Assembly: GCF_001447785.1 (NCBI RefSeq) | Contig: NW_015177015.1 | Span: 458,165 to 522,164 of the forward strand | DNA: 64,000 nt | Direction: 5' to 3' | From: Gekko japonicus | Lineage: Eukaryota | Shown here: positions 1 to 64,000 of the stretch, piece after piece | Numbering within the stretch: the stretch's first letter is position 1 | Layout of the letters: the number at the start of each line of letters is the position of its first letter | Notes under the pieces: generated by a model | The model's input: the letters and a program-made list of their open reading frames with translations, nothing else | Told to the model about the DNA's origin: nothing | Databases searched by the model: none | Position numbers and translations under genes: made by a program

Positions 1-570
1 AGAGCTACTGTAAATACAATTGAGATGCTGTATGTTATGTGCTTTAGATCTCCCCCCCTTCTCTATGGGAGCAACTGGGCTAATAGTCCATATGTTCTAT
101 AATAGTAAGAATTATAAGAATATTTTTATCTCCATAATCGCTTAAATCACTTTTATTCCTTTATTGAGATGGAAAGCAGATAAAATAGCTTTAATATTAA
201 GATGGTGAATTTTGGGTGGAGAATGAAAGCAGAACAATGGGGACAGGTACAAACTAAAGAGGGTTTTCTACATACTTGGAGAAATCTCACCTGTATGCAG
301 AAAAATGCTACAGTTTGTCTTACAGTACAATCCTAAGGACACTTTTCTGGGAATAAGCCCCATTGAGTAGACTTCAGCAGACTTCTGAGTAGACCTGTTT
401 AGGATTGTTCTTTTAATCCCCTTAATTGCCAGGGGAGCAACAAAAAGTAATGATAAAAGTGCAGATGGAAGCTATGGTGATTATTATTACACAGAAAGAG
501 TGGAAAATAAGTGGTTACCACAAATTTGCAGCCTCCCTGAAGCTTCCAAAAATCCAAATAAATCTCAAAG

Positions 571-611
571 TTTGTTGTTGTTCAGTTGCACAGTCGAGTC
601 CGACTCTTCGC
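571..611 (-). mobile_element. RTE/BovB-like LINE 3' tail fragment
   Basis: ttgttgttgttcagttgcacagtcgagtccgactct resembles the reverse complement of the BovB/RTE 3' end with a (CAA)n tail. Confidence 0.6.
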
Positions 612-1263
612 GAGAATGGAGGAAGCACCAAATGCAAGTGGAATCTGCTTCCTTTGAGCTAAATAGCAATGGAAATCTTGGGGGGAGAGAAGATGAGAAA
701 TTTCCCTTCCCTACAGGCCCCAGCTTGTTTTAATCTAACTTTAATTTAACAGGGTTAAATTTTAGCCCCCAATGAAATTTATAAAACATAACTGAGTCAT
801 TTCATTGAAGTCAGGATTTAATTCTTTCTTAATGATACTTTACAGTGCTGTAAATCTTATTTGATGGAATCTTTTAACAACATATTGCATATTAATTTGT
901 ACAATTTTAAATGTTTAGACTTGGAATATAAAGAAGGGGAGCTTCAAACAGAAGAATTTTCTGTGAGTGCATATCATTATTATTGTGACATGTACAAGAA
1001 CAGATAACTTTGAAAAACACCTTGAATTAGCCCAGTTAAGATGTCTGAAAGAGGTTTAGAAACATCCACAATAAAACTTGAAAAGGGAGCTTCATGATTA
1101 TTACATACAATAGTATTGTATAGTCATTGTCCAAAATTCAGAGACTGTTAATCATCCTATGGGACTGAAATTATTAAGTTACTGTGGTAAATGTTGTCAG
1201 TGACTGTTACAAGGATTGTCCCCACTCACTGATCTTTTATGCATTTTGTACATTTATTCATGA
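612..1263 (+). repeat. 652-bp direct duplication, copy 1
   Basis: Near-identical to 2298-2949, with only a handful of substitutions by eye. Confidence 0.95.
919..962 (+). CDS. HSPB11: HSPB11/IFT25 penultimate coding exon, copy 1 (44 nt)
   Basis: ttag|AC...TCT|gtgagt; encodes (D)LEYKEGELQTEEFS, matching recalled human IFT25 DLVHTEGQLQNEEIV; syntenic next to DIO1. Confidence 0.8.
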
Positions 1264-1299
1264 ATACATAAGTTCTTGTATTGTGAGAAAGGGAGAAAA

Positions 1300-1509
1300 G
1301 TACTTCTTTCTCAACCTGCTCTATCCCATACATAATCTTATAAACTTCGATCATGTCACCCCTCAGCCGTCGTTTCTCCAAGCTAAAGAGCCCCAAGCGT
1401 TTTTAACCTTTCTTCATAGGGAAAGTGTTCCAACCCTTTTATCATTCTAGTTGGCCTTTTCTGCACTTTTTCCAATGCTATAATATCCTTTTTGAGGTGT
1501 GGTGACCAG
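1300..1509 (-). mobile_element. CR1 LINE ORF2 C-terminal fragment
   Basis: Minus strand translates WSPHLKKDIIALEKVQKRPTRMIKGLEHFPYEERLKTLG, a CR1 hallmark. Confidence 0.85.
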
Positions 1510-1628
1510 CCATACATTACTATTGGAAATACCATTGCTTTGACCATATGGACTTTTGTTGGCAGGGTGATGTCTCTACTTTTTATTATGCTGTCTAGGT
1601 TTGCCATCACTTTCCTCCCAAGGAGGAA
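1510..1628 (-). mobile_element. RTE/BovB LINE fragment
   Basis: Minus strand translates LLGRKVMANLDSIIKSRDITLPTKVHMVKAMVFPIVMYG, a BovB post-RT hallmark. Confidence 0.85.
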
Positions 1629-2297
1629 ATTTCCCTTCCAATCTGTGCAGCTATCAACCAGAGGCATGAAGTTTCCTGTACACAGGAGCCAGAAAATCTG
1701 CCTTGCCTGGCCAACCACTCATGGGGCCAAGATTTATTATTTTCATTTGTAGTCCGCCTTTCTGACTGGGACCCAAGGCAGATTATAAATGTGGTAGCCA
1801 AAGGAGCGGTATTTATGAGCCTGTTTTTTTTGCTGCACCTCTCCTATGCTTGCTCCACTTAGGTTTTGGTTTCTCATAGATGAATATTATGGCCCCTCCT
1901 ATTAATCCCATAACGGGACTGGTAGTGGATTACCCAGCTCTTTGGCAGTACTGGCTGTTCCTGTGTTGGGTCAGATCTGCCCAGGATAACTCTCCCGATG
2001 GCAGTCCCAAGAAATTAAACTAAGAGAAGGAGTTAGGGCTCCCAACACTACCTAAGCAAATGCTGGGAGATTTGGGGGTTGGTGCTTGGGAAAGTGGAGT
2101 TTGGGGATGATGTGTTGTCACTTCAAGGGAATTTCCTCTGATTTCTATGGTCATTATTATTTCTTGATGGTGGGCAACTAGAACTGGGCAACCTTTACCT
2201 GTCTACTCAAAAGGAAGTCTCTCTGTATTCAGTAGTGCATACTCAAAGGTAAGGGAGCATAAGAATCCAGCCATAAAGGGGCATTTGAAGCCATGGA

Positions 2298-2949
2298 GAG
2301 AACGGAGGAAGCACCAAATGCAAGTGGAATCTGCTTCCTTTGAGCTAAATAGCAATGGGAATCTTGGGGGGAGAGAAGATGAGAAATTTCCCTTCCCTAC
2401 AGGCCCCAGCTTGTTTTAATCTAACTTTAATTTAACAAGGTTAAATCTTGGCCCCCAATGAAATTTATAAAACATAACTGAGTCATTTCATTGAAGTCAG
2501 GATTTAATTCTTTCTTAATGATACTTTACAGTGCTGTAAATCTTATTTGATGGAATCTTTTAACAACATATTGCATATTAATTTGTACAATTTTAAATGT
2601 TTAGACTTGGAATATAAAGAAGGGGAGCTTCAAACAGAAGAATTTTCTGTGAGTGCATATCATTATTATTGTTACATGTACAAGAACAGATAAGTTTGAA
2701 AAACACCTTGAATTAGCCCAGTTAAGATGTCTGAAAGAGGTTTAGAAACATCCACAATAAAACTTGAAAAGGGAGCTTCATGATTATTACATACAATAGT
2801 ATTGTATAGTCATTGTCCAAAATTCAGAGACTGTTAATCATCCTATGGGACTGAAATTATTAAGTTACTGTGGTAAATGTTGTCAGTGACTGTTACAAGG
2901 ATTGTCCCCACTCACTGATCTTTTATGCATTTTGTACATTTATTCATGA
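2298..2949 (+). repeat. 652-bp direct duplication, copy 2
   Basis: Near-identical to 612-1263; offset 1686 bp. Confidence 0.95.
2605..2648 (+). CDS. HSPB11: HSPB11/IFT25 penultimate coding exon, copy 2 (identical 44 nt)
   Basis: Same exon sequence and splice sites as 919-962, inside the 652-bp duplication. Confidence 0.8.
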
Positions 2950-3611
2950 CAGTCTCAACATTTTTGACATTTATTTGCAAAACATATGTTTCTATGTAAT
3001 ACAATCCTCTGTATTTCAGGGCTTTTCTGCATTTTCAACTTAGTTTTGATTTTCTTGGTAGTTGATCCACAAGCATCGGAATCTGTTTGGGTACAGTTCT
3101 GCTCATCTTCCTTCTGCATTTTCACAGTTGTAGAGTCAGTTTATTTTCTTCCACATGTTCCTTAAATAATCAGGATTCTGAGAAGGTGCTGTTGTCATTG
3201 GTGGCATCACAGCACCCCGACACATACCTTTTCATTTTAACGTGTGCTTATATGGCTAAATTGATATCATAGCTGAATTTTAAAAATATTGAAAATAAAC
3301 ACAGAATGATGAACTGAATGATGAACTGAAAGAGCAGGGGGGGCTCCATTGGCACATGCAAGGCTGCTCGGGTGGGGGGGAATAGCATTCCCAGGAGGGG
3401 GCTGCAGTTGGCTGTTTCCTATGCTGAGTGTCTAACACAAGCCAAACATGATCTGGCCAAAAACTCCCATTCATTTCTGTCCAAGTGTTAAGCACATGCT
3501 AAAATGTCTTCCATTTAAATTACTTGAGATTTTAAATGCCTAGTTTGGGTTGGATTGAGTTCATCTTTTTATTTCTATTGCTATTAATATTTTTCTCTCT
3601 TCTTTTGACAG

Positions 3612-3719
3612 TTTCCTGAGTTCCAGGCTACGCACCTGAGATTCATCATTTTATCCGCCTTTGATACTTTTGTGTCAGTTCATAGGGTAATAGCAGAAGG
3701 AATAGCACAAGATATTTAA
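3612..3719 (+). CDS. HSPB11: HSPB11/IFT25 last coding exon
   Basis: ttttgacag acceptor, then FPEFQATHLRFIILSAFDTFVSVHRVIAEGIAQDI*; matches IFT25 C-terminus (ATYLRFIIVSAFDHFASVHSVSAEG). Confidence 0.9.
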   Translation, partial: FPEFQATHLRFIILSAFDTFVSVHRVIAEGIAQDI

Positions 3720-4009
3720 AACCAAGGTTGAAGAACTGTAATCAGAAAAATAGTAATAATATGGTATTGATATATGCATTCCATTAAAGAATGTTTTGCA
3801 AAATGAGTATTTTATATGATTTTGCTGTGGAATTGTTTCTTCAGGCAGAAAGTTCTGACACAAAATCCCCTTGTAAGTACAGCTATAAGCATTTTTTTAA
3901 CAGCTGCCACTGGAACCCCTCAGTCCCCTAGTGCAAAAATTGTTGAAGCATATAAATGTAGAAGTCTGCATTCAGGGCTTGCCCTAGTTTTTATTTTTAT
4001 TTGTTGATT

Positions 4010-4700
4010 TATGTTATTTATTTACATTATTCATAGCCTGCCTTTCTCACTTGGATTTAAGATGGGATTGCACAGAGTGAGTCAATAAAATTGATGGATG
4101 GGACATTCAGTAAACAGTGCAGTAGGATTTGGGTTGTAGAACCAACCAGAAGTCTAAAAACAGAACTGAAGCAAAGCATAAATATAAAATGTCACATTAA
4201 ATGATGCAAAAATTACACAGTAGGATCCTAGCTTCAGCAAACTATACACAGTAGTATAGACCACAGTCCCTAATAATTTTTCTGAGTAACTTTGTGAATC
4301 ACTTAGTGCAGTGCAACTCTATTGCCTGCATAGAAAAGCCCTCTCGAATAATTTAGTTTTGCATAGTTTGTGGAAAGCCATGAGAGTTGGAGCCTTCCTG
4401 ACCTCACGCACAAGGTGGGGCCCACAACAAAGAAGGCACATGTATGGGCATTTGTTGATTTTGCCCATTTACAGGTTGGCACCTGCAGAAGATCCTGCTC
4501 CAGTTAGCAAAGCTGTCATGGCACACAGTTTTGCAGATATGAAGGACCAAGGCCATGAACGACTTTACATGTGGTAGCATTTATCTTAATTTGAACCCAG
4601 TAACTGACGGGCAGTCAGTGAAGTGCCTGCAGGGTGGGAGTAATATGCATGCTCTGTCTAGCTCCTGATAATAGCCAAGTCTGTAGTTTTCTAAACCGGA
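4010..4700 (-). mobile_element. Degenerate L2-like LINE 3' fragment
   Basis: AT-rich tail followed by sequence resembling the other L2-like copies in the window; boundaries approximate. Confidence 0.45.
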
Positions 4701-4722
4701 GGTGTTGAACTCATTTGTTACA

Positions 4723-4995
4723 AGAAGAAGAGAAGAGATTGGATTTATACCCCGCCTTTCACTACCCAAAGGAGTCTCAGAGCGGTTTACAAACTCCTTT
4801 CCCCTCCTCTCCCCACAACAGACACCCTGTGAGGTAGGTGGGGCTGAGAGAGCTCTGACAGAAACTGCTCTTTTTGAAGAACAGCTGTGCCAGAACTATG
4901 GCTTGCCCAAGGTCATCCAGCAGGTACAAGTGGAGGAGTGGGGAATCAAACCCGTTTCTCCCAGATTAGAGTCCGCACACTTAACCACTACATCA
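4723..4995 (-). mobile_element. tRNA-derived SINE
   Basis: Minus strand begins tgatgtagtggttaag (A box) ... gggtttgattcccc (B box) and ends in a simple-repeat tail. Confidence 0.75.
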
Positions 4996-5254
4996 AACTA
5001 GCCGGATCTCACATAAATGTCACTTTGTTGGGCTGGACCATGTGTGCCATAAAATGTAACACAAGGCAACAGAGATTAAAACTTTATAACGATTATTTCA
5101 GATGCCAAATGGCAATAGGCTTGATTGGATTAGGTGTGATATGCAGAGGAGTAGTAGGCATGGATCTATCATCATTGGTAATGAGACAGGACACCTAGGT
5201 CTCAGTTTGGTTCAGGAGGATTCAGGCCAGGAGGATGCAAAGAATAAATGGACA

Positions 5255-5745
5255 TAAGCCTGAAGAAGTGAGCAGCAACTCACGAAAGCTCTTACCTTGC
5301 CATAAATTTTGTTAGTTGTCAAGGTGCTACTGAACTCTTTCTGCTGCTATAAGAAACTACAACATTCAAAAACCAGTGGGGAAGACATTTTAAACTTCCA
5401 GGACATTCAGTTGCTGACCTAAGAGTAGCAGTTCTTTTACAAAGGAATTTTAAAGGGGGATTAGAAAGAGAAACTGCTGAATTGCAACTGATAATGAAGC
5501 TCAATGCATCCTTCTGGGCTGAATTGAGATCTAGGTTTCTTCTCTCATTACCAATGGCTGCTATTGTTATTTGGCATCTGAAATCACTTCACTCTCCAAG
5601 ATATAAGGACAGATGGACTTGCATTCTAGCTGTATTTTTTTTTAACAAAACAATTTTATTTGAAGTGAGCAGTGACTGATAAAAGCTCATGTCCTGCCAT
5701 GAATTTTGTTAGTCATTAAGGTGCTACTGGACTTTGGCACTCTTC
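5255..5745 (+). mobile_element. Penelope-like retroelement remnant (GIY-YIG endonuclease C-terminus plus pLTR fragments)
   Basis: About 5386-5570 translates HFKLPGHSVADLRVAVLLQRNFKGGLERETAELQLIMKL...GLN.DLGFFSHY (with a frameshift); flanked by ctgaagaagtgag...ctcacgaaagctc pLTR motifs. Confidence 0.75.
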
Positions 5746-6844
5746 CACTAATAAAGATTGCAAACTGTGGTGGTAGGTTTCTTTTTCTATTATCATCATC
5801 ATCATCATTATTATCTGTTAGAAATGTAAAGGGGATCTCTCCAAGTGAAATAATGTGTTGCTTTCAGACTGGGCAAAATATGCTCACTGCTAGTGATGAT
5901 AATAAAAAATTTCAAAAGCAATGGGGGGGGGTTTAATGTGAAGAAAGGCAGCCAGTGAGGTGGAAGTGGAGAGACGGAAAAACAATGTGTTGAATAGGAA
6001 TATTTGGAACCATAAATGTATTTTTAAATACTTAGCCATATATTTCCAGTCATTTAACCATGGAATCCAATTCAAGTGTTGTAATTCCTAATCAGGGTCT
6101 TTTTGAAAGAATATAAAATCCCAGATAGGCACAGAGAAATCTAATCTTAAAAAACCCAACTTTTCAGAAAAAGCCAAAATAATTTCCCTTTAATTCCCCT
6201 TATCCCAGATGCATCTCTTTCCTTTTTTAACGTGTGTCTGTGTGTGATCAGGTCTCAAAGCAAATAGCAGAGCAAGGCTTGTCAGAAGAACCTCCCTCCC
6301 TCTCTCTCCCTCTAAAGAAGTGTGTATCCACAGGAAAACTTATACCTGGAACAAAACTTTGTTGGTCTTAAAGGTGCCATGGGACTCCTTCTCTTTCTTG
6401 CGTGCACTCTCTGGCCCTTCCACCTCTGTCCGTCTCCAAATGAGGGAAGAGAGGTTTGGCAACGCAGCAGCCGCCCCGGAGAAGGAAGCAAGAGAGAGCA
6501 TTGAGAGAGTTTTCTGTGGTGCACATGCACTCTCTTTTTCCTTCCCCTTTGCTTCCTCCCCAAAGGAGGGAAGAGAGGCTTGGCAACACAGCAGCAGCCC
6601 CAGAGGAGGAAGCAGGAGAGAGTAGAGGGAGCTTTATTTGGTGTGTACATATGTGCTCTCTTTTTCATTCCCCCTCGCTTCCTCCCTAAAGGAGAAAGAG
6701 AGGCTTGGCAATGCAGCAGTGGCTGGGAGAAGGAAGCAGGGGAGAGCCAGTTGCTTGTGGGCCAGATACCAGCCATGCAGGGGCCGGATCTGGCCTGCAG
6801 GCCACATGTTTGACAGCTCTGTTCTTAACAAACAATTTTCCAAA

Positions 6845-7385
6845 TTGATTTTGAGGGGAGACGAATGTACAGTGCATTGAAATAGTTTATTCTCAGTGTT
6901 ACTGTGACGTGGATCTAGGTAGCCAGATCAGCTGTATTAAAGTTAAGGGGCCATCTTTCAGGCTAGGCTGAGTTGGAAGGAAGCCTTTTTTGCAATTGCA
7001 TTAGCTTGCTTCTCCAGTAATAACGTTAGGTTCAGTATAACCCCAAAGGACAACTGAGTCAGCAGGGGTCAGGTGAACTCCATCAAAAGTGGGGAGCACG
7101 ATGTCCTTCAAGATCTCTGCTTTCCCAACCAGCATTACCTCTGTCTTTTCAGGGTTTAGTTTTAACCTGTTCACTCTTAACCAATTTACCACAGCAGCCA
7201 GTCAAGACCTCTACTGCATCCCCAGCTGATCTGGATATATAGTGCCAGGAATCGTCCACATATTGATGACATCCAACCCCAAAGCTATGAATTATTTGTC
7301 CTCAGGGCTTTTCATAGAGAATGAAAAGCATGGGGAATAGAATTGCACCCTGTGGAACTACACAGGGTAGGTCCCACACTGATGA
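6845..7385 (-). mobile_element. L2/CR1-group LINE reverse transcriptase fragment
   Basis: ORF 7001-7192 reads NWLRVNRLKLNPEKTEVMLVG; upstream GVPQG and YVDD-like motifs on the minus strand. Confidence 0.8.
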
Positions 7386-8096
7386 CAACTTTTGAGTTTG
7401 AATTCCTAACTCAAATTCCACCCTTTGCTAACTTTTGGCTATTTTAAGTGTGAACTGTTGTAACCCAGTGTTCTGTTTGCTGAGTTTTGGCTTATTCTGT
7501 GCTGTTTGAAGTGAGGAATGTAAACATGTCATGTTTTCAGATATATTTAGAAATCCAGAGTGTGGTGAACTATATGCATGGGAATGACTAACTTTTGTAT
7601 GTTTGGGAAGTTAATGCCCCTGTCAGTGAGTTTGTGAAGTTCAATGATCTTTGTATGCAAACTGATATGTACACATACCATGAAGAACCATTTGACTAAT
7701 TCCACACAGCCAGGGGTGTTTGCATTTTCACAAAGTGCAGCCTTTCATGTCACACAGCAAATCTGTTTTTTAAACTGAGATTTCTGCTGTTCAAAGCAAA
7801 AGGTATCACACTAGGTTCATACAAACATCTGATCATGCTTTAAGTGACTCTGGATCCTGTCTAATGTCATTTACTCTCCTTACAAAGATGGACAAATGCA
7901 GCCAAACTTGTTTCTTCAAAGTTCTCCAAGCTACAAGAAATGGAAGCTAATTGTGGTAACTTGCAAGAAACAAATGTAAAAGCACTACCCAGCATTCTTG
8001 TTTGTGATAACTCTTCTGTTCATGTGACAATCCAAAATTTCAGAAAAGTATAGTTCAAAATAACAAGTTAAAGCCTATGAAGATTGTGTGACATGG

Positions 8097-8102
8097 TTTA
8101 AT
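8097..8102 (-). terminator. Possible DIO1 polyadenylation signal (ATTAAA)
   Basis: ATTAAA on the minus strand about 30 nt downstream of the SECIS. Confidence 0.4.
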
Positions 8103-8129
8103 AAGTATGGTTTAGCATCTTGTTTCTAT

Positions 8130-8197
8130 AAATATTTTTTCTAAATCAGGTCACAGCTGCCCAAGTTTTTAGCTGTGACTATCATAAACAAATATAA
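8130..8197 (-). promoter_or_regulatory. SECIS element (form I) of DIO1 3'UTR
   Basis: Minus strand tatttgtttATGA-tagtcacagct-AAAAActtgggc-agctgtgacc-TGAt: AUGA/GA quartet, stem gtcacagct/agctgtgac and apical AAA; closely resembles the recalled human DIO1 SECIS. Confidence 0.93.
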
Positions 8198-8521
8198 ATA
8201 AAAACAACAGCAAGTTATTACAACAGTTCAGAAAGTTCTTATAGTATATTTCCTTATTGGAAGCATTGGCATGATCCCAAGAGTCTCCATTGTGTGCTGA
8301 GGGGAAAATGCTGAGGCTGTGTATGTTTGCTTGATTCATCTCATGGGAAGCGTATGCCTGCACATTCATGCAAATGTGCAACTTGCCATAATGTGTGAGC
8401 ATCTTTCACCCAAGCATGCAATAGTCTGGGTCATTCAAAATAAAGGTTTCTCACATTCAACGTCGTCACAGTCTGGCAGTTCCAGTAGATTCAGGTGGCT
8501 AAACGTATTGGTCTGAAGCAG

Positions 8522-8703
8522 CAAAACAAAATTTGAGTCCAGTGGCATCTTTAAGTTCAACAAAGTTGTATTCAAAGTATAAGCTTTTGTGTGCAAGCGC
8601 ACTTCTTTGGATATCTGAAGAAGTGTGTATGCACCCAAAAGCTTATACCTTGAATAAAACTTTGTTGGGTTTAAAGGTGGCACTTGACTCAAACATTGTT
8701 CTG
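8522..8703. mobile_element. Palindromic Penelope-like pLTR element in DIO1 3'UTR
   Basis: Imperfect inverted repeat of ~90-bp arms centred on gatatc (8610-8615); contains a degenerate ctgaagaagtgtg...aaagcttatacc hammerhead motif. Confidence 0.7.
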
Positions 8704-9279
8704 GCAGTTCCAATAGTTAGGGTGTGGTCTGAGTTGGAAAACCTCATGGCCACTTGGCAACCAAGGAGGGAGGTTATTATTTACATTGTTCAGCTATGTG
8801 GAGGCTACTCCGCAAGACAAGCTGTTCTTGTGAAGCTACTTGCTAAGCAGTTCTGACAATTTACCTCACTTTACCACCCGCTGTTGATGGATTCCAAATA
8901 GTTAGAAGTGATTGATGGGTTGCTTCATGTGAAAGGCTTGCAGCATGTAGCCACTTCTATAAGTTGGTTTTCAGGTGGCTACTAAACCCTTATTTGCATG
9001 TGTTTAGGCCATACTGATTTAAGCTATCAGTGTCATATAAGCAAGGGACTACTGCAGTTACCACATGATTAATCTGTTGTGTGTACTTGACCTATGTAGG
9101 GGTAATGATAGGTGCACAGTGGACAGTGCCCATTTTCCGCATATGGATGGGATTTACTCTCTTCAAATATATACAAGATTTTCTAAATGAATATTAATCC
9201 TTTTTAAAATGAACCAGCAGATTATGGAGTAATTATTTTGCTCACTTTAGGGAGCCACTAGTAGGTTTGCTTTACACAT

Positions 9280-9345
9280 TTAGAGTAGTTGTTTCAAAAC
9301 TTCACGCACTTCTTGAGGGCTATAGTTCCAAGGTCCCACTCCACC
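9280..9345 (-). CDS. DIO1: Iodothyronine deiodinase 1, exon 4 coding part
   Basis: ttttacag acceptor, then GGVGPWNYSPQEVREVLKQLL*. Confidence 0.92.
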   Translation of the reverse strand, partial: GGVGPWNYSPQEVREVLKQLL

Positions 9346-9976
9346 CTGTAAAATAAAAAATACATATTTACCCGTGAGTTTAGTCTGAAGAATTATTGGG
9401 AAGAGGGATGGTACAGAAAAGACTGACAAAAGACATTTCTAAGGTATCTGTAATCTTTTTGAAAACCTGTGTGACAAAGCATGGCAGATAATTTAATAAT
9501 TATATCTCAAATAGAAATCAAATTGGTTAACACTTAAAAAAAATCCAGTCAGTCCAGCACTCCACTCACACAGGGCTCATGGATCTTCTCCACTTTCTTC
9601 CCAGCAGTCCCTTCTGACTCCCTGGAAAGTCGATTTCTGGGGTTGCAGGGCCCATATGGTGTCACAGCAATGTGAACTGGCGGGCTGCAGTGAGGGGGCA
9701 GGGGGAGAAATCACTTCCTTCTGCCTTGTCCATCAGTGGAGCTCTGTTGACAGAAGAAGCAGCTCCATTGACAAAAGAGGAAAGAATGGTAATTTTGCCA
9801 CATTTTCCCTCTTCACTGCAGTCCACCAGCCTGTATGGTTATTATAGCACATTAGTCCTATGACTCAGGAATCAACTTCCTTGGGGTTAGAAATGGTTGG
9901 CTTTCTGTGGATGGATCAGTGGACCTAATCTTAGTCTTCCTTCTAGATTTCTGGAAGCTAAAGGCCCATGTAAATA

Positions 9977-10461
9977 CATAAGAACATAAGAGAAGCGAAT
10001 GTTGGATCAGGCCAATGGCCCATTGTTATGTACTGGACTATGAACTACATACTACGTAAGCTCCATAGAAGCCCAGTATCCTGATCTGACAGTTCTCATT
10101 GGCTGCTCCTGACAGCAGGCCAATCAAAGCATAGCAGTGTACTTGGAGGGAAAACAGTCTATTGGTCTTTATTGTGTAAATATGATTGGTTCTTACCGTT
10201 CTACTGGGCGTGGTTTCCCCAGCCCGGGATGTTTAAAAGGAGTTCTGGCTCCTATGGCTTTCTTGTGTTTAATCGTTCTTGTTAATAAAGTTGAAATCAC
10301 TTGGTTAAGAGCTGCCTGAGTATGATTCACTTCACCCATCCAGCCCAACACTCTGTCACACAGTGGCTAAAAATACCAGGTGCCATCAGGAGGTCCATCA
10401 GTGGGGCCGGGACACTAGAAGCTCTCCCACTGTTGCCACCCCCAGCACCAAGAATACAGTG
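9977..10461 (-). mobile_element. CR1 3' end interrupted by a solo LTR
   Basis: cataagaacataagagaagc...gttggatcaggccaatggcccat continues as ccagcccaacactctgtcacacag after the LTR; same family as 24345 and 41738. Confidence 0.8.
10024..10334 (+). mobile_element. Solo LTR (311 bp)
   Basis: TG...CA ends, 5-bp TSD cccat (10019-10023 and 10335-10339), CCAAT boxes, TTTAAAA and AATAAA. Confidence 0.8.
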
Positions 10462-11390
10462 TTACATGCAAACAGTTCACTATTATGTTCTAGTGAGTTT
10501 TTGTTTAGAAGAGCAGCTTTTGAAAGCTACAGTATTGAGCAGAGAAGCAATAGCGCTTAGTGACTTCTCTAGCAGCCATTTCTCTGTTCCAGATTTGATC
10601 CTAAGCTTCTGCACTGCAGGATTCTAGATACATGTTTAATCTTCCTAATGCATCTGGAATCCTAGAGGTGGTGAAAGCAAATGGGTTGGTGACCTATAGC
10701 TGAAATATTGCAGGTGGGGAAAGCATCCCTCTCTTCTCAGTTCAAAACTGCAGCCTCCTGAAGTTGGTTTTCTTACTGTGGCCATCATCCATTTGCATGA
10801 ATGTGCCATGTGTATGAGTGAGAGAGAGGAGTTAATGCTAGTGCTTTAATTTAAAGGAAGTCATAACCTATATCAGGCATAACCTAAAGTCTGATACAGA
10901 TTTAAAATTACCAAAAAATTGTTGTATAAACTTTCTGTCAAGCTATCTTCATATTTCATAGTTTTTAATATTGATTCAGAAATGATTATTGGATTAAGAG
11001 CAATAAGCCACAAAGGGTTTTATAAATTCCAGTAGAAAATATCCAGATCTTGATTTTTAGGTTTGGGACACAGTTCTGAAGCTCTGTATATAGTTTCATG
11101 TTGCAGTAAAATAATGGTATGTACAATCATTTGCCTGCATTCAGAAAGTATGTTTAGCTAAATACACAGACAAGTGAACCCTATAAGCAGATATTGCTAT
11201 ACAGACAGCCTTCACTTTTGAGATTTGATAGGAAATTTCACTATTGATGTATACAGGGAATTCTTCCATGTCATTCTTGACATTTATTTTTCTCTGTCAA
11301 TAGAAGAAATTAAGATTAGCCAAACTAATACTGATGCATTCTTTGTTTATTATTGTAAGGATTTTCACCAAATTGCTGGCATTTTGTTAC

Positions 11391-11591
11391 CTTATAGACA
11401 ACTTTTCCTCTTTGAAGCACATAAAGTCTTTCTGGCAGAGCTGCATATTTAGAACTGCTTTTGTTTTCCATAGTATCTAAAACCACTGGGCACAAGGGAC
11501 GAATCTTCCAAAAGGATCTGTGCAGCCTGTATGCGGTCTTGGAGAGTACGGTGACTTTTAATAGAAATATTTTTTTTAAAAGCCCATTCAT
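11391..11591 (-). CDS. DIO1: Iodothyronine deiodinase 1, exon 3 (201 nt, contains an apparent +1 frameshift)
   Basis: [30 protein letters not shown] in one frame, then [36 protein letters not shown] in the next; ag/gt splice sites intact. Confidence 0.9.
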
Positions 11592-11821
11592 CTGAAACAA
11601 ACATAATGATTACATTGAGTAAATAGCTTCTATCCATGGTTACATTTATTAATATCCTAAAAGATTACAGAATGGTAAACCTGCTGGGAGTAGCAAATTG
11701 TTAGGAACTGAGGCTATAAGATTTACTCATGTCACTAATGGGATCCTAAAGGGGAAATTTAAAATATTTTCTGGAAAGTTGTCTATTACATTCTGCACTT
11801 TATGCAGCAACCTTATTTTAC

Positions 11822-11965
11822 CTGAAGCGTGGGCTTCTTCAACGTAGATCACAAGGAAATCTGCTCCAAATATGAAATCTTCGACAAGCTTCTTGAACTC
11901 GCCAAATTTGAACATAAATGAAGGTCAGGTGCAGCTTCCAAATGTCAGAACCAAAGGCCTGTTAT
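11822..11965 (-). CDS. DIO1: Iodothyronine deiodinase 1, exon 2 with selenocysteine UGA at 11925-11927
   Basis: 144 nt; [48 protein letters not shown], the deiodinase catalytic motif. Confidence 0.95.
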
Positions 11966-12756
11966 CTGCAACATGTGTAAAGCAGTCCGTGAAGTACAAG
12001 GATGGTTTTATAGTGAAAGCAGCAGGGAGACAAGAGTTCTGCTGCATTGCCCTGTACTTAGGACACTCAGAATAAAAACACAAAGCCTGAGTGATCCAGT
12101 GGGGAAAGATGTACTCTGCCCCACACATTAAACCAGAATATTCACTAACACAACAAAGAACCCCAGTTCAAAAAAGTAACACTAGTAAATGTAGAAAGGT
12201 TATTTTATGATGAATACAATCCAGTGCCATGGTGGCATGTTGGGTTGGAGAGTATGATATATATTGAAATTTAAGATGGATCTTCACTTCCTATGATACC
12301 TTTTACAAGAAGTACATCTAGACTAAAAGGTGTTCTTGTCACCACTGGTAAGAATTATCTAAGTGGGAGTGGTTTTTTTTTTAAAAAAAATTAGGCATTC
12401 ACTTAATAGGGATAAGAAGTTCTATTCTCCCTCTATTGTATCTGCTTATGTTTATATTATGGATTTATAGAGCTGTTGTAGATTTTCCGGATTGTCTCGC
12501 CATGGTCTTGGCATTGGAGGACCTGACATTTTGCCAGTAGCTGTGACTGGCATCCTCAGAAGTATAACACAGAAAGACGGAGTACTCTGTCAAGGTGAGA
12601 AGAAAAATGGTAGGCATGTAATTTATATCTACTCAGGAAGTTGGGGTAGTGCTGAGTCACCCACCTTCCTGAGTAGATATATAAATTACCTGCCTACCAT
12701 TTTTCTTCTCACCTTGACACAGAGAGTACTCTGTCTTTCCGTGTTATACCTCTGAG

Positions 12757-13290
12757 GATAACAAAGACAAACAACATATTGCTGAACAAGTTCATAATAT
12801 AATGAATAATACAATAAGGATGCTATTTTGATAGTTGTTCTGTTTCAACAGCTGAATACATCAAGAGACCGAAGTCTCAACGCAGGCAGGACGAACCTTC
12901 CCAGGCTTGACTGTCCGTTTCGACCTTACGTCTTTATCAAACGTCAGTTCGTAGAAGTCTGTCTTCAATACATGATTCTCAACAATATGTGCAAAATTTC
13001 AAAGGTGGCTGCTTCAAGCTCTCATGGTATTGAAGCAGCCACCTTTGAAATTTTGCACATATTGTTGAGAATCATGTATTGAAGACAGACTTCTACGAAC
13101 TGACGTTTGATAAAGACGTAAGGTCGAAACGGACAGTCAAGCCTGGGAAGGTTCGTCCTGCCTGCGTTGAGACTTCGGTCTCTTGATGTATTCAGCTGTT
13201 GAAACAAAACAACTATCAAAATAGCATCCTTATTGTATTATTCATTATATTATGAACTTGTTCAGCAATATGTTGTTTGTCTTTGTTATC
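12757..13290. repeat. Near-perfect palindrome: 261-bp arms, 12-nt spacer
   Basis: 12757-13017 is the reverse complement of 13030-13290, with one mismatch seen (12840). Confidence 0.95.
13095..13156 (+). ncRNA. Hammerhead-like motif with U3-A8 core variant (mirror copy on minus strand at ~12891-12952)
   Basis: TTGATAA-A-GAC-gtaag-GTC-GAAAC-ggaca-GTC; distal pairing acgaac/gttcgt; proximal helix I is weak. Confidence 0.5.
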
Positions 13291-13320
13291 TGAATTGCTG
13301 GGTCCTATTTACTCCGTTAT

Positions 13321-13363
13321 ACCTCTGAGGATGCCAGTCACAGCTACTGGTGAAACGTCAGGT
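13321..13363 (+). ncRNA. Minimal type I hammerhead ribozyme (Penelope pLTR type)
   Basis: ACCT-CTGAGGA-T-GCCAGT-cacagct-ACTGGT-GAAA-CG-TC-AGGT: helix I, intact core, helix II, minimal helix III, GUC cleavage triplet. Confidence 0.75.
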
Positions 13364-13459
13364 CCTACAATGCCAAGACCACGGCCAGACAACCCATAAA
13401 ATCTACAACAGCTAATGAACTCTGGCCATGAAAACCTTTGACAACAGATTTATAGAGCA

Positions 13460-14014
13460 CTAGCCTGATACCCATGCTTCGCTACAGTATTTAAGTTCCA
13501 TAAATCCAGTTATAATTCTGATGATGTGAAGTCTGAAATGTAACACTTGTTGTAGGAATTCTAATGGAGAAGACTGTAGTGTAAGAAATGAAGTGAGACA
13601 TACGTACTTCCCCCCCTCTACTGAAGGACCTCTCTCTAGACCACATTGGTGGTTCTGCCCTCCGGTGCTAGGATCACCAGGCTGCTTGATGAGCTCACTC
13701 TGGAGCAGGCCACATAGAACTGTCCATTTAAGAAGCAGTCATCTGTTAAGTCAACTCCTGCTACCTTCCACAAAAGTGATGGCCTCTCTACTTGTGTTCC
13801 TGGATTGTTTTGCTCTGGCAGCCGCATAGGAATCAATGGGGGGAGCACATTTTCCCCCTTTTGACCACTTAGGGGTTGGATTTCTAAAAATCCCTTCTTA
13901 GCAAGCACCTACGCCACGGTAGGAGCGCTCTCCCCGAATTTGGTGTCTGTAGGTCCAGTGGTTTGGCCTGGGCATTGATTTTACAGTGAGGGGACTTTCT
14001 TTTATATATATAGA
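13460..14014 (-). mobile_element. Internally deleted Helitron
   Basis: Minus strand starts TC(tatatatataaaa) and ends CTAG, inserted between A and T with no TSD; carries a RepHel helicase C-terminal remnant GQFYVACSRV...GRTTNVV. Confidence 0.8.
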
Positions 14015-15593
14015 TTTACTGAAGCTCTCCAGTACTTTGTTGGCTTGCATCTACAACCTACGTGGATTCTACTGGGTCTGATCCAACTAGCTTTCTGGAA
14101 CTGCATGGATAAAAGGATATGTGTGATGGTGACTGAAGCAAAGAGGGGAATTGAGTGAGACTGAGTGAAAAAGCTAGCTGGGATCCAACCCAAATACATT
14201 TTCTTCTTCTTCATGAAATTGCCCCTTATGTTTGTAATTACCTCTAGAGATCCCCTTAACTGTGTCCTCCAAGCATATTTGGGACCAAACTTTTTGTGAC
14301 AATTTAACTATACAATGTCATTGTTAGTGTGCGTGTGTATGCACGCGTGCCCGTGAATAATTTCCCTTGTCCTGGTCCAAACACGCAGCATGGGTCTCCA
14401 ATTCCAGCATAGATTTATCATCTCATGAGTTATGACAGGAAAAAATGTATTTTTGGCTCTAAATAGTCATAACAGACTATATACATATAATTAGTTTGCC
14501 GCTTGGGTTGCCCCCCCCCTCTCCCCTGGACGCTGGTAAGGTACAACCACCTACTCCTCCATGCTTCAGCTCCCTGTTCCTATAACTGTATCTGCATTTT
14601 TAGAGGCAGCGTATTTACTTATTGCCTACTGGAAAGTGCAGCTTAATGATTTATGAGCGTGTTGAAAGAGAGAGCAAAGTACAGTGTGAACTTATTTCTC
14701 TAAGCAATATTTTGGGGCAGCCATGTGCTTTCATAAGTGCCAACTCTTCTGGACTACAGGCAGAAGAATTGTACTATAGTGCAGAGCTTCCTATATATAA
14801 TCTGCTAACTGAAAAAACTCTTGAGAATCAAGCTCTTAAATGTTTGTCCCCCTCCCCCAGGGATCGACTATAAATACATTATAAGTTTATATTCCTATGT
14901 TCTGGAAAAACTGAAAAGGCAAACCAACCCATTGTTATTTTTAAAAGCTGATTGCCCACCCCTAAAATCATTAATTTACACATTAAGCTGAGAAACTGTG
15001 ATCCCCTCCAATATGTTGAAAATAATTCTTTAGACAGTTAAATTTTAAGTTTGGCTGCGGGGGGTAGCAGTCCTCAGCTATTTGAATATATTGGGTTGGA
15101 TTCTATCACTCAGTTGCATTGGTGGTAGTTCATTTAACTTCAATACAAGAGGGTTTTCTAGAAGAGTCTTTTGCCTCAGTAAAGACTCCTTGCACCAAAG
15201 CAATGTTTTATTACTGTCAGAACAGAGTGGTAGCATCCAACCCACTATGACTTGCCATGGTATCTGCACCAGCAAAACATAGTCTGAAGCCAGCCAGTAA
15301 ACCAGAATCAGAAGCTGTGATTTAGAGTGGATTTGCAGATTATAGTTTGGACCGTATGCTAGGTGAGGACAGAATTCAAGATGCAAGAATTTCCCAGTAT
15401 TCTCCTCCCACTGAAGCCTGCCACATTCCCCCAAATCCTGTCCCTGAGAACTATCCGGGAGATGAAATTAGGGTCTGCAGAGGGAGGGGAGAATTGGTAA
15501 AAATTCCTTCCCCCCTTTCTGCTGGTTAGGATCCAAGCCTATGACTTGTGCTTATTATGGCATGGCATGTTGTCTGCATTGACAAACAACAGT

Positions 15594-16089
15594 TGCAAGT
15601 ATGCAATTAGAGGTTGTAATAATACTAGTCTTCCAAGTGAGTACAAAATTACAAAATGTACAGTAACAGCAACATTTTGTATTCCAGATGATATATAGAT
15701 GGACGAAATTCCCCAGAGTTGGTGTTCCGTTTCGTGATGACTTCCTCACACATCAAAACTCATAAAGAAGTGCCCTCACACAGTCACAAATATTCCAAAT
15801 GGATTCTTCATCAATCCTAAATGTTTGTAGTGTTCATTCCTGTTGTATAACAGACCAAAGCTCAGGCTCTGTTATACAACTCTGGTGACGCAGCTTCGGG
15901 GGGCGGAGTTCCCCCTGGGGCCCGATTCCGCCGCGGCAGAAATCGGGCCTCTAAAGCGGGGGTTTCCCCGCCCCCACTTGGCAACCCTAATATATCATCT
16001 GGAATACAAAATGTTGCTGTTACTGTACATTTTGTAATTTTGTACTCACTTGGAAGACCAATATTAAAACCACTAATTGCATACTTGCA
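15594..16089. repeat. Inverted duplication (~100-bp arms, 69 bp perfect) in DIO1 intron 1
   Basis: 15628-15696 is the exact reverse complement of 15990-16058. Confidence 0.85.
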
Positions 16090-16221
16090 GTAGTTCAATT
16101 TCTTCTAGCTTATTTGTACTGCAACCCCCTACCTGCTTGTACACAACAGTTGCAGCCATTGCTCCATCTCTGAAATTCCTTGTGTCCCAGCTGAATCAAG
16201 ACCCAGGTTGATTTCACTTAC

Positions 16222-16552
16222 CTTGCATGAAATCCAAGATGTGACGAACTTCCCCTCCAAGATCTATCACGGGGGTGTTGGGAGCAGGGCAGCCTTGAAA
16301 CGCTTCATCTTCCAGCCTTTTCCATTTGACTTTCAAGACAAAGAGTAGGTAGGGGAAGCTAAAGAAAGTGGGTCCCCAGTTCTCATACATGAATTTGGGA
16401 TTCCTCCCCATGCTGCTCTTTTCCCCTTGTCTCAATATATAGCTCTTTACAGTAGCTGGGAATAAGATCATAAAAAGTTTACCTAGAGCAGTACACAAGC
16501 ACACTTGCAAGAGAATCCAGGTCTTTTTTACAAATGTGCTGATTCTGAACAT
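16222..16552 (-). CDS. DIO1: Iodothyronine deiodinase 1, exon 1 coding part
   Basis: MFRISTFVKKTWILLQV...YENWGPTFFSFPYLLFVLKVKWKRLEDEAFQGCPAPNTPV...DFMQ; 331 nt, donor gtaagt. Confidence 0.95.
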
Positions 16553-16669
16553 CTTGGCAGAATGAGAGGCTGCTGTGTTGTGCATGGCATGGTGGAATAC
16601 CAGAATGGAGCAAAGGTGAAAGAAGAGGACACAAGGCACATGACTGGTGTGCATGCTTAGCTGCTGCAC

Positions 16670-16685
16670 TTTATATGCATGACCT
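16670..16685 (-). promoter_or_regulatory. Putative DIO1 TATA box with adjacent AGGTCA nuclear-receptor half-site
   Basis: Minus strand reads cagAGGTCAtgcaTATAAAg, about 120 nt upstream of the ATG. Confidence 0.4.
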
Positions 16686-16967
16686 CTGTTATTGCTTCAC
16701 AACAGGCTGTGAGCTGCCAACCACAGACTCTGAAATAGCCCCAAAGCCTTCTGTGGAATTTTAATCAGCCAAATGGTTTCCAGTTTGCAGCCTTTTAGTA
16801 ATCAAGGCATAAATCGCCTGGACTAGACCTGAAGAATCTTTGCAGGAGCTGGCTGTACTAGATTATTCCATGCTCACTGTTTTACACTCTGAACATTATG
16901 CATGGCGTCAGCAAGTCATGTTTTGAATATTTTGTCTTTGCTTTTTATATCACATTTATGTCCTCAC

Positions 16968-17173
16968 CAATGTTCCCTCTAAGCCGAGTTAGTGTGAGCC
17001 AGCTCACAGTTTTTTAGCCTCTGGCTCACACATTTTTGTCTTAGCTCAGGAAGGACGGCTCTAGAGCAAACTAATTTATGCAGTAGCCAGATCGCTCGCT
17101 CACAGCTTTAATGCCAGTCGCTCACAAAGTAGAATTTTTGCTCACAAGATTCCACAGCTTAGAGGGAACATTG
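16968..17173. mobile_element. hAT-type MITE
   Basis: TIRs CAATGTTCCCTCTAAG / CTTAGAGGGAACATTG and 8-bp TSD gtcctcac. Confidence 0.85.
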
Positions 17174-17434
17174 GTCCTCACCCTTCAAGGGACAGAGAGT
17201 CTCAGATGGGATTTAGCTCACAATAGGCTTGTAGGTTAACAGTGATTTCTTAATGGCTAAGCAGAGTGGAACTTGACCCTCTGCAGTCCAAGTCTGACCA
17301 ACACTCTCCACCACTCACTGGCTTTTGTTTTGCTTTTGAGTAAAGGTTTAACTGGTCATCATATTTAGGCAGGAGGATGCTATTGTGAATTTGCCCATCC
17401 CATTACTATGATCTAATATCATAGTAGAGTAGAG

Positions 17435-17552
17435 TAGCTGTGTTGGTCTGCAGTAGAACAGATAGATTCGAGCCTGGTAGCACCTTGGAGACCAACAAGA
17501 GTTTCAGGGAGCAAGCCTTTGAGAAGTCAAACCTCCCTTCATCAGACACAGA
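17435..17552 (-). mobile_element. Penelope-like pLTR fragment with degenerate hammerhead
   Basis: Minus strand CTGATGA-A-GGGAG-gtttga-CTTCT-caaaggcttg; the GAAA segment is mutated. Confidence 0.5.
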
Positions 17553-17879
17553 TCTAATACAACTACAATACAGTTTGGCCTAGAAAAGTGATGGGAGTCA
17601 GGGATTTTGTTAAAAACCCAAATGTTAATTGTCTGTGAATGTTGTCTTGCATAGACAATACCTGTAAGAAGCAGACTAGAGATCAGTACAGGTATTCTCT
17701 CTCTCACTCTATGTGTACATGTATGTGTAAGAGAGAGAGAAACAGCAGTTTTAAATCTGAACTGGAGAGCAGAGTTTAGTTGGGACTGAGGTGCCGCCTT
17801 CTGGGGGGCTGTATAGTGGAGAGTTCCTTGTGGTTACCTTGATTGGTTCCCTATGGAGAAAATAAAGTGGGGGTGTCTT

Positions 17880-18890
17880 TGTAGTGGTTAATAAAAGTGT
17901 GAGTTCCGTGTTTTCACTTCTAGAATACTGTTCTGGAGTGCCTGTAACACATGCCACTGTTTTTTGAGGTACTATTGTTTGTTTAGTGCCCGTTCCGGCC
18001 CATTCCAGGGTGTTCCGGAGGCATTTTGGCCTGGAAAGGGTTAATAAAAGTGTGAGAGTTATGTGTTTTCACTTCTAGAATACTTTTCTGGAGTGCCAAT
18101 GTTTTTTGCGGTACTATTGTTTGTTTAGTGCCCGTTCCGGCCCATTCCAGGGTGTTCCAGAAGCATTTTGGTCTGGAAAGGGTTAATAAAAGTGTGAGAG
18201 TTCTGTGTTTTCACTTCTAGAATACTGTTCTGGAGTGCCTGTAATGCATCCCAGTTTTTTGCGGTACTATTGTTTGTTTAATGCCCGTTCCAAGGTGTTC
18301 TGGAGGTGTTTTGGTCTGGAACGGGTTAATAAGTGCACAGTATCTCTGTGTTTGGATTTCCAAAATATGGTTCTAGATTGCCTTTAAGGCATCCCACATT
18401 TTCTTGTGGTACTATTGTTTATTTAATATCCATTCCGGCATGTTCCGAGGTGTTCTGGAGATGTTTTGGCCTGGAAAGGGTTAATAAGTGCACAGTATCT
18501 CTGCTTTGGATTTCCAAAATATTGTTCTGGGGTGCCTGTAATGCACCCCAGTGCTTCTTGTGGTACTGTTGTTTCTTTAGTGCCCTTCTGGCTTGTTCCA
18601 TGGTGTTCCGGAGGCATTTTGGCCTGGAAAGGGTTAATAAAAGTGTCAGAGTACCTGTTTTTACTTATAGAATATTATTCTGGAGTGCCTTTAAGGCATC
18701 CCACAGTTTTTTGTGGTACTATTGTTTGTTTAATGCTCGTTCTGTGGTGTTCCGGAGGCATTTTGGCTTGGAAAGGGTTAATAAAAGTGGGGGAGTTCCT
18801 TCACTTCTAGAATATTGTTCTGGAGTGCCTGTAATGCATCCCAGTGCTTTTTGCGGCACTTTTGTGTGTTTAATGCCCGTTCCACCCGTT
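17880..18890. repeat. Tandem repeat array, about 7 diverged copies of a 142-155 bp unit
   Basis: ggttaataa recurs at about 17886, 18039, 18181, 18324, 18479, 18632 and 18775 with shared flanks (ttctagaatactgttctggagtgcct, ggtactattgtt, ggaggcattttggcctggaaa). Confidence 0.9.
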
Positions 18891-19249
18891 CCGGCTTTTA
18901 CCCTGTCCCCTCTGTCACTGCTCTTTATGGTCATGAAAGGGAGCAAAAGATCAGGTTGCCACCTTCCGAACCGGCTAATGTCACTGCGCTATCAGTTACA
19001 CTACAAGCCATTTGGTGACAGAGGAAATAGCGCGGTACACTGCACTGAGCCAAAGGTGGGCTGAAAAAAGAATACACAAACGAAACAGGATGTATTCATC
19101 TGCTTCAGTAAGGTGCTCATGCCATGTCTGTACATCAAACCTTTGTTAAAGGCACAGAAGCAGCTGGGAGCTCCGAGGAAGAGAGAAGGGCAAAACGGGA
19201 TCCAAACTGACAACGAGCTAATATTGTTTTGAGATCCAGATTCCAGAGA

Positions 19250-19930
19250 GGCAGCCGCAAAAAAAAAACCCGGAACGTCCCGGTACCCAAAGAAGACGTG
19301 GTGCCTGTAAGGTTTCCCGGTCTAGAGCTCTTTGTCGCGGGCAAGGCTCCTTTTTTGGGTTGCTTTTTTAACAAAAGAGAGAGACCTGTCCCTTTAAGAG
19401 GGGAGGCGATGGGAGGAGAAGAAAAGAAGCTGTCCAGTTCCTGTAGTTTCCGGCAATACAGGCCTTTTGAAGCAGCCTCCGTCGTCGCCGCTGCTTTGAC
19501 AACCGGCAGGTAGTGATGGCGCCGCCTTGTGGAGAGGGTGAGGGGAGGTCTTGGCTGCGGCCCGGCTCTGAGGGGCCGCTTCACACGTTAGGGGGACAAA
19601 AGGGTTTGAAAACAAGAGTGTACACCCCGCGGCGAAACAGCATCCAATCCCTAGCGCCCTTCTTCAAGTGGCGCGTTCGCCTCTTGGTTTTAGCTTGCGC
19701 GCTGCCGGTACCTGCTCAAAGCCTGCCGTGTGACGTGGCCCTAATGGTGGATCCCGATGCGCGGAAGGGTCGTGGTGGTGGTGGGTGTTGCGTCCCCTTG
19801 TCTCCGCTATGGACGACCCCGCCGACCCCCGCGCTATCCGTTTCCCAGCAAAGGTGGCTTAAGGGTGGCCTTTTCCTCATCGCTATCCCCGCATAACTGC
19901 GGGAGGGTCTCATCTGCGTTAGTGACTGAG
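19250..19930 (+). promoter_or_regulatory. CpG island / YIPF1 promoter and probable non-coding first exon (possible donor at 19509/19510)
   Basis: CpG-rich; ETS-like CCGGAA and ACTACA motifs; ~2 kb upstream of the first YIPF1 coding exon. Confidence 0.65.
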
Positions 19931-21666
19931 AGTGGAAATTACCCTCGGTTAGTTGACAAAACAAGCCAACTGTGCTAATCCGTTAAGATTTAAGCATTTT
20001 CACTAGGCAGCAGACCCTGAAAGACTTCAGTGCGTAGACGATTGCATCGTTCAATCCTAAACAGAGTTGTACCCTTCCGACAGGAACGGAATTGTTTCCT
20101 GCATGATAAGCTGCTGCTGTGGCCATACGATCTGGTTTCTTTGTTTAGGTAGTCTCTAAGAAATTTTGCAGCCTTCCATTAGAGAACTAAATATTTAATC
20201 CCCGCCCTCCAGCCTGGGAAGGCCTACAGGTTAGTAGGAAGAGAGTGGTTGCGATGTGGCAGCCTGAGGCTTTGTCTATAACGTTTGGTCCTAGGTCCCC
20301 CCCCCCCCCCCCCCAGTGATATTGCTGTAATGGCCAGGCAATTTGGAAATGGAAGACCCGGGTTCAGAGTCCTAAACAAGTGTAAAAAGTTCACGGAACA
20401 CACTCTCTCTCATAAGCTAACCTGCTTTATTACCTGTGGAGGCGACTTGAAATTTAATGGGTGGAGGCTTCCTCCCCAAAATGAATTATGTCTCCCCCCA
20501 AAACTGATTATGTGAGTGTAGAAGATTTCTTGTGGATTTGACAACTTCTTGCTACACCACTGCAAACAAAGAAAATTGCTGGAGGTGCAAACCTTTCAAG
20601 CAGTTGTATTTGGTTTGGGAGTATCTGTTGATTTAACAAAATAGTTCAACAATTATGTTAGTAAAAAAGAATATTGCATCAAACTTAAAAAAAAATTCAA
20701 ATGAGTCCAAGCTAGGGTTTTGAGTTTTCTTTTATATTCTCTCTAATCACAATTTTATTAGCTAGGAATGCATCCCCCCCCCCCAACCGGGTCAGATTGG
20801 ATCGTCTTTCTAAGCATGAAAGACAATAAAGATTAAGGAACTGTTGCCTTCCCTTTCTCCAGTTGGGGAGTTCATTTGCTTAGCTGTTTCTTGGCTGCGG
20901 TCACACGGGCAGGAAAATGCTTGGGGGAAGCGTGGCTGTTTGCCCCGGGGCAAAATAACGTGCGGTTGCGCGAGCAGACATCCCGTGGAGGTCCCAAGGT
21001 ATGGGGGAGGTGCCGATCACACCACAATCCTGCGGCGCGGCAAAGAAGCGGCGCGCTGCGGCAAACGAGTGTTTTTCCCCCCTGTACACCGACGTGTGCG
21101 CATGCCCTGTTGGGTGCTTGGGCGCATCCCGAGGACACTTGGAAAAAGCCCCCTTTTTGCGAGGGGACATGGGCGGGTGCCGGATGCCATGGGATTCCAC
21201 CGGAATGGGATCACGCGCCCGCCCTTGCCCCGCGGTTTCCGGAAACTAGTACCTCCGAGGTACTAGTTTTTTACCGCGCATCTTCGGAGTGAAGCCTTGG
21301 GTGAGCCACGGGAGCTCTACGTTTCCCAGATGTGGCGGTGAGATCGCGCCCAGAAAATCCGCCTATCTTCCGTCTCTCTAGCATGCCGAATGCTCCGTGT
21401 TTGTTGCTCAGGCAATGCTTCCTGCCTTGAATCTGTTAACCCCTTTGTGGCAAATTTGTAATCTAGATGACCCAGACCAATCTTGTTAACATTTTCTTAA
21501 AGGATTCTTGCAGGGTTAAACTGGACAAGCCACTTTCAAAGCTTAGAGATTCAGTTTAACCCATTTGTGAATAACAAAGTTGTATTTTAAAGACTGGAAA
21601 CAATATTTATTCACTTGTTTTTTTCAGCTACTCATCACTTTTCAATACGTTGACACTAGTGCATGA

Positions 21667-21697
21667 ATGGCAACCGTGGATGACCTTAAGTTTTCAG
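21667..21697 (+). CDS. YIPF1: YIPF1 coding exon 1
   Basis: MATVDDLKFS(E); donor gtaaat; exon acceptor at 21627. Confidence 0.88.
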
Positions 21698-22919
21698 GTA
21701 AATTGTAAAAAATATTTAAAACGCTCTTAATTGTTCTGTGGTCTCTTCATTGGATCCCTGAGGTTAATCCAACATTTACAAATAGATAATAGTCAGATGT
21801 TGAAATTAACTGCTGGTCTGTTTTTGTAATTGCAATGGGCGTATCACATGATAGGAACTAACTTGGGTCAGCTTTGATATCCTAATTTGTCTATGGCTTG
21901 CCTCACTTCTCAGCATCAAACAGAATCTTCAGATGTGATCCAGTGCGCCTGTGTACTGCCCTTTTCCTGGCAGAGCTTCTTCATGTCATCAGACCACTTG
22001 CCCTTGGGCTGCTACAATGCAGGGCAAAGGGGCAGCAAAACACACAGCAAACAAAGTCAATTGGGAAATTTCCTACTCTCAGCAAAGCCCTGCCCACCCA
22101 CTACTCAGAGCAGACCTTCCAAGTGAAATAAATCTTTATCTGGCCTACAGTCCTCCAAACACACCCCTCTTGTGTCTTCCTGCTAATAAAGTGCTGGTTC
22201 CTAAAGTGTAGAGTTCCATGGACTCATATTATTGTACAGTAATGACTTAGAAGTGCTGCCTGCTTCTTTCCTTTTTTGAAAATAAAACGTGGTGTCTCTT
22301 ATTCTGGAATTTATCGCAGTCTTCCATACATCATGGAAATATTTCCAGCTTTTTGTTAATCTCATTCACTTGGCTTTTTGTATTTACTTATGCACTGTTA
22401 AACAGGATTGTTTGTGCATACCGAAGAACCATCCTATCTTGAAAATAGTATTTTGTTTTGTGGTCACCACCCAGGATCATGCAAGATTTCTAGCAAGAAT
22501 TTGCTGCCTAACCAGGAACGATCAGTTATCCAAGACAGTTATGGACAGTGCAAAGAAGCTGAAGCTTTTAGATATAAAACATTTTGCACATGACAAATAC
22601 TTAAATAATAATTTGAATATGTTCATAAATACTTATACTGGCTGGGTCTGCAGTCCTGTGCATAGTCTGTTTTGATATAGTTCCTACCATACGCCACTGG
22701 TTCAAGTCTTCTGGTAGAGTCAATCCTTGGGTAAGAATATATGTCTGTGAGTGATCAGCTATCACATAAGTCAGTGGGGAAAGTAGCTCAGTGCTTCTCA
22801 TCTGAAAAAGGAAATACTTTGTTTATTCAGCATCCATGTAGCCTTTAGAAGGTACATAGTCTGATTCAACAGAGAACAGCTTTACAATTAAACCTTTGAC
22901 GGCAATATTTATTTTTCAG

Positions 22920-23083
22920 AATTTGATGATGCAGCCAACTTGTTGGCAGCAAATCCGGATGCTGTCACAATAAGAATTGATGAGCATGGTGAGAAACCAA
23001 AGAAGAAGCATGGACATCGGCAAGACTCCGGGAGAGAGGAGGATGATGAACTGTTGGGGACAGATGATTCTGATAAAACTGAG
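22920..23083 (+). CDS. YIPF1: YIPF1 coding exon 2
   Basis: EFDDAANLLAANPDAVTI...DDELLGTDDSDKTE; 164 nt. Confidence 0.93.
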
Positions 23084-23840
23084 GTTAGATGATGATGTAT
23101 GGATGTTTCCAGCAAGCTGCAGATTCTTTCCCAAACTATTAATTAACACTTGAGATATCTATTAGCTATCCACAGGAAAGAGTTAACATAGTAATGAGAT
23201 TGCTAGGCAGCAGAAAGGTCATGTTGTCAACAAGGCAGGGGTCTTGGAGGGATTCCTATCCTTCCTACAGACACAGGATTGGAGGAAATGTAGAATTCCT
23301 TACTGTTGGGATGTGGGTTGCCCTGGGGAAGGGAGAGCTTTTCTGTTACTATTACTCACTTGTCATGCAGACTTACTAGTATAGCACAGGGTTGAGAAAA
23401 TGTTCACTCTTGTTATGCTATTAGGTTGCTTGCATGAATAACTTCTCTGGCACTTAATTGTGTTTACAAGATGGCAAGGAGTTATTGACTTCAGAATTTT
23501 CCCTATGAGATAAATGCACTGCTGTAAAAACAAGTTATGTCAAGTACATATAATCTGTCAGCAGCCTGATGTCTCTCCAGAGGGTTCATTTAAGGTTTCC
23601 AGCGGGAGGGGGGGGGGGGGGGGGGCTTGACAAAAAATGACATTTCTTTGAGATAAATTTGCAGAGTTAACAGGCTGTAATGTAGAATACATGGCAAAGA
23701 TTTTGCTGATAATTCTGCTTCCGAATTCGTGTTTCTTTTTTTCCCTGGGCTTTCATAAAAATGTCTGGCTTTTAAAGAGACTTGCTAATATTGAATAAGT
23801 AATCTGCATCAGTATTATAGTAATTTTATTTATTTTTCAG

Positions 23841-23921
23841 TTGCTTGCTGGGCAGAAGAAAAGCGCCCCCTTCTGGACATTTGAGTATTACCAAACATTT
23901 TTTGATGTAGATACATACCAG
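23841..23921 (+). CDS. YIPF1: YIPF1 coding exon 3
   Basis: LLAGQKKSAPFWTFEYYQTFFDVDTYQ. Confidence 0.95.
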
Positions 23922-24344
23922 GTTTGTGATCTGCAGTGACGTCCCCATTAAGAAAGTGTGCATGTTTCTCAACCTCCGCCACCCGTACGTTTGAGAGAGA
24001 GCTGGTGGTGTGTGTAATCTGAAACAACTCAATGTTTCTTTGTCGTACCCTGTTCCCATCCCCATGCCAGTAACATGAGAAATTACGAGGACCATTTATT
24101 TTAACAAGTGTCGTAATGGTTGTTCCCTTCTCTACCACTTCAGGGTGTTGTGCAAGTGTGTTCATAATTTTATAACTTCTGATCTCTATTTGATGTATGA
24201 TTAATAGAATTTGCTTTGCATTTGGTTATCAGGGGTTGTACACACAGATACATCCTGCTATTTAGAGAACAGCACTATTTAGAGAACAGCACCTCTGCAC
24301 CCTCATTAGCACCCTTTTGAAATAATCCTCCTGTAGTATGTATT

Positions 24345-24560
24345 AGAACATGAGAAGCCAATGTTGAATCAGGCCAGTGGCCCATCCAGTCCAACACTCT
24401 GTCACACAGTGGCCAAAAATACCAGGTGCCATCAGGGGGTCCACCAGTGGGGCCAGGACACTAGAAGCCCTCCCACTATTCCGCCCCCCCCCAGTACCAA
24501 GAATACAGAGCATCACTTGCCCCAGACCGAGAGTTCCTATCTATACCTTGTGGCTAATAT
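24345..24560 (-). mobile_element. CR1 3' end
   Basis: Same family as the copies at 9977 and 41738. Confidence 0.75.
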
Positions 24561-24630
24561 TCAACCATCACCTTCCCTGCCCCCATTATTTAAATGATTG
24601 TGCAACTGTGGATTATGGTCAGCAAAATAG

Positions 24631-24930
<300 letters not shown>

Positions 24931-25024
24931 TAACAATCTCATAAGGGGGTTGTTGATATACTTTTGCACTAAATGGAAATGAGTCAGTAAAAATAACTTA
25001 TTGCCTATTTTGTCCCCATTCAAG

Positions 25025-25141
25025 GTCCCTTTTGGATATGTGCAACATTAGTCTTTGCCATTGCTATCAGTGGCAACCTTTCAAAATTCTTCATCCGTCT
25101 TGGTGACCCTTTTTACCCTTATGTGCCTGAATTCAGAAAAG
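25025..25141 (+). CDS. YIPF1: YIPF1 coding exon 5
   Basis: GPFWICATLVFAIAISGNLSKFFIRLGDPFYPYVPEFRK. Confidence 0.95.
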
Positions 25142-25671
25142 GTTTGTAAAACCTATTCCAAACAGGTTTGAAGGCTTGTTTCTTTATCTATCTATAGTCA
25201 TAAAATAATTATTTAAGATATGAAAGACAACTGCATGAAAGGGGGTACGACTGCAGTACAGAAGGTTATGATGTGTCTCTTGAAGTATGCAGTCCCCAGG
25301 GACTTCAAGGCTTACTTTCTCCTTAAGTGTATACTTTCTCCTTAAGTGAGAAGCAAGGAAGGGGGAACAAATACATTGTGTATAATTTTACTCACATGGA
25401 TAGGGAATTTAGATGAGTGGAGCCAAGAACTGGTAGGATATGGACGGATAAAATTGGGTGACACCGGAAAATTATGCATGTATGTCTTGTGATGATCCTT
25501 GGTTGTATATGAATATTGCATTTTGGGGGCCAGGAATTCAAGAACTTTAACCAGCTGTTTCAGGATTTGATTCCTCTTTCTGAGATACATTTATGTACTA
25601 GACCCAGCCAGTGGGAACAGCCTGAAGAGCTGATTTAAAGAAGATGAGTACATTTTCAACAAAATACCCAT

Positions 25672-26860
25672 CAGTGTTCCCTTTAAGCTGTGCCAGCCTG
25701 TACTGGCGCACAAATTCCCAACCGCCAGATCTGCTGTTGAGCGCAGGGCCAGGAATCTTGCCCCCACCCAGCCCCCTCAAGTGCAGGGGAGAGGCACAAA
25801 AGCCAAGCTTTAAATGGCTGGCAGCCATTTTGTGGCTCCCTTCCCCCTCCGCTTGGAAGGGGGGGAGTGAAAGGGAGGCATCTAATGGCTGACCGCCCTT
25901 AAAGCAAACAGCTGACAGGCGGACCTGCCACACTGTTCGCTTTAAAGGGCAAGAAGCCCTTTCAGGGCTCCCTTTCACTTCCCCCAAGTTGGAAGCGGGG
26001 GGAAGTAAAGGGAACGCTGAAAGGGCTTTAAAGGGTGGGAAACACTTTTAGGGCTCCCTTTTGCTCCCTCCTGCTTAGAAGTGGGGGGAAGCAAAAGGGA
26101 GCCCTGAAATGGATGCCTGCCCTTTAAAGCAAGCAGCTGACGGGTGGACCTGCTGGCTGCTGGGTTTAAAAGGTAGGAAGCAAAGGGCTCCCTTTTGCTT
26201 CCCCCAGCTTGGAAACGGGAAGGGAAAGGAAGCCCTGAAATGGTTGCCCCACCCTTTAAAGCCAGCAGCTGACAGGCGGATTCGTCAGGCTGCTGGCTTT
26301 AAAAGGCAGGAAACCATTTCAGCCCTCCCTTTAGCTTCTCTTTGCTTGGAAGGGAAGAGCCAAACTGAGCACTCTAATGGCTGGCTGTCAGTAGAGGGGG
26401 GCCTCTTTCCTTCTTCTTCTTTCCACCCCTTCCTTCCTGCTTCCCCATGAATTTGCTTTCTTTCCTCCCCTTTCCATTTTTTTCTTTTTCCATTTTTCCC
26501 TTTCTTTCCATTTCTTTCCCTTTCCCCCATTCTTTCCGTTTCCTTCCTTTTCTTTCCGTTTCTTTCCATCTTTCTCTCTCTCTCCATTTCTTTCCCTTTT
26601 TCTTTTCCTTCTCCTTTCTTTTTCCTTCTTTCCCTTTTTCCCTTTCTTACCATTTCTTTTTCCCCCTTTTTTCCATTTATTTCCCTTTCTCCCTCCCTCT
26701 CTGCCTCTCTTTCTTTCTGTTTTTTTCCATTTCTTCATGTTTGTAAACGGATTTTTTTTTTTAATTTAGGCTCATTCACAACTTTTATGCTTGTAAATTT
26801 TTTGGCTCACACAAGGTAGGATTTTTGCTCACAACAGTTGACAGGTTAGAGGAAACATTG
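25672..26860. mobile_element. hAT-like non-autonomous element with internal repeats and a pyrimidine-rich low-complexity tract (about 26400-26760)
   Basis: Ends cagtgttccctttaag ... gttagaggaaacattg resemble the TIRs at 16968-17173. Confidence 0.55.
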
Positions 26861-26964
26861 CCTGAATATTATCCAGTACAACTTGCAGTCCATAGAAGCC
26901 ATTAAGTGTCATATCCTTATTGTGCTTTGTATGATTCTTGGTTCTAAAACAAATCTCTTTACAG

Positions 26965-27131
26965 TGTCCATAGCTGCAACAGCTATCTATGCGTATGCAT
27001 GGCTGGTTCCTCTGACGCTCTGGGGATTCCTTATGTGGAGAAACAACAAAGTTATGAACATTGTCTCCTACTCATTTCTTGAGATTGTGTGTGTCTATGG
27101 CTATTCACTCTTCATTTATATTCCAACTGCA
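26965..27131 (+). CDS. YIPF1: YIPF1 coding exon 6
   Basis: VSIAATAIYAYAWLVPLTLWGFLMWRN...VCVYGYSLFIYIPTA. Confidence 0.95.
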
Positions 27132-27617
27132 GTAAGTACAACATAAAGAAATTTAGGAGGAATTTTGAGTAAATGCTGTATAAATGGAGTACCTAAAAGC
27201 AGCTGATGTTCTACACCAGTTGTTTAACTGCGAAAATTTATAATATGAAGCTCGTCCCACTAAGATTGTTCTGTAGGAGATAATGGACGACTGGTTGAGG
27301 CTTATTTCTGCTTGAGGCTGCCCAGTGCAGCAATTCCAGACTGTACCTTGAGTGGTAATAAATTAAAAATATGTTCAGTTGGTAAAATATAGAAAAGGGT
27401 TATGTGTGCTGCTAGTATATATTTTTACTCACTGATATCAGGAAAAGTGATATCCACACTGGGAGCAAATTCTTCTCCAGGCTGCAGGTGACAGTTTGAT
27501 ACCGTTTCTGATAATAGGTGATTTTAAATATAATGTTGCCATGGGACTTTAGTTTGTTAGAGCCAGGAAGCACTGGATTTACAATCAACAGTTGACTTCC
27601 GTTCTTTTTCTTTGCAG

Positions 27618-27800
27618 ATTTTGTGGATCATTCCACTGAAAGCTGTCCGATGGGTTTTGGTCGTATTTGCTCTGTGTCTTTCAGGATCAGTTCTAGCAAT
27701 GACATTTTGGCCTGCTGTTAGAGATGATAATCGAAGGATTGCAGTGGCTACAATTGTGACAATTGTACTTCTCCATGCTTTGCTAGCTGTTGGTTGCTTG
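27618..27800 (+). CDS. YIPF1: YIPF1 coding exon 7
   Basis: ILWIIPLKAVRWVLV...LLHALLAVGCL. Confidence 0.95.
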
Positions 27801-29104
27801 GTATGATACTTCTCTTTCCTCACAGTTCATCAATATATACTTTCCTCTGAGATCAGTTTCCCATGCAGTTCAAAGTACAGATGCTGTGATTTTTTTTATG
27901 GAGGACACGTTCAAACTACACAGCAGGAGATGTTATTTAAACATCGTTAGAAATCTTATTTAAATATCTTTAAAAATTTTCTGTTTATGCAACTCAGCGG
28001 AAAAAGACTAGAGATTGATTTAGCATTTTTTGTTAAATTTCTAGTACACACATTTGCGTAATTTATTTATTTATGTAGCTAGAATATTTGTATGCCACCT
28101 CTTCAGAACTGCTCTAGTAGCTTGAGCACAAGTAAAACAGAACTAAGCAAACAGCCGTGAAAACAATAGAAATAAATCATACCAACCAAAACAAAAACAA
28201 AATCAATAAAAACATTTCAGTAAAATCAGCAAGAAAAACGCATAAAACAAAGCAGTCCAAAATGTTTCCTTCCATGTTACTATAAGCTCTTTGGACTGCT
28301 CAAGCCTTTTTTCTCTTCCCCATTGGTTTACTTTCCACCCCTTTAAATTACATTCATCTGTCCTCCGTGTCTCATGACTCCTAGTGCTCCAGCCTTTTCA
28401 GATGATTGACTTTTTGTTGCTGTTTACAAAGCACAGCATATTTCTCCTTGCCTGGGTGGTTGGTCCCAGGAGCATACAGAAATCAGTACCTTGTCTGTGG
28501 ATGATTGTGTTTTGCTGCTGTACTGATAGGCACTTGACCATTAACTTTGCCATTAGAGGGAAGAATTGGGCAGTCTGTGAGAAATTGCAGTGGATAAAAA
28601 GTTAGTGATCCCCCCCCCCAACGTAAGCACACAAAAAATGAATTCTGGGTTTATTGTTAATTTAGCCATGGTCCTCTGCAATCTATTGCTGCGAGTTCTA
28701 TATAACAATTCTTCCCCTGCAGGATACTGTAAACTCTTTTTGAGCTTAAGCAGGAAAGTACCCCTCACCGTGCCTCCCCCTTCAACTAACACTCAACAAT
28801 CATCATTTTGTGGCTCCTAGATGACAGTGAGCATACTTTGTCCTTGCTGGGCCATCTGATTGGCTTATATATATATTTTTTACAAATTAATATTTTTCTG
28901 TGTGCCAGGGAAGCCCTGAGTATGAAGAAAACGCTGTCTTGGTTTTGAGTAGTTGTTTAACTGCATTACTGATGGTCAAAGGATTATTAGGATTGTTGTC
29001 AAGAGGGAATAAGAGTGTCAACTATGTTATGTAGAATGCAGAGGAAGTTAATTTGTGGTTCTTATAATGTATTGTTTCCTTCCCCACTGTTTCTAATCTT
29101 GTAG

Positions 29105-29194
29105 GCATACTTTTTTGATGCCCCTGAAGTAGCTGTTTCTTCATTTCCTACTGTACTTCCACATAATATAACAGGAATGACAAAATCTCAATAA
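29105..29194 (+). CDS. YIPF1: YIPF1 coding exon 8 (stop codon)
   Basis: AYFFDAPEVAVSSFPTVLPHNITGMTKSQ*; exons sum to 921 nt = 306 aa; donor gtaag follows 5 nt after the stop. Confidence 0.9.
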   Translation, partial: AYFFDAPEVAVSSFPTVLPHNITGMTKSQ

Positions 29195-30316
29195 TTAAGG
29201 TAAGAGGGAAATATTTTAAATACTCTATTAGTGTGTATGTAGTGTGGTTAAAGCAATGAATGCTTATTGGCATTCTGTACCTTAACATTGTGCTTAAAGT
29301 CTGAGGTAGGAATTCTAAGCTTTGCCCACTGTAACTGTTACTATGCAAGGAAAAAGTTTGCAAAATATCCTATTTGCTACTAAGTAGAAGCTCTTGTTCC
29401 AGTTCCTAAAAGGTGAATGACAGTAATAGAAACTTGGGGCTGTTTTGGTAGTCCTTGTTTACCATTTGTGTCCTGTATACGTCAGTTGGGCACATGCTTT
29501 GGGTGAGTCACATAAAACAGCTAAACAAAGGAGAGAAATCCCCATATGCCACATCTCACGTCTGTCCTAGCAGGGGCTGCTGACTTAGATCTTAACGTTA
29601 GTCTAGGAGGCAATATAAAAAGTTATACAGCTGCACAGAACACAATCTGTGTAATAGTTTTTATTAGGACCAATCAAATTGGCACAAAACACAGAAGAAT
29701 GTATGCCCAAACACCTGGACTTAGACCACCACACACTATTTTAAGGTCCTTTTTGACAAAGTGACAGGGCTCCAACACAACATTGGAATTAAAACAAAGG
29801 CAGGTAAGAAGAATAATCAGGGACAGTTTATTGAGAGGAACCAAAGCACAAGCAAGCAATCACAGTAATACTCAATACAAAAAAATAGGAAGGGCTCCCA
29901 CAAATACTTGTCCCCAGTCCCAGCACTTGCACAATACTTATCCACACTGTACCATGCGCAGAGCATTGAAGAGGAGAACAGCAAGGAGAACAGAGGGTGG
30001 TATTGCCTATCTCTGTGAGGATGTTGTTTGGGGTGGCTGATGAGTGTGCAGGGATCTAAAGAGCCAAGTTTACCTTGGACTTACACCAACTCGAAGGTTA
30101 GGAGTTCCATGAGGGATTGTTTAGCAAGGATGCCAAGCAGAAATCCAGGCAGTGGTTTGGATAGTAATTTGAGATGTCTAGAAGGGGCATGCACACACGG
30201 AACATGACAGGAAATTTTAATTTTTAAAAATGTATTATTACATTTCTACCCCGCCCTCCCCNNNNNNNNNNNNNNNNNNNNNNNNNNNNNNNNNNNNNNN
30301 NNNNNNNNNNNNNNAC

Positions 30317-30522
30317 CAATGTTCCCTCTAAGCTGTGGAGTCTTGTGAGCGAAAATCCTACTTTGTGAGCTACGGGCATTAAAGTTGTGAGCGAGCCATT
30401 TGGTTGCTGCATAAATTAGTTTGCTTTGAGGCCATCCTTCCTGAGCTAGAGCGAAAATCTGTGAGCTCGAGGCTAAAAAACTGTGAGCTAGCTCACACTA
30501 ACTCAGCTTAGAGAGAACTCTG
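30317..30522. mobile_element. hAT-type MITE (same family as 16968-17173), next to an assembly gap
   Basis: caatgttccctctaagc ... gcttagagagaactctg. Confidence 0.75.
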
Positions 30523-30969
30523 GTCAGCACCTAGGTTACCCAGTTGAAGCTGAGTGTCAGAATGCTGAGATGTACCTCTTGGGGAATCACAGTGATTTCC
30601 ACAGCATTGGAGGGAGGGTATGGATGGACAGCCTGGTCACATAACAAGGAGAGAGCGAGACTGGGGATGCAAAATGGAAGCAGAATGATCATGACAACAT
30701 CCTTTAGAATAGAGTGTACAGTGCTAGGGAAAGCAACACTGCTGTCTCTTCCCCATCTTAACAAATCTCTTGCATACTATTTATTTATTTATTTGTTCGA
30801 TTTATATCCCGCCCTCCCCACCAAGGCGGGCTCACCAGATAGGTGCTTTGTAACAAAACATATGGCACAACCAGCTCCTAGTACTATTATAAAATATTTT
30901 AATGCCAACAAAGTGGGAGACTAATGCCCTCATTGGGCGATAAATTATTATTAAGTTGTACTTATATAC

Positions 30970-31200
30970 TTCCTGCCAACCTAGCAGTTCGAAAGCAAGA
31001 AATTGCAAGTAGATAAATAGGTACCACTTCAGTGGGAAGGTAACAGCGTTCCGTGCGCCTTGGTGTTTAGTCATGTCGGCCACATGACCACGGAAACGTC
31101 TTTGGACAGCACTGGCTCTTTGGCTTTGAAACAGAGATGAGCACCGCAACCCTAGAGTCAGATTCAACTGGCTTTTGAGCAAGGGAACCTTTACCTTTTT
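30970..31200 (+). mobile_element. Sauria SINE-like element, 3' part
   Basis: gggaaggtaacagcgttccgtg...cacatgacc...gagatgagcaccgc...acctttaccttt tail. Confidence 0.7.
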
Positions 31201-32897
31201 ACTTACATACTATATTTACCCAAATGCAAGACTAGTTTTTTTCCAGGTAGACGCTTTGCAGCAAAACATATGGCATAGCCAACTGCTGGTACCAGTTCAA
31301 AGTATTTTAATGCCAGCAAAGTGGGAGCCTAGCACCCTGAGAAATATAAAATTGGGCTATAAATTATTAGTAAACCATATTACATACTGCATTTACTCAA
31401 ATGCAAGACTAGTTTTTTTTTCCAGGTATGCCATCAAAAAAGAGGTGGTCATCTTACAATCACATACAAATTACAATTATGTCCAGTAATAATATTTTTT
31501 GTATATTACTGGGGGGGGGAAATCATCTTCCTTTCGAGTAAATATGATATTTTAACAAAAGAATCTAATAGAATGAATTGGGTTCCAAGTTAATGTATTT
31601 AATACTGAAATACTATTTGTTGAAGAGGTTTATCTTAAGAGATCCTTGCAGAAGGCAGTGTACAATGAGTTTTATAAAATGTTAAAGAAATGGCCTATCA
31701 TAATGACAAGTAAATTGATACTGTAGGGTGTATGTGTGTGTGAGGCACACAGACACACTGTACGGTCCATGGAGGCTGTGTTGTCTAGTCAGAGGAAGGG
31801 GGCAACACTATCTTCAAATATAGTGCTTCATGTCTCCCCACTCCCCCTCCAAAAAAAAGGATTGTCAGCAGCTAACTTATATAAGAAAAATGAATTCAAG
31901 ACATCACTAGGGTGGATGTTGAACCTGCCCTTGATAATTTATTTCTTAGTGTGTTCAGAAAAATTTCTGTATTGCCTCTCCAGGCAACCTGCCTAAGACA
32001 GTTTCCAAAATAAAAGGTTTTGACTTTACTGCAACACTATCTTCAAATATAGTGCTTTATGTCTCCCCACTCCCCCTCAAAAAAAAAAAAAAGGATTGTG
32101 TGTTCAGAAAAATTTCTGTGTTGCCTCTCCAGGGAACCTGCCTAAGACAGTTTCCAAAATAAAATGCTATAAAAACCTAACACCATGAAAGACCCAACAT
32201 AACATACAAAAACATAACACCATTAAGACCCAGCATTAAAAAACCAGTAATGGCATAAAAACATCACACAGCTTAACATGAGTTTTACAGTTTTCGGTAA
32301 AAGCAGACTATTGAAATGCTGTTAAAAGATCTACCCTTTAATTAAAATTACTCCAGTTCAAAAATTAAGACTTTGAATTTTGATAGATCCATGCTGGAAT
32401 GTTCCTTGATAAAGTATGAAATGTTGGGACCCGGCGTTTATATGCAAGAAAAATATATTTTCAGACAAGCTTTATCTGTTTTCAAAAAGTCTGCCTGATA
32501 ACTCTCTGAAAGTTTATTTATGATGCACAGGCTCATATCCGAATTGGTTTATGTTGAGGATGGGATGGCTTATTGCTTCTAAAAGGGGTTCCCTACAAAT
32601 TAGACTCAGTATTGGGATAGGATGCATGAGGCTGGTCCAGGAAACTCAATAATGATCCAAATGTATTATTTGAAAGGGGTACAGATTTTGTGTTTTAATG
32701 GTACTATATAAATCTGGCAAAATGTTCTGGAATACTTACCAGTATTGTCATAAGGAAATATGGCAAATCTGTGTGTACTCATTAATAAGCTTTTCTTACA
32801 AATAGTACAAAGTGTTGTAGAGTTCAATGCATTTGCTTTTATACACTTCAAATTGTCCTTAATTTTTTAATATCACTTGTTTGTTTTGTCTCCCCAG

Positions 32898-33215
32898 ATA
32901 TCTACTTCTTCATCTGTGCAATACTGTTTTATTGGGACTTTGCCATGCTGAAAAAAAGAAAAGGCAAAGGGCTGAGGAAATGTTAGTGAAACTGTCTGGA
33001 TTTATAGTATTGGACATCTGAATGACCAAGCAGAAATGGGCTTGAGTTCAACTTCTGCTCTGTTGAGTTAAAGGTGAAATACATTCCCATGCTGTGGAGT
33101 CAGTTTCACCTACAGGTTGAAATTTTCCTGATTTACGATTATTATTATTTTTTAATCTTCAGCATAACTTACATTTTAGTGTTTGTCATTGAATAAAAGT
33201 GACTGGAAATACTAC
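32898..33215 (+). other. YIPF1: Probable YIPF1 terminal non-coding exon with AATAAA at 33192-33197
   Basis: Strong acceptor tgtctccccag| at 32897; canonical polyA signal; pairs with the donor at 29199/29200. Confidence 0.6.
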
Positions 33216-33949
33216 CATTATATCAGAAAATTTCTAAATCTGTCTATTAAGTAATCTTCACAGTTAATTTATACTAATTTTATTCTAAAATGTCATATCC
33301 CTTTTCTCCTTAATGTGGGACCCAGCACTGTTTTTAAAGAGAAAGCTGAAGTAGGATCACGTGGAGCCTTTCACATAATCCTTTCACAAAATCCTGCTGT
33401 TTTACAGTATATTTCTATGCGGAGTTACTGCTGTCTAAGCCCACTGAAATCAACGGAGTAATTATGTGGAGGATTGCACTGTCTGGCTGCTGCTTTAAGA
33501 TTTCAAGACAGTGAAAGGCCTTGTTTCATGTACCTGTCACCACCATGCTGCTTCACTGTGCCCTTTGCTTACAGCAGTGAGCAGAATTTTAGTTTCATCA
33601 GGAGGTGAGGAGGCAGAACATCCATTTATGTTAGGCAGGGATTGTAGTCCAATTTTGGAGAAAGGTGGGCTAAAACCATTACAAATAAATAGCATGGCAG
33701 AAAGTGCATCTTCTCTCCATGACTGCAAGTATAGAAGGAGTACACTAGGAGAGTAGTATAACAAATGAAGACTGATCAAGACTTAAGGCAGGTAGTTGTG
33801 AGGATACATGGTAGTGCCATATCAGAAGAACTGACAAACGTGCATTTTAGAGTGTACCAAGATTTAGGAGAATTATTGTAGGTGGGAGGCTCCACTATGC
33901 AAACACAAACAGCAAAAATTACAAGGAGAGCTTAGCAACTATATGAACT

Positions 33950-34900
33950 TCCGGAAACAATAAATATATCAAAAAACCTTTTCGTACCACCAACAGTCGA
34001 GACTAGGGTCTATCGGGCAAGGAGCATGCGCTCTCCTTTGTTCTGCGTAACGCCTTTTCTAGAGGTTGATGGGAAATGTAGTCGCCCGCCCCCCCGGTTT
34101 CTTGCCCGAGCAAGAATGGTACCCGAGCCCTACAACATATTGGGCGCTCCCTGTCTAGAATAGAACGCCTTTCCCCGTTTTAAAACGGCGAGTTTTAAGC
34201 GCCAAGAGAGAGGGAGGGCCCTACTCGCGCGCCCCTAGAGAGCACAGGTGAATGGCGCCCTTCGGCATCGTCCATCCCCCCGGAAGTTGGGGCCCTGCGC
34301 ATCGCGCCAGTCTTTTCCAAGCCCGAATAAATGCTTGAAGCGTCATTCCCTGCGAGCAGCAGCCTCGTGGGAGGAGGAGGGGCCTCAGCGGCGGCCTCTT
34401 CAAATCATGGCGGCGGCGGCGGCGGCCATGAGTCCCGTTACACGAGAGCAGCAGTTGCTGCTCCGCCAGGTCAGTCCCTTCAGTCGTTATTTTCCGCAAA
34501 CGACCATGGCCAGAGTGGGGGAAAGGAGATCCGAATCGGGCAAGAAATCGCCGGAGGCGCTCAGGGGCGGGCAAAGACTAAGAGAGTGTCTTTGCTCCCG
34601 TTGCGGCCAATAGGCTGGCTCCATTTCTGTATCCGTAGCCGTGATTTGCTAAGGCTTTTCCAATGAGCTGGACTGGTTCAGAGAAGGCGATAGCCGTGCG
34701 CCCGGGTCAGGCTTCTAGTGTTCAGGGAACTTCTCGCCCGCTTAGCAAACAGAATGATTTTATTGTTCCCACGGGAAGATACGTGAATGTGGCTTTCCGC
34801 AGTGGTTACACTTAATATGTATGCGAAGAGCGAAGTAGTCGCGGCGGTCCCTTAGCGGGGTGGTTTTAGGGACCTGCCAGTTCCCCGCCGCTGCCTTAAT
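33950..34900 (+). promoter_or_regulatory. CpG island / NDC1 promoter, with ZNF143/THAP11-type ACTACAnnTCCC motif (34071-34082, minus)
   Basis: CpG-rich; gggaaatgtagt is the reverse complement of ACTACATTTCCC; ETS-like CCGGAA motifs. Confidence 0.7.
34407..34469 (+). CDS. NDC1: NDC1 exon 1
   Basis: MAAAAAAMSPVTREQQLLLRQ; Kozak-like atcATGG; donor gtcagt. Confidence 0.8.
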
Positions 34901-35183
34901 GTTGTAGACAGGTGCCCTTTCACAATTTATCCTGTCGGCTGTGTGTGCTGGGTGAGCAAAGAAGAAAGGACTATGTATTAGATCAAGGAGTATGCTACGG
35001 ACGTTTTCTGCGGTGCAGTTCTCGGAGTTACAGCCACTCCCCTTAATTATTTACTGTTGGGTCTCTAGAGTGTGTGCTCTCTGTATTTGTATGAACGTAG
35101 ATCATCGGCAGATTTCATTTTTAAGATGCATATGCTGCATTCAAGGTGACACGAACTAAAAGTGGTATCATTAAATTAATAGA

Positions 35184-37411
35184 TGTTAGATCGCTGCTAA
35201 CAAAGAACCGGAGAGTAATTTCAACAAAAGTGATCAGCATTATTGTAGGTAGGAACAAGCGCTTGAAAGAAGTCATAACCAGAACAACTTAACATTGGGA
35301 GCTAGGCTCCTTTTAAACATTCCTGGGCTAACGTAGCCATGCCTATTTATAATAAACAACCAATGAGGTTGTGCAGATAACTCCAATGAAAGTCCTTCCC
35401 GAATTGGTAGAGTTCTGATTGGTTGCTGTTGTGGAGCTACCAATAGCAAGTTGGCTTGGAGGAGCCTTCCTCTGGCTCCAGCTTACCATGGAGAGTTAAT
35501 GCAGTGATTCATGTAAGTCTTTTTGAATACACCACAATTCCTCCCCCCAAGTTAAAACAATGCAGCATTTCTAAAACATACATTCACTGTTTTCCAAAAA
35601 TATATGCATCAGTCATTACAATACAGTCTATTGCAATCATAATCGCCCAGGTACGATGGCGCTCGCCGTGCACGCTGAGACCTGCGGAGCTGTGCAGGCT
35701 CAGGGGGCAAACTCAACTGTGGGTCACCTATGGGCTCTACAATGACTGGGTCAGGCACACTCACTGCTGGGGTTGCAGCCTCGAAACCAGGGGTCTGCCC
35801 TGCTTCAGGAACAATACCTCTGTGTCTGGAGGTCTGAATACATACTCAGGTTCAGCAAACTCTGCTGTCGGAGAGTCAGCGCTGTCCTTCGCCCATCTCC
35901 TCCTCAGCTGGTCTATGTGGCGCCGCCATTTCCTGCCGTTAGGCAGCTCGACCACATATATTCTGGTGCCTATGTTTTCGCACACCACACCACTCTGGGG
36001 AGCCATGAGTGCCCTCCAGCATAATTCCGGGCAAATACTTTGTCCCTGGCCTCGGACATGCGCACTTTCATTGGCGTATCCTTGCGCTCTGGCTGCTGTT
36101 CATTTAAATCCGGGTACAACCGATTCAAACGGGTAGTCAAGCGTCGGCCCATTAACAACTTGGTTGGACTACGGCCCGTGGCACTACAGGGGGTGGTGTG
36201 CTGCCTCAAAAGAAAAGAGCCCAGTTTCACACTCCAATCTCCTTTGTACATTTTGCTTAAGGCCTCTGGTCATTCTGACCATTCTCTCNNNNNNNNNNNN
36301 NNNNNNNNNNNNNNNNNNNNNNNNNNNNNNNNNNNNNNNNNNNNNNNNNNNNNNNNNNNNNNNNNNNNNNNNNNNNNNNNNNNNNNNNNNNNNNNNNNNN
36401 NNNNNNNNNNNNNNNNNNNNNNNNNNNNNNNNNNNNNNNNNNNNNNNNNNNNNNNNNNNNNNNNNNNNNNNNNNNNNNNNNNNNNNNNNNNNNNNNNNNN
36501 NNNNNNNNNNNNNNNNNNNNNNNNNNNNNNNNNNNNNNNNNNNNNNNNNNNNNNNNNNNNNNNNNNNNNNNNNNNNNNNNNNNNNNNNNNNNNNNNNNNN
36601 NNNNNNNNNNNNNNNNNNNNNNNNNNNNNNNNNNNNNNNNNNNNNNNNNNNNNNNNNNNNNNNNNNNNNNNNNNNNNNNNNNNNNNNNNNNNNNNNNNNN
36701 NNNNNNNNNNNNNNNNNNNNNNNNNNNNNNNNNACGCTGTCCTTAGCTGTCAGCACCACAATGTCCTTAGAGGAGACTGGTGCCAGAGGGAGCTCGTCAA
36801 CTGCTAAAACATCACACGCAGGGGCAGGGTCTGTCCCGTGGTCGGGCAAGGGGCAGCAGCTGAGCGCATCCGCATGCCCAATGGCCTTTCCAGGCCGGTG
36901 CTCAAGGTCAAAATCATATGCTTGCAAAAATATCGTCCATCTAAGCATCCTTGGGGACAAAACGTTAGGCATTTGCTTATCAGGCACAGAAATCCCCAGT
37001 AGCGGCTTGTGGTCAGTGACCAGCACAAATTTCCTACCAAAAATAAAATCATGGAACTTTTTGACAGCCGCTACTAATGCCAGACCCAGAGAGTGATTTC
37101 AACAAATGTGATCAGCTTTATTGTAGGTACGAACAAACGCTTGAAAGAAGTCATAACCAGAACAACTTAACATTGAGAGCTAGGCTCCTTTTAAACATTC
37201 CCAGGCTAACATAGCCACACCTATTTACAATAAACAACCAATGAGGTTGTGCGGATAACGTCCAATGAAAGTCCTTCCCTCTCAGGGAATTGGTATAGTT
37301 CTGTTGTGGAGCTACCAATAGCAAGTTGGCTCGGAGGAGCCTTCCTCTGGCTCGAGCTTAACATGGAGAGTTAATGCAGTGATTCATGTAAGTCTTTTTG
37401 AATACACCACA
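35184..37411 (-). mobile_element. Internally deleted Ty3/Gypsy LTR retrotransposon in NDC1 intron 1
   Basis: LTRs at 35184-35536 and ~37085-37411; 5-bp TSD ataga; polypurine tract next to the 3' LTR; RNase H/integrase remnants TDHKPLLG, HADALS, TGRSP..LLMGR, RHIDQL; N gap at 36289-36733. Confidence 0.9.
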
Positions 37412-37959
37412 ATAGATATAGTAAATTGTAGTCGCAGTGACAACAGCAGCATTTAGTGGGCAGGTTCACATGGGAGAGGTCACACAGGTACACTAAATCC
37501 CAAAGAGTTTAGTGCCTTGAAAGTTAGCACACTGAATTGTGCCCGGAAATGAATTGCTCTTGTAAGGCTGTTTCTTAAATGTAAACAGAGTGGGGTATAT
37601 TTCTGGAATTTTCAAACATGCACCTCCCTCCACCTACAGGCTTAAGTGGTACAGTCCAAGATGATCTTAACCACTTGAAGTCCCACAAGGAAGACTGCTA
37701 CGAAAGCAACTTCCCCCCTCACCAGTGAAATAATAAAGTAGCATTGCAAAAAATCTTTCCTTTCTCCCCTTGCACTGCCCCATGTTAAAAAATCCTGAGA
37801 CATACAGTGTCCAAAACTCCTGAGATGTTTGGAATAATCTCCTATGTAGGCCCTTTCACCAGATAATTTTACAACACTGGGGTTATCACTGGATATAAAC
37901 ACTGGATATAAACACTGGATATCACTGGATATAAACACTGGAGAGGAAAAAGGAAAAAG

Positions 37960-38130
37960 TGCTTAAGTCACAACCAGCTCATGATGACTCTTTCCACATG
38001 GTGTTCCAGGCATGAAGTGAGCAGAGGATGGCTTGCCATTGCCTTTCTCTGAGTAATGACCAGTCTTTCTTGGTGGTCTCCCATCCAAGTACTGACCATG
38101 GCTGACCCTGCTTAGCTTTCTAACTCTGAT
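37960..38130 (-). mobile_element. SINE with 5S rRNA-like segment
   Basis: ggtctcccatccaagtactgacc...ccctgcttagcttt is the reverse complement of a degenerate 5S internal region embedded in SINE sequence. Confidence 0.55.
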
Positions 38131-39713
38131 AAGCACTGGGCAAACAGGACTGCTGAATGAACATTGTCTTGAAAGGGAGTCCAATGTACAACACTAAGCA
38201 TATTCATAAGGCACACCTAACAATAGCAAGAGCATTTCAAGAGGGGCTGCAACTGGCATGCCAAAGTAGGTCAAAGGCATTTGGACCTCTCTTGTGCAAC
38301 CATAAGAAATTTGTGCTCTAACACCACCTTCAGGTTGTAAACTTGGCCTTTAAAAGACAGTACAATCACATTCAGACTCAGTTGAAACCAGGTTCCATGG
38401 TCTGGTATACTATGCACCAACAGTGCCTCTCTGTCTTGTCTGGCTTCCCAGTTAATAGCTCCTCACCCCCCCCCCCCATTATCCAGTATTTCAATTGTGG
38501 ATAAGTTTACTTTTGTTGCACAGGAGTAAAATTTGGACAGCTTTTTGTTTCTCATAATTTTAACTCTTCATCTGGTAAGGACAGAAATGAAATGTAGATA
38601 TATCTGTTAAACTGGAGTGGTTTATTTATGTGAAAATACTGTGGTAGAATTGCCTTATCTTCCATTTTTAAAACAAATGTCCAGCATAGGGTTGCCAGTT
38701 TGTTAATGCCATGCAAACAGTTCTCCGTATCAGTAAATGTTGTATTCCTTGAACACCTGCATATCTTACAAACTGTTAAAGACAGAGGAACTGACGAGAA
38801 AAATGTGGCAACCCCAAGTCCTATGTGTGTTGTTCATGTTCGGAGAACTCAGATGCTGATGTGTGAGAGAGGCTGGAGTCTTATCTGCATATGGAGTGTG
38901 CTTTAATGAGGTTGAAAGAGAGGCTTGTGATTCTATATATTTGTATTGCATCTCCCCAAGAAAGTCAGAACTGAGTACGATCCACAGGCCATCTCCTATT
39001 CAGCTATAGGCCATGCCTATATTTATTTACTCATAGTCTGAGTCTGCTTTTCTTGCTGAGGATTATTACAGAGTTAGGAAGACACTAGAATAAAAAAACC
39101 ATGTAAGATGTATCATAAAGCAGCAACTGGATTACAAACAGCACAGCAGAAACGAGATAGTAAGTACCGGTAGCAATAAACTACAACCCTGTTCCACTTA
39201 TGAAAGCTCCCTTCGGACCAGTTCCATTTACTACAGCCCTATTTTTACTCATAAAGATGAACTTGTTTCCTTGTCATGAATGAATGCAAATCTGTCTGTG
39301 GATCGACACATCAAAATCTGAGGCCTGTCTGAAAACACAGCCCTGATGTGCCAGTCAGGGTAGCTACTTGCTATGCCTTTAACATATGGGGCCCATTGCG
39401 CATAGGACTGAAACTGGACATAATATGGGTGCTTTCCAAGATGCAAATGCTTTGAAATTTGAAAAGGCTAATTCTTGCATTCCCTCTCCCCCAAATTTTA
39501 ATGGAAAATACATCACTCTTCATTGGATGGTTGCAAAGTGGTCATGCTGCTTTTGCTACCATTGTCCTTTATTTTAGTTTTAGAAGTCACACATTTCCTT
39601 AACACTACAAACACTGTACACATTTGTTTTTAAATAACTACTTATTCAGGTAATTTGGATGCAGCCTGGTTTAGGAGGCAAAGCGTTTTCATGTGTTCTT
39701 GTTTTCTTTTTAG

Positions 39714-39834
39714 ATTTTGGGATGGAGAGCAGCAGCAAGTATTGCCTGGTCTGTTTTACTGCTTCCTGTGTGTACTGCAGCCTTCATCAGCATTAGCACT
39801 ATTGACTTATTCCACCCTATACAATGGATCACAA
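39714..39834 (+). CDS. NDC1: NDC1 exon 2
   Basis: ILGWRAAASIAWSVLLLPVCTAAFISISTIDLFHPIQWIT. Confidence 0.92.
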
Positions 39835-40575
39835 GTGGGTACTTAAGCAGACTTAAATCAGAGACTGTTTACTACTAATAGTACTTAGCAGTTAGTTAGT
39901 ATTGTCTGAACAATACTGTAACATTGTAAGGTAGGTCAGAATTGTTTATTAGATTTTTAGTGAACTTTTTCTTTGGAACCCCCAAAGTAGCTTACAGTAC
40001 TTGCAAAATGCAAATGATTCTGTTTAAAATGGAAACAGAATTTCTCCAGTAGGAGAGATGTGGGTGAAAGAGAGGATGATAGATCTAAGCACAGATTTTG
40101 TTTATTAAAACATTTATGTCCCACCTTTCCTCATGGTTCAAGACAGCTTACAATTTTAAAATACTGATGTCTGAAACAAAAGCTAAACAAAACTTCTATA
40201 GAAGGAGAATATTTAGTTCTCTGACAGGAGGTGGGGAGAGATAAAAGGGATGACTTTGAGGTGATCCAGAAACAGGCATCTTTACCAGCCTTTACTGACT
40301 CTCCAGTTTAGGGTAATTGATCTTATAAAACTGGGGTGGAGTAGAAGATTAATTCAGATGATCCAGGAACAGGCATAGGATAGTGTCTCACTCCTACTGT
40401 GTGTGGAGGCCTGAGGCCGTGTGAGAGTGGCTTAAGGCCAGCCAATTAAATAATGGTCTACGGAAGAAGTAAACCAAGGACTTCTTCAGCCACAGCTGAG
40501 ACATTTGGGCATTAAACCTTTATAGCATTAGATGTATGTTCATAGTAGTTTCTAAAAACTTCTTCTTCTTTTTAG

Positions 40576-40677
40576 GCTCATTCAATGATTTGTATACTTC
40601 CTATGTTATCTTTTGCTTGCTACTGATGTCGGTGGTGATATTGGTAATAAGTATCTTCAATGTGGAATTTCATGCAG
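40576..40677 (+). CDS. NDC1: NDC1 exon 3
   Basis: SSFNDLYTSYVIFCLLLMSVVILVISIFNVEFHA. Confidence 0.92.
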
Positions 40678-41040
40678 GTGGGTATTGAAGTATGTGTTCA
40701 ATAAGATTTGAAGCTTGAGTCTTAAATTTTTCCATTTCCCCCTTAGACTGTATGCATAATTTTAAAGATGAACCTCTTGTAGGGCTCTAAATTGTTTATT
40801 TTAAAACTTAAGTACAAATACTTAAAGGCAGTTCAAAAAAAGTTCATGGTGGAGGCTTTCTTTGCTGCTAAATGTCTATTAATCTGAAAGCCTCAAAATA
40901 TCATTAAGAATCTCTCTGATGATGGCCATGTACAGCTATCCCTTCTCAAAAATGTGGTCTGATTGTTTGGAAGAATTTCTCACCAAACCTTAAACTCTTT
41001 GATCATCTTAAACACTTAAATGAGGAACAGTGATCTTCAG

Positions 41041-41699
41041 TATGTTGTCAAAGGCTTTTACGGCCAGAGTTCATTAGTTGTTGTAGATTTTCCAGGCTGT
41101 ATGGCTGTGGTCTTGGAACTGTAGTACCTGGCGTTTCACCAGCAGCTGTGACTGGCATCCCTAGAGGTATAACACAGAAAGATAGAGTACTCTCTGTGTC
41201 AACATGAGAAGAAAAATGGTAGGCAGGTAATTTCTATCTACTCAGAAAGGTGGGGTCATTATCTTGTAGGAGTTTCCCAGGCTGAGACATGCTAATGGAG
41301 GAGCTTTCTTGAGGAGGTTCTTTTGTATATGCTCTACATCTTACAACAGCACTACAGATGAGATTAAAATTTCAACCGTCAATCTATATGCAAAAGAACC
41401 TCAGGAAAGCTCTACAGATAAGATTAGAATTTCAACAGCCAATCCATATGCAAAAGAACCTCCTCAGGAAAGCTCCTCCATTAGCATGTCACAGCCTGGG
41501 AAACTCCTACAAGATAATGACTCAGCCCTACCCCACCTTCCTGAGTAGATAGAGATTACCTGCCTACCATTTTTCTTTTCACGTTGACACAGAGAGTACT
41601 CTATCTTTCTATGTTATACCTCTGAGGATGCCAGTCACAGCTGCTGGTGAAACGTCAGGTACTACAATGCCAAGACCACAGCCAACATCTACAACAACT
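41041..41699 (-). mobile_element. Non-autonomous Penelope-like element with inverted pLTRs in NDC1 intron 3
   Basis: 12-bp TSD agtgatcttcag (41029-41040 and 41700-41711); ~240-bp inverted arms; same family as 12474-13446. Confidence 0.8.
41617..41661 (+). ncRNA. Minimal type I hammerhead ribozyme (sense to NDC1 pre-mRNA)
   Basis: TACCT-CTGAGGA-T-GCCAGT-cacagct-GCTGGT-GAAA-CG-TC-AGGTA; 5-bp helix I and intact core. Confidence 0.75.
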
Positions 41700-41737
41700 A
41701 GTGATCTTCAGAATGGCCATTCATGACCTATGTATGA

Positions 41738-42108
41738 CATAAGAACATAAGAGACGCCAATGTTGGATCAAGCCAAAGGCCCATCCAGTCCAACACTCTG
41801 TCACACAGTGGCCAAAAATACCAGGTACCATCAGGAGGTCCACCAGTGGGGCCAGGACATCAGAAGCCCTCCCACTATTGACCCCCCCACGCACCAAGAA
41901 GACAGAGCATCACTTGCCCCAGAGTCCCTATCTATACCTTGTGGCTAATAGCCACTGATGGACCTCTGCTCCATATGCTTATCTAATTCCCTTTTGAAGC
42001 CGTCCATGCTTGTAGCACCCACCACTTCCTGTGGCAGTGAATTCCATGTGTTAATCACTCTTTGGGTGAAGTACTTCCTTTTATCCGTCCTAACCCGACT
42101 GCTCAACA
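41738..42108 (-). mobile_element. CR1 3' fragment
   Basis: ORF 41945-42136 reads RKYFTQRVINTWNSLPQEVV...FKRELDKHM; cataagaa tail. Confidence 0.85.
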
Positions 42109-42187
42109 GTTTCATGCAACATGCAAATTGGTGCATTTAAGTGACTTGTTTTTGGACAGGTTATATGTTCTCTTTCTTTCTTTGCAG

Positions 42188-42362
42188 TTGTGCCTTCTAT
42201 TCCTTGCTCACGATTAGCACTGATTAGCAAGGTTATCCATCCACAGCAAGTGATCCATTCAGTTGTGCATGCTGTAATGGGAATGCTGGTGGCTTGGTGT
42301 GCCGCAGTTATGACTAAGGGAAAGTTCCTGTTTTTATCTGTACCCTGCACAGCTTCAGAAAG
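42188..42362 (+). CDS. NDC1: NDC1 exon 4
   Basis: [41 protein letters not shown]... Confidence 0.93.
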
Positions 42363-44000
42363 GTGAGCTTTGGTGATCACAGAGCTGTTTGTTAAAGTAT
42401 ATAATTTCACATGGAAAGAAATAATGTAAAAAAGTGACTTTTTGAGTATAGAAGGCAGGGAAATTATAAATGGTTTATACAGATTGTTTCTTAGAAAATT
42501 TCTACTTACAGTCCTTTGGTTGTACTGGAGACAAACATCTTGTAACTGAGCTGTAACTTTGTGACCAAATTACTTTTCTCAAACCATAAATTATGGTTGC
42601 TGGGAAACATAATTCCTACTCTAACTAGCACAACTAATAGCCCAGTGGATGAGGTTTACAGCCCTGGTTGTGCACAGTCAGAGGCTGCTGCTGTGTGATG
42701 CCCAGACATTTCTGGCAAGAGAAACTATTTCTGTTCACCCAAATGTCTCTGTGCACTCTTGATACTTTTTAAAACACTAACTTTAACTTTGTTAAAAGGC
42801 AGCACTCTCCACAGTTGCACTTAAGTACTGCAGGTCTACCCTCTGTGTTAAGCCAGCTCAGGATTTGTACTTATTTGAGGGATCTGCAAGAATTTCCCTC
42901 CGTTTTTCTTTTCCTTTCTGACTGAGCAGCCCTAACGGTCTGTTTTCTTCTTTCTTGAAGAACTCTGGCTGTCCCACCCCTATCATGGTGGTATAATATT
43001 TTGGCTGTTGGCTCAGTCCAGGAACCTGAGGGAAGGAATGGGAGCCCACTTTAACTTATACGACTTAAATGGCACTCGAGAAGTTTTTATATTCCAAATT
43101 TACAAAATGTCTTATTCAACATAGAGGGGAAAGGTCAGGTGAAATCAGGGGTAAAATTTCTGAGTTAACTCAATATAGATAACTCTGAGGTAAAATTAGT
43201 ATTTGTGCAGACTTTAGTTCTTATGGTTCAGGCTAACCCTAAGCTTTTCACAGTGACTTAAATCTTTATTTTGAGAGGCTTTTGTTCCAGTGTTTTCCAA
43301 ACACTCCAGCATACTTTCTCTGACCGTTTTGTTTTCCACAAGGCTGATACACGCTTTCCAGTACCTGAACCCCTTCTCTTGAAACACCAGTACTCATATT
43401 GAGTTTTTAACTGACTCCTAAGGTTTTTACAGGCAGTTTCATTCTAACCACACCAGACCAGGGATCTCTGTATTCTTCAGAGCTATCACCCTGTTTAGAC
43501 TGGGTAGGGAAATTCCTTCTCTATCCAGATCTATCCCATTTCCTTGGCCTGAATGGGAGTTTCCATCTTGTCTTTCCACCCACTTGTCCTTGCCAACTTT
43601 TTGCAGTTCTCCTGTCTGTTTTAAGCTGCTCTCAGTCAAGGCAGAAATCTGACTGACTCTCTTCTCAGCATGCAGCTCTTAAGTGTATCTCTGCTCAGCT
43701 GTTACTCAAGGCTCTGTGGAGAATTAATCCTTTACAGTCTTTCATCTGTTTACACAGCACTTCTAAGCTTTTTAAAAGTACAGTCCGTCACATCTGTGCT
43801 TTCCGTTTTTCAGCAATAAACAGAGAGTCTATAAAATTAGCAGAGATTGTTATTTCAGCTCTGAGAAAGCAATTCTAGCCAATTTATTTTTTTCCCTTTG
43901 CAGTCAGATAAAATAATTACTTTAAAGGTAGAATTACATATAGAGTTGTTTTCCTCTGTTTTTTTGTGCATTTAAAATCTAAAATACTATTTTGCTTCAG

Positions 44001-44139
44001 TTCAGCTGATGATGTTCCATACATGTGCCTGAATGAATACCACCTCTTTCTCTTACTCCTTGGAGCTTTCATGGGTTACAGCTATAGCCTCCGATACCTT
44101 GTTCACAATATGAACTACCTTCCATTTCCAATCATACAG
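44001..44139 (+). CDS. NDC1: NDC1 exon 5
   Basis: ...[38 protein letters not shown]. Confidence 0.93.
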
Positions 44140-44554
44140 GTAACTGCATAAAGAACACAAGCGTAAGTGTTCTATCATTGGACCAGCTGTGCCATTCTTT
44201 TTAATGTATGCTCTTGACTGTGTTACTGGTTTTTGGAGTAGATACCTTGTTAGGTGTAGGATTTATTCTTCCATAAGATGTGGTTGTGGTATAAAGATTC
44301 TTGGTATTGCCCAATCTCATATGTATTGAAGTTGTTTGAATATATAGTGGTTTATTGTAGCCAATGTACTGCAGAATGTTACAGTATTCAAAAAGCAAGA
44401 GACACCATAAAAGAAAATGAGGTCTTAGTGTTGGGGTTTTCCACGAAGGCTCTGGTATAATTGTAGTTTTTGAAACCATCTTGACTGTTTTTCAAATCAA
44501 ATATACACGGTGGAGAATGTCTTGAAACTGTTGAACATGTTTAATATTTTTTAG

Positions 44555-44663
44555 CAATACAAATACCTACGTTTCAGAAGATCTCTACCTCTGTTGGCAA
44601 AGCAAAGTTGTGTGGAATCTCTTTATATGGTTAGGAACTTCTGTGCTGCTTACTACTTTTTTG
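44555..44663 (+). CDS. NDC1: NDC1 exon 6
   Basis: [36 protein letters not shown]. Confidence 0.93.
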
Positions 44664-46539
44664 GTAAGATTTTACTTTCCCCCTTCTTTAAATGAAAGGA
44701 ATAGGAGGTGAGGTACTTGGGTGAATTCTAAGGCAGTATACTTCTATTTGCCAGGTGTTTTAGGACAAATCAGTTATTGGGGAACCATAAATCTGAGTCA
44801 GCACCAGAACCTAGCCCAACATTTTTCTTTGCCACAACCCTACCCCAGAGGGTGGAATCTTGTCTCTGATGTCCTGGTGGAAAGTATGGCTCAAAGGCAA
44901 GGATGATCCACAGTCTCCCTTTTCAGATCCAATTTCATGGAATCATCCATGTCATACTGTACTAGGAAGATGCTCTTCAAAGTGCATCACCACTGGGATC
45001 TGTGAACCCTCCACTCCTGCTGGACTTGGCACTGGGAAGGGACACTCCACAGTTGCTTCTGTGTCTGTGTTCACTGCAGCCCCCTCCTCTATTCCTTTCT
45101 CTTTGTATTCCATCACCAGTAGTGCTAAGGAAGCAATTCCCCCTCCTCCTCCATCTACAGCTCTTCCTGGTGTGTAAGCAGCTGCAGTCTACCACGCAGC
45201 ATCTTTGGCCTAGCTAGGATCTGCTGCTAGAGGGCACAGGCATCATCAGCACTGAGCACTGGTTGGTGCTGGAAAGTGCTGGGAAGGGGACAAAGCTCAT
45301 GGGCTCAGCACTTGGTGGTAATGAGGAAGGAGGCAGGAGGGCAGCTGAGACAAACATGCTGGGGGGGGGAACACTTTCCTTGGTGAATGTATTTTTCGAC
45401 CCTTGGCTTTCACAATCATGCAGTCTGTTTTGAGCTTCCCATAGGAATCTGGTTGGCAATTGTAACCAACAAAATGCTGGACTAGATGGAGCTTGGTCTT
45501 AGGCAGCAAAGCTTCATTTGGATATTACAAGTAGCTTATCACTACTGAACACTTCTTTCATCCTCCACATACGTGGAAGGGGCTTGCAATGTATGAGAGA
45601 GGGTTGTGCTGTTAAAGTTGCTGGGAGAAGTGACTGTGTAGAATTGCTCAAAGAGGATAGTAGGGCTTGACTCTGCATTACCTGTTTATATAATATAGTT
45701 TACATAATATAAAAGGGCCTTTAGATGTGAAAAGTATGGGATAGGGGGTATGAGGTGAGAAGCAGCAGAGGCTGCTTTAATAGCCACAAGGTGAGGCTGT
45801 GTGTATCATGAGGATCTTCATGGAATATGGAAGCATCAGGCTAATGGATGTGGCTACTGAGTTTTGTTGAACTAAAAGACTACTCTTAGGATGGAGGTAC
45901 AGTTGAGGTTTCTATAATCATATTAATTTTTTAGTGTTATGGACTGAAGCCAGAAGGTTGTGGGAAACTGGGGGGAACTGGGGAGGTAACTCCCCCCCCC
46001 ATATTATTTTCCTGCCAAAAATCACAATCTCCAAGCTGCTCTTTCCCCTGCTGTGTGGGAGGAGTTGTTATTCATTCACTTACCTCATACATCACCCACT
46101 TTTCTAACACAGACTCAAGGTATTCCTTATAAGATATTCTGTATAAAATGTCCTCCTGAACCATTCCAATTTGCACATTCTGTGGAATGCTAGTGATGCG
46201 GGAGCCTTTCTGACCCCTTCAGACAGGCTTTTCCGCCAAGTCAAAACAGAGAAGGCTCAAGTATGTACAGTTATTGATCTTTCTTGTTTGCAGGGTGGCC
46301 AATAGCCATAACCCCCTCCCCCCCCAGCACTGGGGGAAATACAACTTTGAGGTGGGATTTTTTGCATTTGATATTAGATGCACATACATTGTATTGGACA
46401 TACTTTTCATACCTTTCATTTTTTCATCTTTGGGTTTCTTGTTGAAAGTTTTACTTTTGCCCTGAAAATTCTTGCTTTTCATGGATGTAAACACATTCCT
46501 GTGTTTTAACAGTTTGATTTCCTTTTTATGGCATCATAG

Positions 46540-46591
46540 GTTATATTCCCAAGGCATGGATAATTACAACAATGAACCTTCATATAGATAG
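46540..46591 (+). CDS. NDC1: NDC1 exon 7
   Basis: GYIPKAWIITTMNLHID. Confidence 0.92.
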
Positions 46592-47152
46592 GTGAGTACC
46601 AGTAAAACATCCAGTACAATCTTATTTAATTATTTACTGGGCACTTTGCAGTGAAGACACTCCTCTTCGTTTTCGCAAATCGTGATGGGACACAGACATT
46701 ATCTAAGCAGCTGCCCATCAGGGAAGAAGGTAATTATGTCCCAAACAGCTTTGGAGAGACGTAAAGGAATAGAAACTGAAGCCACTTGGGAGGTGGTAGT
46801 ACTCTTTGGCAATGGGAAGGAGTGAGAGCACAACTTCCAAATATGCTCAGTGGCCCACTGTGTTCCCTGCTATTTGTATTGCATGTACTAGATTATGTAT
46901 TGATGGTAAACGCCTCAATAATATATTGGCAGACAACTATTTGGAAAATACACTGTTAGGATATGAAGAATTTGGTCCCTTATAGGTCCCTTATAAACTC
47001 TTCACTGAAATCAAGTATGCTATTTTTTATTATGGAGCATCTCCTGTCAAGTTCCTTCCAGGCAAAGTAAATCTCCACCCAGGAATAAATGAAGAGTATT
47101 TTACATAAAAATAGCTTCCCTAATTTTGTTTGCTTATTTATTTGTCTTTCAG

Positions 47153-47285
47153 TAAATTGCATCCTCTAGACACTGTGGCTGGTCTCTTGGATTTATCTCT
47201 TCTGTACCACAGCTGGCTCTGTGGCGTGATCCTGCTGATTACTTGGTACATTGCATGGTTACTCTTCAGAATATATTCTACTGAG
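47153..47285 (+). CDS. NDC1: NDC1 exon 8
   Basis: [24 protein letters not shown]...LFRIYSTE. Confidence 0.92.
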
Positions 47286-47588
47286 GTTGGTATAGTATGT
47301 TCTGCACCATACCACGGCAGGGCAGTTTTTGTTACTGAAAAACAACATGGGGCACATGTGTTACTGTTTAGCAGAAACCGCTTTGTAGTTGCTTTACTTG
47401 TTTCCAGGTGGAGAAATTTACATCCCCTCCCCTCCCCTCCCCTCCCCATCAGGGCAGGCTTGGAAGCCTCTCTGTGAGTTCAACAGATTTGCAAATGACG
47501 AGTAATTTAAATATACTCTCACCAGTGTCTTACTGACCAGGGTTGCTTGCTATTCTTGCTTCCACTACAGTATGTGCTCCTCTTTCAG

Positions 47589-47681
47589 GCACATCACTTT
47601 CCTGTACAGCCAACTTTTACAGAAGAAACAGATCAGTGCTTACCCAAAATTTTAAACAGCAATCCTCCACCTATTTTAAAG
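47589..47681 (+). CDS. NDC1: NDC1 exon 9
   Basis: [31 protein letters not shown]. Confidence 0.93.
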
Positions 47682-48726
47682 GTAAGCAAGTTCATTTATC
47701 TCAGTGCACTTGTTTCTTGCATAGTTTTTATTGCTTAGCATACACAGAAATCACACTAGCAAAGGTAGGAAGGTTTTGATAGACCGCTTACATCTTAAAA
47801 TAACATAAACAACAAACATTGCATTAGTGCCCTGAATCCAAGGACATGGCTGGTATTCAAGATAAATAGGAATCTTCAGCTTTCCTGATCTCCTGCTTTT
47901 CTTGATCTTATCTCTCGCTTTCTGGTTTTAGTTTGTCTTCCCTAAAGCCTTGTAGCTCCAGCCATCTCTTCTTCTTCATATTCTTATAGCTTCTTTCTTA
48001 AGTCACCCTGATTACCTTCTTTCCTCTCCTTTTCCTAGGTCCCTGCTGCTTCATCCCCCACCCTTTTTAAACCTTTTTGTCTGCCCCACCTAACGTATTA
48101 ACAGCATTAGCTTAACTCAGTCAAATGCTTTCAAAAGCTTCATCACCACAAAAAAATCTTAATCCAAGTATATGACATCTTAATCCATTACAGTCTACAT
48201 TTATAAACACTGATGTTTGAATTTATGCAAAATGATTCTTTATACATTTCCTTGGATATCTAAAATAGCTGTTGTTCTCACATTCTATCTTCAGCATTTG
48301 AGGAATCTTGGGATTGTTTTGTGAATTCTTTCCAACAAGCAGGGATTGAATCAGCCTCTTCTGTATAATTTAAGAGTAATTTACAATTAAAATAAAAGAT
48401 CTACAGTCCTCTTTTGCATGAGCAAATATATGGATGAAATTTTATGTGTTCGTATCTGCTTGTTCTTCATGTCAGAAAACCCCAATCTACTAAATGCAAT
48501 TCTCATTTCAGTATGTCTGAAAGGAGATGTTTTTTTTGGGGGGGGGGGAGTCTTAATCATGGCAGATATTCTGAAACAGCAAAAAGTCAAAAACTCCTTA
48601 CCTGGTAACATTCTAGGAATGAAATAACTGTTACATGCTGTGAGAATATCCTAATTTGAGATTTTAGTAGATCAGCATGACCAACCTGGTAATTTGTAAA
48701 GACCTTTTAAACATTTTCCTTTGCAG

Positions 48727-48808
48727 TTCTTGGCTTTACAGGACCTGATGTTTCTCTCCCAGTATTCTTTTGTTCGCCGGCAAGAGGTCTTCAGCCTTAG
48801 CCAGCCAG
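48727..48808 (+). CDS. NDC1: NDC1 exon 10
   Basis: [27 protein letters not shown]. Confidence 0.93.
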
Positions 48809-49622
48809 GTATTTGGAAAACTATTTTGTTCCATTAAGACAGATAAAAGGAAGTACTTTGTCAGAGGCTAATTTAATTTAGGCAGAGTTGCTTCCATTTT
48901 GCTAGTGAGCCTGACATTTCGCTGGTGAGCTTGACAAATTCCACTCCAAAGAACTGAAGGATTTTTCCAGCATACATCTGAAGGTTAAAAAGGCAAGCTA
49001 GTACCATGGTGCCCGTAGCGGAGTGTGATGGGATTCAGGATGGCATGTGTGTAACCCTTGCAGTTTCCAAAGCAAACTATGCTTCTGCTATAATTGAAAG
49101 CATCTGAACGTATTCTTCTTAGATTGGAATCGATTGTGAGTTTTTGCAGCCTAACTTCCAGTGGTGACTTTGCTGCTACAACTGTGGCCCTTCAGTTTGA
49201 TCACAGTAGGTGATAGTATTAAGTGTTCTTGTAACTTTGGGTTAAATTCTGGGCTGTTTGCATTGTTTTTAAACCATGGGCAAATTTTGGGATCGCATTT
49301 AACTTGGACTGCCTTCATATTGTACCGTAAAGGAAAACTGTAAAAAAAAGAATTATGATTTAAAACTTTTCTTTTATGGTCAAGTCACAGCTGACTTATG
49401 GCAACCCCATAAGGTTTTCAAGGTAAGAGACATTCAGAGATGGTTTGCCATTGTCTCCTCTATGACTTAACCTAGGAGGTTACTATTTTAGCTTGGAATT
49501 CTGAAGTTGATATTCTACTTCACAGTGATAATAAGGGCTTGTGAAATAACTGATAGTTTTGAAAAATTAATCTTTTTAAAAAATTGTTTATCCCTTTCAA
49601 ATAAATTCTGCTTGTCTGAAAG

Positions 49623-49781
49623 GGGGACATCCTCACAACTGGACTGCAGTTTCCAGGGAGTGCTTGAATCTGCTAAACAATCTGACCCTCAAGTTGATAG
49701 CACATCAGGAGGCCACAGCTACGAATGGGAGACTGAATCAGCCGTCTGTGGGAGACCTGAGAAAAGTGCCCGACACTCCAG
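49623..49781 (+). CDS. NDC1: NDC1 exon 11
   Basis: [37 protein letters not shown]... Confidence 0.9.
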
Positions 49782-50677
49782 GTGACAAGATGGGTCTGTT
49801 ACTGTGAACAGCGTTTTTGTGTCTCTGAATCTCAGAGGAAATATCAGATGGCAGGAAAAAATCACATTCCAAAAAGAATGAGGTAACTTAGCAATAATGC
49901 TGCCTCCACAGAGCAGCAAGGAAGGCTGCCAAGCGGCATCTTCCTCTCATGTACATTTGGAGCTATTTCCTAATATAGTGCAACAGCCTAAATAATGCTT
50001 TTCACTTTACATGGAAATGATTTTCCCCACAGTAAAAACTGGCAAGAAAAAACACATTGTTAATACTTGGCAGACATGTAGTGGGCAACTTGGGTTCTGC
50101 CTCCATAGTGCCTAGCCACTGCAGGTTTAGGGGCATACATCTTCATGTCATACTTCACTATGGAAAAATGCTGAAACATGAATGTTGTTGTGGAAAGCAT
50201 GATTGTTGTGTAAAGAATTAAGTGCCTCTAAGAATCAGACTGTCTGAACATAGCTGACACAAATATGTTAACACCAGTCAGTATTCACATTTTACGTTTT
50301 ATGCTGTACTTGTTTACCACTTTGACCCTTCAGACTTCCTACGTACATCAGTAAAGATCTATTGTTTTTGGTAACTCGTTTGCAAAATCCATTGAATTTG
50401 GGTAGACTTACTAGAATGTAACTTCTCTGACCAGGGTTATATTCCTACACCTTAGATGCTGTGTATTGTGCATTTAGGTATTTATTTTCTAATTTTTAAG
50501 TATATTGATCACCCTTTTATACAAGTTTTCAAGGTACTACAGAAGAAATTGAAAGTTTATGGTGAGTGCAAGTTAACACGTAGAGTAAGTTTCTTTTAAT
50601 AAGGGCCTAATTATGAGACACCACTTATTGGCATAAGTCATCCTGAGCTTATCCTTTACAACATTCTTTGTCCCCAG

Positions 50678-50941
50678 GAGCAGCTGCTGAAGAACACTCA
50701 TTCCAGTCACCAACGGCTGGTATCCTTCCTCGAGCCCAAATGCCTTCTCTGGTTAAATCATCTCTGTTGTCCTTGAAAACATCACCTGTAACAGATCTTG
50801 GAAGCAACTTAGGGTCACCTTTCACTCCTTCCCCACTAAGTCGCAAGGCTGGAATGCTGGAGTTAAGCTCTCCTTGGCATGGGTCTGTTCAAAGTCCCCA
50901 TATTATGAGAAGAGGACCAAAATTATGGACATCCTATTCTG
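50678..50941 (+). CDS. NDC1: NDC1 exon 12
   Basis: ...MPSLVKSSL...HGSVQSPHIMRRGPKLWTSYS; 5' boundary less certain. Confidence 0.85.
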
Positions 50942-51027
50942 GTAAGATGACTTCTTTGGCCCCTCTCTTGGCTATTTGTGAGAAAATCTTGCTGGCCTAT
51001 TTTAAACCGGTTGGATTTCTCTCGTAG

Positions 51028-51146
51028 ACCTGCAATGGACAGGCTCTTTTCAGGAGTCCCTCCCCACGATTGCTGTTGCAAGAATGAGTAATGAAGCAGT
51101 ACAGCCAAGTTCTGTCTACTTATGGCTGCAGAGCAAGAAAGAGCAG
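51028..51146 (+). CDS. NDC1: NDC1 exon 13
   Basis: DLQWTGS...QPSSVYLWLQSKKEQ; splice phases fit the neighbouring exons. Confidence 0.85.
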
Positions 51147-51630
51147 GTATTGTAAGTTTAGCCATTAGCATTTCAGTTGATTAGTGCAAACGGACTTTTT
51201 CATATGTTGTATTCTCCAGTATTGCTAGTTCAGCACAGTTTTGGGGATTCTGTGAACTTGTTTCAGACACCATTCCTGTGGGTGTAATGAAGGAATGTAT
51301 TTCTGTTCCTCTGAGAACCTGAAAAATTAAAATCTCTGTGCTATTAAAATTATGCAGCACCTAAACTGATTAAAGCTATGTGGCTTGCCATTTAGTGTTT
51401 CTATATTATTTTCTCAGGTAGAGGTAGCAAATCAAAAGAACTTCCTTAGATGTATGTTCCCTCTTAACCATTGACTGTTAATTCCAATTAAATACTTTCC
51501 AAGATTGTGAGTCAGTGAAGCTTACATCTTTTGAATTGTTTTGATAATTTCAAATGGAAGTTGTGTATCACTCAGAAAAGCTGCAGATGTGCTTGGCTCT
51601 TACCTGGTTTTCTTTCTTTTTTCTTTCTAG

Positions 51631-51681
51631 ATAAAGAGTTTCTTGTCAAAACGAGTGTTGATAATGTATTTTTTCAGCAAG
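51631..51681 (+). CDS. NDC1: NDC1 exon 14
   Basis: IKSFLSKRVLIMYFFSK. Confidence 0.93.
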
Positions 51682-52099
51682 GTGAGGATGAATGCATAAG
51701 TCAGCAATGATTTCCTGCCTTATCAACTACTGCTAATTTTATCTCTGTTCATTTCAAAATAGAAGTTGGCACCAAAGTCATTGAAACAGGTGCTGTGTGA
51801 ATTGACACTTCAGTTGCAAGATGGCAACTTTCACATTTAACTGTTTGTTTTGATGAAAAGTCAAGGTTAGCCTAACTCTAAACTGCAATAATATCATGGG
51901 CTGCTTCTTTTATAAGAAGGTGTGTGTGGGGATCAATATGCTTTATATTCCAAGTATTATCGTATTAACCTTTACATAAGGAGCTCTTAATTATGATGTT
52001 TTACAAATTTGACCAGGTATGTCAGTATTTGGCACACTCTGTTTGGCTAAGCTAATTAGGTGTGTGCAATCCTTCTCTCTCTCTCTCTCTCTCTCTCAG

Positions 52100-52163
52100 C
52101 ACCCAGAGGCTTCGATCCAGGCTCTCTTTTCTAATACCCAAATGCACATTTGGGCCTTGGAAG
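52100..52163 (+). CDS. NDC1: NDC1 exon 15
   Basis: [21 protein letters not shown]; the acceptor's pyrimidine tract is a (CT)n microsatellite. Confidence 0.93.
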
Positions 52164-52594
52164 GTAAGCAGTGTCTTCTTATCTGAATTAAACTTGATCT
52201 GTTTCAGTGGCTTACTTGTGTCTCATGGTGCCTTGGCAGTGACATTCATCTGAGGATAACCAGCAGTCCTGGGATTGTTGTACTCCCTGGTTTCTGTGTG
52301 TTCTAGTTGTTTTGGTTCTGTGCCATCGAGAAACATTTAGGCTTGTTCTTATTCTGAGCACCACTGGCGCTGTGTTTTTCCCCATCTCTCTCTCTCTCTT
52401 GAAACATTTGTTTGCTCTAACTACAGCCAGCAGAAGCTAATCTTTGGGTAGGATACTGAATTCATCTTTATGTTGCTAGGCAGTCAGTTCAGTGACAGTC
52501 AGAATACAGATTTTTGTAAATTTCAGGACTTCATGACAATGATGTAATTCCACCTGTACAAACTAAAATCAATTCTTTTCTTCATTTTTTTGAG

Positions 52595-52695
52595 GTCTGT
52601 CTCATCTGGTTGCAGCTTCATTTACTGAAGATAAATATGGAGTGGTCCAAACGACATTGCCGTCTGTTCTGAACACTCTATTAACTCTTCAGGAG
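52595..52695 (+). CDS. NDC1: NDC1 exon 16
   Basis: [34 protein letters not shown]. Confidence 0.93.
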
Positions 52696-52949
52696 GTGAG
52701 GAGCCTTAACCTTTCTTGGCAAAAGCGATGTCTGCACATAGTTTGCCTGCTATGGTACAGCTGTTTTTGTTAGGAAAAAAAGATGTTTCTCCTAATGCAC
52801 ACTGTCTTACCTTGGTTTCATTTGCCATGGCTCTTTCAAAACATATTCAAAGCTAACCATGGAAGAAAGATCTAGTCATTCAAAGGCAACATTTCCTGTG
52901 CTACAGTTCCAGTCCTATTGAAACCTGACAATAGTTACTCATCAATAGT

Positions 52950-53772
52950 AACTGATTAGGCAGTTGGTTCCCTTCTTTGAACGCAATGACCTGGCAAGAA
53001 TGATCCATGCAATGGTCACCTCGAGTTTGGACTACTGTAATGCTCTCTACATGGGGCTGCCCTTGTCCCAAATCCAGAAGCTGCAGCTGGGGCAGAATGC
53101 GGGGCCAGGCTGCTACTGGGTCTTCCCATGCGGGAGCACATCCAGCCTGTGCTAAAAGCACTGCACTGGCTGCCCATAGCATACCGAATTCAGTTCAAGA
53201 TGCTGGTTCTTACCTTTAAAGCCCTTTATGGTCAGGGGCCTACGTACCTAAGGGACCGCCTTTCCCCACATGTTCTCCAGAGAGCACTATGACTGGGGTC
53301 CCAAAATTGCTTGGCCCTTCCTAGCCCCAGAGAAGCCAGGCTGGCTGTAACAAGGGCCAGAGCTTTCTCAGTGGCGGCTCCGTACTGGTAGAATGAGCTC
53401 CTGGAAGATATCAGGGCCCTGCGGGACCTTTTACAGTTCTGCAGAGCCTGTAAGATGGAGCTCTTCCACCAGACCTTTAATTAGCAAGCCGCACCCAATA
53501 AACTGAGGCCCTGGCCCCAATACTAACACCACCATCAACAGCCTGTGCTCTGCCAATATGATCCAGACTATGACATCAGCTGACTGTATGCTTATGTCGG
53601 ATGCTGCCTGTGCCTGCCATCGCTATACAATCCGCACTAGCACTTTATGTAATGTATTTATATTTATTGTGATTTTATTCAATTTTCTGTTTTATCTGTT
53701 TAGTAAATTCTGTGTAAGCCGCCCTGAGCCTTCTCTGGCTGGGCGGGCGGGATATAAATTAAATAAATAAAT
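52950..53772 (+). mobile_element. L2-like LINE 3' fragment
   Basis: IHAMVTSSLDYCNALYMGLP...LHWLP; ends in an (aaat)n tail. Confidence 0.85.
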
Positions 53773-55318
53773 AGCAAAATGAATAAATATAAAGGATTTT
53801 TGAGATTAAACTTTTTAAAGAGTTGTCATCTAAATGCAAATGTGATTTGATAATTTAAGTAAAATCTGCTGGTCTTTCACCCCTTTTGTGGTTCATACTA
53901 GTGTATCTGTTATTTAGGGTTTGCCAGAGCTGGTCTGCAGTGAAATGTTGTGAAAGGCCATGGTGGCCTTTGATCTAAACCAGCGGTGCTTGCTGCATGT
54001 CTCAAAGAGTGCCATATCCACAATTGCCATCAACCAAAAGAGCCACATTCCAGTATGCAGGCTATGCAGGGGAAGGATGGGCAAGCACCTCCTTTTTCAA
54101 TGCAGACCTGACTCTCTTGGGTCTAGCCAGCAGCTGTAGGAACCTGCTCTGTCTCATGCTGAGGAGAGGGAGAGAGCAAGAAGGCAGCGCTGGAAGTAAA
54201 GGCTGCTCAAGGCTTCCCCCTGCAGGAGCCTGCTTGGGTTGGGCCATGAGCATTCCAAAGGGAGGCTCCAAGGCAGCACTGTGGGCTGGCTCAAAGGAGG
54301 CTCCTGCAGTGGGAAGTCTGAGCACCTTTTACTTGCCTTGCTGTCTTCTAGCTTTCTCCCTGTCGTGAGGCTCACAACTGGATGACGGCACAATGGCCAA
54401 GGCTAGTCTGCCTCATGCCATAGAAAGAGCAACAGTGCAATAAGGGAAATAATTAATGGGGTATTCAAGGCAGAAACCTCTTCACTAGTGGACCAGGCTC
54501 CTGCAGCAGAAAGACCGTGTGCCCTCTACTTCCCTCCCTGCCTTTTCACTCTCTCCCCAGCACAAGGCACAGCAGTTTAGATTCCCAAAGCAAGCTGGTT
54601 GTGAAGAAACGGGTGGAAGACTACCCCCACCCCAGTGTGGCCTGCTTGCTCTTTTTCTGGGTAGTTGCCATAGTGGTGGTGGTTTTACTGTCTCTCTGTG
54701 GCCAGTTTGTTCTCCTTCTGGGAACTGTCCAGGTGCTGCAGACAGAGCTGAGAGCACGGAGGCTGTGAAGAAGGGTAGGGATTGGTGGAGAAATAAGCCC
54801 TTTATTTCTATCCCTAGCTTGCTACTTACCTGTCCTCCAGTGGGAACTGTTTCAAGGTGGAAACCACCACCAATTACAGGCATCACTGGGCAGTGGCCTT
54901 GCCTATTCTCCTGAAACATGAGGGAGGCACATTGTTGGGGAATGGTAATCAGAAGAGCCTCAGGTGGCATGTGAAAGAGCCATGTGTGTGGCTCCCAAGC
55001 CACTGAGTGCGTATCACTGATCCAAAGAATTAGCTACGTCCATTTAAAGTAATTCTGGGAACATTACCAAGGACAGGTAATTTAGTCCTTCTACCGAGGG
55101 ATTTTCATGATATCTCATTGGGTGGTGTAGTCGAAATGGGATTTTTAATGGGTTGTTATAACTTGATTTTCCTAGGCTACATTATTACTGAGAAGCTTCA
55201 TCTTTTGTTCTGTTTCAGTAGCAACCTTGCGAGCTTTTGGTGACTTGCCTTTATTTAATTCGAGTATCTTTGCTACCACCATGTTTATTTCCCAGTTGAT
55301 TTGTTTTGTCAATCCTAG

Positions 55319-55479
55319 GTAGTGGACAAGCACTTCAAACTTCCTCATGTTTCCAGCAAACCTCTCAGGACTTCAGGGAATTTGGCAGACACTTCCTATA
55401 AAACCCTTCGATTTGCTTTGAGAGCATCTCTGAAAACTGCTATCTATCGAATAACCACAAAGTTTGGAGAACACTTAAA
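55319..55479 (+). CDS. NDC1: NDC1 exon 17
   Basis: [15 protein letters not shown]...[24 protein letters not shown]. Confidence 0.93.
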
Positions 55480-56337
55480 GTGAGTTTTGGGGGCTGCAGG
55501 ATGTCTTAATGTTCATTTTATAATATTTATTTATTGTATGATCTGATATTGGGTACACAGAATCCATTGTAGGTGGACATGAATGAAATTGTAAAAGAAA
55601 ATTATTCCTCTTGGAAGAGTAGCCTGCTTGTAATAATATCTGCATTGAATTTAAAAAATCCAGTTCTCAGAATTTCATATGAAACCTTCACTGCACTTTT
55701 GTGTGTATAATTTTCCTCCTGAAGGTGGATTCAGGTGAATGGCAGCCATGTAGTAACAACTTAAAAGGGTTTACCACAGGAAGGGCCTTCTTCCTTTTGG
55801 TAGCCTTGGATCATACCATTCAGCCTGGTATTATCATCCCTTCATTTCCTTGGATTTCCATGTGGTTGTAGAATGGTGTTACTGCTGAATCTAACCATAT
55901 GGCAATACATTACTATCTCACCATGAGCTACAACTCTTGGCTTCTGAAGTCAACATAAGAATTGAACTTTCCACAAACAAAAACTTCAGCAAATGACCAG
56001 CCTGAGGTTTCTTCAGCAACCCAGGATGGCCTTAAACAAACTGCACACTCTCTACCTCAGTTTGCCATCTGTTGAAGAAAACAACCACTTCTTAACAGCT
56101 GTCCTTAAGGATTTTTTAAATTGCATGTTAAAAACTGCTGTATATAATAGGTTATTGAGTAATTTATTCTGTGGGTTTGATAGGTTTAAAAAAGGCTCTC
56201 TGACCTCAGTCTAGACTTTTTACAGTATTGGACAGTGAGAGCAACATGGTGCAAGAGTTTGCTGTGTATTCTCATAAATAAATAAGAGAGTCATTCCAGG
56301 TTTCAGCAAACATTGTTAAATCTGAATTGGATATATT

Positions 56338-56722
56338 CAGGGCTATTTTTGGGCAGGAATGCACAGGAACGGAGTTCCGGCTGGCTCCCGAGTTGGCCAC
56401 ACCCAGCAGGAACTCATTAGCATAATAGGCCACACCCAACAACAGAAACTCATTAGGACTGGCTATGTTAGGGGTGTGTGGCCTAACACGCAAAGGAGGT
56501 CCTGCTACAAAAAAGCCCTGGGTTTTGACAACAAACAAGGTAAACAGAATAAGAAGCAAAAGGTGGGTGTGTCTGGATGAGCACACTTCTGGCAAACATG
56601 GGGTGTGTGGCCTAATATGCTAATGAGCTGTGCTGTCAGGGGTCTAATGAATTTCTGCTGTTGGGTCTGGCCTATTATGCTAATGAGTTCCTGCTGGACT
56701 TTTTCTACAAAAAAAAGCCCTG
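56338..56722. mobile_element. hAT-type MITE
   Basis: TIRs cagggctattttt / aaaaaaagccctg; 8-bp TSD gatatatt. Confidence 0.8.
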
Positions 56723-56876
56723 GATATATTAAAGGAAAGTAATTAATTCAAATCAGTTTGCTGGGCATCATGTTTTCCAGAAGGGGCATCGCAGCCTTTT
56801 CCCAACTTGTGTGCTTTCACATGTGCTTGTGTCATTCAAAGCTGACTAATTTCACTGTGTTTGTTCTGCTATATAG

Positions 56877-56940
56877 TGCTGTGCAAGTCTCTCCGGAACA
56901 TAAGAAAAGGCTACAGCAGTTCTTGGAATTCAAGGAATAG
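56877..56940 (+). CDS. NDC1: NDC1 exon 18 (stop codon)
   Basis: AVQVSPEHKKRLQQFLEFKE*; all exons sum to 2052 nt = 683 aa. Confidence 0.93.
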
Positions 56941-57946
56941 ACAAGTCAAACTGCCCATCCTGTTGCAAATAATGCTGGTGCCGTGGCAGCTGGTCAGGAA
57001 AATGTAAAATGAATGCTTTTCCAACGTCTACTTTAAATGCAGTTGAGGTTAACAGAACTGTCAGCAGCATTCCACAAATACTTGGATTTTTTTTCTTGAC
57101 TTTTGTATAATAAAGTAATTTTCTACTAAGTATAGTAAGCAATAATTTGAATTCTGTTGTTCTTTATAAATGTGATTGCTTTTTTAACATGCAGTTAACA
57201 TGTATTTTGAAACTTTTTTTTAAAAAATCCATAGTTCATTTTGTTCTGAGACACAAGATTGTGGTAGTCATTGCTCCATAAATATGAGATCACACACATT
57301 TGACAGCCCCCAGCTTGGCACATGGGTCTTACACACCAGCTGCACAGCTGTGGTCCAACCAAAGCTAATCTTGGCTTCATGACTCTTTTGAGTTGCATGT
57401 TACTCTTGACCTGAAACCATTATAATGTCACTTTGCATCTGTCTTGATAGCACAGCAATGTGCAAGTTGTTATGAAAGTACTACTTGCAGCTGTGACCTG
57501 CCTTCCTATAAAGGCAACATAAAGCTGTTACTGTAAATTGCCATTGTTTAAATGCTATAAAAACAATGTGCTTATATTTGGATTATTTACTTTTTAGAGA
57601 AGCTGAGATGTGAAATATTGCATGTGCTGTTTATTATTTAGTAATAGGATGCTGTTCTAGATGCAGTCAGAGATTTTCTTGTCTCCTAACATCCAGTGCT
57701 CTTCTTAAAAGCACAATCAAACAGCCAGATAATGGACTGAAAAACAATGTTGCTTGCTCTATGATAAAGCTTTTGTCAACAGGCTACTGTAGATGTGCCT
57801 TTTCTGTATATCAGATTCAGTATTGAAAATCCTACAACTGAGCCAGTTGACTTGAACTGACTGCCAGCTAGATGTGTGTTTCCTTTATTAATTACAATAA
57901 TTATGAAAATAGTGTGTATCATAATTAATATGAAAACAAAACAAGT

Positions 57947-58160
57947 TAGGGTTGCCAGGTCTGGGTTGGAAAATACCTGGAGACTTTGGGGATGGAGCCA
58001 GGAGAGGGTGGGGTTTGGGGAGGGGCCTCAGCATGGTACAATGCCACAGAGTCCACCCTTCAAAGCAGCCATTTTCTCCAGGGGAGCTGATCTCTGTCAG
58101 CTGGAGATCAGTTGTAAAAGCAGGAGATCCCCAGGCCCCACCTAGAGGCTGGCAACCCTA
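57947..58160. mobile_element. hAT-type MITE (TAGGGTTGCCA family)
   Basis: TIRs TAGGGTTGCCA / TGGCAACCCTA; 8-bp TSD aaacaagt; related ends near 2035-2194, 15989, 58508 and 63349. Confidence 0.8.
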
Positions 58161-61100
58161 AAACAAGTTTCCCATCTAAGCAGTCTATACTGAAAAAGCC
58201 ATGATTTTCTTTCGTTTTGTTTTGTTTTGACATTGTAGTCTCTTGAGCCATTGGTTTCAGTTTTACAAGGTACCCAGCATTTTCCTAGTAAAGGCAAAGG
58301 GAGAGCACAGTGTTCCCTAGGGGGAGAAAGGCTTTGGGCTTTCTTAATTGACTGCAAGCTGTAGTGACTAGGATTATATTCATGTGTGAGGTATTCCAGT
58401 CCTGAAGGATAGGGATTGGGACTTTGCCTTTCTCTCTTTTCCCAGTGGCTGTCGTGCCAAATTTTCCCTTGCATTCTGCACTTCCGTGCTTCTCTGTTGT
58501 TTCCAAATAGGGTTGCCAACCCCCCCGGTTTGCCAGGGGTCCCCCCTTTTGCAAGTGATACAGCATGAATGGAGTCCCAAGTGGCGAGTTCACCTGGGAT
58601 TTGCCGCTTGGGACTCCATTTGTGTGGTGCCGCTTGCAAAAGATATTTCAGTGCCCTTTGCAAGTTGTGCCACATGGATGGAGTCCCAAGCAGAGTTCAC
58701 TTTAATGCCGTGGCTTGCAAAAGGCATTTAAAGAGAACATGTTCCCTTTAAATGCCTTTTGCAAGCCATGCTGGGGATCAGCTGGGGCGGCATGGAGCCG
58801 AGAGCTCCCCATGGCCTTGGCTGGCTCTCGGTACAGCTGGACACCCGCAAATGAAAGCTGAAAAAAAATTGGCTTTTTTCCCCAGGCTCAGCTATACTGT
58901 ATTCGGCTTAAATGATACCCCCAATTTACCGATAAGGTATTCTTCCAGAATTTGTTTTTGTTTGGTTAAGGCGAACGCACACCCCTAGTTTGTGTTAGTG
59001 CTTGGAACCTTTCCTATAAATTCTGTGACAGACTTTAAAGTTAAATATGGGTGCCTTTCATGGCCTCAAAAAGCATTAAGCTCTGAAATTTGGCAGTGTG
59101 GGTGTCCTCAGGGAATACCACAGTGGCCCTGAATTTTGTGCAGACTGGATGGGAAACCATGACAGCTCCTATGTGTGTGCTGAAATCAATAGGAAATAAT
59201 AAAATACAAAAAAATTAGAATTAGGAAAGGAAAACACCTATAATGAAACAAAATCATAGGGCAGCCAATAATGAAAATAATTTCTTTTGGAATTAATAAC
59301 ACAAACAAAAAAACAAAAACAAAATCCCATGCAGTGGACTCTTTGTTCTTGAACAATGTAGCTATCCTTTCCCATGAATAAAAAAGAGCCCTAAAGATAC
59401 ATATGCTATGTAATTTGCTGGACAAAGAGGAGACCGTAGAGTTTGCCACAATTCCTGAATGCATATCCTGCTTGCCAGCAGAGGTCACTGTTACACATTT
59501 AGTTACTATGTATTGTCCTCTTTTCCATTGGAAGTGCTTATTGGTCAGTAGTGCTGCTTCCTGATCTGTTCTTTGCATGCATGTCTCCTTTGTATAAAAC
59601 CTAGATTCTCAGACTATGGGTCATGAGGATCCAGGGAGGGACAAGCTCCTTGGCCTTCGTACTATAGCCAGCTGATAAATTGCTAGGTTTGAGAAAAACT
59701 GAGAAAAACAAGGACAGTTCAGTTCCTCAGTTAATATTCAGGCTGCGATTCTGAACTCTACCTGTTGCTTCAGGAGTGAAGGTAGACTGAACCCTCACTT
59801 CCCCCCTGAAGTGACTATGGGGAGCTGGGCTTCAGAGATTACTTGGCATCTGGTGTGCCCTCTGCCAGGCCAGAACCTTCTCTCCCCCAAAGGTTACTAG
59901 AGCCTTTGCCCTCAAAGCAAATGTTATGGTGAGAAATTCGCAGCTTGATTTGTGGTTATGCATGGTCACATTGTGCCTTTCAGCATCAGCATATCTTCCA
60001 TTCTTTGCTATTTGTGGGCAAAAGAAGTGTAAACCAAACACAAACCTACTTCTGGGAAGGGAAGTGACTTTCTTGCATTGTAACTAGTATTCTAGCAATG
60101 CTTTTTATTATTTATTTAAATATTTCTACCTTGCCTTTGCCAAAACCCTTAATACAGCTGACACTATTTTGGGCAGCTATCTTTTGGGTTAGTGACAACG
60201 ACAGCCCTATCTATAACTTAAAGGCAGTCTGTGAGGATCACACCAATGGTATCTTTTCTCCTACATACCCTGTTTTCCCGAAAATAAGACCTACCCAAAA
60301 AATAAGCCCTAGCAGGATTTCTATGCATTTGTGGTATAAGTCCTAGTGTGTCTTCTTGAGAAAAAATAAATATAAGACAGTGTCTTATTTTCGGGGAAAC
60401 ACGGTAGCTAGCAACAAATAATGCATGAAACACTGGCAGAGCTATGTTGGTCTTTAACTGAATTTCACAGATCAAAACTGTTCTGAGAACCCTAGTCAAA
60501 ATCCAGTCAAGCAATAATTCACTGAGTGGCTAGTGCTAGTGTGAGTCTAGAAGAACCTGGTTCATTGTTGTGGCTTCTGTTCATGCCCAATGTGTGCTTT
60601 ACAGAAGACACCCCCCCCCCATGCCAATGAATAACAGTTAACAGGTCAGTGTAACTTTTCTCAGTACAAAAGTATGACTAAGCATGCAAAAGATTGACTG
60701 CAAAATTGTGGGATTTTCCTAGCAGTTTCTAACTTTTTGCAGTAGTGCTTTAGTAGTTTTGTATACTTTTTGTTTTTCCTTTTGTTTTCACACAGTTTTA
60801 TTTAAATGTGTTTAAAGCAAGGACGTTCACCTGAGACCAGGAGCATTGATGCCCCCATCCATTAAGCAGCACTGCCATGAAGAGAGGAGCATTCACTACA
60901 TTCACCCTGAACATCATCACATATACACTGCTTATGACAAGAGATTCACTTGATACAGTAACATGGAATGGCCAATTTGACCTTGCACAGTTTATCTAGG
61001 AGGAAAGTCAAAAACCACATTGAGTTCACATCTGGGTTCAGGCACGGTTGTGTCTGAATCATCTTTAATAATGTACCTTTAGTAGTTTTTCTTTCCTTTT

Positions 61101-61794
61101 AAAAAAGAAACCCACTGAAGACTTCATATGGCATTGGAGAATTCCATACACAATCTATGTTATTTGTAATACCTATCAAGGACCCTTCCTTACAGCAGAA
61201 TGCTTCCAAGACCTGTCTGGAATGTTTGCAGTAGGAGGGGCCAATCTGGTTCTCATTGAATGCTTCCCTAGATATGTATGAAGAGCTGGGACACAATATG
61301 CTGTTGAGTTGCACCTTAGTTACCAAGCTGGCACAGGAACTAGAACAGAGGTTGCAGAAGGCCTCATTAGTCAAGCCAAGTGCTACTTTTTGTCTGGCCT
61401 GCTGGGTGCTTAGCAATCCCTCTGTGTTCTAGACCAAAAGCTAAATTGGCAAGTTTATTGAATCTCTAGTGTATCCCTCAACTAACAGCATTGTTATAAG
61501 TCCTGCTAGCAGTATCATTGCCTGCATAAATTAGGAAAATAGTGGCTAGGAAGAGGACTGTTACAGTGCTGGCTCCCTGGTTGTGGAATGGCCTCCTCCT
61601 CCGGTAGGTTTGCACTGGAATTATGCCATTTGTAGTTTAAGTGCTGTTTCATAAATGATTGTTTAACGTAAAAATTAACTCTAGTGTTGAATGGGGGAAC
61701 CCATAATTTGTGTTTGAATAAAGGACTCCATGTCCCTGAATTCATATGAACCTGGGCTGCAAACATGCCCAGATGTATTTTGCTTTCTGGTCTG

Positions 61795-62970
61795 TGTTAT
61801 TTATTTAAAATTTTTTACACTGCCTTTCCACCTGATCAGGGTCCACAAGGTGGTAAACACAAAAACCGTAAAACATATAAACCATTAAAATGCAGTTAAA
61901 AATATAAAATTCAATTAAAAACACAAACAACACTAGAAGGAGGGCTAATATCAGACAAAACAAAAATGTGTTCACTTTCTGGCAAAAGACATCGATGGAA
62001 GAAGACAGACTAGTTCCGAAGTTTCGGTGCCACAATGGAGAAGTTCCGAAGGAGGGAGTTCCGAAGTTTTGGTGCCACAATGGAGAAGGCCCCTTTTTGG
62101 GTCACCACTAGTCTAGGCTCAGATGGCAGGGGCAACTGAAGCAAGGCCTCCACTCGAGTGAGCAGGTAGGTTCTTAAGGTATGCTGGTCTCATGCCAGAC
62201 AGAGCTTTAAAGGTCAATCCCAGCACCTTGAATTGAGCTCCGAAGCAAACTGGAAGCCAGTGTAGGTGGAATAAGATTGGAATGAAATGGTCCCTACGAC
62301 CTGGTCCTGTCAACACTCTGGCAGTAGCATTCTATATTAACTGTAGCTTCTGGGCAGTAGAGTGCATTGCAGTAATCTAATCTAGATGTTACTAGGGCAT
62401 GTGCAACAAGGGCAAGATCTTTTCTGTCCAGGAAGGGCCGCAGCTGCTGAAAGGCACCCTTGGGCACAGCTGCCACCTGTTTATCCAAAAGGAGGCCCAG
62501 GTCCAGGAGCACTCCCCCCAGGTACTAACCTGCTCCATTAAGGGGAGTGGAACCCCGTTCAGGAGAGGAGATAACCCATTTTGGAGGTCAGACCTCCCCC
62601 CAGCAGTAACACCTCCATTTTGTCAAGATTAAGTTTCAGCTTGTTAGCCCTCACCTACTCCAAAACTGCCCCCAGGCATCTGTTCAGTTTCCACAGCTTC
62701 CCTGGGATCTGCCAGGTAGCGTGAGTTCTAAGTGTCATCTGCATATTGGTGGCAGCTCAGCCAAAATCTCAGAGTGACCTCTCCCAGCAGCTTTATGTAG
62801 ATGTTGAAAAGTATGAGGAACAAGATGGAACCTTGGGGAATCCTGTAGGCCAGAGGCCAAGGGGGCAGGGCAGCAGTCCCCCAGCACCGGCTTCTGAAAC
62901 CTACTCTTCAGGCAAGACCACCACTGCAGAACACTTCCTCCACATCCCAGGCCTGAAAGGTGATCCAGAA
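61795..62970 (-). mobile_element. L2-like LINE fragment
   Basis: HALVTSRLDYCNALY and HLHWLPV motifs on the minus strand. Confidence 0.8.
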
Positions 62971-64000
62971 GCATACTATGATCTATGGCACTGGTTCCCA
63001 AAGTGGACCATACTGCCCCCTGGAAAGTGCTGGAATGATCCAGGTGGGCGGTAGGACCCTTGGGTGCAATTGGGGGGCGTTGAATAAAAATAAAGGGGCG
63101 GTGGAAGCATAAAGAAAGAGTCCAGAACCTATCTAAAGCAATCTTTTCCTGCCTTCTCCTGGTCTTCCCTGGGATCAGGGAGAGGGGGAGGAGGAGAGGG
63201 GTCCCCACAGCCAATCACAGCCATGCATTTGCAAATTGCAAATGTATGTGCACCCTTGTAATGCTGGTGTTGCTGCGGGGCTATTGTGTGGTGGCTGCTG
63301 CTGGCCTCTGGCTTCAGGCCTTCAGCTGCTCTGTCTCTGCCTTGGACTTAGGGTTGCCAAGTCATACTTCCGAAAAGCGGGGGGAGTCTGGAACCTCCCC
63401 TGGAGTCCTCTTGCGTGCGTGCTTTGCGCGCACTCCGTGATGGCATCACCCAGAAGTGACGTCATCGCATTGGGCATATTGGGGCGGGGCCACAATCATT
63501 CGAGGGAAGTTTAGAGTTTTCCCTCGAATGATGGAGCGTCCCCCACAACATGCCCGAGGTGATGAGGTCACCTCCGGGTGATGTCTTCATGCCGGGCATG
63601 TCGCACACTTTGGGGGTGGGGTTCCGGGCCAGCGGGGAATGGGCCTCTTGGACAGGTGTTTCCCTGGCCCCTGGGGGGATCTGTCAATCCTATTTGGCCT
63701 GCCTGCCTGCGTGGATCATGGTGGACTCTACCTGGACTGAAGAAGACATCTAAAAGGTAAGATTTGGGGAAAATACATATTATTTTAAAAGAAGGATATT
63801 AGTAAAAGGACCTTTTAAATTAGTGTCCCTTTACTTTAGGTTGGGCGGCCTGCTTGGGGGTGGCTTTGGGCTACAGTTCTGTTGGGTGTGGGGTGGGGGC
63901 TGGCTAAGCTTTACTCTCTTACAGTTAATAATTTTGAGGAAAAGTTTTAAAAGTTTGGTTTGCATTTAAAAGTATTTCTGTTGGATTGTTTTTTTAAATT

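What the first reader, a model, noticed from the sequence alone, without database searches (positions are those of the whole stretch)
11391..11965. DIO1 selenoenzyme gene has a +1 frameshift and altered conserved motifs, yet keeps its Sec codon and SECIS
Seen: exon 3 is 201 nt, whereas the flanking splice phases require 3n+2 (200 nt, as I recall for human). Homology switches frame around 11498-11513 (minus strand CTTTTGGAAGATTCGTCCCTTG), which is not in the A8 homopolymer earlier in the exon. The result is a TAA at 11449-11451 and a 205-aa product instead of 246 aa. That stop is 58 nt upstream of the last junction, borderline for NMD. Two usually conserved positions also differ: LVLNFGSCTU becomes [10 protein letters not shown], and EEAHxSDGW becomes EEAHASDEW. 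The UGA, SECIS and all splice sites are intact. Inference: either recent loss or relaxed selection of type 1 deiodinase in this lineage, a loss-of-function allele, or an assembly indel.
Basis: partly seen in the sequence, partly recalled or inferred. Interest (0 to 1): 0.8.

Follow-up and report, generated by a model that had tools for sequence, protein, structure and literature searches.

The report
Gecko DIO1 frameshift, seen only in this assembly
The thyroid-hormone enzyme gene DIO1 does carry one extra base that breaks its reading frame in this gecko assembly, but the extra base is missing from another animal's DNA, a spliced transcript and two related species, so it is an assembly slip or one animal's allele, not a gene loss.

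Summary
DIO1 lies on the minus strand in four exons. Exon 3 (11591-11391) is 201 nt where the splice phases need 200. Homology changes frame between 11507 and 11488, and a TAA follows at 11451-11449, giving 205 aa instead of 246. The Sec UGA, all splice sites and a SECIS-like element (33 bits, cut-off 35) are in place.

The "lineage loss or relaxed selection" reading fails. All four public runs I laid lack one base at 11502/11503:
- a DNA run with the best holders' species label;
- a spliced exon 2-exon 3 RNA contig with that label, from another study;
- DNA of two related species.

The gene is therefore intact, expressed and correctly spliced in the species. The E of SDEW also occurs in Gekko kuhli and another gecko with intact frames. 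The spliced transcript cannot encode N at the [10 protein letters not shown] position.

The extra T, and an adjacent-pair change (L to K at 11462-11461), are private to this assembly. I could not separate an assembly fault (about 0.55) from a real null allele of the sequenced animal (about 0.38), because no run from that animal was available. Earlier notes of this scan report similar assembly-only gene breaks elsewhere in this genome (PLOD1, WDR83, STX10). The finding is ordinary and of low interest.

The parts
16222..16552 (-). DIO1 exon 1 coding part (ATG 16552-16550, MFRISTFVKK...FMQ plus the first base of the D codon). The donor is G|GTAAGT.
   Evidence: Pfam PF00837 E 1.3e-15, profile positions 3-100. 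All named hits are type I deiodinases: 78% identity to Hemicordylus, 90% to the unnamed Logan ORF P0001.
11822..11965 (-). DIO1 exon 2, 144 nt. It reads [47 protein letters not shown], with the Sec TGA at 11927-11925 and the T codon ACA at 11945-11943.
   Evidence: Pfam profile positions 115-148 for the part after Sec. X3 contig record 30 covers 11822-11967 with one other letter and no gap, joined directly to exon 3.
11391..11591 (-). DIO1 exon 3, 201 nt in the window and 200 nt in all four runs laid.
   Evidence: tables 4 and 8.
11502..11503 (-). The surplus base: TT on the minus strand (GAAGATTCGTCC). X3 has a single T (GAT CGT = D R). X1, X15 and X16 have a single G (GAG CGT = E R).
   Evidence: table 4: 11502 left out in X1, X15 and X16, and 11503 left out in X3, in each case at the full depth of the covering contig. 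Table 3: 11503 A>C in X1, X15 and X16.
11449..11451 (-). Premature TAA created by the frame shift, 58 nt before the exon 3/4 junction.
11461..11462 (-). Assembly-private adjacent-pair change: AA on the minus strand where all four runs have TT. It turns MENLSSSKY into MENKSSSKY. The L is present in every sauropsid sequence retrieved.
   Evidence: table 3..
9280..9345 (-). DIO1 exon 4 coding part, GGVGPWNYSPQEVREVLKQLL plus TAA, in phase 0.
   Evidence: Identical to the Gekko kuhli C-terminus. X3 record 24 starts at the junction and runs into the 3'UTR.
8136..8194 (-). SECIS element in the 3'UTR (AUGA ... AAA apical loop ... GA).
   Evidence: Rfam SECIS_1 33 bits (gathering 35), E 5e-4, full model length. 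Fold -17.7 kcal/mol, z -2.3.

Best explanation
This is the ordinary four-exon DIO1 selenoprotein gene of a gekkonid gecko. In the species it is intact, transcribed and correctly spliced. The single extra T at 11502/11503 exists only in this assembly's sequence. It most likely entered during consensus building or gap filling of a short-read draft assembly. The gene itself encodes a normal 246-aa type 1 deiodinase with Sec in [10 protein letters not shown] and a 3'UTR SECIS.

Shown: the extra base is absent from four other data sets, and the gene is spliced and expressed. Inferred: the extra base is an assembly fault rather than an allele.
For: -: X1 (DNA), X3 (spliced contig, another study), X15 (organism B) and X16 (organism C) each lack one base at 11502/11503, at the full depth of the covering contig.
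- X3 record 30 joins exon 2 to exon 3 with 201 letters over 202 window positions. Its word depth is 157-305 on exons against about 7 on intron, so it is RNA.
- There is only one disabling change. All splice sites, the UGA, the SECIS and the colinear Pfam match are intact.
- The window has N-runs of 53 and 445 bases, typical of a scaffolded short-read draft.
- A 652-bp segment is written twice at 98.9% identity without gaps. That is about the divergence seen between haplotypes here, so it may be an allelic duplication artefact.
- Leads only, not tested here: earlier notes of this scan report other conserved genes broken only in this assembly, namely PLOD1, WDR83, WDR83OS, STX10 and HOXA13.
Against: - No run from the assembled animal was available, so the base was never shown to be missing from its reads.
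- The site is not a long homopolymer.
- In 10424-12100 the window-private substitutions (11) and indels (1) roughly match those private to X1 (8 or more substitutions, 2 indels). The window therefore looks like a truly diverged haplotype, not a noisy consensus.
- A private TT>AA change 41 nt away is an odd kind of assembly error. It fits a real mutated haplotype at least as well.
- Contigs of a k-mer graph assembler normally need read support for every word.
Confidence: 0.55

Rival explanations
1. The sequenced animal really carries a DIO1 null haplotype, with a 1-nt insertion plus a linked L-to-K change. It is heterozygous or homozygous in that animal and rare or local in the species. The mRNA would give a 205-aa product that lacks the conserved C-terminal third, and it would be a borderline NMD target.
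For: - The window haplotype is truly diverged, about 0.66% private substitutions against 0.5-0.8% for X1. One private indel in 1.7 kb is what natural divergence predicts.
- The insertion sits on the derived T allele that X3 also carries. This gives a natural two-step path: G>T, then T>TT.
- A second private, protein-changing event lies 41 nt away, at a position where every retrieved sauropsid sequence has L.
- From general knowledge, not tested here: Dio1 knock-out mice are viable.
Against: - The extra base is not seen in any of the four runs laid.
- Everything else in the gene is intact.
- Earlier notes report several essential genes of this assembly broken in the same assembly-only way. That favours a technical cause (leads only).
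Confidence: 0.38
2. DIO1 was lost, or is under relaxed selection, in this gecko lineage. The T and E motif changes would be early signs of decay.
For: The frameshift and two unusual residues at usually conserved positions are present in the window.
Against: - The frameshift is absent from a conspecific-label DNA run, from a spliced transcript and from two related species.
- SDEW occurs with an intact frame in Gekko kuhli P0076 and in P0074. P0075 has SDKW.
- X3 cannot encode N at the T position.
- Exon depth in X3 shows robust expression.
Confidence: 0.03
3. The extra base is read through by programmed +1 ribosomal frameshifting, or removed by RNA editing or slippage, so that a full-length enzyme is still made.
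For: The full downstream coding frame, the SECIS and the splice sites are preserved.
Against: The DNA of X1, X15 and X16 lacks the base too. The RNA-versus-window difference is therefore genomic, not made on the RNA. No conserved shift site can exist if relatives do not have the extra base.
Confidence: 0.01

Closest known systems
Type 1 iodothyronine deiodinase (DIO1) of vertebrates, Pfam PF00837
   Same: It has four coding exons and Sec (UGA) in the FGSCTU motif. The EEAHxSD(G)W and [10 protein letters not shown]...PERLY blocks are present, as is a 3'UTR SECIS. Every named hit is a type I deiodinase. The part after Sec is about 93% identical (my count from the alignments) to the Gekko kuhli protein.
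   Different: The window copy has one surplus base in exon 3. The gecko sequences have E (or K) for the G of SDGW, and T for the N of LVLNFGSCTU.
Solved deiodinase catalytic domains: mouse Dio3 (4TR3/4TR4) and Dio2 (9H48)
   Same: The gecko part after Sec aligns over its whole length to the Dio3 catalytic domain (E 2.5e-28). This includes the C-terminal blocks that the 205-aa product would lack.
   Different: They are paralogues, not DIO1. The search found no DIO1 structure.
Assembly-only frame breaks in conserved genes of draft short-read assemblies
   Same: There is a single disabling indel in an otherwise perfectly conserved, expressed gene, absent from other animals' DNA and RNA. Earlier notes report the same pattern for PLOD1 and others in this genome (untested here).
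   Different: Here the break comes with a private adjacent-pair substitution, and it lies in a haplotype that is really diverged. A true allele therefore stays plausible.

Membership tests
Iodothyronine deiodinase family (PF00837), DIO1 orthologue | Sequence match to the T4_deiodinase profile along the whole protein | tested here: met
   Five exon pieces match colinear profile positions: 3-100, 115-148, 151-179, 181-216 and 217-235.
Iodothyronine deiodinase family (PF00837), DIO1 orthologue | In-frame UGA (Sec) in the G-S-C-T-U active-site motif | tested here: met
   TGA at 11927-11925 follows FGSCT.
Iodothyronine deiodinase family (PF00837), DIO1 orthologue | SECIS element in the 3'UTR | tested here: inconclusive
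   SECIS_1 scores 33 bits, 2 bits under Rfam's gathering score, over the full model length, with AUGA/AAA/GA present. There was no hit at the gathering threshold.
Iodothyronine deiodinase family (PF00837), DIO1 orthologue | Type 1 rather than type 2 or 3 | tested here: met
All hits that carry a type name in both word searches are type I/IOD1. The solved Dio3 and Dio2 are only distant matches.
Iodothyronine deiodinase family (PF00837), DIO1 orthologue | Uninterrupted reading frame | tested here: not met
   The frame is broken in the window. It is unbroken at this site in X1, X3, X15 and X16.
Unitary pseudogene / lineage-specific gene loss | Disabling mutation shared by other individuals or related species | tested here: not met
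   Absent from all four runs.
Unitary pseudogene / lineage-specific gene loss | Several independent disabling changes, or decay of splice sites or SECIS | tested here: not met
   There is one frameshift only. Splice sites, UGA and SECIS are kept.
Unitary pseudogene / lineage-specific gene loss | Loss of expression | tested here: not met
   A spliced exon 2-3 contig continues into exon 4 and the 3'UTR, at 157-305 word depth in X3. The tissue is unknown, and contigs give no expression level.

The most novel reading that the evidence does not exclude
The assembled gecko truly carries a natural null haplotype of type 1 deiodinase, with a frameshift plus a linked L-to-K change, segregating in a wild population whose other members have an intact, expressed gene. 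That would be a natural DIO1 knock-out in a reptile.

Separately, gekkonid DIO1 has lineage-wide replacements at two usually conserved positions: T for N three residues N-terminal of the Sec-preceding Cys, and E or K for the G of SDGW. These might change its kinetics or inhibitor sensitivity.
Probability: 0.35. Interest if true: 0.35.

Novelty: not a real feature. Interest (0 to 1): 0.15.

Why it matters
If the frameshift were a lineage trait, it would be a loss of one of the three vertebrate deiodinases. Dio1 is marked present in every vertebrate group in Mariotti et al. 2012 (PMC3316567). The evidence shows that it is not a lineage trait.

The practical value is a warning. Frame breaks in this draft gecko assembly need read support before they are read as biology. 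The gecko-wide E/K and T substitutions near the active site are a small, testable curiosity for deiodinase enzymology.

Tried and rejected
- **Rfam.** The search at gathering threshold found nothing in the window. The SECIS appeared only with the E-value threshold.
- **Exon 2 from other geckos.** A third word search, with the exon 2 ORF, found no candidate. The T-for-N question therefore rests on the one-difference argument from X3.
- I could not fetch genomic DNA of Hemicordylus, Gekko kuhli or the Logan relatives, and I could not attempt branch dN/dS.
- **Papers.** Searches for deiodinase + gecko and for DIO1 + squamates found nothing relevant.
- **Neighbouring ORFs.** Pfam on eight long ORFs elsewhere in the window found nothing. 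I could not use neighbouring genes to gauge base-level assembly quality.
- **FKKN versus FKNN.** I considered FKKN a third private change. One search lists no four-run difference there, so I left it open.
- **A possible AA allele in organism B.** A second X15 contig at 11461-2 adds only about 20 nt of depth. I treated it as a spurious partial match.
- **Spliced model.** Exons were searched piece by piece, by reference.
- No N-run was filled.
- **Species name.** "Gekko japonicus" comes from earlier notes only. I showed only that the animal is a gekkonid close to Gekko.

Full report
**What is in the window**

DIO1 lies on the minus strand. The gene model is:
- Exon 1, coding part 16552-16222 (331 nt), with donor G|GTAAGT.
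- Exon 2, 11965-11822 (144 nt). It reads [12 protein letters not shown], then TGA at 11927-11925, then [34 protein letters not shown].
- Exon 3, 11591-11391 (201 nt).
- Exon 4, coding part 9345-9280, reading GGVGPWNYSPQEVREVLKQLL and then a stop.

All acceptors end in ag and all donors start with gt.

Exon 2 leaves one base over and exon 4 starts in phase 0, so exon 3 must be 3n+2 long. At 201 nt it has one base too many. Read from exon 2, it gives [47 protein letters not shown] and stops at TAA 11451-11449, 58 nt before the last junction. The conserved [34 protein letters not shown] lies in the next frame.

tblastn with gecko and lizard DIO1 proteins places homology in frame -1 for 11595-11488 and in frame -2 for 11507-11391. 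Pfam T4_deiodinase positions run colinearly through all pieces and straight across the switch, 151-179 then 181-216. So there is exactly one surplus base and no other loss of coding sequence.

Rfam SECIS_1 matches 8136-8194(-) at 33 bits, 2 bits below the gathering score, over the full model. The AUGA, apical AAA and GA are present, and the sequence folds into a hairpin.

**Whose genome**

The part after Sec is closest to the Gekko kuhli type I deiodinase fragment P0076, at about 93% by my count from the alignments, with an identical C-terminus. Two unnamed Logan ORFs are also close: P0074 at 95% over the exon 3 part, and P0001 at 90% over exon 1. The animal is a gekkonid gecko. Earlier notes of this scan call the genome the short-read draft of Gekko japonicus. 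I did not test that name.

**The decisive test**

I laid window 9200-12100 against Logan contigs of four runs:
- X1: DNA, organism A, the best holder, about 1.5% different from the window.
- X3: organism A, from another study.
- X15: organism B, about 6% different.
- X16: organism C, about 6% different.

All four lack one base here. Position 11502 is left out in X1, X15 and X16, and 11503 is left out in X3, in each case at the full depth of the covering contig.

X3 is RNA. Its 778-letter contig joins 11822-11967 directly to 11390-11591, with 201 letters over 202 window positions. A second contig starts at the exon 3/4 junction and runs into the 3'UTR. Exon word depth is 157-305 against about 7 on intron.

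With the single base, the reading is LLEDRPLCPVV in X3 and LLEERPLCPVV in X1, B and C. This lines up with LLKERPLCPVV in P0074 and LLKEHPLCPVV in G. kuhli. In this species and its relatives the exon is therefore 200 nt, and the gene is intact, transcribed and correctly spliced.

**The motif argument**

- SDEW is not private to the window. G. kuhli P0076 and P0074 both have DEW with intact frames. P0075, another squamate transcript ORF, has DKW.
- At the T of [10 protein letters not shown] (ACA, 11945-11943), X3 differs from the window at only one base in all of exon 2. N (AAY) needs two changes from ACA, so the intact, expressed allele does not encode N either. Whether other geckos share the T could not be tested.

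**What is private to the assembly**

Besides the extra T, all four runs have TT where the window has AA at 11462-11461 (minus strand). This turns MENLSSSKY into MENKSSSKY. Every sauropsid sequence I retrieved has L at that position.

In 10424-12100 the window has 11 private substitutions and 1 private indel. X1 has at least 8 private substitutions and 2 private indels. The branches are about equal, so the window is a really diverged haplotype rather than plain noise. The window shares the derived T at 11503 with X3, so it belongs to the same gene pool.

**Assembly fault or real allele**

For a fault:
- It is a single break in an otherwise perfect, expressed gene.
- The scaffold has N-runs of 53 and 445 bases.
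- A 652-bp segment is written twice at 98.9% identity, about the haplotype divergence seen here.
- As leads only, earlier notes report other conserved genes broken only in this assembly: PLOD1, WDR83, WDR83OS, STX10 and HOXA13.

For a real allele:
- The site is not a long homopolymer.
- The count of private indels is what natural divergence predicts.
- The insertion sits on a known derived allele.
- A private protein-changing adjacent-pair change lies 41 nt away.

No run of the assembled animal was on offer. I put an assembly fault at about 0.55, a real private null allele at about 0.38, and lineage loss and recoding together below 0.05.

**Mechanism if the allele is real**

The mRNA would keep the UGA and the SECIS but would terminate at codon 206. 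It would lose the C-terminal third of the thioredoxin-fold catalytic domain. That part aligns to the solved Dio3 domain 4TR3. The stop lies 58 nt before the last junction, so the transcript would be a borderline NMD target. This is inferred, not shown.

**Context**

Dio1 is marked present in every vertebrate group in Mariotti et al. 2012 (PMC3316567). I found no paper on DIO1 in geckos or squamates.

**Limits**

Pieces were searched apart, by reference.

Noticed in passing
window 612-1263 and 2298-2949: A 652-bp segment occurs twice in direct orientation, 98.9% identical (7 mismatches, no gaps), with 1034 bp between the copies. The divergence equals the haplotype divergence seen at DIO1, so it may be two alleles written one after the other by the assembler.
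   Followed up: partly
window 9976-10460 (last DIO1 intron): A very high-copy interspersed repeat, with summed word depth up to about 10^7 in the DNA runs of all three species. Many contigs skip 316-352 nt between about 10018-10024 and 10335-10376. This suggests a composite or nested element with shorter copies elsewhere in the genome.
   Followed up: no
window 8532-8693 (DIO1 3'UTR): A long hairpin or palindrome of about 160 nt. It gives sub-threshold hits to several unrelated miRNA-precursor models (best 50.7 bits against a gathering score of 117). It looks like an inverted-repeat, MITE-like insertion upstream of the SECIS.
   Followed up: no
window 11587-11589; P0074, P0075, P0076: The G of the SDGW motif is G in every non-gecko deiodinase retrieved. 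It is E in this gecko, in Gekko kuhli and in P0074, and K in P0075, all with intact frames. This is a lineage-wide change at a usually conserved position.
   Followed up: partly
window 9235/9237, 11222/11224, 11461/11462: Assembly-private substitutions come in close pairs. At each, all of the runs laid (organisms A, B and C) agree against the window. This fits either multi-nucleotide mutation events or local consensus faults.
   Followed up: no
window 30262-30314 and 36289-36733: N-runs of 53 and 445 bases. Their odd sizes point to a scaffolded short-read assembly. They were left untouched.
   Followed up: no

What the first reader, a model, noticed from the sequence alone, without database searches (positions are those of the whole stretch)
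12743..13332. Very young 534-bp palindrome inserted into the hammerhead core of another Penelope-like element
Seen: 261-bp arms with one visible mismatch and a 12-nt spacer, plus a ~25-nt unpaired extension. It is flanked by a duplication of the host sequence gttatacctctgag(gat) at about 12743-12759 and 13316-13332, which is exactly helix I plus the CUGAGGA core. The duplication regenerated an intact host ribozyme downstream. An inverted repeat with a tail is the known Penelope architecture. Near-perfect long palindromes are usually unstable, which suggests recent activity. Inference: a possibly uncatalogued, active ribozyme-bearing retroelement that might target other pLTRs.
Basis: partly seen in the sequence, partly recalled or inferred. 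Interest (0 to 1): 0.7.

Follow-up and report, generated by a model that had tools for sequence, protein, structure and literature searches.

The report
Retroelement hot spot in rival's ribozyme
This mirror-image insertion is a real, recent copy of the spliced front end of a Penelope-type jumping gene; such elements have landed at this exact spot of another family's ribozyme at least 15 times, likely because the spot fits a short mirror-symmetric DNA motif that their cutting enzyme would favour everywhere, not because they seek out ribozymes.

Summary
In detail: 261-nt arms with 1 mismatch, a 17-nt duplication and a tail; an independent run holds the same centre junction. The insert is a spliced retrocopy (two introns removed in both arms) of the 5' leader of a Neptune-type Penelope-like element. 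Each arm has bases the other lacks, so it was likely reverse-transcribed twice, from both cut ends. The host is a dead stub of an abundant Poseidon-type family (4,490 intact sites). The site is a real hot spot: 12 of 33 and 3 of 17 breaks at two adjacent bonds are Penelope-type inserts from several families, against 0 of 87 at five control positions. It is not hammerhead targeting. Only 1 of 68 family copies lies there. Other copies sit in a symmetric motif, TG(T/G)Y-N14-15-R(A/C)CA, which held in two held-out families. The hammerhead core matches it, and so does a non-ribozyme repeat that is hit at a similar rate. The insert's own hammerhead is atypical, and no intact partner of its subfamily was found. 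Nine literature searches did not show this motif. This scan has noted symmetric Penelope targets before, in other genomes.

The parts
12462..12473 (+). Left copy of the host element's own 12-nt target duplication
   Evidence: Same 12-mer at 13447-13458
12474..12645 (-). Host (Poseidon-type) inverted arm, with a decayed second hammerhead motif at about 12520-12575
   Evidence: Inverted pairs I2-I4, I7; fold of the host
12660..12759 (+). Host direct arm, 5' part, cut off after the CUGAGGA core
   Evidence: family of 4,490 intact 19-mers
12742..12745 (+). Left half-site of the target motif (TGTT)
   Evidence: Motif from 32 other sites of the family; site weight about 190 times the genome mean
12743..12759 (+). 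Left copy of the target duplication (14-nt core 12746-12759; 17 nt with tail microhomology)
12760..13029 (-). Inverted arm: spliced Neptune 5' leader without tail, running 12 nt (13018-13029) further 5' than the direct arm
13030..13290 (+). Direct arm: spliced Neptune 5' leader (end of exon 1, exon 2, exon 3); splice junctions after 13047 and after 13101
   Evidence: ORF-linked copies carry GT-AG introns at these places (L121: 145 and 92 nt; L104: about 190 and 94 nt)
13101..13139 (+). Hammerhead-like motif of the insert (U3-A8 variant; non-canonical at 16.1 and in helix I); mirror copy at about 12908-12946 on the minus strand
   Evidence: PMC4209133
13291..13315 (+). Tail, on one arm only; it may extend to 13321 by microhomology with the target
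   Evidence: Conserved in other copies up to a GTTRTA end
13316..13332 (+). Right copy of the target duplication (14-nt core 13319-13332)
13321..13363 (+). Host hammerhead motif (helix I ACCT/AGGT, core 13325-13331, the Poseidon start codon in stem II)
   Evidence: layout as in PAc (PMC11167929)
13333..13336 (+). Right half-site of the target motif (GCCA)
13333..13446 (+). Host direct arm, 3' part, and host tail
13447..13458 (+). Right copy of the host's own target duplication

Best explanation
The palindrome is a dead-end, spliced copy of the 5' leader of a Neptune-type Penelope-like retroelement that was likely made when a paired endonuclease cut both strands of a mirror-symmetric DNA motif 14 bases apart and both cut ends primed reverse transcription of the same RNA. 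Shown: both arms lack the two introns of ORF-linked copies; each arm holds element bases that the other lacks; family copies sit in TG(T/G)Y-N14-15-R(A/C)CA; the Poseidon hammerhead site matches this motif and has been hit repeatedly by several families. Inferred: nicks just 5' of R(A/C)CA on each strand leave 14-nt 3' overhangs. One end primes at the tail end (AUA microhomology), the other about 30 nt upstream (AUC microhomology), and the two cDNAs are joined at their far ends. The ribozyme core is a hot spot because about 4,500 conserved copies carry a near-ideal motif, not because a ribozyme is recognised.
For: Splicing. Neptune link: CX2CxxC linker plus GIY-YIG (PMC8557442). Two primings: the tail is on the right arm only and the 12 extra nt are on the left arm only, in inverted sense. 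Inverted arms of other copies also start about 25-45 nt inside the tail end, like the two RT start sites and two-strand extension of PAc (PMC11167929). Motif: 33 sites with 13-19-nt duplications, score 4.75 of 6 (32 sites) against 2.66 +/- 0.18 for random sites under the same frame-picking. Half-site counts are T 54/64, G 60/64, G/T 51/64, Y 60/64. Held-out families scored 6.8 (n=14) and 10.1 bits (n=10) against -6.3 and -8.1 at random. Hot spot: 12 of 33 and 3 of 17 Penelope-type inserts against 0 of 87 at controls. The 17 cases compared have unrelated outer flanks. The tail lies on either side of the same two junctions, so the target sets the nicks. The motif model expects 2-21 hits for 6,000-60,000 insertions; uniform chance expects 0.01-0.1. 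A second hot spot lies in a non-ribozyme repeat: 7 tail junctions at 8,337 sites, against 3-4 at 4,490 hammerhead sites (the patterns are similar but not identical).
Against: No biochemistry was done: nick positions are inferred from duplications that microhomology blurs. The total number of Neptune insertions is only bracketed (6,088 first-look candidates; 0 real matches in 280 kb of sample), so a few-fold extra preference for the hammerhead site cannot be excluded. A weaker predicted site near +45 in the host gave 0 Penelope inserts of 7, where about 2 might be expected. Only 10 of 33 sites meet the strict consensus (26 of 33 match 7 of 8 letters). 35 of 68 tail-bearing copies were left out of the motif (the window itself, and copies with no 13-19-nt duplication at a plausible distance), as were 16 of 30 and 20 of 30 in the held-out families. 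One held-out site scored -21 bits. Four hot-site inserts (L208, L211, L217, L268), two of the +1 inserts (L315, L325) and L221 are Penelope-type by layout only; no ORF link was shown. Published PAc cleavage prefers ATT, but that is a Poseidon enzyme.
Confidence: 0.8

Rival explanations
1. Neptune elements home to the Poseidon hammerhead or pLTR as such (through structure, RNA pairing or selection).
For: At least 15 independent Penelope-type insertions at one or two bonds of the ribozyme core, from several families. The insertion splits the Poseidon start codon and ribozyme core. The host's TGTGTTATA resembles Neptune tail ends.
Against: Only 1 of 68 copies of the window's family is at the site. 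The same motif frames ordinary sites. A non-ribozyme repeat is hit at a similar rate per site. In about half the cases the tail lies at the other junction, so tail homology does not pick the site. Only about 0.3% of host copies are hit.
Confidence: 0.08
2. The palindrome arose by fold-back (self-priming) of one cDNA, or from an antisense template, not from two primings.
For: Self-priming on an antisense template was proposed for head-to-head Penelope palindromes (PMC3846280, passages). The arms are nearly identical.
Against: Fold-back of the tail-primed cDNA would leave the 12-nt loop in direct sense, but it is inverted. Fold-back of the other cDNA could not add the tail. Both arms are spliced, which an antisense template would not be.
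Confidence: 0.07
3. Chance insertion into an abundant repeat, or a fragile site that attracts any insert.
For: The host family is abundant. Three of the 15 foreign inserts at the junction are not Penelope-type or are unassigned, and a few host copies carry local duplications ending there.
Against: 15 of 33 foreign inserts against 0 of 25 at +9 (Fisher p=4e-5) and 1 of 25 at -16. Uniform chance expects at most 0.1. No inverted full host arm was seen at the junction, although the host family is abundant.
Confidence: 0.04
4. Assembly or library artefact.
For: Short-read, fragmented assembly. X1 shows no contigs over parts of the arms, and X2 shows none over the centre.
Against: Exact duplication, tail, motif match and the identical centre contig in X1; dozens of copies with the same layout.
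Confidence: 0.01

Closest known systems
Neptune-clade EN+ Penelope-like elements and the general insertion layout of inverted pLTR + tail + TSD (PMC8557442, PMC3846280; passages read)
   Same: C-terminal GIY-YIG with CX2-5CxxC linker, pLTR with 5'-UTR introns, inverted truncated copy, one-sided tail of 30-40 nt, target duplication.
   Different: Those passages describe variable-length duplications, moderate or microsatellite/AT-rich preferences and intron retention. Here the duplication is narrowly 14-15 nt inside a symmetric motif, and many copies, this one included, are spliced.
PAc, Poseidon of Anolis carolinensis (PMC11167929; parts 1-2 of 4 read)
   Same: Both strands cut and extended, two internal RT start sites bounding the tail, predicted dimer. 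The host element shares its layout (start codon in stem II, tail about 110 nt into the ORF).
   Different: The insert is Neptune-type, its tail lies upstream of the ORF start (L345), it shows 1-6 nt of primer-template microhomology, and its target is a symmetric motif instead of ATT.
Minimal hammerheads of metazoan PLEs, U3-A8 variant (PMC4209133; parts 1-2 of 4 read)
   Same: U3-A8 pair, extra base before stem II, G10.1-C11.1, GAAA, and an intron end next to helix I as in D. virilis.
   Different: G at 16.1 and a broken inner helix I in the minimal register. A related family (L127) has the canonical form, so this one looks degenerate.
Site-specific retroelements (R2-type; 28S-targeting PLE-X of spike mosses, PMC8557442)
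   Same: Repeated insertion at one bond of a multicopy sequence.
   Different: The site takes only about 1-2% of a family's copies; the preference is a short degenerate motif.
Animal non-LTR retrozymes (bioRxiv 10.64898/2026.07.22.740005; part 1 of 5 read)
   Same: Short, non-coding, pLTR-derived, hammerhead-like motif.
   Different: No tandem array here; a single head-to-head insertion.

Membership tests
EN+ Penelope-like element | pLTR linked to an RT + GIY-YIG ORF | tested here: met
   Arms match exons just downstream of GIY-YIG ORF ends (L121 89-96%; PF01541 E=1e-5 for L105). L345 has the tail at both ends of a frame-broken ORF. Pfam gave no RT hit for L345; RT motifs were judged by eye.
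EN+ Penelope-like element | Inverted truncated pLTR plus one-sided tail | tested here: met
EN+ Penelope-like element | Target-site duplication | tested here: met
   17 nt here; 13-19 nt at 33 other sites
EN+ Penelope-like element | Spliceosomal introns in the pLTR/5' UTR | tested here: met
   Two GT-AG introns in ORF-linked copies, absent from this copy
Neptune clade | [quoted passage not shown] | tested here: met
   CGRCAAC and VIYLLICACNLRYVG in L104/L105; feature per PMC8557442, shared with Nematis
Neptune clade | Placement in an RT tree with reference Neptune and Nematis sequences | not tested
   No reference sequences were fetched
Minimal hammerhead (insert) | Core boxes, U3-A8 or C3-G8 pair, bulge, G10.1-C11.1 | tested here: met
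   loop 2 varies while stem II is kept
Minimal hammerhead (insert) | A15.1-U16.1 pair, cleavage triplet and a closed helix I | tested here: not met
   G at 16.1 in the minimal register; the alternative GUC register leaves one pair of helix I; the predicted fold pairs the core with itself, z -0.5
Minimal hammerhead (insert) | Self-cleavage | not testable with these tools
   Needs an in vitro assay, with and without protein
Site-specific (homing) retroelement | Most copies at one target | tested here: not met
   1 of 68 tail-bearing copies at the hammerhead; 1 of 30 laid in each held-out family, and these were the seed copies
Non-LTR retrozyme | Tandem units each with a hammerhead | tested here: not met
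   Single head-to-head insertion
Poseidon clade (host) | RT + GIY-YIG without the cysteine linker; start codon in hammerhead stem II | tested here: met
   ORF ends upstream of longer host copies L215/L225 and an open frame from the stem-II ATG in L191; no tree built

The most novel reading that the evidence does not exclude
Neptune elements parasitise Poseidon elements. The site spans Poseidon's ribozyme core and start codon, so it cannot drift away; Neptune's target motif is tuned to it, and insertion there separates Poseidon's promoter from its ORF, which would be an inter-clade conflict between retroelements.
Probability: 0.08. Interest if true: 0.8.

Novelty: new variant of a known kind. 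Interest (0 to 1): 0.5.

Why it matters
How Penelope-like elements cut and prime their target is still open: only one has been reconstituted, and published accounts speak of loose AT-rich preference, variable duplications and possibly antisense templates. This locus and its relatives give a concrete prediction for Neptune enzymes: a symmetric site TG(T/G)Y-N14-15-R(A/C)CA, a fixed 14-15-nt stagger, and two primings on a spliced sense RNA. This can be tested directly in the existing in vitro system. It also explains why an apparent 'ribozyme-targeting' pattern arises without any targeting of ribozymes, which is a caution for repeat annotation.

Tried and rejected
Rfam at gathering threshold: 0 matches in the window. 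Pfam on the three L345 frames: 0 families. Search for near-identical siblings: the best of 40 scored (of 275 candidates) was 91% over most of the arm, and the exact tail pattern occurs once. Intact autonomous partner of this subfamily: not found; the nearest ORF-linked copies have a stop (L121) or frame breaks (L345), while more distant Neptune families have long open frames. Expression: no RNA holder was listed; in X21 about 1 read and in X23 no read lay on the arms at 99%; this is not used as evidence. Presence/absence: X2 shows no centre contig, but contigs cannot show absence; X22 was read too thinly (about 4%) and X3 does not cover the flank. A predicted second site at -63 in the host came from a deletion in one copy and was dropped. 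The predicted weak site near +45 gave 0 of 7. An ORF link for the L211 family was not shown; its copy in L450 is nested in another Neptune's end. Six host duplications (one of them spurious) were too few for a Poseidon motif. No high-scoring target was found at Neptune's own tail, so self-targeting for tandem formation was not supported. In one search, one of six rows (L017) was taken at wrong coordinates and is ignored. L228 and L216 at the hot junction were ambiguous and were not counted as foreign.

Full report
Observation. The arms (12757-13017, 13030-13290) are 261 nt with one mismatch at 12840. They are followed by a 25-nt tail and framed by an identical 17-nt duplication. The window lies in G000, a 2.49-Gb vertebrate assembly. 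Run X1 holds a 72-nt contig across the centre with no difference, at depth 24 against 75 for a flank contig that differs from the window at 4 letters and 1 gap in 332 nt. The fold-back is therefore real DNA. X2 shows no such contig, which fits polymorphism but does not prove it.

The host. With the insertion removed, 12474-13446 is itself an inverted arm + direct arm + tail with its own 12-nt duplication. Its arms differ at 5 of 94 and 10 of 98 aligned sites, so it is older. The family is abundant: 2,466 first-look candidates and 4,490 exact 19-mers over the site. Longer copies continue upstream into an RT and GIY-YIG end without a cysteine linker, and an open frame starts at the ATG in hammerhead stem II. 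This is the layout of Poseidon PAc (PMC11167929, parts 1-2 of 4 read).

The insert. It belongs to a smaller family (275 candidates; 61 exact tails) with several subfamilies 1-3% divergent within. No copy closer than about 91-93% was found, and its exact tail is unique. Some copies align in three pieces, because they carry two GT-AG introns. These copies follow the stop codon of an ORF with a CX2CxxC linker and a GIY-YIG domain, the Neptune/Nematis signature (PMC8557442, passages). Both arms in the window are spliced at both introns, after 13047 and 13101. Many short copies start at one 5' position, likely the transcript start. In L345 the ORF begins just after the tail. The insert is thus a retrocopy of the spliced 5' leader. 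A rough count over the loci held gave 51 spliced and 30 unspliced arms; this is not a census.

Two primings. The tail is on the right arm only. The 12 'spacer' bases are the left arm continuing further 5', in inverted sense. Neither arm can be a simple copy of the other, so two reverse transcripts are inferred. This fits the two start sites and two-strand extension of PAc. It does not fit self-priming on an antisense template (PMC3846280, passages), which would also keep the introns.

Is the site targeted? A probe for Neptune tails followed by a hammerhead core found a second, independent case from another subfamily with the same junctions (L181). I then scanned the host for breaks, using exact 17-mers followed by two non-host letters. 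At the window's junction, 15 of 33 matches are foreign inserts: 12 Penelope-type and 3 other or unassigned; in 12 the host resumes with a duplication. Seven of the 12 are tied to Neptune ORFs by sequence, five by layout only. One base further, 3 of 17 are Penelope-type. At -16, -2, -1, +9 and +45 there are 0 Penelope-type inserts among 25, 9, 21, 25 and 7 matches; other foreign sequence followed in 1, 3, 2, 0 and 1. The outer flanks of the 17 cases compared are unrelated. The tail lies right in some and left in others, so the target fixes both junctions.

Why this site. Of 68 tail-bearing copies of the window's family, only the window's is at the hammerhead. At 33 other sites with 13-19-nt duplications the flanks are mirror-symmetric: TG(T/G)Y, 14 or 15 bases, R(A/C)CA. 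The score is 4.75 of 6 (32 sites) against 2.66 +/- 0.18 at random, with half-site counts T 54, G 60, G/T 51, Y 60 of 64. The other 35 copies were left out: the window itself, and copies with no such duplication. The fixed matrix scored two held-out families at 6.8 bits (14 of 30 tails usable) and 10.1 bits (10 of 30), against -6.3 and -8.1 at random. The host site TGTT-ATACCTCTGAGGAT-GCCA weighs about 190 times the genome mean and is the best site in the host; the control positions at -16, -2, -1 and +9 weigh under 1. For 6,000-60,000 insertions the motif predicts 2-21 hits and uniform chance 0.01-0.1; 15 were seen. A second abundant repeat without a hammerhead carries the same motif. It has 7 tail junctions at 8,337 exact sites, against 3-4 at 4,490 hammerhead sites by a similar probe. 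Against the model: a weaker site near +45 gave no hit, and only 10 of 33 sites meet the strict consensus.

Ribozymes. The downstream host motif is whole simply because the duplication starts before helix I; it has G10.1-U11.1. The insert's motif has the U3-A8 pair, bulge and G10.1-C11.1 described for minimal Penelope hammerheads (PMC4209133, parts 1-2 of 4). Its stem II is kept across subfamilies while the loop varies. It has G at 16.1 and a broken inner helix I, and folds with the core paired. Activity is doubtful and untested.

Age and activity. One mismatch in 261 points to a young insertion: roughly 0.4-2 My for an assumed rate of 1-5e-9 per site and year, with wide error, and gene conversion could make it look younger. 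Several other copies have arms 97-100% identical. No intact ORF of this subfamily was seen, though related Neptune families have long open frames. Current activity is not shown.

Novelty. The layout is published. A symmetric Neptune target with a fixed stagger, or a hot spot in another clade's hammerhead, did not appear in nine searches of the held library. Subscription papers, Repbase/Dfam and the supplements of the papers cited were not seen and may bear on this. Earlier unreviewed notes of this scan report symmetric Penelope targets, hot spots in other repeats and twin priming in other genomes. The hot spot was found. One note there mentioned a mirror-symmetric target before I derived the motif, and most such notes were read afterwards. 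None of the 8 notes shown of 9 on this genome mentions the hot spot. Verdict: a real and well-supported mechanistic footprint in a known class, interest 0.5.

Noticed in passing
L020, L041, L108, L363, L371, L379, L381, L429, L442, L451: Second Neptune hot spot in an abundant non-ribozyme repeat (8,337 exact 24-mers), used in both orientations; the repeat was not identified.
   Followed up: partly
L227, also L226, L267, L327, L339: Host copies with a bare duplication ending at or next to the hot junction; L227 repeats exactly the 14-nt core with no insert, like a staggered cut that was filled in.
   Followed up: no
L345:2350-5760: Near-full-length Neptune of the window's clade with frame breaks and a tandem triplication of the hammerhead-containing exon at its 3' end.
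   Followed up: partly
L120, L124-L129, L133, L134, L138, L142: Across Neptune families the hammerhead-like motif keeps its boxes and stem II but varies at position 16.1 (U, G or A) and in helix I; only the L127 type is canonical.
   Followed up: partly
L450: Neptune frame of more than 750 residues without a stop after an assembly gap, with a copy of the L211 family nested in its tail region.
   Followed up: partly
L203/L237: Another Penelope-like end joined to the host hammerhead at the same place; the upstream duplication was not found within 10 kb.
   Followed up: partly
L007, L010, L014: Copies sharing one flank each, next to gaps: probably mis-assembled palindromes.
   Followed up: no
window 41043-41254 and 41518-41684: Two more pieces of the same Poseidon-type host family.
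   Followed up: no
window 13460-13800: Further high-copy repeats directly right of the host (very high read depth).
   Followed up: no
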